The notes under the pieces were generated by a model that made no database searches, was not told where the DNA came from, and saw only the letters and a program-made list of their open reading frames with translations. 64,000 nt of DNA. It comes from Octopus vulgaris (taxonomy: Eukaryota). Within the stretch, counting starts at the first letter, position 1. Each line of letters begins with the position of its first letter. Made by a program: the position numbers and the translations under genes. Location of the stretch: contig OX597822.1 of the NCBI GenBank assembly GCA_951406725.2, positions 52,328,001-52,392,000 on the forward strand. The letters are read 5' to 3'. This document shows, piece by piece, positions 1-64,000 of the stretch.

Positions 1-720
1 GGAGAACTTTTCAAGTGTATTGGCGAAAAAACTGTGTTCAGACTACCCGATGTCGTCTGAAAAAGATCAGTAAACCAGTAACATCAGTTAAAAGGCCTCC
101 TTTAAGCAAAATACACATACAAAATCGTCTGAACTGGGCAGAAGATAACATGAAGGTCGTCTTTGCAAATGTTTTGTTTACTGACGAAACATGTTCTATT
201 CTTGATGGACCTGATGCTTGGTGCAAGGGATGGGTTGTAAATGGATGAGATCGTCATCAACGCTTGAGACACCAACAAAACGGAGGAGACATCATGATTT
301 GGGTAGGTATTATTGGAAGCATTATGGTTGATCCTTGGAAAGTGCCTGACGATGTTTAAATGGCTTCGGGTGCATACACAACCTTTCCGAGGGAGCACCT
401 TGAACCTTGGTTCAAAAAGCAAAGGGTCACTTTCACGGCAACCATAACTCAGCGATGAAAACTACAAAGTGTCTGCAACAATTAGGCTTCTGTAGACTGT
501 GGAAGATGAAGTGGCCTGCCTGTTCCCACAACTTAAACCCAATAGAAAACTAGTAGAGTATTCTAAAGCGACGAGTTCACGAGAATGGACGCCAATTTAG
601 GAGTAAGGATGAACTGTGACGAGCAATAGTGGATGTATCCCGTGGTATAACATCAGAGGAGATCCAGAAATTAGCATGTTCCGTGGACCAGCACATTTTC
701 CAACTTATTTCAAACAAACT
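1..720 (+). mobile_element. Decayed Tc1-like DDE transposase fragment, truncated by the window start
   Basis: Translated segments RLNWA..VLFTDE, GGDIMIWVGI and WPACSHNLNPIEN (cf. Tc1 WPxxSPDLNPIEN), broken by stops and frameshifts. Confidence 0.85.
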
Positions 721-1090
721 CTCATATGTCTTTTACTAACCAGCACACCTATCATTTTTGAACATTGTTTACTTGGTTATTTCTATTTTTTCCTTGTTTA
801 TGACTCTGTGTGTTTATCTCAGTATGTACATCTGGCAATCAAATTGATATTTTCTTATTTACATGAGTTTTAGTTACACCACGCTATTAATTTGAAACAG
901 TGAAATTCTACATTAGTTTGGTAAATGGCTGTAGTTTCTTTGTTGCTTTACAGAACCTCACGTCTTTAAACATCATCCGCATATAACTGTTGCCATTATT
1001 CTGTGAAAATTTTGTTGAAATCCATCGAGTAGATTTTGAATAAATAAAAATGTTATGTTGTTAATAATTTGAAACAAAATGAGTGTGTGT

Positions 1091-1152
<62 letters not shown>

Positions 1153-3684
1153 TGTCCAAGTCTCTTCCTGAGAGAATAAGTCAAGAGTCAAACAGAATTA
1201 TCAGTACAGGAAGAATAAATTGTGACAAATACAGAGTTAAGTTAGCACGTGAGAAGTAGAACTGGAATCGCTTAATGTTTCGGAGTTAGCTCTTCATTAG
1301 GAAAGAAAAGAGGAGAGAAATAGTGTGCATTGCGAAAAAAGTAAACAATTTGTTTCTCCGTTGTTCCTTTACGTTTAAACTCGCTCCCTTGCTTCTTAGG
1401 AAGCTTTATCTTCAGTTTTAATTCCCATTATGTCTTCTCTCTCTTTCTCTCTCTTCATACTAAGAGATATTCTTCCACTTACCCTTCTACCAGTTTTTCT
1501 CTTCCATGCACTGGTAATTCAGTACGCTCTATTCTCCGTCTCTTTCTGTTACTGCGTGCCATTCTCCTTTTCTCCATATCTTCTATTCCGAAAAGACGAA
1601 CCTTTACTTCCTTCTGCGAAGACGCACCTCTGAATGAAATATCAGAAGCTTCTCCTTATTCAGGCAGACAAATTTTATCAATTTTATTTCTACACAATAC
1701 ATATATATATATATATACATAAATGCCTACATAAATATAAATATATATATACGTATGTATGAATGTATGTATGCGAAATACATTTACAAGGAAAAGATTT
1801 AGTGTCAACCACTTTCTTGTAAAAGTTAATGAATATGAAGACTACGGAAACGCATTGAGTTAACCTTCAATTCAATGTTAAAGTGTTTATACATATATGA
1901 GTGTGTGCGCATACATATATATACATATATACATATATATCACATATATACATACATACACACTATACACATACTTACATTTAAATATTCGCATATACAC
2001 ACACATACATCATCATGCTTTTCGACTGACTGGTAATTAAGTTTAGGCAAGAAATGTAACATTATCTATATGATTATCTCTGAAATTTGATGTCTTATCT
2101 ACGGCATTTAACCTTACAATGATAGGAAAGTAAAGATTAATTAGAGACCAATTAAAAGAGCAATTATCCTCAATTATTGAAGAAATATATAACTTCAGTA
2201 ATGCGCTGACATTGTTGTGTACAGAATTAAAATTATAGTCATGTGGATTGTTCAAGAATATCTAACGGTTATATTTTGACTGGACCTAATTATACCCTGG
2301 AACTATGGTTCTCAGAACGAGAGTCCAATAGCCTCTTTATATGAAATGTTATCGATCCTTAGTGTATCCATCGGTCTACTAGTCAAATATTGGCTTCAAA
2401 TTTTGACACAAGGCCAGTAAGTTCAAGAGAAAGAGTAAACCGAATACATCGACCCCAGTGCTCAGCTAGTGCTAATTTTATTGACTTGAAAAATATTAAA
2501 GGTAATGTTTAACCTCGGCAGGATTTGAACTGAGAACATAAGGACGGACGGAATGCCGCTAAACATTTCGACCGGCATATTAAAGATTCTGCCTTCTCGC
2601 CGCTTTATGTTGATCAAATACTGACGAACGGTTTTGTTTTCTTTAATGATAAGGTTTATAATTCTGTACATAAATAATTTATGTTATGTCAATAATGAAG
2701 AAGGAAATATCTATCTTACAATTCTTGTGGTAAAATTAATTCATACCTTAGACCTGAATTATTTTGTGCACCCACCCTCATCTCTTCAGATGCTCCGTTT
2801 CTTATATAGATAACTACCACTCTTATAATTAGTGCTATTCTCATAACTCAGATGTACGAGTGTCATTTCCTCGTTGGCATCCTGTATATCTCAAGTCACA
2901 TTTTAAAGAAACGAAATATAACCTACTCTTCTTCTAGAAAAATATGCAACAAAACTGTAATAAAACCAAAAAAAAAGCTTCTCGCGAAATATTTTCAATC
3001 AACAAAACTTTGAATATATTCTCTTTTGGTTATCTGTACATCTGCTTTCTACATCACAACTACAATTCTATAAAACTGATCTTTAAACTTGTATTTATAA
3101 TCCATCAACAGATCGGGACTATTTTATATTTTTATCGTTAGAGCCATCTGTTATGTGTTACAGAAACGAACTTCTCTGATATTTTGGACAGATGTAGATC
3201 ATATACTTTAACACTGACATAACCAATACATATTATTCTCGATATATTAATCTATTACTCTAGAAATGTCTCTGTTTGCTGCATTGAGATATTGACTGGA
3301 GACAGTCTGGCTTCTTGTGTTTCCGAAGTAGAACACTCAATGTGTGAAGTGACGTCTCAGACTGTCATAGCAATGCTTACGCCACTAACAGAGGAAATAT
3401 TTCCAAAGCATGTTATAAATGTCGTATTCTTGCAAATACAAATAATGAGATTTCAGTACTTCATCATGGCTACAGTCGAAAAGCTCGAATAGGTAATGGA
3501 GAAAAATAAATAAATATATTATCTTGAACTTAAATTCACTTGCAACAGATATACATTAACAAAGACAGAATGTCTAAGACGTAAAAACGAAGTCATATAC
3601 GCAAGTGAATGGTTGTTTTCAACATAAATATTCTTATACATATACACCCAAACACATATAGATATATAAGCATATAGGTTTCTA

Positions 3685-3766
<82 letters not shown>

Positions 3767-4126
3767 TGTGTCTGTGTGCGTATGTGTGTTGTAGATGGAT
3801 GGGTGGATAAACTACTGTCTATTCACAGGGTTTCTATTAACGCCTTTGGGCGGTCATCTATCTGGCAGGGGGTAAGATTGTTAAAGAACAGAATATTGTA
3901 ATAAAAGAGGGGTATCTCTCGTTCCCTCGAACATATTTCGATACTTATTCTTTCTTTTACCTCCATGAAAAATAACCAAATAGTGAACCACTGAACATTT
4001 CTTGTAAGCTATACGACGCTGTCGGTTTTTCGTAGAATTTAGCAGATTCTGCCAAGGGTAAAGACTACTCTAGCCCGTCACTTCCACCAGACAGTTCAGA
4101 AAATGTCACTAGGATAACGTATATCC

Positions 4127-5363
4127 TACGAGGGTCCACTGAAAAGTTCATAGGTTGACTAAAATATTCTCATGGAATGTGACTAAATGAGGTTTATTTT
4201 TCAGCATATTTTCCCTTGTTTCTTCCGGTGTTGCAGTGCTTGGATTCAATTGATGAAGAAGCTTTCATCCAGCCGGTCAAAAGAGCCATCAGCAGCAGAT
4301 ATGACGTCATTATTACAGTAATACTGGTTCCTAGTCAAGTGTTTTTTTGGGGGTTTTTTTAATGTTTGGGAAGTGATAGTTAGATGAGGCCAAATCAGAA
4401 GAGGAAAGGTGATCAACCAGTTTAAAGCCACAGTCACGTACTGCAGCCATTGAAACCAAGGACTTGTGTACTGGAGCATTATCCTGATGAAACAAGACCC
4501 TTTCGTTAATTTTCCTCCGGCCGTTTTATCTTGATAGCCTTTCGTAATTGCCTCAGCAAGCTGGCATAGTACTTTCTATTGATGGTGTAAACCTTTTGAA
4601 GATAAATAAACATAATGCCTTTTGCATCAAAAGAAAACCTGAAGCCATCACCTTCCCTGTAGATGAAACAACCTTGTCTTTCTTTGGGGCAGGTGAGGAG
4701 GAATGTTTCTTTGGGGCAGGTGAGGAGGATGTCTGCCTCAAAGTGATGAAACCAACATCCATCCTAGCTTAAGAAACGTTCAAAGAAACCAGCTGGATGA
4801 AACAATGTCAGATTTTTCCCATGATGTGATCAGCCACGTGCGCTTTTGATCAGGTGTCAGAAGGCGTGGAAACTACCGAGCAGAAACCTACGGCATACCA
4901 AGTTCATTGTGCAAAATACTCTCAACTCTTTCACAGGACATGCTAATAGCATTGACTATTTGATTTATAGTCAATCACTTGTCATCCATCAACACGTGGT
5001 GGCAGCTGAAGGACATCCAGACCTTAGGTCATGTTCAAAACTCTCCCTTCCTCTCCTAAATCCTGCTGCTCAATTTCGCACTGTTGATAAAGCTGGATCG
5101 TCAATCCCTTCTGTGGAAACCATGTCAGCATGAATGATTTGGCGGCTAATGCCTTTTTCTGAAAGTACTTCATAACACCATGATGCCTAATTTGGTCCAT
5201 TTCCAAAAGTCGCTACTAGTTATATTTGAAGCCATCTCTAAACAGTCATATGTTAGTTTACCTAGACAGAAACAAAGCAGTTATTAATAAGAAGGTTTGA
5301 AATTAATGCATGGAAGATTTCACAGCTGTAGCATCACTCCTTCATATTCAGCCCACCCTCATA
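4127..5363 (-). mobile_element. Decayed mariner element
   Basis: Degenerate TIRs (tacgagggtccactgaaaagttc ... ttcatattcagcccaccctcata) with TA ends. Minus-strand remnant MEMDQIRHHGVMKYFQKKALA resembles a mariner N-terminal HTH; many disruptions. Confidence 0.75.
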
Positions 5364-5959
5364 TAAGATCCGCCAAACAAATTGTGGCTTTACTGGCAGT
5401 ATGTAGATGATCCAGGGGAGTAAAAGATCTGAACGAGGGTAAAAGACCTGGACGAAGCAGCCTTCGCATTTCACATTGAGAAAATGTTCAGTGTACACCA
5501 CAAGCTTGGCCAAGTGAGAGATAACTTGAACTTCATTGCTCTGTGTTGTTTCGAAATAGAGTGTTAAAGATATGGTTGTTCCTTTTGTTGTTGTTGTTGC
5601 AATGTAGTTTTGTAGCTTTCTGGTCAATAAAAACTATAGCACGGAAGCTGTTGGTCGAAATATTCTGTGTGTAATCCACAGATTTACTGTAGCCTTTAAA
5701 CTAATGGCTCATTTTGAAATACAATTGTTAATTGACGGTAATTCAGTGACAGTGTCGACGTGTCATATACACTCCACTGTTCTTCTTCTGTGTCTATCAA
5801 TGTTATCGTCATTGTTGATGAGTAGCTCTACGAGAGATTTGATCAAACAGACCATCGGGTGTTTTTGCATAAATATCCAGTGCTACTTGTAGCAAAGTGG
5901 CAAAGTGTATTTAAGGGGTTAATAAAAATTACATATTCTTATTAATCATTTAAATAATA

Positions 5960-6839
5960 TACGAGCGGTACCCAAAAGAAACCTAAATTTTGAAATGTCC
6001 TTTTATTCTATTAGTTTTACATATTTATACTTTTATCGCCTTCAGAGTATTCTCTCTTTGAAGCAATGCATCGGTCCAGACGCATTCTCCGCAGTTCGAA
6101 GCTGTGCTGGAATTCTTGCGAAGTGACGCCTTTTAACGCCTCCGTCATTTTTTTCTTCACCTCTTCCACATCTGCAAATTCTATAGCACCAGCTTTCATC
6201 ACCAGGGGTGATCTTCGAAAAGGGGTCAGGATCAACTTCCAACTGTTCTTTCAGTTCACGACACGCATTCAGTCGTGACTGCTTTTGATCTTCCGTAAGC
6301 AAACGAGGCATAAATTTTGCTGCGGCGCTTTTCATTCGCAATTCCTCGCTCAAAATTCGTTGGCAGGAGCTCCAGGACACACCAATCATACCAGCAAGTT
6401 TGTCACTTGTTCAGTGACGGTCCTCTATGAATCTTCGTAATGTTTTCATTCGTTCGGGAGGTTGATAGCCGCCCTGGATGATCTTGGTCTTCGAGCGACA
6501 AGTGACCATTCTTAAAGCGTGAAAAACTCTCGTCAACTTGTGTTTCGCTCATGCGTCCTTGTAAGCTGTTTGGAGCATGAAAACTGTTTCGGCCGCTGTT
6601 TTCACCATCAGAAAACAGAATTTCACGGAAGCACTCTGTTTTTTCGTTTCAGCCATCGCAAAAATATGACGAACAGGGGAGAAGCACTGCAAAACAAAGA
6701 TGCACCACGTGGCAGTACGACACAAGCTGATGATACCGGTCGGCAGACTGATGCCTGAGCGTCGCATCAAGTGGTTTCTAGCGGTGGAAGCCCGAACTAC
6801 AGTGGGCTTGTCCCATAGAGAACGTTTCCGGTTACTTTT
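5960..6839 (-). mobile_element. Internally deleted mariner element
   Basis: Left end tacgagcggtacccaaaaagaaacc, partial right TIR ttccggttactttt. Minus-strand remnants VKFCFLMVKTAAETVFMLQTAY, AAKFMPRLLT..ITPGDESWCY, then directly the C-terminal FADVEEVKKK..RLDRCIASKREY. Confidence 0.85.
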
Positions 6840-7996
6840 AATATAATCTTTAGAATTACATATAAAATTATATACCATATACAGAGAGATAATTAAACTT
6901 CTGCAGCTAAGCATCAGTTAATGTTTGGACAAAATGCAAAAATAGTGATAACATCATAGCAGATATTTATCTTTGATGCACATGGAAACCGGACAAACAG
7001 AAAGACGATGGAGAGACATACTAGAGATGGACAAACACAGAGAGAGGTGGGTTGCTGCCAAATTATAATAGATGAGAAGTCACATAACCGAAGCTTAGAA
7101 ATCGATTATTCCATATCCTGTCGTCGGTTTCGTGGAGTGGTCAAGACACTTCAATAGCCTAGTCTCACATAGCACTAATTAGATACCATAATGAGGTAAC
7201 TTACCATTTTAAAGAGCGTCGCCGCCGTGTAAAATTGATACGTCGATCGCTATGCTCTAATATCAACTACGAAGTGACTACGAGTAAGAGAGATACATCT
7301 TCAGTTCAATATTGATCTTTGTACTTCAGAAAACAATTAGATAGAATAAATGGAGAAAAAGAAATGGGGAAAAAAATGTCTTAATCATCATGAAGAAAAG
7401 AAAATAACTTTTCCCTCTTCAAAATTTTTATTTTTATTAAAAATTGTTTTTCATTTATCATTTGTTTCAATTGTTTCCATTTAATTATTCATTTTTAATA
7501 CAGCTGTGCTGACCAAGACATGAGTTGGAAGGTGTTTAAATTTCAATAACTGTCTGTTGATTTCGTTAAACTTCAGTACTCGTTGTTGAATTTATTATTT
7601 ATTTGCCTGTGTGTTTGTTTTTATTGGCTGTTTTTTTTCCGGTTCAGAGAACGAAGATATCTTTGAGAAAGAAAGAGAAAGAGAAGGTAGTCCTCTGAGT
7701 CAAGTTAAATGTAATTTAAAATGGCACATTGTAGACACGTGAAGGACATTACGTAATCATGGCTTTGTTAAATTTCTTCTATTGAATTCCTGTGAGTTCA
7801 GCAAATATGTAGTTCATAATATCAACATTATCTTATGATGCTGAATTAATGTAACATTCGTTCTCTGAATGGCGGAATTAAAACTCGGCTGGTACATATT
7901 TTTCCCAACAAGATAATAATAATAGTTTCCAGTAAACTGACGCGTCATCATATTAATGCATGAGCGTATGCATGTGTATGTGTGTGTGTGTGTTTT

Positions 7997-8065
<69 letters not shown>

Positions 8066-8405
8066 TGCGTGAGTATGGACTTATGTGTGTGAGTGCAATG
8101 TTATGTAAATTTAGGTTTTCGATTTTCATGTCTTCAACTAAAACTAACTAAATCTGAATTTAGCAGGAAATCCATTTTATATCTTCATTGCATACGAAAA
8201 TTGATGGCGTTAAAAAACATATACGCAGAAATCTACACACACACACACATATATATATGTGCATATGCGAGTGTATATACATGTGTGTGTACGTTCATAC
8301 GAGTAGATCTGTATGTCGACCTAACATGTACACACACGCACACATATATGCGTATGTCTGTGTATATACGTATATACGTCTACATTTATAAACAGACACA
8401 CACAG

Positions 8406-8441
<36 letters not shown>

Positions 8442-8455
8442 ATATGTATATATAT

Positions 8456-8559
<104 letters not shown>

Positions 8560-9770
8560 ATATATATATATGCTAGTTCATATGAGACATTGTGTTTACG
8601 AAAGTGTTTACGAAAGCCTCTCTAGCGTAAGATGAAAATACTAGTATGAAAACAAAACAAAACCAAATACGCCAAAAATTTAAACTTTTGACTTACATTT
8701 CAATATTTCAGCTTAAAATATTTTCTCGTGATAAAGGCTTTTTGAAAGCCGAAATACTTAAATATAAGATGAAAGTTTAAAGTATTGCATTTAGTTTGTT
8801 TATGTTTACATTTTTTTTAAAATTTCCAGTTGGCTTAGTTCTTATTTTATTATGTTTTCTCAAAATTATGTCACTGTAATACTTTTACTACTAAATCAAG
8901 CTATATTTACTGTTATGACGAACTTATTTATTGTTAGAGAGAAAAAGGCCAAGATCGACAATCAGATAAATTTCCGAAAAGATTATTTGAAACACGGTGT
9001 GAAGTATAACAGTATCAAGAACAGCCACACACATGAACATATTAGTTTGACCTGCTTTGAAATTCTTTCACTTCTACACACAATTTTATTATAAAGAAGC
9101 GTCTGTGAAATCCTTCTAGACTGCGACATCACTTCATCCATGAATATAATCTCAAATCTCGAATTCAAAGTTTATCTGTTTGCGGAACTTCTCAATAATA
9201 CTGCAATTATCCATTGCTGTCACAATCATATACATAAAAAAGAATATCACACACAAATTCACAAATTCTTTTGAACTCAAAGTCTAGGCATTGTTGCAAG
9301 TTTGCAGAATCGTTAGTGCGTTTGGCTAAATGCTAAACGGCATTTCTTCCGGCTCTTTATATTCTGAGTTCAAACTTCGCCGACGTCTACGGCTAACCCC
9401 TCCCATTAAAATCGCTGCCCGGGTGCCAAAATTTGAAACCATTACGACACCGATTCTTCCTATCACTATCAATTCTACAAGCACAAACACGAATTCTCAT
9501 GCCAGCACCACAGATTCGTAGTCTGCCGATGATATTCAACAACAAACATTTGAAGGTGAAAGTTCAGCTGTCATCTGATAAGCAATCAACACAAAAGTTC
9601 GATGGCCAACTAAGAAAAAAAATAATATAACAATTTTTCAAATTTTGTTACAAAGCCAGTAATTTTCAGGTGAGTAGTCTTGTCGATGACATTATACTCA
9701 GCTGGTGCTTTTTTGTCGAGCACAGGAGCCGATATAATAGAGAAGCATCCTCCACACCTGAAGAATTAAA

Positions 9771-10180
9771 AGCGGGTCGCTGGCAGAAACGTTAGAACGC
9801 CGGGCGAAATGCGTAGCCGTATTTCGTCTGCCGTTACGTTCTGAGTTCAAATTCTGCCGACGTCGACTTTGCCTTTCGTCCTTTCGGGGTCGATTAAATA
9901 AGTACCACTTAAGCACCGAGGTCGATATAATCGACTTAATCGTTTGTCTGTCCTTGTTTGTCCCTTCTGTGTTTAGCCCCTTGTGGGAAGTAAAAAAATA
10001 GAAATAGGTATTTCGTCTGCCGTTACGTTCTGTGTTCAAATTCCGCCGAGGTCGACTTTGCCTTTCATTCTTTCGGGATCGATAAATTAAGTACCAGTTA
10101 CGCACTGGGGTCGATGTAATCGACTTAATATCCTTGTTTGCCCCATCTATGTTTAGCCCCTTGTGGGCAATAAAGAAATA
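9771..10180 (+). mobile_element. tRNA-derived SINE family A, tandem dimer
   Basis: Head ctggcagaaacgttag, B-box-like gagttcaaattc, body gtcgactttgcctttcatcctttcggggtcgat, tail tttagccccttgtggg..aaagaaata. The second unit lacks the head. Confidence 0.85.
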
Positions 10181-10673
10181 AGAATCGATAGCACGTCGGG
10201 CAAAATTCTTAGCGGTATTTCTTCTGGCTTTACTTTCTGAGTTCAAATTCTGCCGAGGCCGACTTTGCTTTTTATCCTTTCGGAGGTCGATAAGATAAGT
10301 ACCAGTTGATATCTCGGATCGATGTAATCGACTTCACCCTCCCACCATATTTCAAGCTTTGTACTTATAGGAGAAATAATATAAGGATAATTCTTTCTAA
10401 TTTTGGCACAAAGCCTATAATTGTGAGGGAATGTAGCGTGTTGATTCCATTGACCCCAGTACATCACTGGCACGTTATTTTAACGAAATCGAAAGCGTGA
10501 AAAGTAACGATGACCTCCGTGGTATTCGAACTCCACTCAGAATATAAAGCGCTGGAAGAAATACTGTTAAACATGTTTCTCGACATGCTGACGATTCTTC
10601 CTGCTTGTTGCCTTAATAATAATAATATTAATAATAATAATAATCCAAGTCTCTTATTTAAAGTTAATTTATT

Positions 10674-10733
<60 letters not shown>

Positions 10734-11441
10734 CCAAGTCTCTCATATAAAGTTAATTTCCTCCCTACTAATCACCGATATAGTGCTTTCATCTCTTTTT
10801 AATTAAACAGTAAAAGAAGACGGCGGAGGAGGAGATAAAGGCAGTTTAATTAGATTTAAGTACTGGCATAAATTCTAATAATTTTGGGGTGATTAAAAGT
10901 GAAGTAAAACCCTCCGCTTTAATAGAATTCAAAACGTTGAAGATTTGGGTTAAATACTCCCAAAGTATTTAACCAAGTAATATATAAAATTCGCTACTTC
11001 TCCATGTTTGATGCACTACAAGAGCCTTAATAATAATTCTTCCTGCTATAGATGCAAAGCCTGGAGTTGCGTGAGAAAGGACGAGTTGACTACATGGATC
11101 CAGTGCTCAACTAGTACTTATTTTATCGACCCCGAAGGACAACAGGATCGATACAAGAAACGATATTTTCTATAATAAGATTGACGACTGGAGGAGTAAG
11201 TGCAGAATATTAAAGAGAATCAACCTCTCAGCAAGGGGCCTATAATTTAGTTTGCTAATGATGCCGTAGTGTTGACGCAGCTGTGGAAGTATGGATTTGA
11301 AATATCCTTGTTCCTGTAAATATATCTAAGGGTTTTTGATAGGAGCCAGAAAACTTGAAACAAAAGCCTTCTCTGATAGAGGACAATACACTTGGTTTCC
11401 GTGTATATGTATCTGTGTGAGTCTATATATACTGGTGGAAA

Positions 11442-11830
11442 GGAGGCACAATGGCCTGGTAGTTAGGGCAGCGGACTCGCGGTCGTAGGATCGCGGTTTC
11501 GATTCCCAGACCGAGTGTTGTAAGTGTTTATTGAGCGAAAACACCTAAAAGCTCCACGAGGCTCCGGCAGGGCGGGTGGGGTGGCGGCCCCTGCTGTACT
11601 CTTTCATCATAACTTTCACTCACTCTTTCTTCCTATTTCTGTGGTACCTGTATTTAAAAGGGCCAACCTTGTCGCACTGTGTCACGCTGAATATCCCCGA
11701 GAACTACGTTAATGGTACACGTGTCCGTGGAATGCTCAGCCACTTACACGTTAATTTCATGAGCTGGCTGTTCTATTGATCGGATCAACTGGAACCCTCG
11801 TCGTCGTAACCGACGGAGTGCCAATAACAC
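11442..11830 (+). mobile_element. tRNA-derived SINE family B with TSD
   Basis: tRNA-like head (tggcctggtagttaggg..ggtttcgattccc). 11-bp TSD actggtggaaa at 11431-11441 and 11831-11841. Confidence 0.85.
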
Positions 11831-12736
11831 ACTGGTGGAAAACTATGCGTGACGTTGCGTTCATTTACGTCAAAGGGTAATTTAATCGTTTTAAAAATCA
11901 AAACGTTAAATATATAGCAGATTAAAATAAAGCCTGCTGTCGATATGATCCTCTGAAACTCTTAAGAACAATACTATAGCATAGTCGCAACCAGTTACTG
12001 TAACTAGTAATAGAAAATAGTTTGCATTTCCCATAAAATAACAAATTTTAATGAAGACAAAAAAAAAGACAGTAGATTTGAAGGAAGGGGTTAGTCGTTA
12101 CCATTGAATCCAGTACTAGACTGGTACTTTATTTTATCGAACCTGGAGGTATGAAAGTGGAAGCTGACTGATGGGGGGGGGTTAAAACTCAATATATGTG
12201 AAAAAAATGCTGAACGAAATACCATAAGGGAAATTCATTGAGGATCAGCAGTATATATATGACCTCAATAGACGTCATTGATTGGTTAAAATTGCCGAAA
12301 TACAAGAAATTTAACAACAAATAGCTTACAAACTACAGAATTTTCTCAAGAATGTCAAGAGAAAAATATGTTTTATGTGACACATTCTACCAGTATACGA
12401 AGTTTAAAAGTGTTTAGTTACAAAATTTATTTTTAAATCTGCCGGTCAAAGTGAAAAGATCCTTCTTTGATGATACTAGAACGATTGTGCCACCTCGCCG
12501 CCAGTTTTTTAAAGTAATTTTGTTTTCATTCACTCCATGCATTCAATTGTACCGTTATCATACTACTACCACCACCAGTAAATGTATCCTGTTTAAAACG
12601 AGAAACAAATATTTGAGCAAAAGGAAAATATTTTTGTTTATGGTTCTTAAGTTTTTGCGCACTCCTACCATCAAACCACCACCACCCGGGAGAGCGGACT
12701 ACAAAATCTATTGTATAGCACTTTTGTTTGTGTGTG

Positions 12737-12795
<59 letters not shown>

Positions 12796-13272
12796 ACGCA
12801 TGTGTGTGTGTGCGTGTATGTGTGTGTGTGTGCGTGTGTGTGTGTGATGGCTTCATCAGCTGCTTGATTTATTTATCTCAGAAACCGTTGAACTCGGAAT
12901 GTCGATGTTTTGCTCATCATCCCGACCTTTGATCAACATATTTTGTTTTCGACTTTTATAAAGTTTTATTTTCGTTTAGTTATGTTGAATGTAAATACTT
13001 CAAATTTTGGCACATCGACTTCAGTACACAACTGATGCTTTATTTTTATCAACCCCGAAAAAGATAACAGGCAAAGTTGACCTCGGCGGAATTTTATCTC
13101 AGAAAAGTTGACAGTAACTATGTGGATAGTAAATTTGCGGCGAAATTCAATTCAGCGTGATATGTGTCGGATCAGCTACGAATTCATAGAAAACCGAAAC
13201 CTGTTGTACAAAAATTAAAACGCAACAGTAATATGTTCATGCATTTAAATTAGCAAAACATTCTTAATATTA

Positions 13273-13551
13273 CGATGAACGTCGCCCTTTTCAAGCCGAG
13301 CCAGGCTCATGGGCCCGGTTTCCGGGTTTCTGTGACGTATGTGTTCCCCCCAGCTGGACGGGACTGGAAGAGAGAGTGAGAGAAAGTTGTGGCGAAAGAG
13401 TTAAATAGGGGTCGCCACCACCCCTGCCGGAGCCTCGTGGAGCTTTTAGGTATTTTCGCTCAATAAACACACACAACACCCGGTCTGGGAATCGAAACCG
13501 CGAACCTCCGATCGCGTGTTCGCTGCCATAACCACTGTGCCATTGCGCCTG
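13273..13551 (-). mobile_element. SINE family B with TSD
   Basis: Same head as 11442 on the minus strand. 14-bp TSD cattcttaatatta at 13259-13272 and 13552-13565. Confidence 0.85.
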
Positions 13552-15109
13552 CATTCTTAATATTAATGACTATAATATCTGTAAGGCAAAATATCTTCCA
13601 ATATTGAAAACTGACGTGTTTTTGTGAGTTTCAGTGTTCTCTAGTCACGATGTGGTAGCTTCTGCGAAGTTTTAGTACATACAAAGAGAAAAAAATTTCT
13701 TCTGCATTGTTCGTTTTATTAAAGGGTCATATAGTTCTAATTACGTAATCATGTTACTTCTTAAAAAATTTCTTGTTTATTATGGTTGTGATTGATATTA
13801 TTTCGTTTTCTGAATGGGATCGAGATTTTTTTATTATTATCCGCGTGTTAAAGTGATTAAGTAGAAAAAAAATATTACATGGTGATTGTTGCATTCTTTA
13901 TATATATATATATATAATAAAACTTCCATCAAAAATGTTTAATTACTAATAAGCAAATTCCATTCTTACATTGTGCATGAACGAGTGAGAAGAGAAAATA
14001 TTTTGCTTCTATTCAACATCTGCTTCATACTTTTGGTGGAAAACTAAAATGTTGCAATCCAATGCTATTAAAGTTCTGATTGGAGTGAAATTACTAGAAA
14101 CAGGCACAGAATCTGAAATACGATCACCGTTTGCCAAGAGCTTAATTCAGCTTTCACTGAATTCAAGAACTTTATTTTTGCATCACAAATTAAAAATGGC
14201 AAATGTTGACGTAGATGTCATTTCCAAGAGCATTACCAATGAAAAGGAAATGAAATTGTTCCATCGAGGAATCAAATTATTATGTCTTAATTAAGTTCAG
14301 CGATGAAGTATCAAGTAGCATAGGGGTGAGAGTTAGCAACCAAACCTTATAAACATCTTATGATAAAATGTATGTATAAATATTAAAAAAGAAACAGTAG
14401 GAAGGGAATTTGTAATAATTATGTCCTACCCAAGAATATTGATTTATCATATAGATACATTGCCTCAGATGTGACCAAAGTGTATAGCTGATTAAATTGA
14501 ATCTGGTTTTCAAACAAATAATATATTTTATCAACGCCTGAAGTATGAAAAGGTAAAATCGATTTCGGTGGTATATGAATTCGGGAACTTAAAGGTACCC
14601 AGCACAAGGTCTGTGTAACCCACCACTCTGCCGAATCTGCTCACTCAGTTCTTTTCTTAAGATTCTACCGATATAAATTAAATTATTATAATCTAAGGAA
14701 AATAAATTATTAAACATTTCGCGAAGTTCGTGAATTGTGAGGTCTAGTGAGTTCTAAAATTTCAAAAGGAGTCTTTCCTCGTAATGGTACCATATTAGAG
14801 AAGAAGCGGAATTTTATACTCAGAACGTAGCAACGGGTGAAATATCGCTAAGCATTTCGCCCGGCGTGCTAAAGATTCTGCCACCTCAATAATAATAATA
14901 ATCCTTTCTACTATAGGTACAAGGCCTGAAATTTAGAGAAAGGGCGCTAATCAATGTCATCGACGCCAGTACTCCACTGGTACTTATATTATCAACCCAA
15001 AAAGAAAGAAACACAATCGACCTCAGCTGAATATAAAACGTAAAATCGGAATAGATGCCACTAAGCATTTTGTCCGGCATTCTAACGATTCTTTCAGCTT
15101 GCTACCTTC

Positions 15110-15158
<49 letters not shown>

Positions 15159-15856
15159 TCCTTTTTTTATTATAGGCACAAGGCCTAAAATCGGGGGGAA
15201 GGAAAATTTGATTTCTTGAACCCCAGTGCTTGACTGGTATTTATTTTATGGTCTCCGAAAGGATGAATGACAAATAAACTTCGGCGGAATTTGAACAGAC
15301 GAAATGCTGCGAAGCATTTTTTGCGACATGCTAACGACTCTGCTACCTCGCAGCCTTTTATAACGATAATAATGTTTTCATAAATTGGCACAAGGTCAGT
15401 CATTTTATGATAGGAAGCAAGTCGATTACATCGTCCCCAGTGCTCAACTTGCATTTATTTTATCGACCCCGAAAGGATGAAAGACAAAGTCAACCTCGGC
15501 GAAATTTGTACTCAGAACGTAAAGACGGACGAAATGCCGCTAAGCATTTTACCCTGCGTGCTAACGATTCCGCCGACTTGCTGCCTTAATGGCTATGATC
15601 AATAAACTAAGTTTACCAAATTTAATGATGAACTGATCATATAAGTTTTGTTCGATATTTTATTTAGAAATAAAGTTAATGAATGTTAGCTTTTCTTTCT
15701 TTATCTTCTTCCAATGCGGATTTATACAAAAAAAGAAAAGCAATTAAATATCAATAAAAATTGTCCATAGAAATAAAATCGCTCTCTTGCGTCAACCAAG
15801 ATATCTCTGTCTGTCTGTTTGTCTGTCAACCTCATCATTCATGGAGTCGTTGAGAA

Positions 15857-15868
15857 TCATGATAGTAC
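15857..15868 (-). CDS. Probable last coding exon of the host gene (VLS*)
   Basis: Long polypyrimidine tract ttttctttttctttcaaag, phase 0 continuation gives a stop just after the TM helix, minus-strand AATAAA near 15660. The AAG acceptor is atypical. Confidence 0.4.
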   Translation of the reverse strand, partial: VLS

Positions 15869-16741
15869 CTTTGAAAGAAAAAGAAAATATAATATGAATA
15901 TATATTTATATAAGTTCAGGTGTAAGCTCGTTTAAGGGATAACATCCAGGTACTTAGGTTGCCTCGTTCATCTTTGGGAAGGTCTGAGACAAAGGCTGTA
16001 TTAATAACGTCCCAGCCGGACGTCCCTGTGAGAGGGGGATGGTTCACCAGACACAACGGTTTCCTCAAGCTAACATGTTTAAGCGTCAAATGACAACCAC
16101 ATGTAACGGCGGTGCAGCAGCATGGCCACAGCTCTGAGGTGAAACTACAGAAAAAAACGTTCAGACATGAGTGTTTGGTTAAGAACCTCGCTTTCCAACA
16201 TCGCGGTGTCGGGTTAAGTCCCGCTCCTTGCCTAGTATCTTCTACTATAGTCCCGCTCCTTAGCAAGTATCTTCTACTGTAGCACAGGACCAATTAATGC
16301 ATTGCTGTATATATGTGTGCGGGGAGGGGTCTTTGTATTTGTCACCTCACCGTTTGATAATTGTTACTAGTTTGTTTACGACATCGTAACGCAACGGTTC
16401 ACAAAAAGATCGATAGAATAAATACTAGCTATAAAACATAAATACGGGGAGACAAATGAAAGAAACAAGTAAAAAATAAAAGACGTGTATGTATGTGTAC
16501 ATAAAGATAAGTATACAGAAATATGTTTGCTTGTATATGTATATGTATATATATGTGTGTGTGTATGAATGCATGAATATATGTATGTATCCGTAAACAT
16601 CACTGTGTTGTGTCGAAATGCTAAGCTTCACATTAAGCTTTGTCTTTCTTCCTCAAAGCTTCTTCTTTTCCGAGTCCCCTGCAGGTGTCCTGAGAGCCAA
16701 AGAAGGCCATGGGTACTGGCTATGCCTCCAGAAACATTAAA

Positions 16742-16827
<86 letters not shown>

Positions 16828-16977
16828 TGTGTGCGTGCGAGTACATGCATATATATATATATATATATGTGTATGTATGATAAATGGAATAGTTTTAACA
16901 GTGAAACATTTGACAAACCATCGTAGAAAATGCACCGTTATAGTTAGCCGACAAATATTGAATATATTTATATTTAC

Positions 16978-17048
16978 CTTAATAGACACAGCGAGAGCAA
17001 TTATAAGCCCAAGAAGAGTCATTCCAATGCCAAGACCAGCCATAGCAC
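16978..17048 (-). CDS. Host gene exon: transmembrane helix (G)AMAGLGIGMTLLGLIIALAVSIK
   Basis: Acceptor ctcttttctttatctcag, donor gtaaat; phase 1 in, phase 0 out; hydrophobic helix. Confidence 0.85.
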
Positions 17049-18099
17049 CTGAGATAAAGAAAAGAGACCACCTCGCTTAGTTTAATATGCATGTGAGTGC
17101 GTGTGTGTGTGTGTGTGTGTGTGTGTATTACATTTCAATAAAATCAAGTCAATTTTAGTCAACGATTAGTTTGCATCTAGCATATATATGGCTTGTATAG
17201 AAAATACGAAAGGAAACATGGTTGATTATTAATCAATATATCATATACACGTTGTCCCATATCGAAATTAATAAATAATGCTGATAACATGACAAATGCT
17301 ATACAACTCCATATTAAAAAGCTTAGGTTGCTGAACATGCGATATGTAAATATATGAAGGAAAGGAATGGAACTGCGACATAAATTTCGATAGGAATTAC
17401 CTAAGGAAGAGTTAGATTACATCATAAAGTATGACATATTTAAACTTATGATATAGATCTATTCCACTTTGGAAGCGTGCTTAGTGACTGCTTTCTCGTA
17501 TCCGAGAAATTTTAGTTTTACTCACTTATTTCTGTCTTCAGTATAGTATTTCAATTATAAATTTTACATCTCTTTAATCCAGAAACGCGTATGTAGTTGA
17601 TCAAAGCCGGCTGGATTCGCTATTTTTTTCTATTTACCTGCGTGGGTTGGGAGTATTGTTGTCTGGGAGATACCTTATGGTAGTGGAACAGTATTTAGCT
17701 GCTATTTCTAAATTTCGGTACGTGGTGAAGCAATTTTGCTGAAACCCTAATTATAATTATGCTTATAATTATAGAATTTTTGTATAAGATTGCCGATAAT
17801 GGTTCATTTAACATGCCGAACTACTTGGTAAAATTATTAATTATTAATTGATTAATTAATTTTACCCTTTATTATTATTGATAATATAATTCACTCCATG
17901 ATAGTAGACTGCAGTTTCTGCGGGAATACTCGTAACACACATGGGCGATTGGGAAAGAATGCGAGTTCTCACTCATCTGTATAAATTCAGAAGTACTGGT
18001 TTTTGGATATTAGCTGTTCAATGGCGCTTGGTCGAATACATATTTCAATTATTAGTACTCTCAAATTTATAATTGTTTGGACTTTGGGGTATGTATATG

Positions 18100-18196
<97 letters not shown>

Positions 18197-18197
18197 A

Positions 18198-18749
18198 TAC
18201 AAACTGGGACAAGAACGCAAAACATTTAGAAGACGATACAAAAAGCACGGACGGGACATTCGAAGCCTTCAATCTTCAGTCAAAAACCGGATCATCCTCG
18301 CAATTTCGGCTGATTAATCTTGAGATTGCTCCGATCTGGCCAGCCTCAAAGGAAAATCTAAGCCAAGCGCATTAGATTCTTTGGAAGAAAGCCTCGAATG
18401 TATACAAAACAAGGACGGAAAAACGGACGATGTTACACAAATAAGAATACAAAAATACATAAAAACAATAATGATAATAATAATAACAAAAACAGGACGT
18501 CATAGACAGGCGTCTTTCGACAGGACGAGTAAACTTTGAGCTGGCGTGTTAGAAAAATGCCTTAGGGCAGAGAGAGAAAAATGTGTCTTGCCGCGACGAC
18601 TGCCAAGCACGAAAGACCGGCAATCGGTCAGTCAGTCACGCGTGAGGAGAAGAGAGAGGAAAAGAGGGACAGATGAATTAAGGAGGTGGAGAAGAGAGAG
18701 AAAAAAGGGGAACAAGGAACAAAGGAGGAGGAGAAGAGAGAGAGAGAGA

Positions 18750-18750
<1 letters not shown>
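18198..18750. repeat. Dispersed ~550-bp repeat of unknown class, second copy at 31409-32000
   Basis: Shared blocks such as ggatcatcctcgcaatttcggctgattaatcttgagattgctcc and acaaggacggaaaaacggacgatgttacac; flanked by microsatellites. Confidence 0.75.
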
Positions 18751-18848
<98 letters not shown>

Positions 18849-19383
18849 GAGTGAGAGAGCAGAGCATGCCATCAAAGTGACACTGGGGTAAAATATACGA
18901 AGCCCAATATACCCATCATGACTACCCGTCTGATAAGGGTACGCCAGGCACATGCATCACAACCATATGTGCGCGACATGGTAATCTCATATCAAGATAA
19001 ATAGCGCATGACCTTGCAGGTGGGGCCCAGTTAGAATTTTCTTCAGGTTGAGTAGCCCATCCCGCTCAAAAGGTCCCTGAATAAGGTTTGTTTAAGGATG
19101 TTGAAAGAACCACCCATGTCTCCAGCGGTGAATTATTCAAACCCCAAAGAATCCCTCTCAACACATGCCTATGATGCTCCCCCACTACTTCTGCTCGTGA
19201 TCAGAGATGCACATATCGTCAGCCACTAAGGAACATGCTCAACTGGTTAAGGTCAAACAACTGACAAGCAAATCTGTGGTATTGAGCAGAATATTTGCTG
19301 TAGCCCATCTTTTATACCAAGACAAAACAATGTACATGATAACACTGTGGTATTGAGCCGAATATTTGCTGTAGCCCATCTTT

Positions 19384-19385
<2 letters not shown>
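18849..19385 (-). mobile_element. Probable 5'-truncated non-LTR retrotransposon 3' end embedded in (ATT)n
   Basis: Unique segment with (ATT)n on both sides. A 40-bp duplication (19274-19313 and 19345-19384) sits at the presumed truncation end. Confidence 0.5.
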
Positions 19386-19453
<68 letters not shown>

Positions 19454-20080
19454 CCCTTTCAGTCATTAGACTGCAGCCATGCTGGAGTACCGCACTGAAT
19501 TTTTTAGTTGATTGAATCGACCCCAGTACTTATATTTTAAAGTCTGGTATGTATTCTATCGTAATCTTTGCCGAACCGCAAGTTACGAGGACGTAAATAC
19601 ACCAACACAGTCTTTAAGCGGTGGTGGGACAGAAACACAAACATAAGGGCACACGCATACATAGATATATATACGATAGGCTTCTCACAAATGACTTTCG
19701 CTGACCCGAGGTTATAGTAGAGGACAACTTGCTCAAGTTGCCACGCAATGGGACTGAACCTGGAACCATGTGGTTAGGAAGCAAGCTTCTTACCACACAA
19801 TCGCTCTTTTATAATGTTCATTATATAGAATCCCACTTCAGGGCAAAAACTGACAAGGGTGGGAATTTACGAGAGACAGCAGAGATTTACATACTTCACA
19901 ATAATCTTCTTGTCCATTTTACTAATAAACACAGATCTTGCCGACGCCAGTCGACTTGGGGTCTGTTTGATCGTATGTATGTATGTTGTATGTATGTATG
20001 TATGTATGTTGTACGTATCAGATATTCAATAACTTAATGGCCTAGGTGTGATGATATGAATATATAAAGTTACTACTTAC

Positions 20081-20165
20081 CTTTGGTATATGTTGTTCGC
20101 GGTGTTGTCTTGTACAATACTTCATCGAATGTCATTTCTGTAGGCCGTATTGCTGTCTTTTCTCC
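20081..20165 (-). CDS. Host gene exon GEKTAIRPTEMTFDEVLYKTTPRTTYTK (Thr-rich stalk)
   Basis: Acceptor ttctcgtttttag, donor gtaagt; 85 nt; phase 0 to 1, matches neighbouring exons. Confidence 0.85.
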
Positions 20166-22937
20166 CTAAAAACGAGAACGCAAACAATTGCATATTGACG
20201 TTTAAATCAATCTAGTTATATTGTTGCTTCTATGGAAATGCATAAACAGCTTTACTTTTAGTGAAATACTTTGTACCTAAGTAAGAAAGCGAAATTTATA
20301 ACAGACCATGTGAGCTTTACGACCCAATGTCTTACATTTTACGCATTCGCTAAATCATTTTAAATCACGCTCTACTGTCCTCTAAAGTTAAGAGCACATT
20401 GGATTATATAATCATTGACTCGCTGTGCAAAAATGAGAGATAGTCACAGTTTGAATTGCTTTTGGTCATAGGTTTGCTTGATTAGAGCTGCCCTGGAGTG
20501 AAATATTATGAACATTATAATTATCAATTATATTATCAACACATTTTAACAAATTCTCGCGTTAAATTATTTATCAGTACTCTAAACAATAAACTATTGT
20601 AATGGCGTTTATGTTTTCGAACCGTAGAATGATATAATCACTCTGATGAGATCTAACGTTGGAAATATAAAAACTGTCAAGTAGATATAGTCGATATTCT
20701 CTACCCCAACTAACACCATATTTTACTCATAATATTTATATTTTATAATATAAAGCTTTTCTACTTATAATTTATAACGTTATCTTTAGATTATAATATT
20801 TATAGTTTGTTTATATTACTACACTATTTAGGCTTGTAATCACCCAGTGATACGGTTAAGAAAAGGAATCGTAAATAAATGATTCTGATTTTGACTATTA
20901 TACCATATTTCAGAACTATGATCAATTTTAATCAAAATTCAGAAATCTGAAACTTTCCAAAATTTGAAAGTAGCACCAGGAATAGAAAATTCTAGAAAGC
21001 ATGTATGGGCGGAACGTTACCCACTCCGTGTTGTATGAAAGTGTAATAGGGCAGAAGCTATTCAGAAGTAAAACGGGGCACGGGGCACATTCACAGCAGA
21101 TTTATTTAAGCTGTATTATGAAATGTAAATAGAAAAGGTATATAAACTTGTGTTCCATCCCCAAGCTTTCCCATTTTATAGATAAAACTATGTTTTCAAT
21201 CCGAAACACTTCCAGTCCCAAGTATTTCACATAAAGTGTAGCGTGGTTCCTGCTGAGTTTTGAGGTTCTCCAGTCTACTATAAATTCGAGTTTTGAGGTT
21301 CTCCAGTCTACTATGCAAGGGTCTGTTACGAAAAGTTAATCGTGTCACCATAAAAGACGTCAACTTTTAAGCGAATATGTATCGATCAATTAATCGGCTG
21401 GTATGTAATGAAGTGTGTGTATGTATGAGTGTGTGTGTGTATGTGTGAGTGTGTAGACGTTACATATTCAAACATAAATTAGCATAAACTTATACTAAAT
21501 GTCAATACAGGCGTAAGTTTTATAATCGTTATTGGTATTTAAGAAATGGTCGCGCAAAGTGAGAAAACAGCTGTCTATAATATCTGGTAGGCATAAGGCT
21601 GCGAGCTGGCAGAATCGTTAGCACGCCGAGCAAAATGCTTAGCGGCATTTCGTCTGTCTTTGCGTTCTGAGTTCAAATTCCACCGAGGTCGACTTTGTTT
21701 TTTGTCCTTTCGGGAGTCAATAAAATAAGAACCAGTTGCGTACTGCGGTCGATATAATCGACTGGCCCCCTCCCGAAAAATTTCGGGCCTTGTGCCTAGA
21801 GTAGAAAATAATAAAATAGGAACCAGTTGAGCGCTGGGGTCGATGTAATCAACTTACTACTTCCCCAAAAATTGCTGGCCTTGTGCCACAATTTTAAACC
21901 AATATTTGGTGCTCTTCTTCGATGTATTGCGATCAAATCCAGCACCTCAGTGTTCACTTTCGTTTTTAAATCCTGGCGGTTTATTAAATAACTACATCAG
22001 CTACGTTGTTCTGAAGTCAATTCACTTGAAATGGAGGTAGCTGAGTCGTGATAGCGTCCTACGTAATACCTTGAGTGATTGTTCTTTCCAATCTAAGTTC
22101 AAGTCCCACCACTAACAACCTTATTTCCCGTCACCTGTTTGGATCCTACATATAAAGCACCAGTCATGAAATAGCGTCACTTATTCTTTACCCAGATTCT
22201 CTCCCTCTCTCTCTCTATCTATCTATCTATCTATCTCTCATTCCTTCGTTTTTCTCCCCTTTCATTCTCTCAGAATTAGCAGCGGTAGACAATGTGTCTT
22301 GGCCTTATGAAAGTAAAAACAAAACTGCCACGGGGAAAATTACCTTTTAGTTGTTTTAGAAAACATTCATCGACAATCTTAAAATGCTTAAGCAAGTCAA
22401 CATGGTCATTCGTTGACCTTGTAGTGCATCAAACATGGGGAAGTAGCGAATTTCATATATTACTTGGTTAAATACTTTGGGAGCATTTAACCCAAATCTT
22501 CAACGTTCTGAATTCTATTAAAGAGGTGGGTTTTACTTCACTTTTAATCACTCCAAAATTATTAGAATTTATGCCAGTACTTAAATCTAATTAAACTGCC
22601 TTTATCTCCTCCGCCGTCTTCTTTTACTGTTTAATCAAAAAGGGATGAAAGCACTATATTGGTGATTAGTAGGGAGGAAATTAACTTCAAATGAGAGACT
22701 TGGATTTTATTATTGCTTCAGGATGAACTTCCAATTATACAAATGCTATGCTACAGAAGTACAAAATATATCTGTACGAGAAATCTCATTTCATGTTTCT
22801 GATGCAGAATATGCCAAATTACATATTTACTGTTGCAGCCACTGCAATGTGAAAATAGTGATTATGCCGTAAATATTTACATAGAAAGCTACAAGTATTA
22901 ACTACATTTCCCATACAGAAACATTAGGAGTACTAAA

Positions 22938-23351
22938 GCGGCGAGCTGGCAGAAGCGTTAGCACACCGGGTGAACTGCTTAGCGTTATTTCATCTGCCGC
23001 TACGTTCTGAGTTCAAATTCCGCCGAGGTCGTCTTTGCCTTTCATTCTTTCGGGGTCGATAAATTAAGTACCAGTTGCGCACTGGGGTCGATGTAATCGA
23101 CTTAATCCATTAGTCCGTTCTTGTTTGTTCCCTCTGTGTTTAGCCCCTTGTGGGTAGCAAAGAAAAAGGTATTTCGTCTGCCTTTACGTTCTGAGTTCAA
23201 ATTCCGCCGAGGTCGACTTTGCCTTTCATCCTTTCGGGATCGGTAAATTAAGTACTAGTTTCGCGCTGGGGTCGATATAATCGACTTAATCCGTTTGTCT
23301 GTCCTTGTTTGTCCCCTCTGTGTGTAGCCCCTTGTGGGCAGTAAAGAAATA
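22938..23351 (+). mobile_element. SINE family A dimer with 21-bp TSD
   Basis: Full unit plus headless unit, flanked by agaaacattaggagtactaaa at 22917-22937 and 23352-23372. Confidence 0.9.
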
Positions 23352-24185
23352 AGAAACATTAGGAGTACTAAATAAAATCCTGTTCTGAATAAAGTGCCAG
23401 CTCAGGTAATTATAATTTGAAAAACAAAGAATAAAGGCTGTAGCGCACAAATAAACACAATTTCAGTATCTCAACTAAAGAAATGGACGTGAAATTAGTA
23501 TCTTGTAATGTGTGCGTACCGATGTCCTTTATCTCCTTTGTGTCCATAACCTATATTTCCACGATCTCTACATTCCAAGTCCTTCTAGAAGCATTAAAAT
23601 AATAGAAAGTTATACAACTCTACATTTTTAATGCATTTGTTTGCCTTTTCTACAAACTGTAGCGATCTCAGATTTCAGCATTATAAATTCACAAGAACCG
23701 TTTGTGGATATTAAACTGATTCTGCTTGTTTTTTTACTTCTACAATAGTGCCAGAGCTCCTCCTATCTCAAAATCAGAACCATTTCCGAGTGTAAGAAGG
23801 AGTTTTCGCCTCCCAGTGAGTTTTTATCTAACTCCCTAAGCGTCGTTGCTTAGTATAACTATTATCTAGCTCCCTAGAATATGTATTTGTACAGCTTCCT
23901 AAACACATTTTATTATATTTCTAGCAAACTGTACCGATCATCACTTCTCTGTTTTTCTCTCCCGCCATCCTTTTTGCAATTTTTTTCAATTCATATATTT
24001 TGCATCTTTAATATTTTGTTTATATACATACATATATATATATATATACATATATATACGTATATATATATATATGTATATGTATATGTACACACACACA
24101 TATATATATATATGTATGTATATATATATATGTATATGTATATATATATGTGTGTATGTATATATATATATACATACATATATAC

Positions 24186-24251
<66 letters not shown>

Positions 24252-25259
24252 ATATTAATATTGATATTGATATTTTTCATCATATAAGGTGGCGTGCTGG
24301 CAGAACCGTTAGTATGCCGGGCAAGATGCTTAGTAGCATTTCGTCCGTCTGAGTTCGAATGTTGCTGAGAGGTCGACTTCACCTTTCATCCTTTCGTGGT
24401 CGATAAATTAAGTACAAGTTGAGCACTGGGGTTGGTGTAATCAACTTAGCCCCTCCCTTGAAATTGCTGGCCTTGTGTTTGTGCCAAAATTTGAAACCAA
24501 TTCTCTAATTGACCAGTGAAAATAACTCAGCCTTACAACGTTTTAACCTACCATGCAAAAACAGAAGTTTATTCATATACGTACTAGTTTTTTGTTGTCG
24601 TTGTTCAACTTTTTCAGAAAATATACTTCCTAAGCCTAACATTGATTTTTGCTAGGTCCCGAAGGCTTAGGACTTTCTTTTCCGATGAAAAGAAGAAGAA
24701 TTTTAACTTCGAATGCATAAGTCCAAAACAGGTACACTAAAGCATTTAGAACAACATTCTAGCAATTCACTTGCCTCGATCGATACTTTATCAACCTCGA
24801 AAAGGTAAATGGCAAAGTTGGCCTAGGCTCAATTTGAACTCATGGTGCAGAGAACCAGAACCAATAGTAAAAGACATTCCATCCGATGCTCTAATGACAC
24901 CAATATTCTGCACCAGATACATGCATGTGTGTAAGAGTGTATGTGTGCGTGTATGCATTATGTTTGCGTATTTTGCCAAAAATATACATTAAAACAAGTG
25001 GTTCAAAAGTATTTTATGAGCGAGGTCCTTTGCAATACTAGTTCTACATCGAGTTACAAACACCTTGTTGTCACTTTCAATATCAGAAATACAATGTACT
25101 TATATGCTGAAAACATATAACCAATAAGGTTATTGTTTACCAACTATGGTATAAATTAAATAAAAACATATTATGCAGTTTATCTTACGTATAAGTAATT
25201 ATTTTATCAGGTTTCAGCTCACGAGCTGTGGCCATGCTGGGGCAATGCAAAATACTTAC

Positions 25260-25433
25260 TGATGTCAGTGAAAATATTGTAATAATAAACTCTTCCTTCT
25301 TTAGTAAGTCTCTGAGTTCGTTGACAGCTGCTGAGAAGGACTTTTCTTTCAGCCGGTCTTTCACATCTCCAATTGTTGGTGCCACATCGGTTAAGTCGAA
25401 GGTAACGATTATTTCGACTTCACCAAACATAAC
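25260..25433 (-). CDS. Host gene exon VMFGEVEIIVTFDLTDVAPTIGDVKDRLKEKSFSAAVNELRDLLKKEEFIITIFSLTS
   Basis: Acceptor ttcttcttttag, donor gtaagt; 174 nt; phase 0/0. Confidence 0.9.
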
Positions 25434-26883
25434 CTAAAAGAAGAATTACATTTTTCTTCACTTTTAAGAAAATTTCAAATTGAAAATCAAGTTTAAAGCA
25501 AATAAAGACAATCCAATCATTTTGTTGGATTCGTGTTGGCAGATTTAAAAATTAAACCTCATTCTTAGTATTTCTATTCTAGACTAAATTCCACTGAAGA
25601 ACTCTAACGTAGCTTTGTGAGGTAATAGATCATCTGTCAACTTCAAAACACAGTCTTTGAATTTAAAGCTGAACTCTTTCGTTCTTTAATGCTTCATTAT
25701 AACTAGGTTTGTTGAGTCATTAGGAAGTATCTTTTCTGTCATTAACACATCACAGAGTGTAGAAGATATGCGAAGCGCCAATCACTTGATTGATTTCTGA
25801 AGAGGGTTGTTGCTAGGGTGATATGCAATTACCATCCTAACCATGATATTGTGTTGCATTTATAACCAACTATCACACTTGACTACTTCACCTTCCGAAA
25901 ATAAATGCGGTAGATTCTTTGATTCTATCATGCATTATTTACAAATCAGGGAATGGAGCATGTATATTAATTTTCTGAACTTCAGGTTGCATCACGATAA
26001 TTAATATTATTTCGTATTTTAAATAAAAACTTCACCTCGCACATATGTTTTTCGGTTTTTGCTATATCTTTCATTAGCGTTATAATTAACTTCAAAATTT
26101 CATCTTTTCCCTAGTAATAACCAATCACTCCAAGACTTGTCTTTGAGTACTCGTTTTAACTTGGAAAAAATAACATACTAATTTTACCTGGAGGGATACG
26201 TTACAGTCTTAAAAAGAGAGTATATTATATAATATAGTCATAAATATATTGTTTAAAAGAAAGAAAATGAAAAGTCCTCGATAAAAGATCAATTATCAAT
26301 AATTTCGAAACTACCATCAGATATAATTGCTTCCATGCATCAAGATTATCCAAACATTAAGAATCATTAGAGTTAACCCAAGCTTCCATGAAAGAGTTGC
26401 ATTTGAAACATCCAAAATTCATTAATAATTGATGATAAGTTAAGCTTCCGATCATTGCAGTCAGCTTATCGTTCCATCTTTATAACGAAATAGAGAATAA
26501 GAACTACAGTTCGGCAATTTCTGAATATTTCAAATGATAGCCATATCGGTCAGAAGGTCGATATTGCAAACGAATCTCAAATTACTTTGGTATCAGAATT
26601 CTTAATGTCTATTTTTCACAAATCGAAGTTTTCAGAGTTATTTTATTTCTTTCACCTTCATTGAGATGAATCACCTTATTTACTAACTCTCAGAAACCGA
26701 TGCCGTAGTTTTTTTTTGTCTTTTTGTGCGGTTAGTTGACATAAAGAATGGAATGTGAGAGTATCCATGCTGTTTGTTTTGTTGTTATTCTTTGTCTAAC
26801 TTTGTTTATACATATACATACATACATATATGTATGTATATATGTATATATATATTTTTTTTGTATATATATATATATATTTA

Positions 26884-26999
<116 letters not shown>

Positions 27000-27026
27000 C
27001 ATATATATGCATAGATAGATAGATAA

Positions 27027-27077
<51 letters not shown>

Positions 27078-27996
27078 TGTTTCTTTATTAGCCACACAGG
27101 GCTGCACACAGATAGAACAAATTACAAGGTAGAGCTTTTCTTTTGAAGGTTTAAAAAAAAAATAAAAGGAAGGGGGAGTTTCGATCAAAAGGGATCGTAA
27201 AAGGAGAGAAAGAGGACAGAAAAAAGGGGGGTTAAAAAAAGGGGGAGAGGAAAAAAAAAAAATTGATCAATAGGGATCGTTATCACAGAAATGTCAATAT
27301 GAGGTGTAAAGGGGAGGACAGGGGAGGTTTACCCGTGGAAAGAAAAGCCTACGGAAAAGACCACGGTAACCTCGGTCAATGGAGTCACATGTTATATTTC
27401 TTTTTTTTTTTTTTTTTGCAAATAAGCAACTCTCTGTTTTCAATTTCTGGGTTCATAGGATCATGCTCAAGGTGGCTTCGTCATTCATACGTGCCATTCT
27501 TGCTACATTCACCCATCTTTTTTTAAAACATTCGCTAGACAAAACTTGCCTCTCTACTCTCACTTTCCTTTTCAAGTGGTACTTGAAGAAGTTGATGAGA
27601 GATTGACCAGAGAGGAAAGTGTTTGTCTCCAATCCTTTCAGACGCGTCCACCAGATACATTCTTTCGCCATAGCCACAAGGATGATGAAAATAGCTCTTC
27701 CTTCCCGTTTGAAGGAGGGAGGCGTGACAATATTGACGATAGACTCAGCTGATAAACCGACTCGTCCCACACGTGACAGCAGTTGTTCGACACAAGCCCA
27801 CAGGTCGGAAATTGTTGGACACTGCACGAGTGCGTGCAGAACGGTTTCGTCGCTCTGACCGCATCTCGGGCAGGTCGGCCCCGTGTTTCTCGAGCCGTGT
27901 CTGTAGAGCTTATCCCGAACGGGTAGCGCTTCTCGGTAGCACTGCCAGGCCAGGGATCTCTGGAAGTTGTCCATGGGCTCTGGCCCGAAAGTCGTC
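27078..27996 (-). mobile_element. 5'-truncated L1/Tx1-like LINE (ORF2 C-terminal zinc-binding region plus 3' UTR)
   Basis: Open frame LAWQCYREALPVRDKLYRHG..CPRCGQSDETVLHALVQC (zf-RVT-like). AATAAA at the 3' end; (GATA)n on both sides. Confidence 0.85.
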
Positions 27997-28099
<103 letters not shown>

Positions 28100-29026
28100 A
28101 GAGTGTCTGAAGTACACATAATTTTTGCATTTCTCTCAAGTAAGATCGTTGCTCTTACTGTTTTGAATTTCCACTCTCTCCCACCACCGTAAATAAGAAT
28201 GGAGCAAATATAATATTTGATACATTTATAACAAAGCAATAAACACTGGATTTAATGGCTGTTTGCTAAAAATGTGTCTTGACACTGATGCCATTCATAT
28301 TGACAACATAAGTGAAGGAGATATAGCTTCGGCAGAGGTTGAAATGTCCTTGTGTCAGTTATCTGGAAGTTTACTTCCTGCGTTATTTCTCCCACCAGTT
28401 AAAGAAAAAATACAGGATTTCAAAACGGAATAGCACCTGAGAATATGATGGAAACAGTTTCTTATTGCATCAACAACTTCCAACTACTACAAATATCTCC
28501 GAATATCATGTAGATATGCACCTGCGATGCTCCTTACTTTAACACCATCCTTAAAACCTTCGCTCTTTCCCTCAATCTAGGCAATATAAAACTATGTTTA
28601 TACATAAAACTATCAACAGAATGAAGACATAGTCTCATTTGTTCCAAGCATTATGCTGAGAGGCACATCACTAATAGATAGAGGTTACAAATGACAAGCT
28701 CCAACTAATTAATCCTCGGCCGTTTCGTACGCAACTATCACTATAATCTACTGCCTCACACAAACAGACTCAATAGTGGAGAAAAAAAAAAACAATTTGT
28801 TCAGATTTTCATACTGCACGCTTATGCGTTAAGTCCCTGCACAGTAGCCTCATCTGCCATTAGGACGAGGTATGATTAGTCTAGATCAAAGACTATGAGA
28901 ATCGTGTTTAATCATACGATTATCTACATTGTGCCATAGATCGGCTCGATCATGTTGATCTACGGTGAAACAATACATAATAACAAACTTAAATTTAACA
29001 ACGATCACAGTATTAAAATATACTAC

Positions 29027-29136
29027 CTTTAAATTCTGAATTCTTAATGGACGAATTCCAATGGTCGTAGATATTGCCGATATAACATAAAGCTTAAAGG
29101 TATCTGTATTCTGTTGTACATACAGTTTGATCAAGT
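29027..29136 (-). CDS. Host gene exon (N)LIKLYVQQNTDTFKLYVISAISTTIGIRPLRIQNLK
   Basis: Acceptor ttttcatttttatttccag, donor gtagta; 110 nt; phase 1 to 0. Confidence 0.85.
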
Positions 29137-31296
29137 CTGGAAATAAAAATGAAAAGAGTAAAGTATGATAAAAAAAAATAATTAATCTGTATATTTTGGT
29201 GTTTGCTTATATTAATGGCCATTATTTTCAAATCATGCTTATAGTTAATTTGATTTGGAGTAATGGCTACCTATGGTTAAATGATATCTTCTCTGGAGCG
29301 TTGAAAGATAGATATGAACACCTTTCAGAATTGTTAATCCTGCTGCATTCCCCTACAATCTTCATTACGTTTTGAGCTATCCCAGTTAACTGACTGAAAC
29401 CCTAAACCTCATCTTTACTGTAACTCACTTTACAGTTTGTTAAAGAAATGTAGATTTAAACAGTGTTCCGTAATTATAGCGAACCCAGTAGAGAAAGAGA
29501 TAAGCTTCCTTTAAATTCTGTATACACTGTCGGTTTCTATTCCCAGTTTGAATTAATGAATTAATTCACTTCTCTTAAGAGAAAAACGTAAACGTAACAC
29601 AATCTTTCCTCGTCAATATTATATAAGTATTTCAAATGAGAATACTGTTTAGGCACAGTGAACTTTGTAAGAGTCAGTGCTTTGATCTGGCTTTATGTTA
29701 TGATTATTCCCTAAAACGACAAATTTTGACTGCCGACTAAACTTCTATAGCCCTTTACTTCCAATATCTCAACGATAATGGGCAGAACTATAAACAGCGA
29801 CATTCTGCAACACCTTAAATCTCTCTTCTTAATGACCACTGCTACGGCTTCCATAAAGCAAGATCTTCTATAGATCTGCTCTCCTATGTCACCAGTAAAC
29901 CCTAGAGAAATATGACGAAAGTAGTTTTACAGGCCATGACTTCGTCAAAACCTTAGTATCTCACATTTGAATCCCTTGTGAAAATTGCTTGTCTCTGAGT
30001 TTCATTCGTCTCTCATCTCTTAGATTTCTGTCAGATCGCACTGTCATGTTCTTCAGCGATTGAGCAGACACTCTCTTTCTCTCTCTTCCTCTCTCTCTTT
30101 CCCTCCTTCTTCCTCTCTCTTTCTATCTCTCTCACCCTCTCTTTCTATGTATCTATAGCTGATTCTTATTATATCAACACAGAAGTATCCTAGGGTCTGT
30201 TTCTGTTCTCCACACTATTCGTTGACTCATCCAAGAACAACCTCACTTTCACGTGTTATATTAACGTTCATACTTCCCCAGGTCATCTCCAAACATACGT
30301 AACCCACGTGCAACCTAGAGAGGTTATGCTAAATCTGCACTGACTCTATGAGCAGAGATACAGAAAACATCCTCTAAAGGGGTCATGCCAATCTTCTCTC
30401 CAACTCATTCACTGTGCATTCTCATCCAAGAAATTTTCATTGCACTTCAACCATTTAAATTCGCAGTTTGCAAGTAGAGCATTCGTGATCGATCCAAATG
30501 CAAGGGAGTCATTATCACTGAGTATCTCTCCTGGTGAACGCATAGCTTTAACATAACGAGAATTATATTTTGGTGACCGCCCTTTCATTCATAGTCAGAA
30601 AATATTTCAGTTCTCATAAATTATTGACGCTCTGCAGAGCTTGAGAAAAATGCATAAGGAGTACTCTCACATTGGTATCAGTGCTGCTGCTATACACAGG
30701 CACACTCCAGCCTCTACTCCGCAGATGCGCAGTTTCCTGCCTGCCCACCTCGCTCTGTCTGTCTGACTCTCTCTCCCTTTCTCCCTCTCTCGTTGCCTTT
30801 TCTGTCATAACTACAGCAGATTCTGCTCATCGGGAATATCATCTCACATACTACCTCTACCAACATACTCTCAATTTACTCGTTTCCCTTCCCCTTATCG
30901 CCAATGGATGACTCCAGGACTTACACTAACCCCAATTTCTATTCCTTCCTATCCTGAACGCTTAACACCAATAATCCAGTCCTATACATGTCTTCTCTGC
31001 CGACGTCTTTTAATAACACCGATCTCGAACACTATGCAAAGGCTATAAGCACTGTACCGACATCCAGGCCTAGATAATAAAAAAAACTTCTTTGGATATG
31101 ATACCAGATAAATTGGTACTATTTTTCTTCAACAGTTTCGTAAACTGATGTAATATGAAATAAAATGTTATAATCTAGAAATGAGGAAACGTCGGCAGCA
31201 TACATGAAACTACGATCTCTGGCATTTCTCTCTGGATAACCTTAACATCTCCTCTTACAATTTTTTCTTCTTTTCATTACAAGAGAGGTCATAACT

Positions 31297-32000
<704 letters not shown>

Positions 32001-32085
32001 AGCGAGAAAAAGAGAGAGACAGTGACAAAGTGAAGTGCAACGTAAGAAAGGTAAAGAAATTTAAGAGAGGAGAGAGAGTGTATGT

Positions 32086-32169
<84 letters not shown>

Positions 32170-32913
32170 GATTTAAAGGAACAATTGTTCATCAGTCTGA
32201 CAGCGCTGCTGGCCAGAAATAAAAAAGCGATGATCCACTCTGTTGATTTCTCGGTATGATTTCTCGCTCATATCGGTATGATTTCTCGCTCATATCTTTC
32301 CAAGGAACATTAGCTGAAAAACTGAAATGTCTTCAATAGAGATATCGAACCCTGGTTGCGAATCTGATTCGCCGGTGATACCTATTTCTTTATTACCCAC
32401 AAGGGGCTAAACACAGAGGGGACAAACAAGGACAGACATAGGTATAAAGTCGATTACATCGACCCCAGTGCGTAACTGGTACTTAATTTATCGACCCCGA
32501 AAGGATGAAAGGCAAAGTCGACCTCGGCGGAATTTGAACTCACAACGTAACGGCAGACGAAATACCGCTAAGCATTTCACCCGGCGTGCTAACGTTTCTG
32601 CCAGACCAGGTTCAGCGTAACTTCTATATAATATAGCTGATACAAATGTTGACTGGTTGGTTGATATCTCAAGTCCTGCTTCACATCATAAAGAGAGAGG
32701 AGGAGAGAAAGTAAAAGAAAGAGTTAGCATAAGAGGTGCAGAATGAGTGCGAGTTGTGAGCAAAGGAACGCTATGCACACACACTGTGAGAGAGAAAGTG
32801 TTATAGGCAGACGAAGGGGAGAAGGGGGTGAAGCAGAGCAAGTGAAAGGCAAAGTAGTTATGAGAGGAGTTGTAAATGAGAAATTGTATTTTTTTCCTAA
32901 TTTTACTTTGAAG

Positions 32914-33223
32914 TGGAGGCGCAATGGCCCAGTGGTTAGGACAGCGGACTCGCAGTTGTAGGATCACGATTTCGATTCCCAGACCGGGCGTTTTGAGTTT
33001 TTATTGAGCAAAAACACCTAAAGCTCCACGAGGCCCCGGCAGGGGGTGGTGGCGATCCCTGCTGTACTCTTTCGCCACAACTTTCTCTCACTCTTTCTTC
33101 TGTTGGCCTGCTCGCTTAGCCAGCGGGGTGGCGTCATTTGAAGGCTAAAACAATGCGAAGCACATTATGACCAGCGATGTGTAGCAACATCTGATAGCCT
33201 GGTCGGTCACTGTGATCAAGGTG
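32914..33223 (+). mobile_element. SINE family B with TSD and a different 3' half
   Basis: Head ggaggcgcaatggcccagtggttagg; TSD actttgaag at 32905-32913 and 33224-33232. Confidence 0.85.
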
Positions 33224-33554
33224 ACTTTGAAGAAATAAATATTTTTCTTCGAAAACTTAAATTCAATTCATTATTTTGTATATAAATACCATGGAATTTG
33301 ATAAAAGGCAAATTATAATTAATGTATGCTTGCTATATGCTCCGACATTACCATGATGGAACAAATTTTATATTTACCTATCATGTAAATAGAGAAAGAA
33401 ATATGGAAAAATTACGTAAACTTTCAAAATCTGACATCGGTGAAATCGGTTCCAAGCTGATTAAGTATGAATTTTCCTTATACTACCAAAAACTCCTTTT
33501 AGCTTCAAAACTCAAAAGCTAAAACCTTCTCCTATACAAAATACTCAAAGCAAC

Positions 33555-33606
<52 letters not shown>

Positions 33607-33619
33607 ATTATATAGAAGG

Positions 33620-33670
33620 AGCTTCTACAGGACTAGTACTGTTTCATTCAAGAGAAATCTTCAGGAAGCT
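33620..33670 (-). ncRNA. Type-I hammerhead ribozyme, left arm
   Basis: Exact reverse complement of 39608-39658. Confidence 0.8.
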
Positions 33671-34043
33671 ATTTAACAAGAATTGTATTAGCATTTATAC
33701 ATTTAGGCAGGTTTAAAGGAGTGGTGGTGGTGGACTTTTTGGGGGTAGGCATAGCGCAAAATATCATACTTGGGGGAGTGGTCAAGGAGTCAGTGGTAAG
33801 TTAGATGAAAGAATAGATAAATAAAAAAATAAAAAAATAAAAAATAAAAAAATAAAATAAAATAAAAAAATAAAAAATATAAAAAATATATATAAAAAAA
33901 TATATATATAAAATATATATATAAAAAAATATATATATAAAAAAGGGGGGGATAGAGTTATAGGTAAATAAGGAGATTCTCACTTATACCTATACACACA
34001 TGTATACGTATCTACACACACATACATACATACACATATATAT

Positions 34044-34090
<47 letters not shown>

Positions 34091-34974
34091 CATATACACA
34101 TGTACACACATACATACATATCTACATACACACATACATACACCCGCCCACATATACAAATTTATACACATGCACATGCCTATACCTGTCTACACATACA
34201 CACACGTATATATGCATACACTCACTCCCATGCATGCACGCATACACACATGTATATATATATATATATATACCCACGACCACACATACATATATACACA
34301 TAAAAATATATATTCATACGCACATACACTCATGCACACACAACACACCTAGTTCCCTATATACACATATTTACACCTATATATACATACACCCACATAC
34401 ACCTATGTACACATATATATATATAAACATATACACGCATACATATATATACATGTGTGCACATACATACATACACACATATATACATACACATACACAT
34501 ACACATGTGTACCTATACATACCTACACATACACACATACATACATACAAATATACATATACATATATATATATACAATCCAATACAGGCCCATTCCCTA
34601 ATTTTAATTTTATTATCTTCATTTATTACTTTTGTTATCTTTGATCGCTAGGGCTAAGAATCCTGGCAATGGCTGCATGTCCATTTGTCTGTCTACTAGA
34701 AGGCAAGTACTCATTCCCGCACGCACACTCATTAGCACGTACATTCACCCATTCGTACACTCATACACATACACGTACGCACGCGTTATATTCATACATA
34801 CAAACATCTACATACGTTCACGTATATACACATACGTACTCGTACCTACAGATTCGTGTCTACACTTTAGGAGGCTAGTCTATACATATACACCAATAAA
34901 TATACATATATATATATATATACCCGCATATACATACACACACACACATATATACTCCTACATACAGATACATA

Positions 34975-35009
<35 letters not shown>

Positions 35010-35223
35010 CAATAATAATTCTCTAAAAGGGATATAGACAGTAACTGCTCGATAACATAAGGGACTAAAGCCATCTGAATATGGCTAGGGACAGGGCAGG
35101 GTGGTGGGGGTGTTACTGTTGCATTTAGCCCCAGGCGAACATCGACGTCACCAGAAAGGCTCGACACCGTCACGGTGCCCTAAACCTGCAAAGGGAGGTA
35201 ATTCCCCGATGAAGCGGAAACCA

Positions 35224-35269
35224 CACACGGACCATGGTTTCAAGGTGTATTGCCTATCATCGGCGTGTG
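35224..35269 (-). ncRNA. Hammerhead ribozyme (CCGAUGA core) in a 359-bp unit
   Basis: Reverse complement of 36098-36143. Confidence 0.75.
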
Positions 35270-35582
35270 GTAGGCCTCCGCTTCCTCGACGAATTCTCAC
35301 TATGCAGGATTTCTTATATAGATTTTCAAGCAAAATACATTTGCTGATTTCGAAAATCTGTTCGAAAGCAATAATAATTCTCTAAAAGGGATATAGACAG
35401 TAACTGCTCGATAACATAAGGGACTAAAGCCATCTGAATATGGCTAGGGACAGGGCAGGGTGGTGGGGGTGTTACTGTTGCATTTAGCCCCAGGCGAACA
35501 TCGACGTCACCAGAAAGGCTCGACACCGTCACGGTGCCCTAAACCTGCAAAGGGAGGTAATTCCCCGATGAAGCGGAAACCA

Positions 35583-35628
35583 CACACGGACCATGGTTTC
35601 AAGGTGTATTGCCTATCATCGGCGTGTG
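35583..35628 (-). ncRNA. Hammerhead ribozyme (CCGAUGA core) in a 359-bp unit
   Basis: Reverse complement of 36098-36143, 359 nt from the 35224 copy. Confidence 0.75.
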
Positions 35629-36097
35629 GTAGGCCTCCGCTTCCTCGACGAATTCTCACTATGCAGGATTTCTTATATAGATTTTCAAGCAAAATACATT
35701 TGCTGATTTCGAAAATCTGTTCGAAAGCAATAATAATTCTCTAAAAGGGATATAGACAGTAACTGGTCGATAACATAAGGGACTAAAGCCATCTGAATAT
35801 GGCTAGGGACAGGGCAGGGTGGTGGGGGTGTTACTGTTGCATTTAGCCCCAGGCGAACATCGACGTCACCAGAAAGGCTCGACACCGTCACGGTGCCCTA
35901 AACCTGCAAAGGGAGGTCCCTAGCCATATTCAGATGGCTTTAGTCCCTTATGTTATCGAGCAGTTACTGTCTATATCCCTTTTAGAGAATTATTATTGCT
36001 TTCGAACAGATTTTCGAAATCAGCAAATGTATTTTGCTTGAAAATCTATATAAGAAATCCTGCATAGTGAGAATTCGTCGAGGAAGCGGAGGCCTAC

Positions 36098-36143
36098 CAC
36101 ACGCCGATGATAGGCAATACACCTTGAAACCATGGTCCGTGTG
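36098..36143 (+). ncRNA. Type-I hammerhead ribozyme with variant core
   Basis: cacacg CCGATGA t-agg-caataca-cct-t GAAA ccatgg TC cgtgtg: stem I 6 bp, stem II 3 bp, palindromic stem III ACCATGGT, GUC site after 36137. Confidence 0.75.
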
Positions 36144-36455
36144 TGGTTTCCGCTTCATCGGGGAATTACCTCCTTTTGCAGGTTTAGGGCACCGTGACGG
36201 TGTCGAGCCTTTCTGGTGACGTCGATGTTCGCCTGGGGCTAAATGCAACAGTAACACCCCCACCACCCTGCCCTGTCCCTAGCCATATTCAGATGGCTTA
36301 GTCCCTTATGTTATCGAGCAGTTACTGTCTATATCCCTTTTAGAGAATTATTATTGCTTTCGAACAGATTTTCGAAATCAGCAAATGTATTTTGCTTGAA
36401 AATCTATATAAGAAATCCTGCATAGTGAGAATTCGTCGAGGAAGCGGAGGCCTAC

Positions 36456-36501
36456 CACACGCCGATGATAGGCAATACACCTTGAAACCATGGTCCGTGT
36501 G
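36456..36501 (+). ncRNA. Type-I hammerhead ribozyme with variant core
   Basis: Identical to 36098-36143, 358 nt downstream. Confidence 0.75.
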
Positions 36502-37102
36502 TGGTTTCCGCTTCATCGGGGAATTACCTCCCTTTGCAGGTTTAGGGCACCGTCACGGTGTCGAGCCTTTCTGGTGACGTCGATGTTCGCCTGGGGCTAA
36601 ATGCAGCAGTAACACCCCCACCACCCTGCCCTGTCCCTAGCCATATTCAGATGGCTTTAGTCCCTTATGTTATATATATATATATATACACATATACATA
36701 CAAACACATATACACATATACACATATACACACACACACACATATGTGTGTGTGTGTGTATATGTGTATATGTGTATATGTGTTTGTATATATATGTGTA
36801 TATATGTATATGCATATGTATGTGTGTATGTATGTGTATGTATGTATAAAATATTATATAATTAGGGCTTAGGAAAATAAAATAAATTACTTTGCCACAT
36901 ACTAAACTTTCTAGAAATAGCAGCCAATAAAGTTTTTTAGCCTCTTCCACTACTTAGAGAATTTTTTTCCCTCTAACATTGTTTACTCAAAATAATATTG
37001 GTCCCTTTACATACTGAACACTTGATGAAATTGATTAATAACTAATTAACTTTACCCTCCCTTGTTGATATATATATACATATGTATATGTGTACATGTA
37101 TG

Positions 37103-37133
<31 letters not shown>

Positions 37134-37391
37134 ATGTGTGTATGTATGTATTTGTATATGTGTGTGTGTATATGTATGTGTGCGCATGTGTGTGTATGTA
37201 TGTGTATGTATACTTGTATATGTATATGCATGAATGTATATATATGTGTGTGTATATGTGTATTATGTATGTATTTATATAGATATGTAGTTTATATATA
37301 TATATGTATGTATATGCATCTGTCTGTGTGTGTGTATGTGTATATATGTGTATCATTTTTGCGTATGTATACATGTATATGTGTATATGTA

Positions 37392-37428
<37 letters not shown>

Positions 37429-37705
37429 GTGTATATATATGTATATATATATATGCATACGTATGTGTATGTACATGTATATATGTATGTGTGTATATGT
37501 ATATATGTTTATATATGTGAGTATGTAGTGATATAAGTATATGCATGTGTATGTATGGGTATGTGTATCAGTGTATATGTATATATGTATGTGTGTGTGT
37601 ATGTATATGTATGTATATGTGTATATATGTATGTGTATATGTGTATATATATGTGTATGTATGTGTATGTGTATGTATGTGTATGTATATCTATGTGTGT
37701 ATATA

Positions 37706-37755
<50 letters not shown>

Positions 37756-38247
37756 TGCGTGTGTGTATGTATGCATATATGTATGTATGCATGTATATGT
37801 GTATGTATATATATGTGTGTAAGTGTGTGCATATATGTATTTGTAAGTATGTGTGCGCGTATGAGTATGTATGTATGCTTGCACACGTGTATATATATGT
37901 GTGTGTGTGTATATATATGGATGCGCGTGCGTGTGTGCACGTGTATGGGTACGCATGTATATGTGTATGTGCGTGTATGCGTATACGTGTATGTATGTAT
38001 CTGTGTGCGTAGATTTGTATATGTATGTGTGAGTGTGTATATATATATATATATATATATACATATATATAGATGGGTGTGTGTATGCGTATAAATGCAT
38101 GTAAGTATGGATGTATGGATGTATGTATGTATGTATACGTATGTATGTGTGTATGTGTGTATGTATATATATATGTGTGTATATATGTTTGTGTATGTAT
38201 ATATATGTGTATGTATGTGTGTGTATATGTATGTGTGTATGTGTATG

Positions 38248-38296
<49 letters not shown>

Positions 38297-39181
38297 GTAT
38301 GTATCTGTATGTAGGAGTATATATGTGTGTGTGTGTATGTATTTGCGGGTATATATATATATATATGTATATTTATTGGTGTATATGTATAGACTAGCCT
38401 CCTAAAGTGTAGACACGAATCTGTAGGTACGAGTACGTATGTGTATATACGTGAACGTATGTAGATGTTTGTATGTATGAATATAACGCGTGCGTACGTG
38501 TATGTGTATGAGTGTACGAATGGGTGAATGTACGTGCTAATGAGTGTGCGTGCGGGAATGAGTACTTGCCTTCTAGTAGACAGACAAATGGACATGCAGC
38601 CATTGCCAGGATTCTTAGCCCTAGCGATCAAAGATAACAAAAGTAATAAATGAAGATAATAAAATTAAAATTAGGGAATGGGCCTGTATTGGATTGTATA
38701 TATATATATGTATATGTATATTTGTATGTATGTATGTGTGTATGTGTAGGTATGTATAGGTACACATGTGTATGTGTATGTGTATGTATATATGTGTGTA
38801 TGTATGTATGTGCACACATGTATATATATGTATGCGTGTATATGTTTATATATATATATGTGTACATAGGTGTATGTGGGTGTATGTATATATAGGTGTA
38901 AATATGTGTATATAGGGAACTAGGTGTGTTGTGTGTGCATGAGTGTATGTGCGTATGAATATATATTTTTATGTGTATATATGTATGTGTGGTCGTGGGT
39001 ATATATATATATATATATACATGTGTGTATGCGTGCATGCATGGGAGTGAGTGTATGCATATATACGTGTGTGTATGTGTAGACAGGTATAGGCATGTGC
39101 ATGTGTATAAATTTGTATATGTGGGCGGGTGTATGTATGTGTGTATGTAGATATGTATGTATGTGTGTACATGTGTATATG

Positions 39182-39226
<45 letters not shown>

Positions 39227-39607
39227 ATATATATGTGTATGTATGTATGTGTGTGTAGATACGTATACATGTGTGTATAGGTATAAGTGAGAATCTCCTT
39301 ATTTACCTATAACTCTATCCCCCCTTTTTTTATATATATATTTTTTTATATATATATTTTATATATATATTTTTTTATATATATTTTTTATATTTTTTAT
39401 TTTTTTATTTTTTTATTTTATTTTATTTTTTTATTTTTTATTTTTTTATTTTTTTATTTATCTATTCTTTCATCTAACTTACCACTGACTCCTTGACCAC
39501 TCCCCCAAGTATGATATTTTGCGCTATGCCTACCCCCAAAAAGTCCACCACCACCACTCCTTTAAACCTGCCTAAATGTATAAATGCTAATACAATTCTT
39601 GTTAAAT

Positions 39608-39658
39608 AGCTTCCTGAAGATTTCTCTTGAATGAAACAGTACTAGTCCTGTAGAAGCT
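39608..39658 (+). ncRNA. Type-I hammerhead ribozyme, right arm
   Basis: agcttc CTGAAGA t-ttc-tctt-gaa-t GAAA cag-tactagtc-ctg TA gaagct: canonical core, stem I 6 bp, GUA site, AATAAA ~10 nt downstream. Confidence 0.8.
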
Positions 39659-39741
39659 CCTTCTATATAATAAATTAATTTTACTCTGCTATGTATTGAG
39701 TACCTTACTTACTGTGGTTAACCCCGAATCAACCCGGGACC

Positions 39742-39779
<38 letters not shown>

Positions 39780-39847
39780 GTATATATGTTTATGTATAAT
39801 ATATATATATATATGTTATATAAATATATATATTTTATAAATACATG

Positions 39848-39910
<63 letters not shown>

Positions 39911-40178
39911 TCGCAAATACTGATAGGGCACAGAAAGTGTGTCTATAGCCAGCTGGAGGAGGTATCTTCCTGGGGCTACAAACTACAGTAGCATCCACCC
40001 TTAGGGGTTAGCCATATTCAAATGGCAAATATACGTCACGATGTGTTGCTGCTACTGTTTATAACTCGCTCTGACATTTATCATTATTTTAATATATAAA
40101 TATATATATATTTATACTGTAAAAATAGATTTAATCCTATATCTTATTTTTCCCTGTCAGTTTGGATTTACTCCCTAA

Positions 40179-40236
<58 letters not shown>

Positions 40237-40287
40237 TATCACTACACAGTCTTTATCTTCTCTCTTTGTTTCTTTCTGTGGAAGAGC

Positions 40288-40368
<81 letters not shown>

Positions 40369-41065
40369 ATATGTATGTATATATAGTGAGTTATTAGACG
40401 GATCCGCTACCACAAGTATTTGGAAGTCAGTCTAAATCTTTAATGGCGTTAGCTGTATCGTTGCCGTTCAAATCCATACTTTTGTTATACTTGTGCTTGT
40501 TAAAATAATCCATGTAATATTCTGGAATGGATTGTTCTATGACCTTCAAGAAAAATATTCTTTCGTTTTATCCGATCAAAGTAAATGTATTTCATTAGAC
40601 AGAAAGGAAGAAAAAAAATGAAAGGATATAATTGTTTGTGGCATATACACAAAGCGAGAAGTTTGTGAGTAGAGAAAATTCAATTATATTGGAGCCTGTT
40701 GAAGAAAGTTGATTATATCGACCACTGTAGGAGACAGTCGATTATATTGATATTAATACTTGACTAGCACTTTATTTTATCGGCCGTGGAGAGATGAAAG
40801 GCAAGGGTTGAACTCGGCAGAATTTGATGTCAGAACGTAAAGGATAATTTCTAATTTAGCAAGTTGAGGGGAGGGTGTTAGTCGATTACATGTACCGATA
40901 CTTGGCTCTGGCTGGTACTTTATTTTCTTATTCCCAGTGAGAGGAAATGCAAGGATAACCCCGGAAGGATATGAACTCAGAATATAAAAACGGAAATAAA
41001 ATTAGAAATAAATTTTTAAATAAAACAAAAACTAAACAAAAAACTAAGATAAATGCAAAACTGAC

Positions 41066-41183
41066 TTGTGATGGACAAAGCAAACTTTTCTCGGTCACTG
41101 TGCAAGTAACATGCACTGACATCATAGGCATATATTCTTGGTTGAATATCAGAGAAGGCGAAAACGCTGAAGAAGTAGCTTTC
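41066..41183 (-). CDS. Host gene exon ESYFFSVFAFSDIQPRIYAYDVSACYLHSDREKFALSIT
   Basis: Acceptor ttcttcaatttag, donor gtcagt; 118 nt; phase 0 to 1 (a different frame from the ORF track call). Confidence 0.85.
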
Positions 41184-42143
41184 CTAAATTGAAGAATTTC
41201 AAGAAGAGAAAAAGGAAACAAAATGAATGATAATATCAGATTTTTCCGTTTGTGAATGAAAAAGAAAACATAAATTAAGCAGTAAAAATCAATAAAGCTC
41301 TGGCGGTTAGTGATTATAAATACTATAAAAGTGAAATAAATTAGTGTTCTGAACGAAAGAAGTAAAATGTTTCGCTTAGCGCCCTCCCTTAGTCTTCATG
41401 GTTAATTGATTAATTCCAGATTAGAACTGTATTCTTCAAGATACATTGTTGAGGCTGTTGTTTTTAGTGTATTTCTGAAAACTCTAGTAAATACATAATC
41501 TGTTTAAGCAAAGTCACCTTTTATATCTATAGAAAAATAATTGCCAAGGATAGAATTTTGATCAGGAACTACAGAGTCTCGATTTTTATGAAATTTCCAC
41601 AAGCCTTAAGTATTGTTAAATGTTCTATGTATTAGACGTAACAGCTTCCAAACATCTAATGGCTAAATGAAATGGCAACCTCTTCCTTTAGAAAGCAGTC
41701 AAACATTAAACCTGATGGAGCTTTAAAGTATGAAGATATTATTAGGCACAGCTGTTTAGATGCTGGCAATTTGGCACGGCCGACTGGACATTCAACCTAT
41801 TTTGGCGAAAGTACTTGCTGGAGTTGGAGGCAAACACATACATGCACACACGTATATGTGTGCAGAAATACACATATACAGAGAAAAAAGTGTAAGAGAC
41901 AGAATGGGAGAGGGTAAGAAAAATGAATATTACAATTTCTTAATTGAACACGTTGATATAAATATTTTCTCCCTATTTATACACATAAAGATATATAAGC
42001 TGACTCACATAAATAGAGGGAGAAGTGAGGGAGTTCGAGAGAAACGTTAAAACATCTTATGATAAATAAGTCAGCGTCGAATCAGTGACGCCAAAAAGGC
42101 AACGACAAAATGGCTTTGCTAAAATGTCTCATATTCATACGTA

Positions 42144-42985
42144 TATTAGGTTATCCCATAAATGATGCAGTTGGAGAACTAGCAGAGAAGCTTGGATTTG
42201 GTCATTCAACCATTCATCGACACCTGCGTATCATCAAATTAGTCACCAAATTGGGTCAATGGGTTCCTCAAAAGGTTTTCGAGTCTAATCTTGCGCAGAG
42301 AGTGAATGTGTGCTCTTCTTCGCTGTCACGTCTCACGAATGAACCACTTTGGGACCAAATAGTAACTGGTAACGAAAAATGGATTCTCTATAAAAATGTC
42401 AAGTGCCGAAGACAGCGGGTAAAAAAAGGAGAAACACCAGCACCCCAGGCTAAAGAAGGTCTTCACCCACGTAAGGTGTTGTTATCTGTTTGGTGGGATA
42501 TGAAAGGTTTAGGCCACTTTGAACTTTTAAATCCAAAACAGACGACAACAAAGGTGCAGCTTGAGCGGCTTAAGTCAGCGCTAGGAGAAAAAAACAACCA
42601 TCTTTGGTTTCAAGATGAAAGGTGTTCTTATATCATAATGTTCGGCCACATACAGTAAAACTGACATTCCAAAGGCAGGAGCAGTTTGAATGGGAACAAT
42701 GCTCTACCCACCATATTCCCCGGACATTGCCCCATCTGATTATCTTTTATTCAGCAGTCTTCAAAATCATTTGGTTGGAAAAAATATGAATTCTGTAGAA
42801 AGAGTATTTTTCGTCACGGACAAGTATAATTTGGAAGAAGGGCCTTGCAGATCTGCCAGATTGATGGAAGAGCATTGTAGAAAATGAAGGAGAGTATTTT
42901 TTAGATTAAAAGTGAACTTTGATTATCTCAATTTTGAAAAATAAAAGTATAAAAGAAATCACACTATTTATGGGATGACCCAATA
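42144..42985 (+). mobile_element. Internally deleted mariner element
   Basis: TIRs tattaggttatcccataaat and atttatgggatgacccaata. Motifs LGQWVP, IVTGNEKW, KVLLSVWWD, YPPYSPDIAPSDY, with frameshifts. Confidence 0.92.
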
Positions 42986-43030
42986 TATATATATATATAT
43001 ATATATTATTATTATTATTATTATTATTAT

Positions 43031-43077
<47 letters not shown>

Positions 43078-43724
43078 TTTATTTATTTATTTATTTTGCT
43101 ACAGCTACATTAAGTATGACACGGCACCTGACTTCGGCTGTAGCTATAACTTGCTGTTTCAAAAGGGACAGGCGATACTCAAATAGGTTATTATTTAAGC
43201 AATTCACTCATGGAGGAGAGGGGGGGTAGCATCTATGTATAAGCTTTCTTTGATTCCCATTCTCTTCAGTTTCGTTTTTACGTTCCCCAGTCCTCTGTCT
43301 TGAACATCGTCTCCGACAATAGCTCTTTCCAACTTTCTTCCCTCGTTCTGGCTTCTTCCATCTTAGTCGACTCTGTAACTCATCCCGTATCATCTATCTC
43401 ATCCCGCCTATCTCATGTTCCTCTTCCCACTTGCTCCACTCGCCACTCTACACGTCACATCCTCACTTCAATCCAACCATCATATATTAGCTTACGGTCA
43501 AAGGGAAGTCACTTTCTTTTCCCACTCTCTCTACCTCTCTTTCCCTTCTTCTCCCTTTCTTTCGTTTCCTCTCTTTCTCTATCTTCTTTGTTCTCAGACG
43601 ACGAGCATGAGCCCAGAATCTTAGATTATTCAGTTTTCACAATTAATGCTACCAAATTCACTGACGAGCTCTATATGTAAATCTACCGGAGCTCGTGCAA
43701 AGTTACCTTTCGTTGTGTGTTTGA

Positions 43725-43821
<97 letters not shown>

Positions 43822-44148
43822 TGTGTGTTTTGGCGGGCAGGTGTGTAAATGTTTCAATCTAGAACTCGAGAAGTTTTCACTGTTGTAGCACGAGAATATT
43901 CATTTATTCGAAACTAAAACTCTCGACCTTATTCCGAAGTTCCCATTCCTTGCCCTCTTCAAAAGTATAGATGAAGTATTGTATTGCTGGATAAAGGTTT
44001 ATAATTTTTTCTATATAAAGATGGTGTAATATGGAATTCAAATACAACATAGAAATTTAAAACACCTCAAAACTTTGTGGTGGAGTGCTTTCAATGCAGC
44101 CAATACTGCAATGACATAACACTTCTAAAAAAATATAGGCAAACTTAC

Positions 44149-44220
44149 ATCAGGAAGATGAACGCGGAATTCAACTGGGACGGCCTTTGATTTTATCACT
44201 TGGCTGTCGACGGACTTACC
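44149..44220 (-). CDS. Host gene exon GKSVDSQVIKSKAVPVEFRVHLPD
   Basis: Acceptor atatatttcag, donor gtaagt; 72 nt; phase 0/0. Confidence 0.75.
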
Positions 44221-44314
44221 CTGAAATATATTTAAAATTATATAGGTGTATGTCTGCGCAGAAAACAGATAGCCAGCCAGCTAGCCAGACAGACAGATAG
44301 ACAGACAAACAGAC

Positions 44315-44371
<57 letters not shown>

Positions 44372-45135
44372 CATACATACATACATACATACATACATAC
44401 ATACATACATACATACATACATACATAATGTGCAAGCAATTGTTAATGGCATTTATAAATGCTAAAGAGATATGTATTTAATTATAATTAGGAAGAAAAG
44501 TTGTCCATGGTAGTCCCTCATAAATATGCAAGTATCCAGAAATTTTATATACGAAAATACAATTTAGAAAAAAGAAGAAACCCCAAGGTAGTCCTTCACA
44601 GCGGTTTCAGGGATGCGGCGACAAGCAAATCCAGTAAAGTACATTATGCATACATAGATAAGCACTAAATTAATGTCATCAAAAATATATATGAAATAAA
44701 ATGCGTGTTCATGTGAGGGAGTAGTAGACGTAAAATAGCCGAATTAAGACCGTTAAGCAATCACTGTATAACATCTTGAGTAACTGTATTTTTTAAAGTT
44801 TATTTTACTACTGCCTTGGGTTGGCCCAAGCTTTGTGAGTGAAACTGAGTTTGCGAAAACTGTCTTGAAGAATTCACGTAATACTCAGCCACTATTACGC
44901 AAATTCAAAGAGTAGGTAGTTCAATGGATCGAGCAGGTAGGTACTCACCATCGAAACTGAGCGAGATCCACTTACATTTTTTAACTTAATACGAAAAATG
45001 ATCAATCTTTTTATGATACAGGAAGATGTTTTTGAATGGCTTAATGTACACAGCGATTTTATCAGAAATCTGATAGCTGATAGGCCATAATCACACACAC
45101 AATCATACATATATACACACACACACACACATATG

Positions 45136-45166
<31 letters not shown>

Positions 45167-45256
45167 GCAATTACATACATATACATGTGTGTGTGTGAGT
45201 GTGTGTGTAGAATGGTTTTCAATTTTGGCACCGCAAGAACAATAATTATTAGGAGA

Positions 45257-45655
45257 CTAGCAGTATCGCCCGGCGTTGCTCGGGTTTGTAAGGGAAATAA
45301 CTATATAAGCATTTTTAGAGAGTTATAGCCAAAAAATAGCAAAAAAAATGCATTAAAAATGGAAAAAAAATTATGGTAAATTTTTTTTAAATCGTTGACT
45401 CATCGTAGACATTTTTAGAGAGTTACTTCCCTTATATAATAGCGAAAAAAATGCATTAAAGTGGAAAAAAATGATGGTAATTTTTTTTTTAAATCGTAGA
45501 CTCATCGTAGACGCGCGCTAATACCCAGAAGGGCTCGATATGAATCACGACTATAAGATACCCGGTTTTGGTTAAACTGCACCGCAAAATGTGGGAGTAG
45601 TTAGGAATCTAAATCGTAGGAGACAGATACACAACTTCACTTTTATATATAAAGA
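45257..45655 (-). mobile_element. Non-autonomous Helitron-like element
   Basis: Minus strand starts TC (tctttatatataaaa), ends with hairpin cccgagcaacgccggg then CTAG; sits between A and T; internal duplication. Confidence 0.8.
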
Positions 45656-46132
45656 TGAGTTAGTTGTCCCCGTCGCTCCAGTACTTTAACTAGTAGTCTC
45701 TTTTATCGATTAAAAATGGATGAAGAGTAATATTGGCCTCAAAGAGGTTCCAACTAAGAACATAAAGAGCCGTTAAGTGTTCTGTCCATCGTTGTAACGA
45801 TTCTGCTAAGTTGCCGTCCTTGTTGTTGTTGCTGATGTTGCTGTCGATGCAGTTGTTCCAGATGCTGTTCATGTTTAGCCCCGAGTCAAACCTGACTTAG
45901 AAGGCCTGTGAGGAAATGGGGGGTTTTTTCCGTCAATGTGCGATCTTTCTTTTGAGTTGTATATAGAGCTGTAATATTTTTAGAACTATTTGAAACTGTT
46001 GGGAGCGTGGCTAAAAGATATTCCACAGTTATTTCTAGCAAGAGAGACAAACATAAAAGGGCTTCGTCTTTCTTGATGTTTCTGTTCTTGTTGTTGTTGC
46101 TGCTGTTGCTGCTATTGTTGTTGGTGGTGGGG

Positions 46133-46191
<59 letters not shown>

Positions 46192-46438
46192 GGTGGTGGT
46201 GGTGGTGGTGGTGGTGGTGGTGGTGGTAGTAGTAGTAGTAGGAGGAGGAGGAGGAGGAGGAAGAGGAGCAGGAGCAGGAGGAGCAGGAGCAGGAGGAGCA
46301 GGAGGAGAGCGGGAGGAGACGGAACACTGGTGGTAGTGGTAGTGGTTGTGGTTGTGGTGGTGGTAGCGGCGGCGTCTGTGGTGGTGGTGGTGGTGAGGGG
46401 TGAAGATAATTATTTCTGAAACACTGATAAAAACTTAC

Positions 46439-46540
46439 ATAATCGTAGTGCCATTCCCATGTTGATTTGTCACTTCCTTTCTTTGGCCAGTCTACTTTGG
46501 TTCCGATCCATGTCTCCGTCTTTACATCTCGGACTGTTTT
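46439..46540 (-). CDS. Host gene exon KTVRDVKTETWIGTKVDWPKKGSDKSTWEWHYDY
   Basis: Acceptor gcttccttacag, donor gtaagt; 102 nt; phase 0/0. Confidence 0.88.
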
Positions 46541-46660
46541 CTGTAAGGAAGCACATACTTAGAAAGAACATGATTACAGATTGTTCAATGTTCAAGCATT
46601 ATTTCACGTCAACTTCTCTTGCAATTGGTTTTCGCTTGGCTGTGTGGTTACTTCGGTCCA

Positions 46661-46728
<68 letters not shown>

Positions 46729-46756
46729 TACACATATATACATACATGCATATATA

Positions 46757-46790
<34 letters not shown>

Positions 46791-46809
46791 CACACAAACA
46801 CACACACAC

Positions 46810-46862
<53 letters not shown>

Positions 46863-46898
46863 CACAAACACACACACACATATATATATATATATACA

Positions 46899-46940
<42 letters not shown>

Positions 46941-47296
46941 CTCTCTTTTTACTCTTTTACTTGTTTCAGTCATTTGACTGCGGCCATGCTGGAGCACCGC
47001 CTTTAATCGAGCAACTCGATCCCGGGACTTTTCTTTTTGTAAGCCCAGTACGTATTCTATCGGTCTCTTTTTGCCGAACCGTTAAGTAACGGGGACATAA
47101 ACACACCAGCATCGGTTATCAAGCAATGCTAGGGGGACAAACACAGACACACAAACATACACACGCATATATATATATATATACATATATACGACGGGCT
47201 TCTTTCAGTTTCCGTCTACCAAATCCACTCACAAGGCTTTGGTCGGCCCGAGGCTATAGTAGAAGACACTTGCCCAAGGTGCCACGCAGTGGGACT
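46941..47296 (-). mobile_element. SINE family C (CORE-like ccttgggcaagt block), 5' truncated
   Basis: Reverse complement of most of 51843-52277. Confidence 0.8.
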
Positions 47297-47525
47297 GATA
47301 TATACTAGATCATCTGAACGAATTAATTCATATAACGATGTAGGCCGTTTGCATCCGATGTTAGTACCGCCAGATTCAAAACACGAATGAAAGCCACTCA
47401 GCCTCCCCCGCCCTTCCACTTGTGTCTCCAAGTAAAATGCTACATATTCTCAGGGAGAAAATTCTATTATCAATAATAACAAAGGGTAAAATTAATTAAT
47501 TAAGAAGTAATCAATAAATTTCACC

Positions 47526-48049
47526 AACAGGACCGCTAACACGGTAAATTTTAGTAATACTAATAAAAAGGGTTCGGCAAAAGAATTGCGTCACCGCATA
47601 CCGAAGTTCAGAAATAGCAGCCAAAATCTTAGCCATTTCTTCTACTTTAAAAAGGGCCTTCCAGAAAACTCAAAATACTTGAAGTTTAAACACACAGGCA
47701 GAGGGTAAAGCAAACGAAAATCAATCGATATCTGATCATCCATAGACGCGCGTTTCTGAATTAGGTCTTACGTAAAGAATATAAAAAAATATATACTTTA
47801 CCAACCGTATTCTTCATCAGTATGGATACTCTGTTATAATCTGGAGGTACTAGAACAAGTGGGATTCGGTATGAAAACAGGACCGCTAACACGGTAAATT
47901 TTAGTAATACTAATAAAAAGGGTTCGGCAAAAGAATTGCGTCGCCGCATACCGAAGTTCAGAAATAGCAGCCAAAATCTTAGCCATTTCTTCTACTTTAA
48001 AAAGGGTCTTCCAGAGAACTCAAAATACTTGAAGTTTAAACACACAGGC
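47526..48049 (-). repeat. 174-bp direct repeat with 350-bp period enclosing a hammerhead
   Basis: 47526-47699 is nearly identical to 47876-48049. Confidence 0.9.
47738..47827 (-). ncRNA. Type-I hammerhead ribozyme with long stem II
   Basis: atccata CTGATGA a-gaat..gtaaag..ctttac..attc-a GAAA cgcgcg TC tatggat: perfect 7-bp stem I, palindromic stem III, GUC site. Confidence 0.8.
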
Positions 48050-48967
48050 CGAGTTGATTTTTCAGCATATTGTATTCATACATTTTCTAAGCTCAATTAA
48101 GATATATAGAAAATGTATAACAATAACTGAAATTGTGATGCAGTAAAAGAAGAACAGCTAAAACAAGGAAAAATTTAGATAAAACGAAAAAGTAGGTTAA
48201 ATGCTAATCCTGAATTAGTTTTGATTACATGGGAAAAGGAAGGCGTTAAAGTGAAACCATATTATATTATTCAAAGAAAAGACAAATAAAATTAATTTTC
48301 TGAACTATAATCTAAATCTACAAGTTAATCAAACTTATACAAAGCATCCATTCTTTATTAATTAAGCCGAATTTTAAAATATACAGAACGAGTTTACTCT
48401 GTCAACAACAACACACTATGAAATAGTTTCGCAGAACATTTCAACCGACAACCTGATTCAGCAAGAATCGAGATGAATTGTTGAAATCTGAGTTTCAAGT
48501 TGAGAGGCAGCATCACTTATGTGGCTGAAATTTCTTGTTAAACACAAGCGCGCGCGCATAAACATATGTAAAGTATGACACAGGCGGATATATATAAAGC
48601 CGAAACTACATTGGAAATAATCAGCACTGCTACTAAAAACAACTTCTTCTATACTCCGTACTACATGCTTTTGAAAAGCTGTGAATAGCGAAAGCGCTTA
48701 CACAATACAAAAACTTTCTTCCAAAAGATTTGTTTCATTCTGCTTTTTTCCGATGTATTTCAATACAATTAATGATTTTTAATTCAAGATAATTTTTCTT
48801 CACATTTTGTAACCCTATCAAAGCTTCCTTGTGTGTGTGTGTATGTGCAGATATATGTTTGCATGCATCTTATTTCATGTATATTCACCGTTGAAACACG
48901 TGATTCTGTGGGTTTTGTTTGAGTGAAAATCTCTTCATGAATCATGCTGTTAAAAACAGTGCATACG

Positions 48968-49045
<78 letters not shown>

Positions 49046-49119
49046 GTGACAACAAGAAATGAAACCTCGATATTAGTTAAATAAAGGATTAGCAATATAT
49101 CTATATAGTTTAGGACAAT

Positions 49120-49480
49120 CAGTAAATGAAGCCTGTATCACCGAGGCCATTATTTATAAAGTCACCGTAAATTCTACGAACGCTAATAACACAGTTTCGT
49201 CAAAGAGATATGTAGGTCTCATGGAGGGACATTTTAAAGCAAATTTTAATAATCATACCTTAATCTTCAGACACAGGGATAAACGAAAAACTACCAAATT
49301 ATCCAGTCATATATGGTTTTTAAAAGAACACGATGTCAGCTATAGGATGTCCTAGAAGATCATGGCCAAGTGTAAACCTTATACCAATGGTAGTGGCAAG
49401 TGTGGTCTTTGTAATAAGGAAAGATGGCTGATCTGGAAAAGTCCCTTGGACCCCGCTACATCGGTTTTGGACCTTCCAAG
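49120..49480 (+). pseudogene. Penelope-like element GIY-YIG endonuclease remnant
   Basis: CITEAIIYKVTV..KRYVGLMEGHFK..NH..TTKLSSHIWFLK..*KIMAKCKPY..KCGLCNKER: GIY-YIG pattern and CxLC motif of PLE endonucleases, one in-frame stop. Confidence 0.85.
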
Positions 49481-49659
49481 ATCACGGATAGAATCCGCAT
49501 TTTTACTATGTTCCTGGATAAGCATTCCATGTTTTAACATTTTTTGTTGTTTTATATATGTTTTTCACCTTTTCCTTTTTAATTGTGTGATTGTGTACAT
49601 GTGTGAGTATATGTATATGTATGTATATATCAAATGTGTATATGTGTGACAGGAAAATG

Positions 49660-49693
<34 letters not shown>

Positions 49694-49776
49694 CGTGTGT
49701 GTATATATATATATATATCTGTGTACATATGTACATATATGTATATATGTATATGCGGTAGTGTGAATGTATGCCC

Positions 49777-49835
<59 letters not shown>

Positions 49836-49918
49836 TATATATATACATAAATACACGTATATTTATATGTATAAATGTATGCAAGAATAGACCTATGTGT
49901 ATATGAGGATGAAGTTGC

Positions 49919-49958
<40 letters not shown>

Positions 49959-51377
49959 ATAGATCGGTAGCCAGTACACACAATTTTTTCTCTCCTTGTT
50001 TTTTTTTTCTGTGTCCTTTTCTGTAGAAGAGCGTAGGCTCGAAACGTAAGAGACTTTTTCAATTCCTGAGCGTTAAACTAATACATCTGTTTGTTTTATT
50101 GACCACCTGTCTTCGTCTTTTGTTTTTTTCGTGAACTCTCCCCATATATATATATATGCGTGTGTGTGCGCGGATATGTGTATAATGTTTGAGTAGGTAC
50201 ATGCACATATATGTTTGTGTGTGTATGTGCATGTACATATAATGTGTGTGAGAGTGTATACGTACGTAGACGTTATGAACGCATAAGGTTTTATGTCTAT
50301 GTATTGTGAGAATATAGTTGGGTGTATTTTTATTTTATATTTTCCTACCTATTAGAGTAACTTCCCTTTTATTCAACGGTTGTTCATAGTGTCTATTGCC
50401 ATTAATATCCGACGAGAATGTATCGTAGCTATTAGCTCCGCCATTTGAAACTCTTTAGTGTATTTCTGAAAACTCTGGAAAATACATAATCTGTTTAAGC
50501 AAAGTCACCTATTATATCTTTTTCCCAGGTCGAATGTTCATATTTGTTTATTGTTTTATCATTAACGATCAAATTTGAAGGATAGTTATTTGTTTGTGTT
50601 CGTACGTTGTTATACGTGTATGTATACGTATATGGGTTGGTTCTTTTAGCTTTTAGCCGGCTGGAAGGCATTGCGCATGATTCTTCACCAAGTCTGGTGA
50701 AAGGGCAAGAAGGTTATCTTCAAATCCAAAACCTGTCCTGAATGATTACAACAAAGTGGATTCTGCTAAATATACCAAAGGTGACAGGTGGTACTGTTAT
50801 ACCGTCTGACGAATTAAATCTACCCTCCAAGTAGTCTATAGTGAGATGTGAACTCTGAAGGTAGAGAGTCTGATGTTCCTATACACTGCCTTTATTGGTC
50901 TTTTATATGCTCTTAAAAGATGAAGGACAAAGGTGATATGGGCGATATTTTAATGCAAAGCGCAGAGTAGCAACAAATGCAGCCAGAGTGCACTATTTTG
51001 GTGCACATCTGTGAGTGTGTGTGCGTGTGTGTGTATCTAGTACCGAAAATCGAAATATGTACAAACGATCGAACGTTATCTGCTATCAAAAGCTACCAAG
51101 TTTAAATTATATTCCATACTTTTAAAAGACATCAGTCACATTAGTCAATAAAAGAAATAAAAAGCAGCGTTGTCTTCATTTGAATAATTTTGAATAAACA
51201 TCTGTTCAACCGCGGCTGACCTGCCGTTTAAAAATGGAAAATCTAAAGTAAAGACATATTTAGAGAGAGACTGGTGTTGGGAAGATTTCTGAAACAGGCT
51301 TTTTCTAATAATTCTAAAACGCACTTAACGCATTATACACGATATGTATTCAAACTTTTATCGACAAATACAATGAT

Positions 51378-51447
<70 letters not shown>

Positions 51448-51842
51448 GTGTGTCTGTGTGTGTGTGTGTGTACACCTGGGAGGTGCCGCCTAGGTAGGCA
51501 AGGTAGACAGTGCCTACCCTGAATGAAAGAGATCGATAGTAATATTTTCCTTTTGTGGCAAAATATGCATCTAATTCAATAAAATTATGAAGGTTACTCT
51601 GGTTATTATGCATAAAATGCAAAATATTTTTTTCGTAGATTAGGTAGGCATAATTCGCCCCTGCCTTTCAATCTCAATATTCAAACTACGCATCGTAACT
51701 GTTGTAGTACATGTGCTGTGAACATTCCTACAACAACGTTTTCTTTACGCGCTATAAAGGAAGAAGTAAATCTGCCTCCACCTGGGTCGTGCGCCTGTGT
51801 TTCGCTTATTTTTCGTGCGTTTTACTACAAAAACGTCACCAA

Positions 51843-52277
51843 CGCAGGAGTGGCTATATGGTAAGTAGCTTGTTTACCAACCACATGGTTCCGGGTTCAA
51901 CCCCACTGCGTGGCACCTTGGGCAAGTGTCTTCTACTATAGCCTCGGGCCGACCAAAGCCTTGTGAGTGGATTTGGTAGACGGAAACTGAAAGAAGACCG
52001 TCGTATATATGTATATATATATATATATATATGCGTGTGTGTGTTTGTGTGTCTGTGTTTGTCCCCCTAGCATTGCTTGACAACCGATGCTGGTGTGTTT
52101 ATGTCCCCGTTACTTAGCGGTTCGGCAAAAGAGACCGATAGAATAAGTACTGGGCTTACAAAAGAATAAGTCCCGGGATCGAGTTGCTCGACTAAAGGCA
52201 GTGCTCCAGCATGGCCGCAATTAAATGACTGAAACAAGTAAAAGAGTTTTAAAAAAGGGTAAAAGAGTAAAAGAGTA
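51843..52277 (+). mobile_element. SINE family C, apparently nested in a hAT-like MITE (~51475-52315)
   Basis: tRNA-like head gtggctatatggtaag..gggttcaacccc, CORE-like block, (aaagagt)n tail; tgcctaccctga subterminal repeats on both sides. Confidence 0.75.
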
Positions 52278-53384
52278 ACTGCCTACCCTGACTAATTACT
52301 CACGGCACGTGCCTGATGTACATATATCATTTTTTTTTCTTTGTTTCAATCATTAGACTGGTACTTATTTTATTGGTCCATTTTGCCGAAACGCTAGGTT
52401 ACAGGGGCATAAACACACCAACTCCTGTTGAGACTTATGTCCAAGATGCCACGCAGTGGGACTGAACCCCGGAACGTGTGGTTAGAAAACGTGCTTCTTA
52501 CCACAAGGCCAGATATGCGTGGGCGTGCACGCGCGTCTGTGCGTGTATGTATGCATGGCAGTACCCAGCATTTCACATACATACATAAATGCACAAGCAT
52601 ACATACATACATACATACATACATACATACATACATGCATGCATGCATACATACATACATACATACATGCATGCATGCCTGCATATATATATTTCTTTAC
52701 TACCCACAAGGGGCTAAACACAGAGGGGACAAACAAGGACAGACAAAGGGATTAAGTCGACTACCTCGACCCCAGTGCGTAACTGGTACTTAATTTATCG
52801 ACCCCGAAAGGATGAAAGGCAAAGTCGACCTCGGCGGAATTTGAACTCGGAACGTAACGACAGACGAAATACGGCTACGAATTTCGCCCGGCGTGCTAAC
52901 GTTTCTACCAGCTCGCCGCCTATACATTCATATACATACATACATGCGTACAAAAATTCATACAAACGTAAAAGAAAAAATAATATCTATAGCAAACTAA
53001 GTTGTCTTAAACTACTACAACCAGACTATAAATTTACATTATTGAGACATTCTGTTATATAACAAATTATCTTACTTCCAGTCTTAGGAATCTCGTCTTC
53101 GCAAAATCAGAAAGGACATCACCAATTAGGAAATTGCCATTATTACTCACTAATAGAACTTTGAAAATATTCCAGAAGTTTAGACTCTTGTATGTACATC
53201 GCATTCACATATATAAAGAAACGAATACACAAACATACATAAGAGAGGCTTGCATGCAAATGTACACACGCACGCACACAAACATAAATATATACATACA
53301 CATGCACAAACATATATACATACACTTAGATGTTTATACACGCGGAGTAACACTCACGCCGATGAAAGAACGCACATATCTGTG

Positions 53385-53541
<157 letters not shown>

Positions 53542-53550
53542 GTATGTATG

Positions 53551-53601
<51 letters not shown>

Positions 53602-53957
53602 CTGATAGTCTCTTACGCATGCACACACACATAAACAGGAACACACACGCACAAACACGATCCCATGCACGTACACGTGAAAACATTGACTGCATGCACA
53701 CAGACATGTGCTTGTTCACACGCACTAATTAGCTTCATACGTACACACACAGACACCCGTGCTTGTGCACACACACACACGTACGCCAGGCCATTGTTGT
53801 CTCTCTTGCCACACATGCTTCGAACCAACTTTTATGCATAACAATCAGAGTAACCCTCATAATTTTTTTTCTTTTTCTTCCCATCCTTTTTTTTTTCTTT
53901 TCTCATTTATTTTTCCAGTACAAGAACGTTGACTCGAAACGTTTCTTTTTAATTAGG

Positions 53958-54042
<85 letters not shown>

Positions 54043-54242
54043 TAATATTTAGCAGATGTAACAGAGTGACTTCAGGTCCGAGAGCTTCGTACGTTGGCAC
54101 TAATCAAAATTTGATAAGTGCCAACGCACAAATCTCTCGGACCTTAAGTCACTCAATTACTTCTGCTCACTACGAAAATAGAAAATGCATATATTCATAT
54201 TCTGAGTTCTACTTTTCTTGTTTGCATCAACAGACCTATACC

Positions 54243-54273
<31 letters not shown>

Positions 54274-54309
54274 GAATTTGTATGATTATATATAAAACAA
54301 TGTATTCTT

Positions 54310-54893
54310 TTCTTCTCTAGGCAAAAGGCCCGAAATTTTTGGTGAGGGGGCCAGTCGATTAGATCGACCTCAGTGCGCAACTGGTACTTAATTCATCGAC
54401 CTCAACCCCGAAAGGATGAAAGTCAAAGTCAACCTCGGCGGAATTTGAACTCAGAACGTAAAGACAGTCGAAATACCTATTTCTTTATTACCCACAAGGG
54501 GCTAAACATAGAGGGAACAAATAAGGACAGACATAGGTATTAAGTCGATTATATCGACCCCAGTGCGTAACTGGTACTTAATTTATCGATACCGAAAGGA
54601 TGAAAGGCAAAGTCGACTTCGGCGGAATTTGAACTCAGAACGTAGCGGCAGACGAAATGCCTATTTCTTTACTACTCACAAGGGGCTAAACATTGAGGGA
54701 ACAAATAAGGACAGACATAGGTATTAAGTCGATTATATCGACCCCAGTGCGTAACTGGTACTTAATTTATCGATACCGAAAGTATGAAAGGCAAAGTCGA
54801 CCTCGGCGGAATTTGAACTCAGAACGTAGCGGCAGACGAAATACTGCTAAGCATTTCGCCCGGCGCGCTAACGTTTCTGCCAGCTCGCCGCCT
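54310..54893 (-). mobile_element. SINE family A multimer (~182-bp period)
   Basis: One headed unit followed by headless units joined at gaaata-gg(c/t)atttcg. Confidence 0.85.
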
Positions 54894-55341
54894 TGATTTC
54901 CAATTTGGACTACATATGGACTACACACGTATGCACACACATAAACAGAAATCAAGCTCACATTTATATAATAATGTAACATGTACACCAACTACATGAA
55001 TGTATGTTTGTCTGATGCATACGCATAAGCATACAGAAATAATACTGGTACCCACAAACACCCGCAATTGTGAGGACATACACAAAAGTGTTACGATATT
55101 TCGTTAGAAGCCGGTTTGAATTCTGCAAAGAAAAAAATCTTAAATAAATCCCTAAGAAAAACATACGGACATATAGATACATACTTACATACATATGTAC
55201 ATATATACATGCATATATGCACACATGCATAGACACGCATGCATATATACACACGTACAGTCAGAAATATTTTCCTGCAAAAGCACCCATACGTACACAT
55301 ATACATACGTGCTGTTCACTCTTATACATACGGGTACTTAC

Positions 55342-55502
55342 AATCCCTTCGTATGAGTATTTATCTTTTGGAAATTCAAAAAAATGTTTAGCAGTTGCCA
55401 TTCTGACGTCGTGGGGGTTTAATTCTGTTGAATCAAGATTTGAGTGTGGTATTGGCCGTGTTTTGCATTTTCCTGTCACTGTGTCCGTTACATAAGCAAC
55501 TC
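55342..55502 (-). CDS. Host gene exon (G)VAYVTDTVTGKCKTRPIPHSNLDSTELNPHDVRMATAKHFFEFPKDKYSYEGI
   Basis: Acceptor ctttatatttttatatag, donor gtaagt; 161 nt; phase 1 to 0. Confidence 0.9.
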
Positions 55503-55581
55503 CTATATAAAAATATAAAGGAAACACTTGGAGAAAGAAAAAAACGAGCAACAGGTATGACAGTTATAACTCAGAAGACGC

Positions 55582-55615
<34 letters not shown>

Positions 55616-55756
55616 GTTTTTTTCTTCTTTCTTCAAGTTTTCTTCCGTTTCTCGCCGAGTGTTTTCCATACATCTAGGGCAGAGAAGCTAATTGTATGCA
55701 TTTCCAGATTACACACGCAAATTCACAGATAAAATATGTATTTAAAAATTAATAAA

Positions 55757-55804
<48 letters not shown>

Positions 55805-56511
55805 CAATATTATCATTATTATTATTATTATTATTATTAGGAATTCCACATTTTTATATATGAATCCTATGTCGTAGATATATAAGCAGGGATTAATCGA
55901 ACTATTTCTCCGTGTTAACTTTTTATTTAATATTAGGGGCCTGTAGCTATTTCTCCGCATGTTGAAAAACTGATGAGCAAGCTTAAGCAATTTTCGAATC
56001 TTGCAAGATTTTCATCAGAGACGTTTACATCAATTTGACGAATCCCAGAGAAACAAGTAACCCATGATCGACAATTTCCGCTATAATAGGGAAGTGGAGT
56101 TAGTAATTAAATATGAACTCTTTTTTTTTAATATTAGGGACCTGTCAACGTGCATATGAGTCCACACAGTATCAAGGTATATAGAAAACTAGTCATCACC
56201 TTGAATCATGCCGACTCATAAGGACTGGTTTCCCGGTGTCACGGCGTATAAATTCCCCTTGTGGACGGGACGTCGGTCCGTTGCAGGATTATTCATTTTG
56301 GTATGATATATGTACCAAGGTATGGTTATATGTAGACTATGTAGTAGATATAGAAACAGGGCAAATTTAGCTATTTCTCCGTAGATGGAAAAAATGAACA
56401 GCCTTAATCGATTATCGAAGCGTATTGAGTTCTCATCAGAGATGCCTGTATCAATTTAACCAATCCCAGAGAAACAAGAAGCCAGTTTGTTTACATACTC
56501 AACAATTTTGA

Positions 56512-57474
56512 TCTATATAGTTATTTCATAAAAATTGTTTCACTATGTTAACTATTTCGATTGTGCTTTCCGGTTTAGTTATATAGTTAAGGTTGTTAAG
56601 AGCGTAACACTCAGACACATATATTGTCATAAGTTGAATAGTATCTAATATTAATAGGCTAAGGTCAGGTGCATGACGCTTTGACGTGATTAGTTGAAGA
56701 GAGAAGTGAAAAGAGGGAAAGAAAGAGAGAAGAGCTAGCAGAAAAGGATTGCTATTATGTGGTAAAATAGTTTGTTGAAAAGAGAGTTGGCGAGAAAGAG
56801 ATAGAACGTTTTTAGTGTAGAGAAGGGGACGTGGTATAGTCGAGAGGAAAGGCAAAAATAGAGAGAGTGAGAGAAAGAGAGAGGGGGAGAGAGGGAGATT
56901 GTTGAAGAGAGCGAGGGAACTGAAGATGCTATAAATGTCAATACCGCTCCTTAAAGGATTTTTTTTTTTTTATAGCTAAATCAGAAAGTAGATATAAGAA
57001 TACCGCTTTCTGAAATGTTGCTACCTGAAATTGCACCTTTAATACTACCTATGAGGACTTTTACATCATTGCAAAAAATTAATTCCTTCACAAAAATATA
57101 GACCAAAGGGAGGTGGATAGAAAGAGATAGAACAACGTGTTTGGCGCAAAGAAGGGGACGTGGTATAGTCGAGAGGTAAGGCAAAAATAGAGAGAATGAG
57201 GGAGAGTGAGAGATTACTGAAGAGAACGAGCGAACTGAAATTGTTATAAAGGTCAACACTACTTCTTGGCGAAAATTTATTTTTAAAAAATAGACAACTT
57301 AGAAAGTAGAGATAATAATATCGCTTTCTGAAATGTTGCTACCTGAAATTACACCTTTAATACTACCTAAGAGGACTTTTACGTCATTGCAAAAAAATTA
57401 ATTCCTTCACAAAAATATACAATTTCATCTTAAAGTTTCCAAAATAACTGTGGAATTTCCACGTGTATCGCTAG
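56512..57474 (+). mobile_element. Non-autonomous Helitron-like element with ~320-bp internal duplication
   Basis: a|TCTATATAG start; gtggaatttccac hairpin then CTAG|t end; duplicated blocks ~56800-57100 and ~57120-57420. Confidence 0.6.
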
Positions 57475-58412
57475 TATTAGCTTAGTTCAGTAGTTTTATT
57501 TTTATTGTGTTTTCACCATACAACCAAAGTTTGTTTTATTTTCATTTGATATTGCTATTCTGTTTTCCTTTCATTCGTTGAGGCCTTGATTACAGTGCAT
57601 GGAAGAAGTGATATTCATCATTAACAGTATTGATCATTTCAACTCCGCAGACAACCTCCCGCCTAATACCAGCTAGAGTGGAGCAATGTATGCGAGAAGG
57701 TGCAGGTTGTTTGTGTTGGTGTGAGTGTTTCTAGTAATCAATAATCGGGAATAGCTTTTGTTTAACGCTGTTTCAACTTTTTCCCATCGCTTGATCCTCC
57801 CAAGCAGAGCGTCTGCATTATCTATTGCGGAGCAGCAACACACACCAGAGTAACAGATTGCTGGAGTTAGATGTAATCTCAAGAACTTACTTTCAGTTTC
57901 GTCTCTGTGTTTGCGTGCGTATGTACTCATAGCCGTGTGTGCGTGTGGGGTGGGGGTAAATAATAAAGGATTACCCTAAAATGATTACCGGTTTTCTCTC
58001 AGATATTCAAAATATGTTATTCAACGGTTAACATATAATAACATATACATCTAATAAAGTTCTTATAAGATAAGAAATTAGAGGAATATTCTGTTGGATA
58101 ATTCAGAATATATTTCCTAAACCATACAGGTTTCCTTGTGTATAAATATTAGCAATATTAATATTAAGGATTACTACAAAGTTGCATAGCATTACTTTTA
58201 ATTATTTAATTTATATACATTCTTACATAGACCAACTTGCTCAGTGACTCGTCAAAAGTGCATACATACATTATATATATACATACACTTAAGGTATGTG
58301 GATTAAAGAATTAAAGGTAAAGCTATGCAACTTCGTAGTAATCCTTATTATTAATATTGTGTGTGTGTATATATATATATTTATATTTACACACACACAC
58401 ACGCACGCACAC

Positions 58413-58443
<31 letters not shown>

Positions 58444-58480
58444 AATGAGTGTGTATGATTGTGTATAGAACAGTATAGTA

Positions 58481-58841
58481 CTCAAAGAATTTCCAACTTT
58501 GATTTTCAGGTTTTATTTACAATCTAATAATAATATAATATAAGATAATATAATATGATGAAATTATAGAATATTAAATGTCTATTCTGATTGAACTAGT
58601 ACTTTCATGCATTAAACTAACCAATCTCCAGGTTCATGTTGTAGTGGTGACAGTTATGTTTTACAGTTTTGAACTGTCACCACTACTACATGAACCTGGA
58701 GATTGGATAGTTTAATGCATTAAAGTACAAGTTCAATCAGAATGGACATTTAATATTCTATCATTTCATTATATTATCTTATATCATATTATTATAATAT
58801 TGTAAATAAAACGTGAAAATCAAAGTTGGAATTTCTTTGAG
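58481..58841. repeat. Long fold-back with ~170-bp arms
   Basis: ctcaaagaatttccaactttgattttca..gtagtggtgacagtt, ~17-nt spacer, aactgtcaccactac..tgaaaatcaaagttggaatttctttgag. Confidence 0.9.
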
Positions 58842-59146
58842 CAATATATATATATATATATATATCATGGCGGCGAGCTGCCATATAATCGACTTAATCC
58901 GTTTGTCTGTCCTTGTTTGTCCTCTCTGTGTTTAGCCCCTTGTGGGTAGTAAAGAAATAGGTATTTGCCGTTACGCTCTGAATTCAAATTATGCCGAGGT
59001 CGGCTTTGTCGTTAATCCTTTCGGGGTCGATTAAATAAGTACCAGTTACGCACTGCGGTCAATGTAATCTACTTAATCCCTTTTTCTGTCCTTGTTTGTC
59101 CCCTCTATGTTTAGCCCCTGTGGGCAATAAAGAAATGAATATTAAA

Positions 59147-60386
59147 TCTACTACATATGTGGAAAATCGGTTTGCGTTTGTTTGTGGTGCTGTTATCTAA
59201 CTCCTCCTACATCGTTTTCTTGATTTTGGTGAAACATGACACGTGAGTAGAACTCATGCCTGGAAACCTCGTGACATACTTACATTGTAGATAAAATCGA
59301 TAATACGGTCCCTGGAAGGGATATTTATGTCTACATCATACAACTATTTTTTTATTTAAACACCCAAGGGAAATAAACCATAGAACTTGTACAATATTTT
59401 TTAAAACACTCAAGGGACATAACCCATTTCATTGCTTATGTTCGATTACTTTGAATATTGATTTTTTTGTGTGTCCTATTTTTAATTTTTGCAAACAATA
59501 TCAGTTTTATACTTTATTTGACACGTGAGTAGAACTCATGTGTGGAAACCTCGTGAGATACTTAGATTGTTGAAAAAAATCGATAATAGGGCCCTTCCAA
59601 TGGATTCTTCTATCAAATATATTCAAATGGATTCTTCTATCAATATATTCAATGGATTCTTCTATCAAACATATTCAAATATTTTATTTAAACAACCCAA
59701 GGGAAATAACCCATACCACCTGCAGATTTTAGCGAAGTAATCAATATCTTATTCTCACGATCAGCCGACCTTATTTTGCGTTTCACTACTCATAGTTTTG
59801 AACTGCTAAACATTATTATTGCACTTCCTTAATTTGAATCTTAAACCTTAAAGACTTCATTCATACATTTCTATACATACATACTTTTTTGAATGCCCAT
59901 TACTCCGATAAATCAGCATTTTACAGTTACACTTTTTCTTTGACAGTAAATAAATCTTTCATCCCACAATGTATTTGAGTTGACTTCATGCAGGCATAGC
60001 GTGGATTCGATCCTCGATTGCTAAATTTCCCTTCAAACTTCAACAGCGCTTTTCTCACGGTAAAACAATAGTTTTTTCTGTGAATGACAGCATTTATACA
60101 TTTCCCAGATGCCTTCGCTAAGCAGAATAATGACTTTGCCTCTCGCCAACCTCCAACAACCTCTCTCACCATCATCCGACAATCTTTCTCGCCAACCTCC
60201 GAAAACCTCTCTCGCCAAACTTCAACAATTTCTCCCCTCCTCCAGCTGACAGTTTTTTGTACACTTCCGTGGAGAAAAATACACCAAATTGTAGCAGTTA
60301 TAACGAAATTGCTTTCTTATATCAGAGTAGTAAGGCGTTTCAATAGAACATCTTTACCCCCGGGAATTACCGGTTACACCAGCTAG
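59147..60386 (+). mobile_element. Helitron-derived element
   Basis: a|TCTACT start; ccgggaattaccgg hairpin then CTAG|t end; FSLTVNKS remnant near 59934 resembling the PIF1-helicase FAMTINK motif. Confidence 0.7.
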
Positions 60387-60468
60387 TATATCCATAATAT
60401 TACTACCCTTCTTGTTAATATTACTACCCTTCTTGTTTATATTCGTAAATAATATTACTACCCTTCTT

Positions 60469-60505
<37 letters not shown>

Positions 60506-61273
60506 TAATACACACACACACATACTTATGCGTACGTATGTATGTATGTAATGTATGTATTCATTTTTGATGAGTCAAGGAGCAAGTAACGTTTCTTAAA
60601 TCATCAAAGCAAAACGATGTGTAGACTATAAGTGCTAAGAAGTAGAGACATAGACTATAGCTCAATTCGGCAGCAAATGGAAAATTTTAAAATTCAAAGC
60701 TTTTGAATGTGTTCTTCAATCGTAATACTTATCGGCGAGATCGGCGAAGTAAATTTTCCTTTTCAACCGCTAAGTGTGAATTCAGGGAGAAAAACTGTGG
60801 CTACAGTTTAAGTCACAAGAGAAGGCGAAACAAGTAAGTCAAAAGCGTTTGTGTTTTAGATTATACAAGATCAATGAATTTCCAGAAAAGCGCCACTGTT
60901 ACTTATGCAACTGCTTTAAAAGTGTGTGTATGATTTGCTTAGTTAAATAAAACGAAATGGAGCTTTAAACTCGATTTAGGGAGATTTTTTTGTGAATTGA
61001 ATTCACACTACATGGATTTTATTTATCGTCGATTATCCATTAAGTACTTCACAACCGACCTCTAAAGATAGAAGACCCTGATGTGAATGCTAATCACATG
61101 TCAATAAGCCAACTTTCTCTCTCCCTCTCCCTCCCTTCTTCCCTCCCTCTCCTTCCCTCCCTCTCCTTCCCTCCTTCTCTCTCTCTCTCCCTCGCTCTTC
61201 CTCATTCACAATTTCACAAAATTAACCACAGCAAAAGACACAGAGGTACCAAAGAAACTTCTAAAACTGTTAC

Positions 61274-61382
61274 CTGTTAAGAAGTCGTGAATTTCGACAA
61301 CTTCGTTTGCGGAGAATTTCTGGTAGAGAGGCAAAGCTGTGTAGGTGAATTTAGTCAGAAAGGCCAGATGATCATATTCTTC
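61274..61382 (-). CDS. Host gene exon EEYDHLAFLTKFTYTALPLYQKFSANEVVEIHDFLT
   Basis: Acceptor tttttttttctgtag, donor gtaaca; 109 nt; phase 0 to 1. Confidence 0.88.
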
Positions 61383-61611
61383 CTACAGAAAAAAAAAGGT
61401 CAGGACACGTTGTAATGTGCATTGGAATATTGAAATTCAATCACGAAGTTCAGCTAGTACAAATAATTTTCCGTCATATGTGATTTAAATTTTCGGGTTA
61501 TTCATCTTGTATAATGTGTATGTTATCAATTTTCATAACTACACTATGACATTTCGATTCCAGATTATCACAAAATATATAAATACTGGATGTAAACTGG
61601 AAACCATACAT

Positions 61612-61647
<36 letters not shown>

Positions 61648-61896
61648 GAAGTGTACATATAAACACAAAAGAGGTATCCCGCATAGGACTACCTACACGC
61701 GTGTAGGATACCTTATGATGGATACCTCCTTTGTGTTTAAATGTACACTGTATTTATATGAATAGTATGTAGTCTATTGACGAAATCTTTTACACGCGAG
61801 GCCACTGGTGATGGAAATTTTTAATATTTCAGATTACCCTTTGATATTATTAATTATATATATAAATATGATGGAGAATAAGAATAGCAAACTTAC

Positions 61897-62019
61897 CTTC
61901 ATTGTTGCCACGACTGGAAAACTCTCTGTGACAATTTCTGTGTAAAAAGACATTGTTAGCGGTACACTTGGTAACTGTTTTGTTATCTTACGGTTTGGAC
62001 AATAAACACCATCTGGAGT
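61897..62019 (-). CDS. Most 5' visible host gene exon TPDGVYCPNRKITKQLPSVPLTMSFYTEIVTESFPVVATMK
   Basis: Acceptor ctattaacag, donor gtaagt; 123 nt; phase 0/0; upstream exons lie beyond the window. Confidence 0.88.
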
Positions 62020-62281
62020 CTGTTAATAGATATCGATAAAAACTGTAGCATCACCCTAATGTTTATATTGCTCAACAAACAAAATGAAAATGTTCTTTGT
62101 TTCTTGTTGTTTCCCTTAGAAGTCAGTTACATAATTATCAATATGAATTGGTTGTGAGTCCCTGAAAATCATATCTTGATGTGGCTGTATTCTAGTAACG
62201 AACACCGGTAAAAAATAAAATATAACCTTCACTACATGACATCTTAATAACCTTTTAATCGCTTCCGTTGAGAGAACAATG

Positions 62282-62717
62282 GGATCTTTTCGGTTTGAAC
62301 GGCAGTTTTTTCTAGCGGTGTCATATGAAATTGTCAACCATAATTATGACCCTAGTATCGATCTATTGCATTTCAATCTGTTTTAGGGTTAGAGTTAGTT
62401 AGGGTTAGTTATGGTTAGGGGTGGGTGGAAGAGTATCTTTTTTTCTTCACAAATGTAAATAAACCCAATCTGTTTCTTAAACGAGGGACATATTCATACG
62501 GCACAGAATGTGGTTTACCTCAATGGACGTCAGTGATTGGTTGAAATTGCAGAAATTGAAGAAAAAAACAACAAATATCTTACAAACTATAGAATTTTCT
62601 CAATAAAGCCAAGAGTAAAAGATGTTTTATAAACACATTCTACCAGTATACGAAGTTTAACATTTTTTAGTTAGCTAGAAATTATGTTAAAAACTGCCGT
62701 TCAAACCGAAAAGATCC
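62282..62717. mobile_element. MITE with perfect 29-bp TIRs and internal degenerate (TTAGGG)n
   Basis: ggatcttttcggtttgaacggcagttttt and aaaaactgccgttcaaaccgaaaagatcc; diverged half-copy at ~12261-12461. Confidence 0.85.
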
Positions 62718-63088
62718 GAAATATACTACTATGTAATAAGAAATTTTTACTTCGCAAACCACGTGGATCTACTTTCGATCCGATTGCGCCGCATCATTGA
62801 GTGGTTACTTCCCCAAACAGTCTTCAGATGATCGAAGATTTGTGACTAATATTTGGTACATGGAAATTGTGTGAGAACCTTTTCAGTGCTACCGACCCTG
62901 TTGTTATTTGGTAAACTAAATCTGTCGCCCCCTTTCCCTCTACCACCTAACCATGGACGTCTTTAACGGAGTCCATTCTGGTGTAAGCTTTCGGAACAAA
63001 ATTATTGTCCAAGATTAATTTCCTTCCTCCCGGACACCTTGAAATAGATCATGAAGCTGCCCTCTCTTATCTGAATGAGCCACGTGTA

Positions 63089-63150
<62 letters not shown>

Positions 63151-63695
63151 TGTCTGTCTGTGTCTCTGTGTGTGTACACTATCTCGTGTGTGTCTACTTA
63201 GAGACAGCTAAGTCGAGAGTCAAACGCTGTAGACTAAGAACTGCCGACTCCATGGCTATTAGCGTGCCAACTGGTGGCAAAGCCATTCATTCATTCTGTA
63301 GATAAGATAATATATTTTATTTGAAAGAAGGATGCTCTATAAGCAAATAATAACTAAGTGTCGTTGCTCTTTTTGTTGTCTTCTCTATCCGCTTATTATA
63401 TTTCACACCTGGTAACATTAGTATCATTTGTTCTGTCTTACTGACCGGTCATTCACAAGTTCACAGTATTTCTGTAGTTGAAATGACAAGAAATATTCTG
63501 TAACTAGTTGCAACACAAGACAAAAGAGAAATTTCTTTTTACATTTTTTCGTTTCATTTTGTATTTTACCAGCTTAAACTTTTCGTCATATTGTATGAAC
63601 ACTTGTATATTTCTCTGATTGGTTCGTCTTTCGTTCCATACATTCCCTTTTCTTCTCGCATATATCTCACTACCATCGTTTTCGGTCCTATGACC

Positions 63696-63861
63696 CAGGG
63701 CCGGCTAAAGGTACAGGCAACTAGGGTAGTCGCCCGGGGCGTCATGTACTAGGGGGCGACAAGGAGGGCGTGACAAAGACAAGGAAATTTCTACGACTGT
63801 CAACTTGTACACGACGAACTTCAGCTTGTCCGGGGCACCAGCAACCCTAGGGCCGGCCTTG
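63696..63861. mobile_element. hAT-type MITE
   Basis: TIR cagggccggc and gccggccttg; 8-bp TSD ctatgacc / ctaagacc (7 of 8 match). Confidence 0.8.
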
Positions 63862-64000
63862 CTAAGACCTTGTATATTCTCTGATTGTTTCGATCTGTAT
63901 TTTCCATTTTTTTTTGTGCGCCCTCATCTACATATTAGCAACTCTAATAAGTTGTGTGTACTGTTGGAAGGAACCTTGTGGTCTTAGATGCCAAAATTGA

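Follow-up and report, generated by a model that had tools for sequence, protein, structure and literature searches.

A young retrozyme array inside a head-to-head Penelope-like element of Octopus vulgaris, and a common end rule for both families

A palindromic locus in the genome of Octopus vulgaris probably records two successive insertions: a 359-bp tandem array lies within one arm of a head-to-head copy of a Penelope-like element, and each insertion would have been written by a Penelope-type reverse transcriptase (RT) that used both cleaved strands of a TA repeat as primers. The array family (retrozyme A) and the Penelope-like family (element B) share their target, their head-to-head layout, and a strict rule by which one outward end is long and the other short.

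Results

The window analyzed here is a stretch of 64,000 nt (GenBank assembly GCA_951406725.2, contig OX597822.1, positions 52,328,001 to 52,392,000 of the forward strand). The initial annotation described a palindrome with inverted arms and six hammerheads, which arm alignment, array period, and a motif scan bear out. The arms (33604–35008 and 38260–39674) measure 1373 bp once the inner (TA)n tract is set aside and ~1.4 kb in all, and differ in alignment by 2 substitutions and 3 length differences. The array has a period of 359/358 bp and inverts at 35916/35917, as annotated. A scan of the whole window, both strands included, with our own descriptor returned six hammerhead motifs, all outward-facing, and confirmed three on the minus strand left of center (33664, 35263, and 35622) and three on the plus strand right of it (36104, 36462, and 39614); predicted cleavage sites are spaced 358 nt apart on the right-hand side and 359 nt on the left. 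Rfam gave no hammerhead for the array alone or among the matches listed for the window (150 of 256), and those listed were microsatellite-driven miRNA families only. The arms are inverted as described, but they do not share a center with the array: element B turns at 36743/36744 and the array at 35916/35917. Likewise, the right-hand element does end at 39745, but it starts at 36744 and not at ~36850.

Palindromes are a known long-read artefact. An assembly or read fold-back artefact is nevertheless extremely improbable here, since the two sides of the locus are not mirror images, with four different family-typical ends, unequal arms, and unrelated flanks; the annotation was right that this is no simple read fold-back. 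In favor of an artefact, none of the contig pieces listed from four DNA runs spans the junction stretch (1096 further pieces lie beyond those listed), and some arrays are noisy. Contigs of the public runs X4 and X20 contain six other minus-to-plus arm joints, five of them at a depth of 31–67, which we interpret as array inversions elsewhere in the genome.

Sequence features identify the arms as belonging to the 3′ non-coding region of a Penelope-like element. An inverted, 5′-truncated minus-strand copy (33604–35008) follows a (TA)n tract (33558–33603) and ends there at the short end typical of the family (position 218 of a 286-nt end segment). The plus-strand copy (36744–39745), also 5′-truncated, comprises a non-coding, microsatellite-filled 3′ region and carries the long end, with a “tail” of ~70 nt (39676–39745) on this end only, followed by the right-hand (TA)n tract of the target (39745–39772). 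Genome-wide, 2360 long and 1355 short B ends are joined to (TA)n, and among fetched B loci all 14 visible partner ends are short. Both copies contain a type I hammerhead motif with the core CUGAAGA (33631–33664, minus strand, and 39614–39647, plus strand, each from core start to predicted cut). The motif lies in the terminal repeat and its core is retained in diverged copies; taken alone, the motif gains no folding stability over shuffled sequence (z −0.35).

Upstream, element B carries candidate RT and GIY-YIG-like frames (L119/L100), and the window copy begins 3′ of them. These frames resemble RT clusters (atlas first match 0.96, RT-named clusters 0.95), and a Pfam search of them returned no RT or GIY-YIG match. 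We take motifs noted by eye to be GIY-YIG and zinc-finger motifs, and the linker motif may be Neptune/Nematis-like.

The array, for its part, appears from its sequence to be a young non-LTR retrozyme family. Its 359-bp unit is tandem and non-coding (the longest stop-free frames in the array are 98 aa). A minus-strand arm of 2.5 units (35008–35917) has the long end (unit position 84), and a plus-strand arm of 2.1 units (35916–36673) the short end (unit position 40); elsewhere arms reach 15 units. The monomer is predicted to be well folded (z −4.79), and the descriptor places one type I hammerhead in each unit, with stems I–III forming in a folded single arm. All four array hammerheads (35230–35263 and 35589–35622 on the minus strand, 36104–36137 and 36462–36495 on the plus strand) have the core CCGAUGA (U4C), as do 187 of 187 aligned units. 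We treat this non-canonical core as a variant and not as a lost motif; a natural U4C variant is described as cleaving less in vitro yet sufficiently in vivo (PMC3088659). Derivation of A from the terminal repeat of B was ruled out for want of similarity (best E 1.4).

The inversion recurs at other array loci, which the annotation had proposed to survey: A is inverted in 29 of 36 fetched loci (26 with mixed ends, 3 unclassifiable, and none with ends alike) and in 9 of 15 further loci, all with mixed ends, and B is inverted on its own. Genome-wide, 751 long and 516 short A ends are joined to (TA)n, and target duplications are readable at L049 and L051, whose targets contain more than TA repeats. 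Here they are unreadable within (TA)n around either element, the homologous tracts being 10–60 nt. A foldback DNA transposon was ruled out by unlike ends and variable junctions. Some of the fetched arrays (L062 and J18) are noisy.

Minus-strand B sequence stands on both sides of the array: the left arm runs into an internal (TA)n tract, whose left part (34977–35007) is the retrozyme target, and the innermost piece of the same arm, with (TA)n, lies beyond the array at 36673–36743 (minus strand). This piece mirrors 36744–36805, and both contain an extra 8-bp unit absent from four other B copies. With the fold point of B at 36743/36744, A therefore sits inside the left arm of B, and all four outer ends are ordinary ends of the two families.

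We suggest that B first entered (TA)n, one strand being primed at the long end and the other at the short end ~70 nt upstream, so that two B copies became joined at 36743/36744. The minus arm, which lacks ~1.45 kb between two identical 13-bp stretches, would then have lost that segment. Later, A may have entered the (TA)n of this arm from a circular template, with its long end at 84, its short end at 40, and its junction at 35916/35917. The proposed order is read from one low-complexity piece of 55–70 bp.

The annotation had envisaged a single composite event, in which one round of reverse transcription switched templates between B RNA and A RNA. Its Penelope-like structure stands, but the composite is not supported, given the separate inversions, the two junctions, and a B–A joint unique to this locus; it would require three inversions or switches, and A still meets (TA)n at its usual end positions, 84 and 40. 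A genome-wide search with two junction patterns gave 1 match (the locus itself) and 0 matches, so A and B do not recur as a composite unit by these exact patterns, which miss mutated copies and tracts outside 14–44 nt. The annotation had also reasoned that its reading would fail if the two elements were never associated elsewhere, and this is largely what we found: none of the 51 other A loci lies inside B, and A is absent from all 20 B loci. On the other side, both parts are very young (the arms are 2 substitutions apart), A sits exactly where the left arm of B loses 1.45 kb, which may link the events, and a second A–B contact occurs at C1:40686021. Taken together, a single composite event is improbable, and two young elements have probably become nested here by chance; 1.8–7.3 such nestings are expected. 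In the first 103 Mb of C1, 1 of 54 A ends lies in the same TA tract as a B end against ~0.1 expected by our own arithmetic, so a mild attraction between the families may exist.

The ends of both families obey one rule. All outward end pairs counted within 12 kb are mixed, one long and one short (45 of 45 for A and 36 of 36 for B), for which the probability would be 5e-15 and 2e-12, respectively, if ends were chosen independently. This rule is likely a record of how the copying enzyme works. It is consistent with a Penelope RT priming twice in a coupled manner, and on sequence grounds it would tie retrozyme arrays to Penelope machinery. A one-end tail is already known for Penelope elements, where the available text of the reports calls it “optional” or “often” present (PMC8557442, PMC3846280, PMC11167929), whereas in our count for B it is strict. 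For retrozymes, we found no publication describing one in the main texts searched; inverted copies could be documented in supplements. A Penelope protein is able to cleave and extend both strands, with synthesis starting at two sites, one on each side of the tail (PMC11167929). Against a coupling of the two primings, these start sites did not differ between the strands in vitro (PMC11167929). The tail is 44 nt in A and ~70 nt in B, and since the families also lack similarity, B need not be the mobilizer of A.

How the inversion itself arises is a separate question, and twin priming is the answer we favor, with some reserve. The rival for this step alone keeps the nested insertions but has each inversion formed by self-priming (fold-back) of one cDNA, the second end being set by endonuclease cutting, as put forward for Penelope elements in the available text of PMC3846280 and PMC8557442. 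At this locus the B center forms a perfect palindrome whose halves have a private 8-mer in common, as in L101, which suits fold-back. J18 also suits fold-back better than twin priming: most outer units in the long arm lack a variant that the junction-nearest units of both arms have in common, and L051 shows junction-side sharing as well. Against it, the 5′ extent of the two B arms can differ by as much as ~2 kb, with either arm the longer, 39 A junctions show no excess of short loops, and RT starts in vitro at both boundaries of the tail (PMC11167929). We thus regard fold-back as a serious but unlikely alternative to twin priming. The A junctions vary in phase between loci, with uniform offsets (39 loci, KS p 0.83), overlap is 0–7 nt at most of them, and the longer arm can be either (12 vs. 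15 of 27). The junction here joins unit positions 252 and 359 and is private among the loci compared. Arm truncation at the ribozyme cut site is not enriched: among 78 arm starts, 3 fall no more than 5 nt from it, against an expected 2.4.

Finally, the annotation proposed that transcription in either direction could release a monomer, which would make the palindrome a functional unit fed by read-through from either side. Two tandem hammerheads per strand, a well-folded monomer, and the circles produced by known retrozymes (described in PMC7229834) speak for it. However, the palindrome transcript is predicted to form an extended duplex in which the ribozymes are masked: read-through RNA would be 95% paired, with 47 of 47 hammerhead bases in long-range pairing with the opposite arm. 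Given also the U4C core, a single young copy, and no host gene in the frames scanned, release is doubtful and a functional unit very improbable. The placement “in one intron” found no support: 290 of 325 unmasked frames of at least 36 aa gave two transposase matches only, and together with 19 long frames (16 in the window) they yielded transposase and LINE-type domains only, the flanks L120–L123 lying outside this scope. A long intron is still compatible with these results.

Discussion

The locus serves as a side-by-side display of the two families, and offers genomic evidence for a link between animal retrozymes and a Penelope enzyme that has been proposed and is unproven. As far as the available text of the reports describes them, EN+ Penelope-like elements (Penelope/Poseidon, Neptune, Nematis, and Naiad; PMC8557442, PMC3846280, PMC11167929) resemble B in 5′ truncation, a head-to-head inverted copy, a one-end tail, AT-rich or (TA)n targets, and a terminal-repeat hammerhead; their RT followed by GIY-YIG may have a counterpart in the candidate frames of B. 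They differ in tail length (30–40 nt against ~70 nt) and from the 3-kb microsatellite-filled 3′ region of B. Penelope within Penelope is on record as Pen2a in Pen3 (PMC3846280, in the text available).

Metazoan non-LTR retrozymes, as portrayed in the accessible parts of PMC7229834 and bioRxiv 10.64898/2026.07.22.740005, resemble A in a non-coding tandem unit of 170–400 nt with one type I hammerhead each, a short stem III with a palindromic loop, and a well-folded monomer. Unlike them, A has a U4C core and is scattered through (TA)n as head-to-head arrays whose two ends are fixed. The preprint, in the same parts, favors local amplification of tandem copies, whereas the A junction differs at each locus. 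A has no similarity to the pLTR of B.

Tentatively, and with rather less confidence than in twin priming itself, we propose that a dimeric Penelope RT may hold a single RNA at two fixed sites, one on either side of a stem-loop, and prime a different DNA strand at each. If the RNA is a retrozyme circle, both subunits would travel round it, so that each inverted array could be written in one step. The “optional tail” would then be an obligatory asymmetry of double priming, common to the autonomous element and its ribozyme parasite. For the existing in vitro Penelope system, the end rule predicts that the two strands of one insertion should use different start sites.

L1 twin priming leaves an inverted 5′ segment with 3′ ends outward, and A is alike in both respects and in its 0–7-nt overlaps. 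In A and B, unlike L1, the second site is fixed and not random, there is no poly(A), and the template would be tandem or circular RNA. A also shares with the axolotl HHR_Amex2, as far as its published description goes, a U-U at the base of stem II.

Two families with a common end rule

The palindrome combines two repeat families: A, a retrozyme whose 359-bp units form the array at 35008-36673 (minus arm, then plus arm), and B, a Penelope-like family that supplies the enclosing arms (33604-35008, minus; 36744-39745, plus). Each has two fixed ends, long and short, and the value of this locus lies in the rule common to both, that an inverted insertion carries one of each ("mixed").

Exact patterns matched 751 long and 516 short A ends and 2360 long and 1355 short B ends genome-wide. 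For a count without selection, we paired the ends listed within the range common to the long-end and short-end lists. For A, this range took in contig C1 plus C2 as far as 119.8 Mb and gave 166 ends, with 34 short-end rows outside it set aside; 45 of 46 neighbouring pairs within 12 kb faced outward and all 45 were mixed, the remaining pair being two separate insertions. For B, it took in C1 as far as 103.4 Mb and gave 162 ends, with 38 rows set aside; 36 of 42 such pairs faced outward, all 36 mixed, and the other six were same-strand or inward neighbours. Many ends, from one-way insertions or inexact, have no exact-pattern partner. The paired loci partly overlap the fetched loci described below, and the two sets of counts are not additive.

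A search with the A unit gave at least 264 matches at the best 40 of 659 candidates; the 150 matches listed were 99-100% identical to it, and A is a young, dispersed 359-bp repeat family. Of the 36 other loci named among those 150 matches, seven were one-way and 29 inverted, all minus-then-plus and each with a different junction. At 26 of the 29, one end fell at unit positions 32-40 and the other at 69-84; three had unclassifiable ends (L038, L040, L062) and none had like ends. A query containing the long end added 15 loci, nine inverted and all nine mixed. (TA)n adjoins most A ends at fetched loci, and target duplications of ~8-14 bp are visible at L049 and L051. By anatomy, A is a non-LTR retrozyme as outlined in PMC7229834. 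The 44-nt tail between its ends lies within one hairpin branch of the predicted monomer fold, a branched rod (z -4.79). A 360-bp subfamily (one extra A near 139, T149G; L137, L140, L142-L144, L151, L156-L158) follows the 40/84 end rule too. Several unit variants recur as A>G or T>C (L041, L047, L059, L063, J18 and others); these might stem, among other causes, from editing of the template RNA. The unit was also found in runs labelled as four other organisms (X1, X14, X15, X18; low depth in X1 and X14), possibly reflecting relatives, mixed samples or contamination.

The arm end belongs to a family separate from A (954 candidates). Among 20 of 40 scored B loci, picked for the long end, an inverted partner end was visible at 14 and was short in all 14 (213-220 vs 286). 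Longer copies extend 1.67 kb further at the 5' side, into two overlapping frames similar to RT clusters of the protein atlas; a Pfam scan of these frames gave no RT hit, and GIY-YIG was read in them by eye alone. B is inverted and truncated with a tail on one end, the signature given for Penelope elements in the portions consulted of PMC8557442 and PMC3846280. Outward B ends on the C1 lists span a median of only 188 bp: many insertions are very short inverted remnants of the terminal repeat.

A probable chance nest

The window (G000:C9:52328001-52392000 of a 2.8-Gb genome) does contain the 1.37-kb inverted arms (two substitutions and three length changes apart), the enclosed array, which inverts at 35916/35917, and six hammerhead motifs that face outward. 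The motifs come from our own descriptor, the Rfam scan having left them unscored: four in the array have a CCGAUGA core (U4C), U-U at the stem II base and a stem III loop of CAUG, and two in the arms have the core CUGAAGA.

The initial annotation read A and B as one template-switching composite in an intron. The B-A junction pattern matches once genome-wide, at the window itself, and its short-end version nowhere, which speaks against a single event; a scan of 290 of the 325 unmasked frames in the window found no exon. Segment 36673-36743 is minus-strand B and, but for one mismatch, mirrors the sequence that starts at 36744. This places B's own fold point at 36743/36744 and A within B's minus arm. 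An extra 8-bp unit occurs in this segment and its mirror and is missing from four other B copies. A lies in a (TA)n tract of that arm, homologous to 38254-38292, and ~1455 bp are missing from the arm between identical 13-mers at 36793-36805 and 38248-38260. At other array loci the inversion recurred (29/36 and 9/15); none of these 51 A loci lay inside B, and A was absent from all 20 inspected B loci.

Chance alone should give 1.8-7.3 A-in-B nestings, judging from 67 (TA)8+ tracts in 97.7 kb and from the 2-7.9 tracts found at a B locus. The locus is real and probably a chance nesting of known kinds, although none of the contigs listed for four sequencing runs spans its junction stretch; a Penelope within another Penelope is on record (PMC3846280, in part). 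Against full independence of A and B, one of 54 A ends lies in the same tract as a B end, though not within the B insertion itself. At this locus, L154 (G000:C1:40685850-40689880), a 185-bp A stub and an inverted B insertion, the latter with its long end, occupy one TA tract.

Monomer release

Release of a 359-nt monomer by read-through in either direction is disfavoured by prediction: in RNA from 35008-36673, 95% of bases would be paired and, whichever strand is transcribed, long-range duplex would take up all 47 bases of the hammerhead; the core also carries U4C, which reduces hammerhead activity in vitro (PMC3088659, in part). Weak cleavage is also described for Penelope hammerheads (PMC4209133, in part). 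Stems I-III form in the predicted fold of the right A arm alone, and release would be plausible only for transcripts that start inside an arm. No RNA run was listed among the records that contain the unit.

A two-site priming model

In the available text of PMC11167929, purified Penelope protein cuts AT-rich DNA and extends both strands, starting at two internal sites that bound the tail, and a dimer is predicted. If each cut strand took one of the two sites on the same RNA, the two copies would be joined head-to-head, one with the long end and the other with the short end, matching the counts. A junction offsets are uniform (39 loci, KS p 0.83) and the longer A arm lies on either side (12 vs 15 of 27), both of which fit two-site priming. 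Fold-back or self-priming is the published rival (PMC3846280, in part), and at J18 and L051 variants common only to units near the junction favour fold-back or a linear multimer. Locus-private variants in all units of both arms (L059, L061, L065, L158, L156-157) are as expected from one circular template, but could equally come from a source array of uniform units or from polishing of the assembly. A and B have no sequence similarity, so the enzyme that copies A need not be B's; cephalopods also have (TA)n-targeting Naiads (PMC8557442, in part).

Our literature search found neither inverted two-ended retrozyme insertions nor a strict end rule in any paper. A 2026 preprint, in the portion consulted, connects retrozymes with Penelope elements through their distribution and through similarity to pLTRs, without settling on a mechanism.

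Other features of the window

Transposase fragments of Tc1/mariner type (PF01359, PF01498) and one zf-RVT fragment of LINE type lie at 41660-42655 (+), 3-245 (+) and 27456-28154 (-). A nuclear RNase P RNA match at 15915-16143 (+) scores 37.7 bits (Rfam gathering threshold 28; E 1.6e-09) and is weak at its 3' end, a gene or a pseudogene. At 22986-23349 and 54353-54844, a common SINE-like repeat is present as tandem copies of 184 bp.

What the first reader, a model, noticed from the sequence alone, without database searches (positions are those of the whole stretch)
35009..36673. Retrozyme-like 359-nt tandem element carrying a variant (CCGAUGA) extended hammerhead
Seen: near-identical 359-bp non-coding units sit in (TA)n. 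Each complete unit has cacacg-CCGATGA-tagg caataca cctt-GAAA-ccatgg-TC-cgtgtg. Stem I extends past an internal loop (gaagcgga 36083-36090 pairs with tccgcttc 36149-36156), the geometry extended type-I hammerheads use for stem I-loop II contacts, and stem III is a palindrome. Established: metazoan non-LTR retrozymes are tandem repeats of a few hundred nt whose hammerheads cut transcripts into monomers that circularise; palindromic stem III is typical of Penelope-associated hammerheads that can act as dimers. Inference: this is a young retrozyme family making a 358-359-nt (circular) RNA. The U4-to-C core change and U-U at 10.1/11.1 are in all four copies and would evade standard CUGANGA searches.
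Basis: partly seen in the sequence, partly recalled or inferred. Interest (0 to 1): 0.92.

Follow-up and report, generated by a model that had tools for sequence, protein, structure and literature searches.

The report
Penelope-mobilised retrozyme with variant hammerhead
A young, widely scattered 359-base jumping repeat carries a self-cutting RNA motif with an unusual core, and the shape of its insertions shows how a Penelope-type enzyme probably copies such small RNAs back into the genome.

Summary
The hammerhead fold, CCGAUGA core, U-U pair and palindromic stem III are at the stated coordinates in all four copies. The array is not a plain tandem: it is two divergent arms (35009-35917 minus, 35916-36673 plus). 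The family is dispersed and young (806 exact cores genome-wide). Of 88 sampled loci, 71 are two-armed; 68 of these end at unit nt ~178 on one arm and ~222 on the other (44-nt 'tail'), mostly in (TA)n, with 12-13-bp target duplications where visible. This is the Penelope-like (PLE) two-site priming signature. Locus-private variants run through all units of both arms, pointing to one template read repeatedly. Relatives show covariation (3-8 pair, stems I-III, palindrome), and an old family has the canonical core, so the motif is a real hammerhead homologue. The C4 core arose from a UUGA ancestor as a double change. Active PLEs with the same insertion rule exist in the genome, and the array sits inside one; the partner is not identified. 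Cleavage and circular RNA are not shown. Verdict: new variant of non-LTR retrozyme with direct genomic evidence of its insertion mechanism.

The parts
35009..35917 (-). Long-end arm: 2.5 head-to-tail units; its outer (3') end is unit nt 221-222 (L priming site), its inner end is 5'-truncated at unit nt 31
35916..36673 (+). Short-end arm: 2.1 units; inner end truncated at unit nt 138, outer (3') end at unit nt 178 (S priming site)
35916..35917 (.). Inversion junction of the two arms, 2-bp GT microhomology
35008..35051 (-). 44-nt 'tail' (unit nt 179-222) present at only one outer end, as in PLE insertions
   Evidence: tail concept PMC11167929, PMC8557442
36083..36156 (+). Extended type I hammerhead, core CCGAUGA at 36104-36110, predicted cut after 36137
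36441..36514 (+). Extended type I hammerhead, predicted cut after 36495
35570..35643 (-). Extended type I hammerhead, C17 at 35589
35211..35284 (-). Extended type I hammerhead, C17 at 35230
36281..36298 (+). Hairpin just upstream of the S site, conserved across the young, older and ~58%-identical families; candidate part of the site bound by the PLE protein (inferred)
34977..35008 (.). Left (TA)n target tract
36671..36688 (.). Right (TA)n target tract
33604..35008 (-). Host element: short-end arm of a 5'-truncated insertion of an autonomous PLE family ('F'), 3' UTR/pLTR only
36743..39744 (+). Host element: long-end arm of PLE family F with ~70-nt tail; hammerhead-like motif with canonical CUGAAGA core at 39608-39658

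Best explanation
A non-autonomous non-LTR retrozyme moved in trans by an endonuclease-bearing Penelope-like element. Steps: (1) arrays are transcribed in the ribozyme sense (inferred). (2) A slow, probably dimer- or protein-assisted type I hammerhead cuts some transcripts to 359-nt monomers that are ligated to circles, while some multimers survive (inferred). (3) The PLE protein cuts both strands of (TA)n or other AT-rich DNA about 12 bp apart (shown by target duplications). (4) It primes reverse transcription from both DNA ends at two fixed internal sites on the RNA, nt ~178 and ~222 after the cut site (end pattern shown; enzymology inferred from PMC11167929). (5) Each cDNA runs a variable distance, often several times round the unit (shown as arm lengths; rolling circle inferred). 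(6) The two cDNAs are joined tail to tail by microhomology, giving two divergent arms (shown). Odds by step: PLE-type insertion 0.92; motif is a selected hammerhead homologue 0.92; the C4 form still cleaves in vivo 0.65; monomeric circle is the usual template 0.65.
For: Architecture (88 loci): 71 two-armed, all minus-then-plus; 68 of 71 have one S end and one L end, none SS or LL; (TA)n on both flanks in 63 of 71; 85 of 136 arms of those 68 loci exceed one unit; junctions blunt or overlapping in 52 of 71. Target duplications of 12-13 bp at 7 loci whose targets are not pure (TA)n (2 of the 7 are TA-rich and weaker). The same one-short-one-long rule holds in the two-armed insertions of two autonomous PLE families here: F 5 of 5 plus the window, PLE-1 2 of 2. 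PLE-1 has intact 781-aa RT + GIY-YIG frames, most copies at 97-99.8% identity. Substitutions private to one sampled locus are fixed in all covering units at 10 loci, in both arms at 9 (13/13, 11/11, 5/5, 4/4 and five 2/2). Cut-site junctions are exact in 318 of 320. Hammerhead pairs on 48 distinct sequences: 89.6% paired against 83.5 shuffled and 21-59% slid; position 3-8 CG 29, UG 10, UA 7; stem III stays self-complementary as CCAUGG, CCUAGG, CCUGGG, CUCGAG; G12-A13-A14 invariant (sequences are related, so counts are not independent events). The old relative family (58% identical, 2576 candidate places) has canonical CUGAUGA, the same stem I and the same L-end motif about 220 nt after the cut.
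Against: No cleavage or circle was observed. Inner 5' ends of 157 arms show no pile-up at the predicted cut site (3-5 within 2 nt, about 2 expected). The active monomer fold costs +8.5 kcal/mol against the ensemble, though canonical-core relatives cost 4.2-18.2 in the same model. Some loci need a multimeric or switching template: a mosaic mirrored in both arms (L036), marks recurring every 2 or 5 units (L043, L045, L038), a block switch (L031). 'Private' means private among 88 of roughly 800 loci. The unit has no significant sequence match to any PLE examined, and tail lengths differ (44 nt against 38 for PLE-1 and ~70 for F). The 60 loci on C1 were picked by the L-end motif, so SS insertions were under-sampled there. 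In PMC11167929 the PLE ribozyme was not needed for insertion in vitro, and in 10.64898/2026.07.22.740005 only 1 of 9 predicted retrozyme dimers cleaved.
Confidence: 0.72

Rival explanations
1. A PLE-dependent non-autonomous element whose ribozyme is now dead or nearly so. It moves as uncleaved linear multimeric transcripts of existing arrays, primed at the same two sites; no circle is involved.
For: The A/B lineage almost never has a canonical core (CC 1229, UU 706, CU 4, UC 2). No 5'-end pile-up at the cut site. Mirrored mosaic and periodic marks fit multimer templates. PLE insertion in vitro used unprocessed RNA (PMC11167929).
Against: The catalytic residues, the 3-8 pair and the palindrome are kept or compensated through all subfamilies up to the youngest. 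New variants fixed across up to 13 units of both arms need a monomer bottleneck. U4C stays infectious in a viroid and U10.1-U11.1 is tolerated (PMC3088659).
Confidence: 0.17
2. The ribozyme makes linear monomers, and the telomerase-like PLE reverse transcriptase builds the multimers by repeated template jumps from 5' end to 3' end rather than by rolling round a circle.
For: It explains fixed private variants and occasional haplotype switches equally well.
Against: Junctions at the cut site are exact in 318 of 320, and arms do not tend to stop there. Jumps would be expected to leave scars and stops at that point (inference).
Confidence: 0.07
3. A satellite or minisatellite that grew in place by unequal crossover or re-inserted as circular DNA, with a vestigial hammerhead; or assembly fold-back artefacts.
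For: Li et al. (10.64898/2026.07.22.740005) propose local tandem amplification for retrozyme arrays. Block-wise variants in L031 could be later local turnover.
Against: Fixed paired ends, locus-specific inversion points, 12-13-bp target duplications and dispersal over at least 16 contigs at 98-100% identity are not expected from these routes. The unit is also assembled in four runs of four studies.
Confidence: 0.04

Closest known systems
Metazoan non-LTR retrozymes (Cervera and de la Pena 2020, PMC7229834; mussel 350-390-bp repeats)
   Same: Non-coding tandem units of a few hundred bases, GC under 50% (46.8%), one extended type I hammerhead per unit with weak palindromic stem III, highly self-paired predicted circle, PLEs in the same genome.
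   Different: Core is CC or UU at positions 3-4 rather than CU. Insertions are two divergent arms with fixed ends and a 44-nt tail; the words inverted, microsatellite, rolling, octopus and cephalopod do not occur in that paper's main text. Circles were shown there, not here.
Endonuclease-positive Penelope-like elements, e.g. Poseidon PAc of Anolis (PMC11167929) and the structures in PMC8557442
   Same: Cleavage of AT-rich or (TA)n DNA, extension from both strands, two internal initiation sites giving a 30-40-nt tail at one end, adjacent inverted 5'-truncated copy, hammerhead upstream of the initiation sites.
   Different: No ORF. Both arms are often multimers of a 359-nt unit. The hammerhead is extended, not minimal. 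One short and one long end per insertion is near-absolute here (68 of 71).
Retrozymes as non-autonomous PLE derivatives (Li, Clavereau, Pollet, 10.64898/2026.07.22.740005)
   Same: PLE dependence, tandem units, hammerhead.
   Different: That work rests on co-occurrence and pLTR similarity in vertebrates and favours local tandem growth; 'tail' and 'target site' do not occur in it. Here the evidence is the insertion footprint, and no pLTR similarity was found.
Non-autonomous Chlamys PLEs such as MRC1 (PMC8557442)
   Same: Non-autonomous PLE-type elements with multicopy head-to-tail insertions.
   Different: Chlamys and Naiad elements lack canonical hammerheads and resemble their autonomous partner at the 3' end; neither holds here.
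Natural hammerhead core variants (PMC3088659; PMC4209133)
   Same: U4C, U3-A8 and U10.1-U11.1 each occur in nature.
   Different: There U4C is a viroid variant of lower activity; here it is fixed in more than 1200 genomic copies and followed a U3-G8/U3-A8 phase.

Membership tests
non-LTR retrozyme | Non-coding tandem units of ~150-450 bp, GC under 50%, dispersed in an animal genome | tested here: met
   359 nt, GC 46.8%; no non-repetitive ORF of 120 aa or more over the array; at least 16 contigs
non-LTR retrozyme | One type I hammerhead per unit | tested here: met
   Fold and covariation; core deviates at position 4
non-LTR retrozyme | Self-cleavage of the transcript | not testable with these tools
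   No assay; no 5'-end pile-up in genomic copies
non-LTR retrozyme | Accumulation as unit-length circular RNA | tested here: inconclusive
   Only assembled contigs were available; closed 390-nt contigs fit a circle or a tandem equally
non-LTR retrozyme | No LTR, PBS or PPT; target duplications longer than 4 bp when present | tested here: met
   12-13-bp duplications at 7 loci; no terminal repeats other than unit arms; PBS and PPT were not searched for specifically
type I hammerhead ribozyme | Core C3 U4 G5 A6 N7 G8 A9 / G12 A13 A14 A15.1 / U16.1 H17 | tested here: not met
   U4 is C in all four copies and in 1229 genomic copies; the other positions are met. U4C is a known active natural variant, so this lowers 'canonical', not 'hammerhead'
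type I hammerhead ribozyme | Stems I-III with covariation, and a 3-8 base pair | tested here: met
   7 of 15 pairs with two-sided changes; 3-8 paired in 46 of 48; 10.1-11.1 unpaired in 42 of 48
type I hammerhead ribozyme | Loop I-loop II tertiary contact | tested here: inconclusive
   An internal loop 6 bp from the core and an A-rich loop II are kept in all families; likeness to the schistosome contact is recalled, not tested
PLE-mobilised element | Tail of ~30-40 nt at one end from two internal initiation sites | tested here: met
   44 nt; 68 of 71 two-armed loci
PLE-mobilised element | Inverted 5'-truncated copy adjacent to the main copy | tested here: met
   71 of 88 loci
PLE-mobilised element | AT-rich or (TA)n target | tested here: met
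   63 of 71 with (TA)n on both sides
PLE-mobilised element | Sequence shared with the pLTR of an autonomous partner | tested here: not met
   No significant match to 50 GIY-YIG loci or to family F; only 150 of 6136 GIY-YIG candidates were scored, so the search is far from complete
autonomous PLE | ORF with RT and GIY-YIG domains | tested here: not met
   No such ORF in the array or the window

The most novel reading that the evidence does not exclude
Each insertion records a double rolling-circle event: a dimeric PLE protein holds one 359-nt circular RNA, primes from both nicked target strands at two sites 44 nt apart, and the two polymerases run round the same circle before their products are joined. 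The lineage has kept an attenuated but working ribozyme throughout (UUGA then CCGA cores, almost never CUGA), tuned so that circles and some multimers stay uncut long enough to be copied.
Probability: 0.4. Interest if true: 0.85.

Novelty: new variant of a known kind. Interest (0 to 1): 0.67.

Why it matters
A review of the field states that metazoan retrozymes show no motif identifying the transposon that moves them, and only proposes more-than-unit cDNA from a circle (PMC7761336). A 2026 preprint argues for PLEs from co-occurrence and homology but attributes arrays to local amplification. This family carries the PLE enzymatic footprint directly (two-site tail, inverted arm, 12-13-bp duplication, (TA)n target) and shows arrays of up to about 20 units born at insertion. 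It gives a defined 359-nt substrate, two predicted priming positions and intact candidate enzymes in one genome, so rolling-circle retrotransposition becomes testable in vitro. It also gives a dated natural series of hammerhead cores, and shows that canonical-core searches undercount retrozymes.

Tried and rejected
Rfam scans: no hammerhead family; the uc_338 and microRNA hits are fold-back and microsatellite noise. Sequencing runs: no RNA holder listed; this blank is no evidence either way. The four runs laid were contigs of guessed type, so ends, strand and level cannot be read. Autonomous partner: the tail match beside the L188 PLE turned out to be a separate old retrozyme copy; the conserved hairpin was not found in PLE termini; Pfam gave no RT or GIY-YIG hit for family F's two frames and PDB none for its longer frame, so its PLE status rests on pLTR-ORF-pLTR layout and 22% identity over 232 aa to PLE-1 RT (E 4e-06). 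An apparent pile-up of arm 5' ends at unit nt 1 was an artefact of my length filter and vanished on exact mapping. Two core-count patterns were mis-built and void; they were redone. The canonical-core pattern hit only an unrelated pair (L051). Energy models did not separate variant from canonical cores. The flanking 1.4-kb inverted repeat was first suspected as an assembly error or a by-product of this insertion; rejected, it is a PLE-F insertion. Earlier findings of the scan: three look-ups, nothing returned. Lunse et al. 2017 on PLE hammerhead variants is not held; it, and supplements I did not open, may already list such cores.

Full report
OBSERVATION. The array is two divergent arms: 2.5 units with the ribozyme on the minus strand (35008-35917) and 2.1 units on the plus strand (35916-36673), overlapping by GT. 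Numbering the 359-nt unit from the base after the predicted cut, the left outer end is nt 221-222 and the right outer end nt 178, each running into (TA)n. The ribozyme domain folds at z -4.35 and the monomer at z -5.76; the lowest-energy fold is not the active one. Rfam has no hammerhead hit.

THE FAMILY. The genome is 2.8 Gb in 227 contigs; a 184-bp repeat in the window looks to me like an octopus SINE, which is recall, not a test. The unit has 705 candidate places; 40 were scored, giving 280 matches, the 150 listed at 98-100% identity on 16 contigs. The exact C4 core occurs 806 times, reversed control 0; A, G or T at position 4 in that context, 0. A pattern for the long end gave 1141 matches; by my count 72 of the first 100 listed are true ends, so roughly 800 insertions (extrapolated).

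INSERTION ARCHITECTURE. I examined 88 loci: 60 consecutive places on contig C1 from the list and 28 picked by similarity, the window included; 71 of 88 are two-armed, always minus then plus, so both outer ends are RNA 3' sides; 15 are one-armed and 2 hold only a 20-bp scrap. In 68 of 71, one arm ends at nt 165-180 (mostly 178) and the other at 213-223 (mostly 222). None has two short or two long ends; the C1 set was chosen by the long-end motif and under-samples short-short. (TA)n flanks both sides in 63 of 71. Inner breakpoints fall all over the unit and are blunt or overlapping in 52 of 71. Of the 136 arms in the 68 loci, 85 exceed one unit. Seven loci with other targets show 12-13-bp duplications (L036, L037, L092, L093, L094, L121, L136; L093 and L136 are TA-rich and weaker); five further printed matches were short or pure TA and were not counted. 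This is the PLE signature: cleavage and extension of both strands of AT-rich DNA, and two internal initiation sites giving a 30-40-nt tail (PMC11167929, abstract and main text read); an inverted truncated copy and a tail at one end (PMC8557442, passages).

TEMPLATE. Substitutions found in only one sampled locus are fixed in every covering unit at 10 loci, across both arms at 9, including 13 of 13 (L039) and 11 of 11 (L048). Junctions at the cut site are exact in 318 of 320. Both facts fit one monomeric circle read repeatedly from both primers. Against a monomer-only model: L036 has the same haplotype switch mirrored in both arms; L043, L045 and L038 have marks recurring every 2 or 5 units; L031 has a block switch. 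So multimers or template switches also occur. Inner 5' ends of 157 arms show no pile-up at the cut site, so cleaved linear monomers are not the usual template.

RIBOZYME. Older subfamilies carry UUGAUGA, UUGACGA and UUGAUAA cores. A much older family, 58% identical, with 2576 candidate places, has canonical CUGAUGA, the same stem I, a GGG/CCC stem II, a different palindrome (CUCGAG) and the same long-end motif about 220 nt after the cut. On 48 distinct sequences 89.6% of cells pair (shuffled 83.5, 0 of 500; slid 21-59%); position 3-8 is CG 29, UG 10, UA 7; the centre of stem III is CG 17, AU 15, UA 9, UG 5; 10.1-11.1 is unpaired in 42. Sequences are related, so these are not independent events, and degenerate copies were left in. 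The tree of 67 units is a ladder from UUGACGA and UUGAUAA through UUGAUGA to CCGACGA and the youngest CCGAUGA, drawn with a midpoint root that falls on the long branch to the old family; no one-clade test was run. Genome-wide in this context: CC 1229, UU 706, CU 4, UC 2. C4 therefore came with C3 as a double change that restored the 3-8 Watson-Crick pair and lost U4. U4C (viroid, lower activity, still infectious), U3-A8 and U10.1-U11.1 are known natural variants (PMC3088659, passages and section 8; PMC4209133, parts 1-2 of 4). The active monomer fold costs +8.5 kcal/mol and the dimer-ready fold +6.8 per unit against -11.2 for the palindrome duplex, so a dimer is favoured; canonical relatives give a similar range. 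Outside the ribozyme, a hairpin before the short site, a stem pairing the tail with nt ~110-117 (compensatory in 3 of 15 units) and a hairpin before the long site are conserved; I infer these form the protein-binding module.

PARTNER. GIY-YIG search: 6136 candidates, 150 scored. PLE-1 has intact 781-aa RT + GIY-YIG frames, ~500-bp pLTRs, most copies 97-99.8% alike, a minimal UUGAUAA hammerhead, (TA)n targets and a 38-nt tail. The window's flanks (33604-35008 and 36743-39744) are the two arms of a truncated insertion of a second family, F: 947 candidates, the 40 scored at 100% identity over 261 bp, a pLTR-ORF-pLTR copy with one frameshift in L249, a ~70-nt tail. The retrozyme sits in the (TA)n at its centre; later insertion is the simplest reading. 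Both families obey the one-short-one-long rule (F 5 of 5 plus the window; PLE-1 2 of 2). Neither shares sequence with the unit, so the partner is open; PLE-1 is nearer in tail length.

EXPRESSION. Only contigs from runs of guessed type were available. In X1 one 402-nt contig starts with a 26-nt loose end that I recall as a template-switch adapter, on the ribozyme-sense strand at 36077, and runs through the cut site and the unit junction. This is a weak hint of sense transcription, not of cleavage. X5 and X14 give closed 390-nt contigs, which fit a circle or a tandem. X14, labelled as another organism, keeps C4.

COMPARISON AND NOVELTY. It works like a non-LTR retrozyme (PMC7229834, passages and section 14) and inserts like a PLE. 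Cleavage and circles are untested, and the canonical-core feature is not met. Li et al. (10.64898/2026.07.22.740005, parts 1-3 of 5 and a term search) link retrozymes to PLEs by co-occurrence and pLTR similarity, favour local tandem growth, and found 1 of 9 dimers active. PMC7761336 (passages) says no motif identifies the mobilising element. PMC6765202 was seen as passages. Nine searches listed no paper on a cephalopod retrozyme or on a tail-and-inversion footprint in retrozyme arrays; most listed papers were seen only as listings, the library lacks most subscription papers, Lunse et al. 2017 was not held and no supplements were opened. Verdict: new variant of a known kind, interest 0.67.

Noticed in passing
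window 33604-35008 and 36743-39744; L249: Very young PLE family F: 3' UTR of about 3 kb made largely of microsatellite-like sequence, canonical-core hammerhead-like motif only 22 nt before the short end, ~70-nt tail; the 40 scored copies were 100% identical over 261 bp; its ORF has no Pfam RT or GIY-YIG hit.
   Followed up: partly
L173-L187 (e.g. L176:1044-6293): Active PLE-1 with a 479-aa upstream frame of no Pfam family overlapping the 781-aa RT + GIY-YIG frame, ~4.7-kb unit, minimal hammerhead with U3-A8 core.
   Followed up: partly
window 39909-40080: Fragment of the old canonical-core retrozyme family, 170 bp beyond the F element, after a (TA)n tract (recognised by eye).
   Followed up: no
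L159 minus strand; flank of L214: A different, minimal hammerhead-like motif also with a CCGACGA (C4) core, in another repeat; C4 cores may be common in this genome.
   Followed up: no
L031:1345-1610 (minus): Single diverged relative sharing the ribozyme stems and the pre-tail hairpin but with a different middle; no close second copy among the places scored.
   Followed up: partly
L051:1500-1980: Two copies 434 bp apart of another motif with a canonical CUGAUGA core and the same CCAUGG palindrome, unrelated to the unit.
   Followed up: no
L161 minus strand, near one end of the locus: Another hammerhead-like motif with UUGAUAA core and CAUG palindrome, outside PLE-1.
   Followed up: no
window 36690-36800: About 55-bp fold-back palindrome at the 5' end of the F plus arm, next to the array; source of the Rfam microRNA hits.
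   Followed up: no
window 22986-23349, 32383-32604, 52690-52911, 54353-54844, 10007-10186: 184-bp dispersed repeat, sometimes in tandem; recalled as an octopus-type SINE.
   Followed up: no
window 27453-28154 (minus): Frame resembling the C-terminal zinc-finger region of a LINE reverse transcriptase (recalled likeness).
   Followed up: no
window 6042-6917 (minus) and 42089-42658 (plus): Broken mariner-like transposase pieces (recalled likeness).
   Followed up: no
window 46951-47293 and 51902-52247: 348-bp inverted pair, 95% alike, 4.6 kb apart.
   Followed up: no
runs X5 and X13 laid on window 36206-36285: Short contigs matching the middle of the unit with other letters and unlike flanks, some at much higher depth in X13; possibly a further, more abundant relative family.
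   Followed up: no

Follow-up and report, generated by a model that had tools for sequence, protein, structure and literature searches.

In the genome of Octopus vulgaris, a superfamily of non-coding hammerhead repeats carries an RNA fold of about 135 nt that probably serves as a recognition element by which a helper protein of the Penelope-like (PLE) type is positioned on the RNA, a reading whose probability we put at roughly 0.6. It draws on the position of the fold around the two sites at which copies end, and on its conservation. Because the fold sits where DNA copies begin, it is probably a docking signal for the copying enzyme; recognition or priming by a helper reverse transcriptase, one of the options raised by a sequence-only reading of this DNA, gains direct positional support from the copy-end sites. 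The analysis itself shows homology of the units, their linkage to hammerheads, covariation, two end sites, a strict pairing of these sites and target duplications. The window, that is, the whole stretch of 64,000 nucleotides of contig OX597822.1 that was analysed, holds members of two families of the superfamily, A and B, together with an unrelated third hammerhead element (Table 1).

Table 1. Coordinates in the window of the retrozyme copies, the helices of the fold, the end sites and the third element
Feature	Position	Strand	Remarks
5′-truncated copy of 352-bp retrozyme (family A)	39910..40085	+	In TA tract; ends at site 2
P1 hairpin, GGCACA/UGUGUC	39927..39943	+	94% of cells paired
P2 long hairpin	39947..39977	+	AGCC/GGCU, small internal loop, C-G, U•U mismatch, covarying upper stem
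P3 long-range helix	39985..40058	+	39985-39992 with 40051-40058; 3 compensatory events
P4 small hairpin	39997..40008	+	Weakest helix; 77% paired, 0 compensatory events
P5 hairpin, GCCAU/AUGGC	40011..40026	+	GCCAC/GUGGC in other lineages
Site 1, first cluster of 3′ ends	40036..40042	+	Putative reverse-transcription start
Site 2, second cluster of 3′ ends	40085..40089	+	After P6 small hairpin and U/A-rich run
Tail-out inverted array of 359-bp retrozyme (family B)	35008..36673		Both arms in TA tracts
Minus arm of family B array	35008..35917	-	2.5 units; ends at site 2
Plus arm of family B array	35916..36673	+	2.1 units; ends at site 1
Minimal type I hammerhead, family B	36097..36146	+	Palindromic helix III
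Family B module copy	36188..36328	+	P1 through 3′ strand of P3
Hammerhead of unrelated third element	39606..39660	+	Not in the module's element
Third element, minus arm	33601..35008	-	
Third element, plus arm	38264..39744	+	Own 3′ end at 39744

One superfamily of hammerhead units

The starting observation was that 39924-40026 aligns with 36185-36297 in identical polarity. This alignment is sound, as its local score of 82.5 is reached by none of 2000 shuffled controls (mean 22.6, sd 4.2, maximum 44), and the sequence blocks and helices quoted at the time, including the C-G to A-U change atop P1, are present. The accompanying premise that the remainder of the two elements is unrelated has to be given up: the 352-bp and 359-bp units align end to end, and their hammerheads are 83% identical. 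Sequence comparison shows the two “modules” to be homologous segments within a single superfamily of non-LTR retrozymes with at least six lineages. The family A copy in the window lost its own hammerhead through truncation, while fuller copies of the family are 352-bp tandem units with a hammerhead very similar to that at 36097. Hammerhead cores lie in the window at 36104, 36462, 35622, 35263, 39614 and 33664. The two upstream ribozymes originally invoked thus exist (cores at 36104 and 39614), but the module does not belong with the one at 39608; since that ribozyme is part of a third family, the idea of “two different hammerheads” preceding the module is not borne out here, and the module is instead inherited within one superfamily. 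What is supported is a covarying cis-acting RNA structure, not previously described and linked to hammerheads, without the premise of two unrelated elements.

The third element encloses the 359-bp array between arms that are 98.9% alike. It is more than 1.3 kb long and microsatellite-rich, carries a GUA hammerhead whose helix III is stable, and is very young, the best 40 of 919 candidates matching at near 100%. Its arms, too, end at two sites, separated by about 65-70 nt and used once per arm in the 5 two-armed loci among 20, and no protein link was found for it. A link between the module and this hammerhead was rejected: 18 of 19 other third-element loci lack the module, and in the sole exception it lies about 1.2 kb off on the opposite strand.

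A search of the genome (2.8 Gb, 227 contigs) returned 726 first-look candidates for the family A module, 40 of them scored, and 655 for the 359-bp version. A pattern comprising P1 and the start of P2 gave 4139 matches, as against 19 for its control. Forty-five pattern loci were fetched, of which two (L079, L100) are chance matches. Many subfamilies are represented among the matching loci, along with the more remote lineages C, D, E and F. Units measure 338-366 bp and are colinear over their whole length in six lineages. All six bear a minimal type I hammerhead with a palindromic helix III, in some with a U3-A8 core, features likewise described for the pseudo-LTR with tail of PLEs, the core variant included (PMC4209133). 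An intact hammerhead core precedes 68 of 166 distinct module starts, at a distance of 49-61 nt in 65 of them. Its absence upstream of the other 98 is probably due mostly to truncation, and 163 of 209 copies are 5′-truncated within one unit. Where a hammerhead is present, the upstream flank continues into the unit in 178 of 186 copies; the remaining 8 leave the unit upstream, none with a common flank. Helix I of the hammerhead seems to be 15-25 pairs longer in all lineages, with differing sequences (L006 1390-1480; window 36080-36160). No PLE protein match belonging to the element was found in 143 module loci. Family A is present in 20 runs from 9 studies under four organism labels, none of these runs being listed as RNA, and the module pattern is found in 0 metagenome contigs and 0 viral contigs.

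By every feature examined the superfamily belongs to the non-LTR retrozymes: tandem units within 150-450 bp, a type I hammerhead in each, no reverse transcriptase of their own, and target duplications longer than 4 bp. Metazoan members of this class are non-coding 150-450-bp tandem units (350-390 bp in mussels) with one type I hammerhead each and larger target duplications, and PLE mobilisation has been proposed for them (PMC7229834; bioRxiv 10.64898/2026.07.22.740005). The element class is already known. The available text of these two sources describes neither a fold besides the hammerhead nor two fixed 3′ ends nor inverted insertions combining them, and the main text of PMC7229834 does not mention Octopus. 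Likewise, no description of the fold or of the rule of one site per end was found in the retrozyme literature, with subscription papers, Repbase and supplements outside the scope. In contrast to those retrozymes, no pLTR parent was found for the octopus superfamily among the 58 GIY-YIG loci fetched.

The fold and its covariation

The fold is made up of P1, P2 and the long-range helix P3, whose multiloop contains P4, P5 and an unpaired stretch. P5 had been taken for a terminal hairpin; in fact the fold runs on to 40058, where P3, absent from the earlier description, is completed by pairing with 39985-39992, so that its multiloop encloses P4, P5 and site 1. Family B lacks P4. The U•U mismatch of P2 is invariant in the 25 rows of the tree test described below, and the upper stem of P2 holds 4 of the 8 compensatory events; P5 shows 0 compensatory events on the tree.

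A covariance model built from 13 sequences, with family B left out, finds the four full copies of that family in the window at E values of 2e-13 to 7.5e-13. In a 50-row fitted alignment, 89.5% of cells pair, as against 33-44% when the structure is slid along it, and both sides have changed in 21 of 31 pairs, as against 11.3 in shuffles. The earlier claim of covariation is supported on a tree of 25 of the 50 rows, truncated and redundant rows having been dropped: compensatory events number 8 versus 1.6 for other pairable columns (P about 0.0002), the structure having been drawn from the same sequences as were tested. Breaks of pairing number 38 versus 65, and substitutions 1.39 in paired columns versus 3.18. 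The tree test is significant for the structure as a whole, single pairs having at most 2 compensatory events. Only one covarying pair falls outside the nested structure, so there is no pseudoknot signal. Single-sequence folding z-scores are weak (-0.85 to -2.2) and uninformative on strand; the strand of the fold was assigned from the hammerhead.

Two end sites and the Penelope-like connection

Nearly all copies end at one of two places relative to the fold. Among 184 distinct 3′ ends, 169 lie at these sites, one inside the fold and the other just 3′ of it: 81 at site 1, 5-25 nt past P5 and within the multiloop, and 88 at site 2, 50-78 nt past P5, the other 15 falling elsewhere. Site 2 lies about 45 nt beyond site 1, up to 60 in family C. 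In a per-family count, a TA repeat follows directly on 94 of 171 site ends. The two sites are strictly paired within insertions. Of 54 distinct tail-out inverted insertions, 50, the 359-bp array of the window among them, combine site 1 with site 2 and 4 have an odd end; none pairs site 1 with site 1 or site 2 with site 2 (P 8e-16). Target duplications of at least 8 bp flank 18 of 27 insertions at non-TA targets, compared with 2.7% in the control, and mostly measure 11-17 bp, with loose end calling. Family D (L142-L160) mostly inserts into AT-rich DNA that is not repetitive, in contrast to the preference of A, B and C for TA tracts, and its helper may have differed from that of the other three.

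The two arms of an insertion share minority variants more often than random copies do in family A (20/47 versus 8%), C (10/31 versus 9%) and A4 (40/48 versus 28%), as well as in E; such sharing is weak in the old family D (22/137 versus 12%) and absent in B (0/3). Partner arms rank below the median in 32 of 50 pairs. This sharing favours, as a leaning only, one template or one source locus per insertion.

These elements are very probably mobilised by PLEs, as they match each of the PLE marks set out in PMC8557442 and PMC11167929. Such marks are partial tandems, an inverted truncated partner, and a tail of 30-40 bp at one end (PMC8557442). The PLE protein of Anolis (Poseidon) cleaves AT-rich DNA on both strands and extends each of them, begins synthesis at two internal positions of the RNA that delimit the tail, requires RNA 3′ of the hammerhead, and is a predicted dimer (PMC11167929). 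As in PLE pLTRs, the octopus units form partial tandems with an inverted 5′-truncated partner and an extension at one end, go to microsatellite or AT-rich targets, and have two start sites 3′ of the hammerhead (PMC8557442, PMC11167929). Unlike PLE pLTRs, they have no ORF, and the tail, 30-40 in those elements, measures about 45 nt here and reaches 60 in family C. Their RNA element is a covarying multi-helix fold, whereas binding in the anole has been narrowed down no further than a 172-nt stretch and an AC-rich stem-loop (PMC11167929). The two-site pattern indicates mobilisation of the PLE type, not that the fold itself is bound.

Autonomous PLEs are present in the same genome. A carrier of the module was sought via the GIY-YIG family, tblastn, a profile, the covariance model and common flanks. 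Of 6136 GIY-YIG candidates 150 were scored, and 58 loci, some overlapping, were fetched. None holds an autonomous PLE with the module, which occurs there twice, both times as a separate insertion; all 14 different 3′ regions of these loci are without it, and the unfiltered covariance model gave no match below E 0.24 in 25 of the loci. The protein search led mostly to molluscan relatives of one PLE and gave no lead to other clades. Intact frames do occur (L132 1664-4009; L137 2082-3806), many of them of 781 aa with reverse transcriptase and GIY-YIG domains, L132 adding an overlapping upstream frame of 333 aa, and PLEs of the L132 and L137 type are candidate helpers, with the 781-aa frame of L132 and a 574-aa family among the candidate proteins. 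The L137 element shows a long/short end asymmetry like that of the retrozymes, and the hammerhead of the L132 family has a U3-A8 core and CATG palindrome in common with retrozyme family C. The last 30 nt of the L132 family form a small CUC/GAG hairpin followed by a U/A run, loosely like P6 plus site 2. Other PLE families in the genome use two end sites without the fold. The genome holds several hammerhead families, and further hammerhead elements lie in TA tracts beside PLE ends (L112/L132 5230, minus strand; L105 200, plus strand).

What the fold may do

A minor though real possibility is that the fold serves the life cycle of the RNA (keeping the circle stable, ligation, export, or inactivating the hammerhead within the circle), the starts being set by short local sequence adjoining it. 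Hairpins are indeed kept across the whole unit, not in the module alone: an extended hammerhead helix I, a linker hairpin and a hairpin after site 2 all recur in the alignments. Moreover, hammerheads in animal circles must be blocked, by means that PMC7229834 leaves unknown, and the ends of autonomous PLEs here are AT-rich and without the fold. However, in each of the five families counted site 1 falls within the P3 multiloop and site 2 follows at a constant interval, and P1-P2 is conserved above the rest of the unit, its mean pairwise identity across six units being the highest at 0.65, compared with 0.59 for the hammerhead, 0.56 for P3-P5 and 0.45-0.46 for the spacers.

Conservation at the DNA level, as an internal promoter or an endonuclease homing site with the helices as a by-product, is improbable. 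Tandem units must carry their own promoter, and the linker of families C and D contains a B-box-like word; yet this word is missing in A, B and E, and a tRNA search found no tRNA-like part in the units. The compensatory changes include G-U intermediates, seen as 22 one-sided changes that retain pairing, which also argues against this alternative. The lack of a tRNA, the fixed hammerhead link and the two internal ends likewise rule out a tRNA-derived SINE or a LINE tail, and dispose of the possibility, raised beforehand, that the module is such a known tail occurring independently of hammerheads. A 184-bp dispersed repeat, presumably SINE-like, occurs in tandem copies elsewhere in the window (22986-23349 and 54353-54844).

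It is decidedly unlikely that the module constitutes a novel ribozyme, whether self-cleaving or ligating. A conserved multi-helix fold with an invariant U•U mismatch and an internal loop, matching no Rfam family, would suit such a motif, but only 5 unpaired columns are invariant, two of them the U•U mismatch itself, and each unit already has a hammerhead. The 5′ junctions of the 163 truncated copies, in which a second cleavage site was sought and none was found, are scattered with at most 6 at any position; 9 fall at -6 to +3 of the hammerhead site, with no clear excess, and a pile at +40 to +59 may stem from the queries used. Rfam searched by E-value at five loci gave microsatellite noise only and no match to the module, after which likenesses to SECIS, HDV-like, twister and pistol RNAs were dropped; for HDV-like, twister, pistol and hatchet ribozymes, neither a family-model match nor a pseudoknot signal was found. 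The new catalytic motif once offered as an option is therefore without support. At the gathering score, Rfam matched neither the hammerheads nor the module in the window; its sole match there is to nuclear RNase P, at 15915-16143 (plus strand; 37.7 bits, the gathering score being 28). Shared ancestry of selfish repeats alone, with the module under no selection, is very improbable, for although the families are homologous throughout and families A and B agree less in the module (0.56-0.57) than in the hammerhead (0.83), substitutions in paired columns are less than half as frequent as in unpaired ones, there are more compensatory events than under the null, and spacer identity is down at 0.40-0.46.

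Under the preferred reading, recognition of the fold by a helper PLE protein, we infer the following course. Tandem copies would be transcribed and their hammerheads would cut, whereupon the unit may circularise. A PLE protein with reverse transcriptase and GIY-YIG domains, probably a dimer, would bind the fold and make two nicks in an AT-rich target, one per strand and about 10-15 bp from each other. Each 3′ end would prime a cDNA, one at site 1 in the P3 multiloop and the other at site 2 just 3′ of it, and joining of the two cDNAs at their truncated ends would yield tail-out inverted insertions with one site per end. Because the 3′ strand of P3 is missing from any copy that ends at site 1, the full signal would be present only in tandem or circular RNA, which would favour arrays.

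Cis-acting RNA structure that recruits a helper reverse transcriptase is familiar from SINE/LINE pairs with a common 3′ stem-loop, and in L1 twin priming both target strands prime, leading to inversion. The octopus units would share this logic of cis structure and helper, of priming on both strands and of inversion. Unlike twin priming, they show two fixed internal starts in place of a 3′ tail and a random internal match; unlike SINE/LINE pairs, they have no tRNA head and no poly(A) or repeat tail, and a hammerhead in each unit.

The available text of PMC7229834, PMC11167929 and bioRxiv 10.64898/2026.07.22.740005 leaves open by what means retrozymes come to be recognised and copied, and to what part of the RNA Penelope proteins bind. 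For these questions the superfamily, whose motif has so far been seen in this genome and under four organism labels only, offers covariation across six lineages, two mapped start sites, the rule of one site per end, and target duplications. The analysis also adds mechanistic evidence beyond sequence likeness for retrozyme movement by the Penelope route, and names helices to mutate.

Penelope-like reverse transcriptases are the closest retroelement relatives of telomerase. Tentatively, the fold might be the first element to be defined by which such an enzyme recognises its RNA and sets the template boundary, offering one start site to each active centre of a dimer, with priming of both target strands on a single, possibly circular, molecule. 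If this were true, a 350-nt circle and its helper would constitute a minimal, programmable double-priming integration system.
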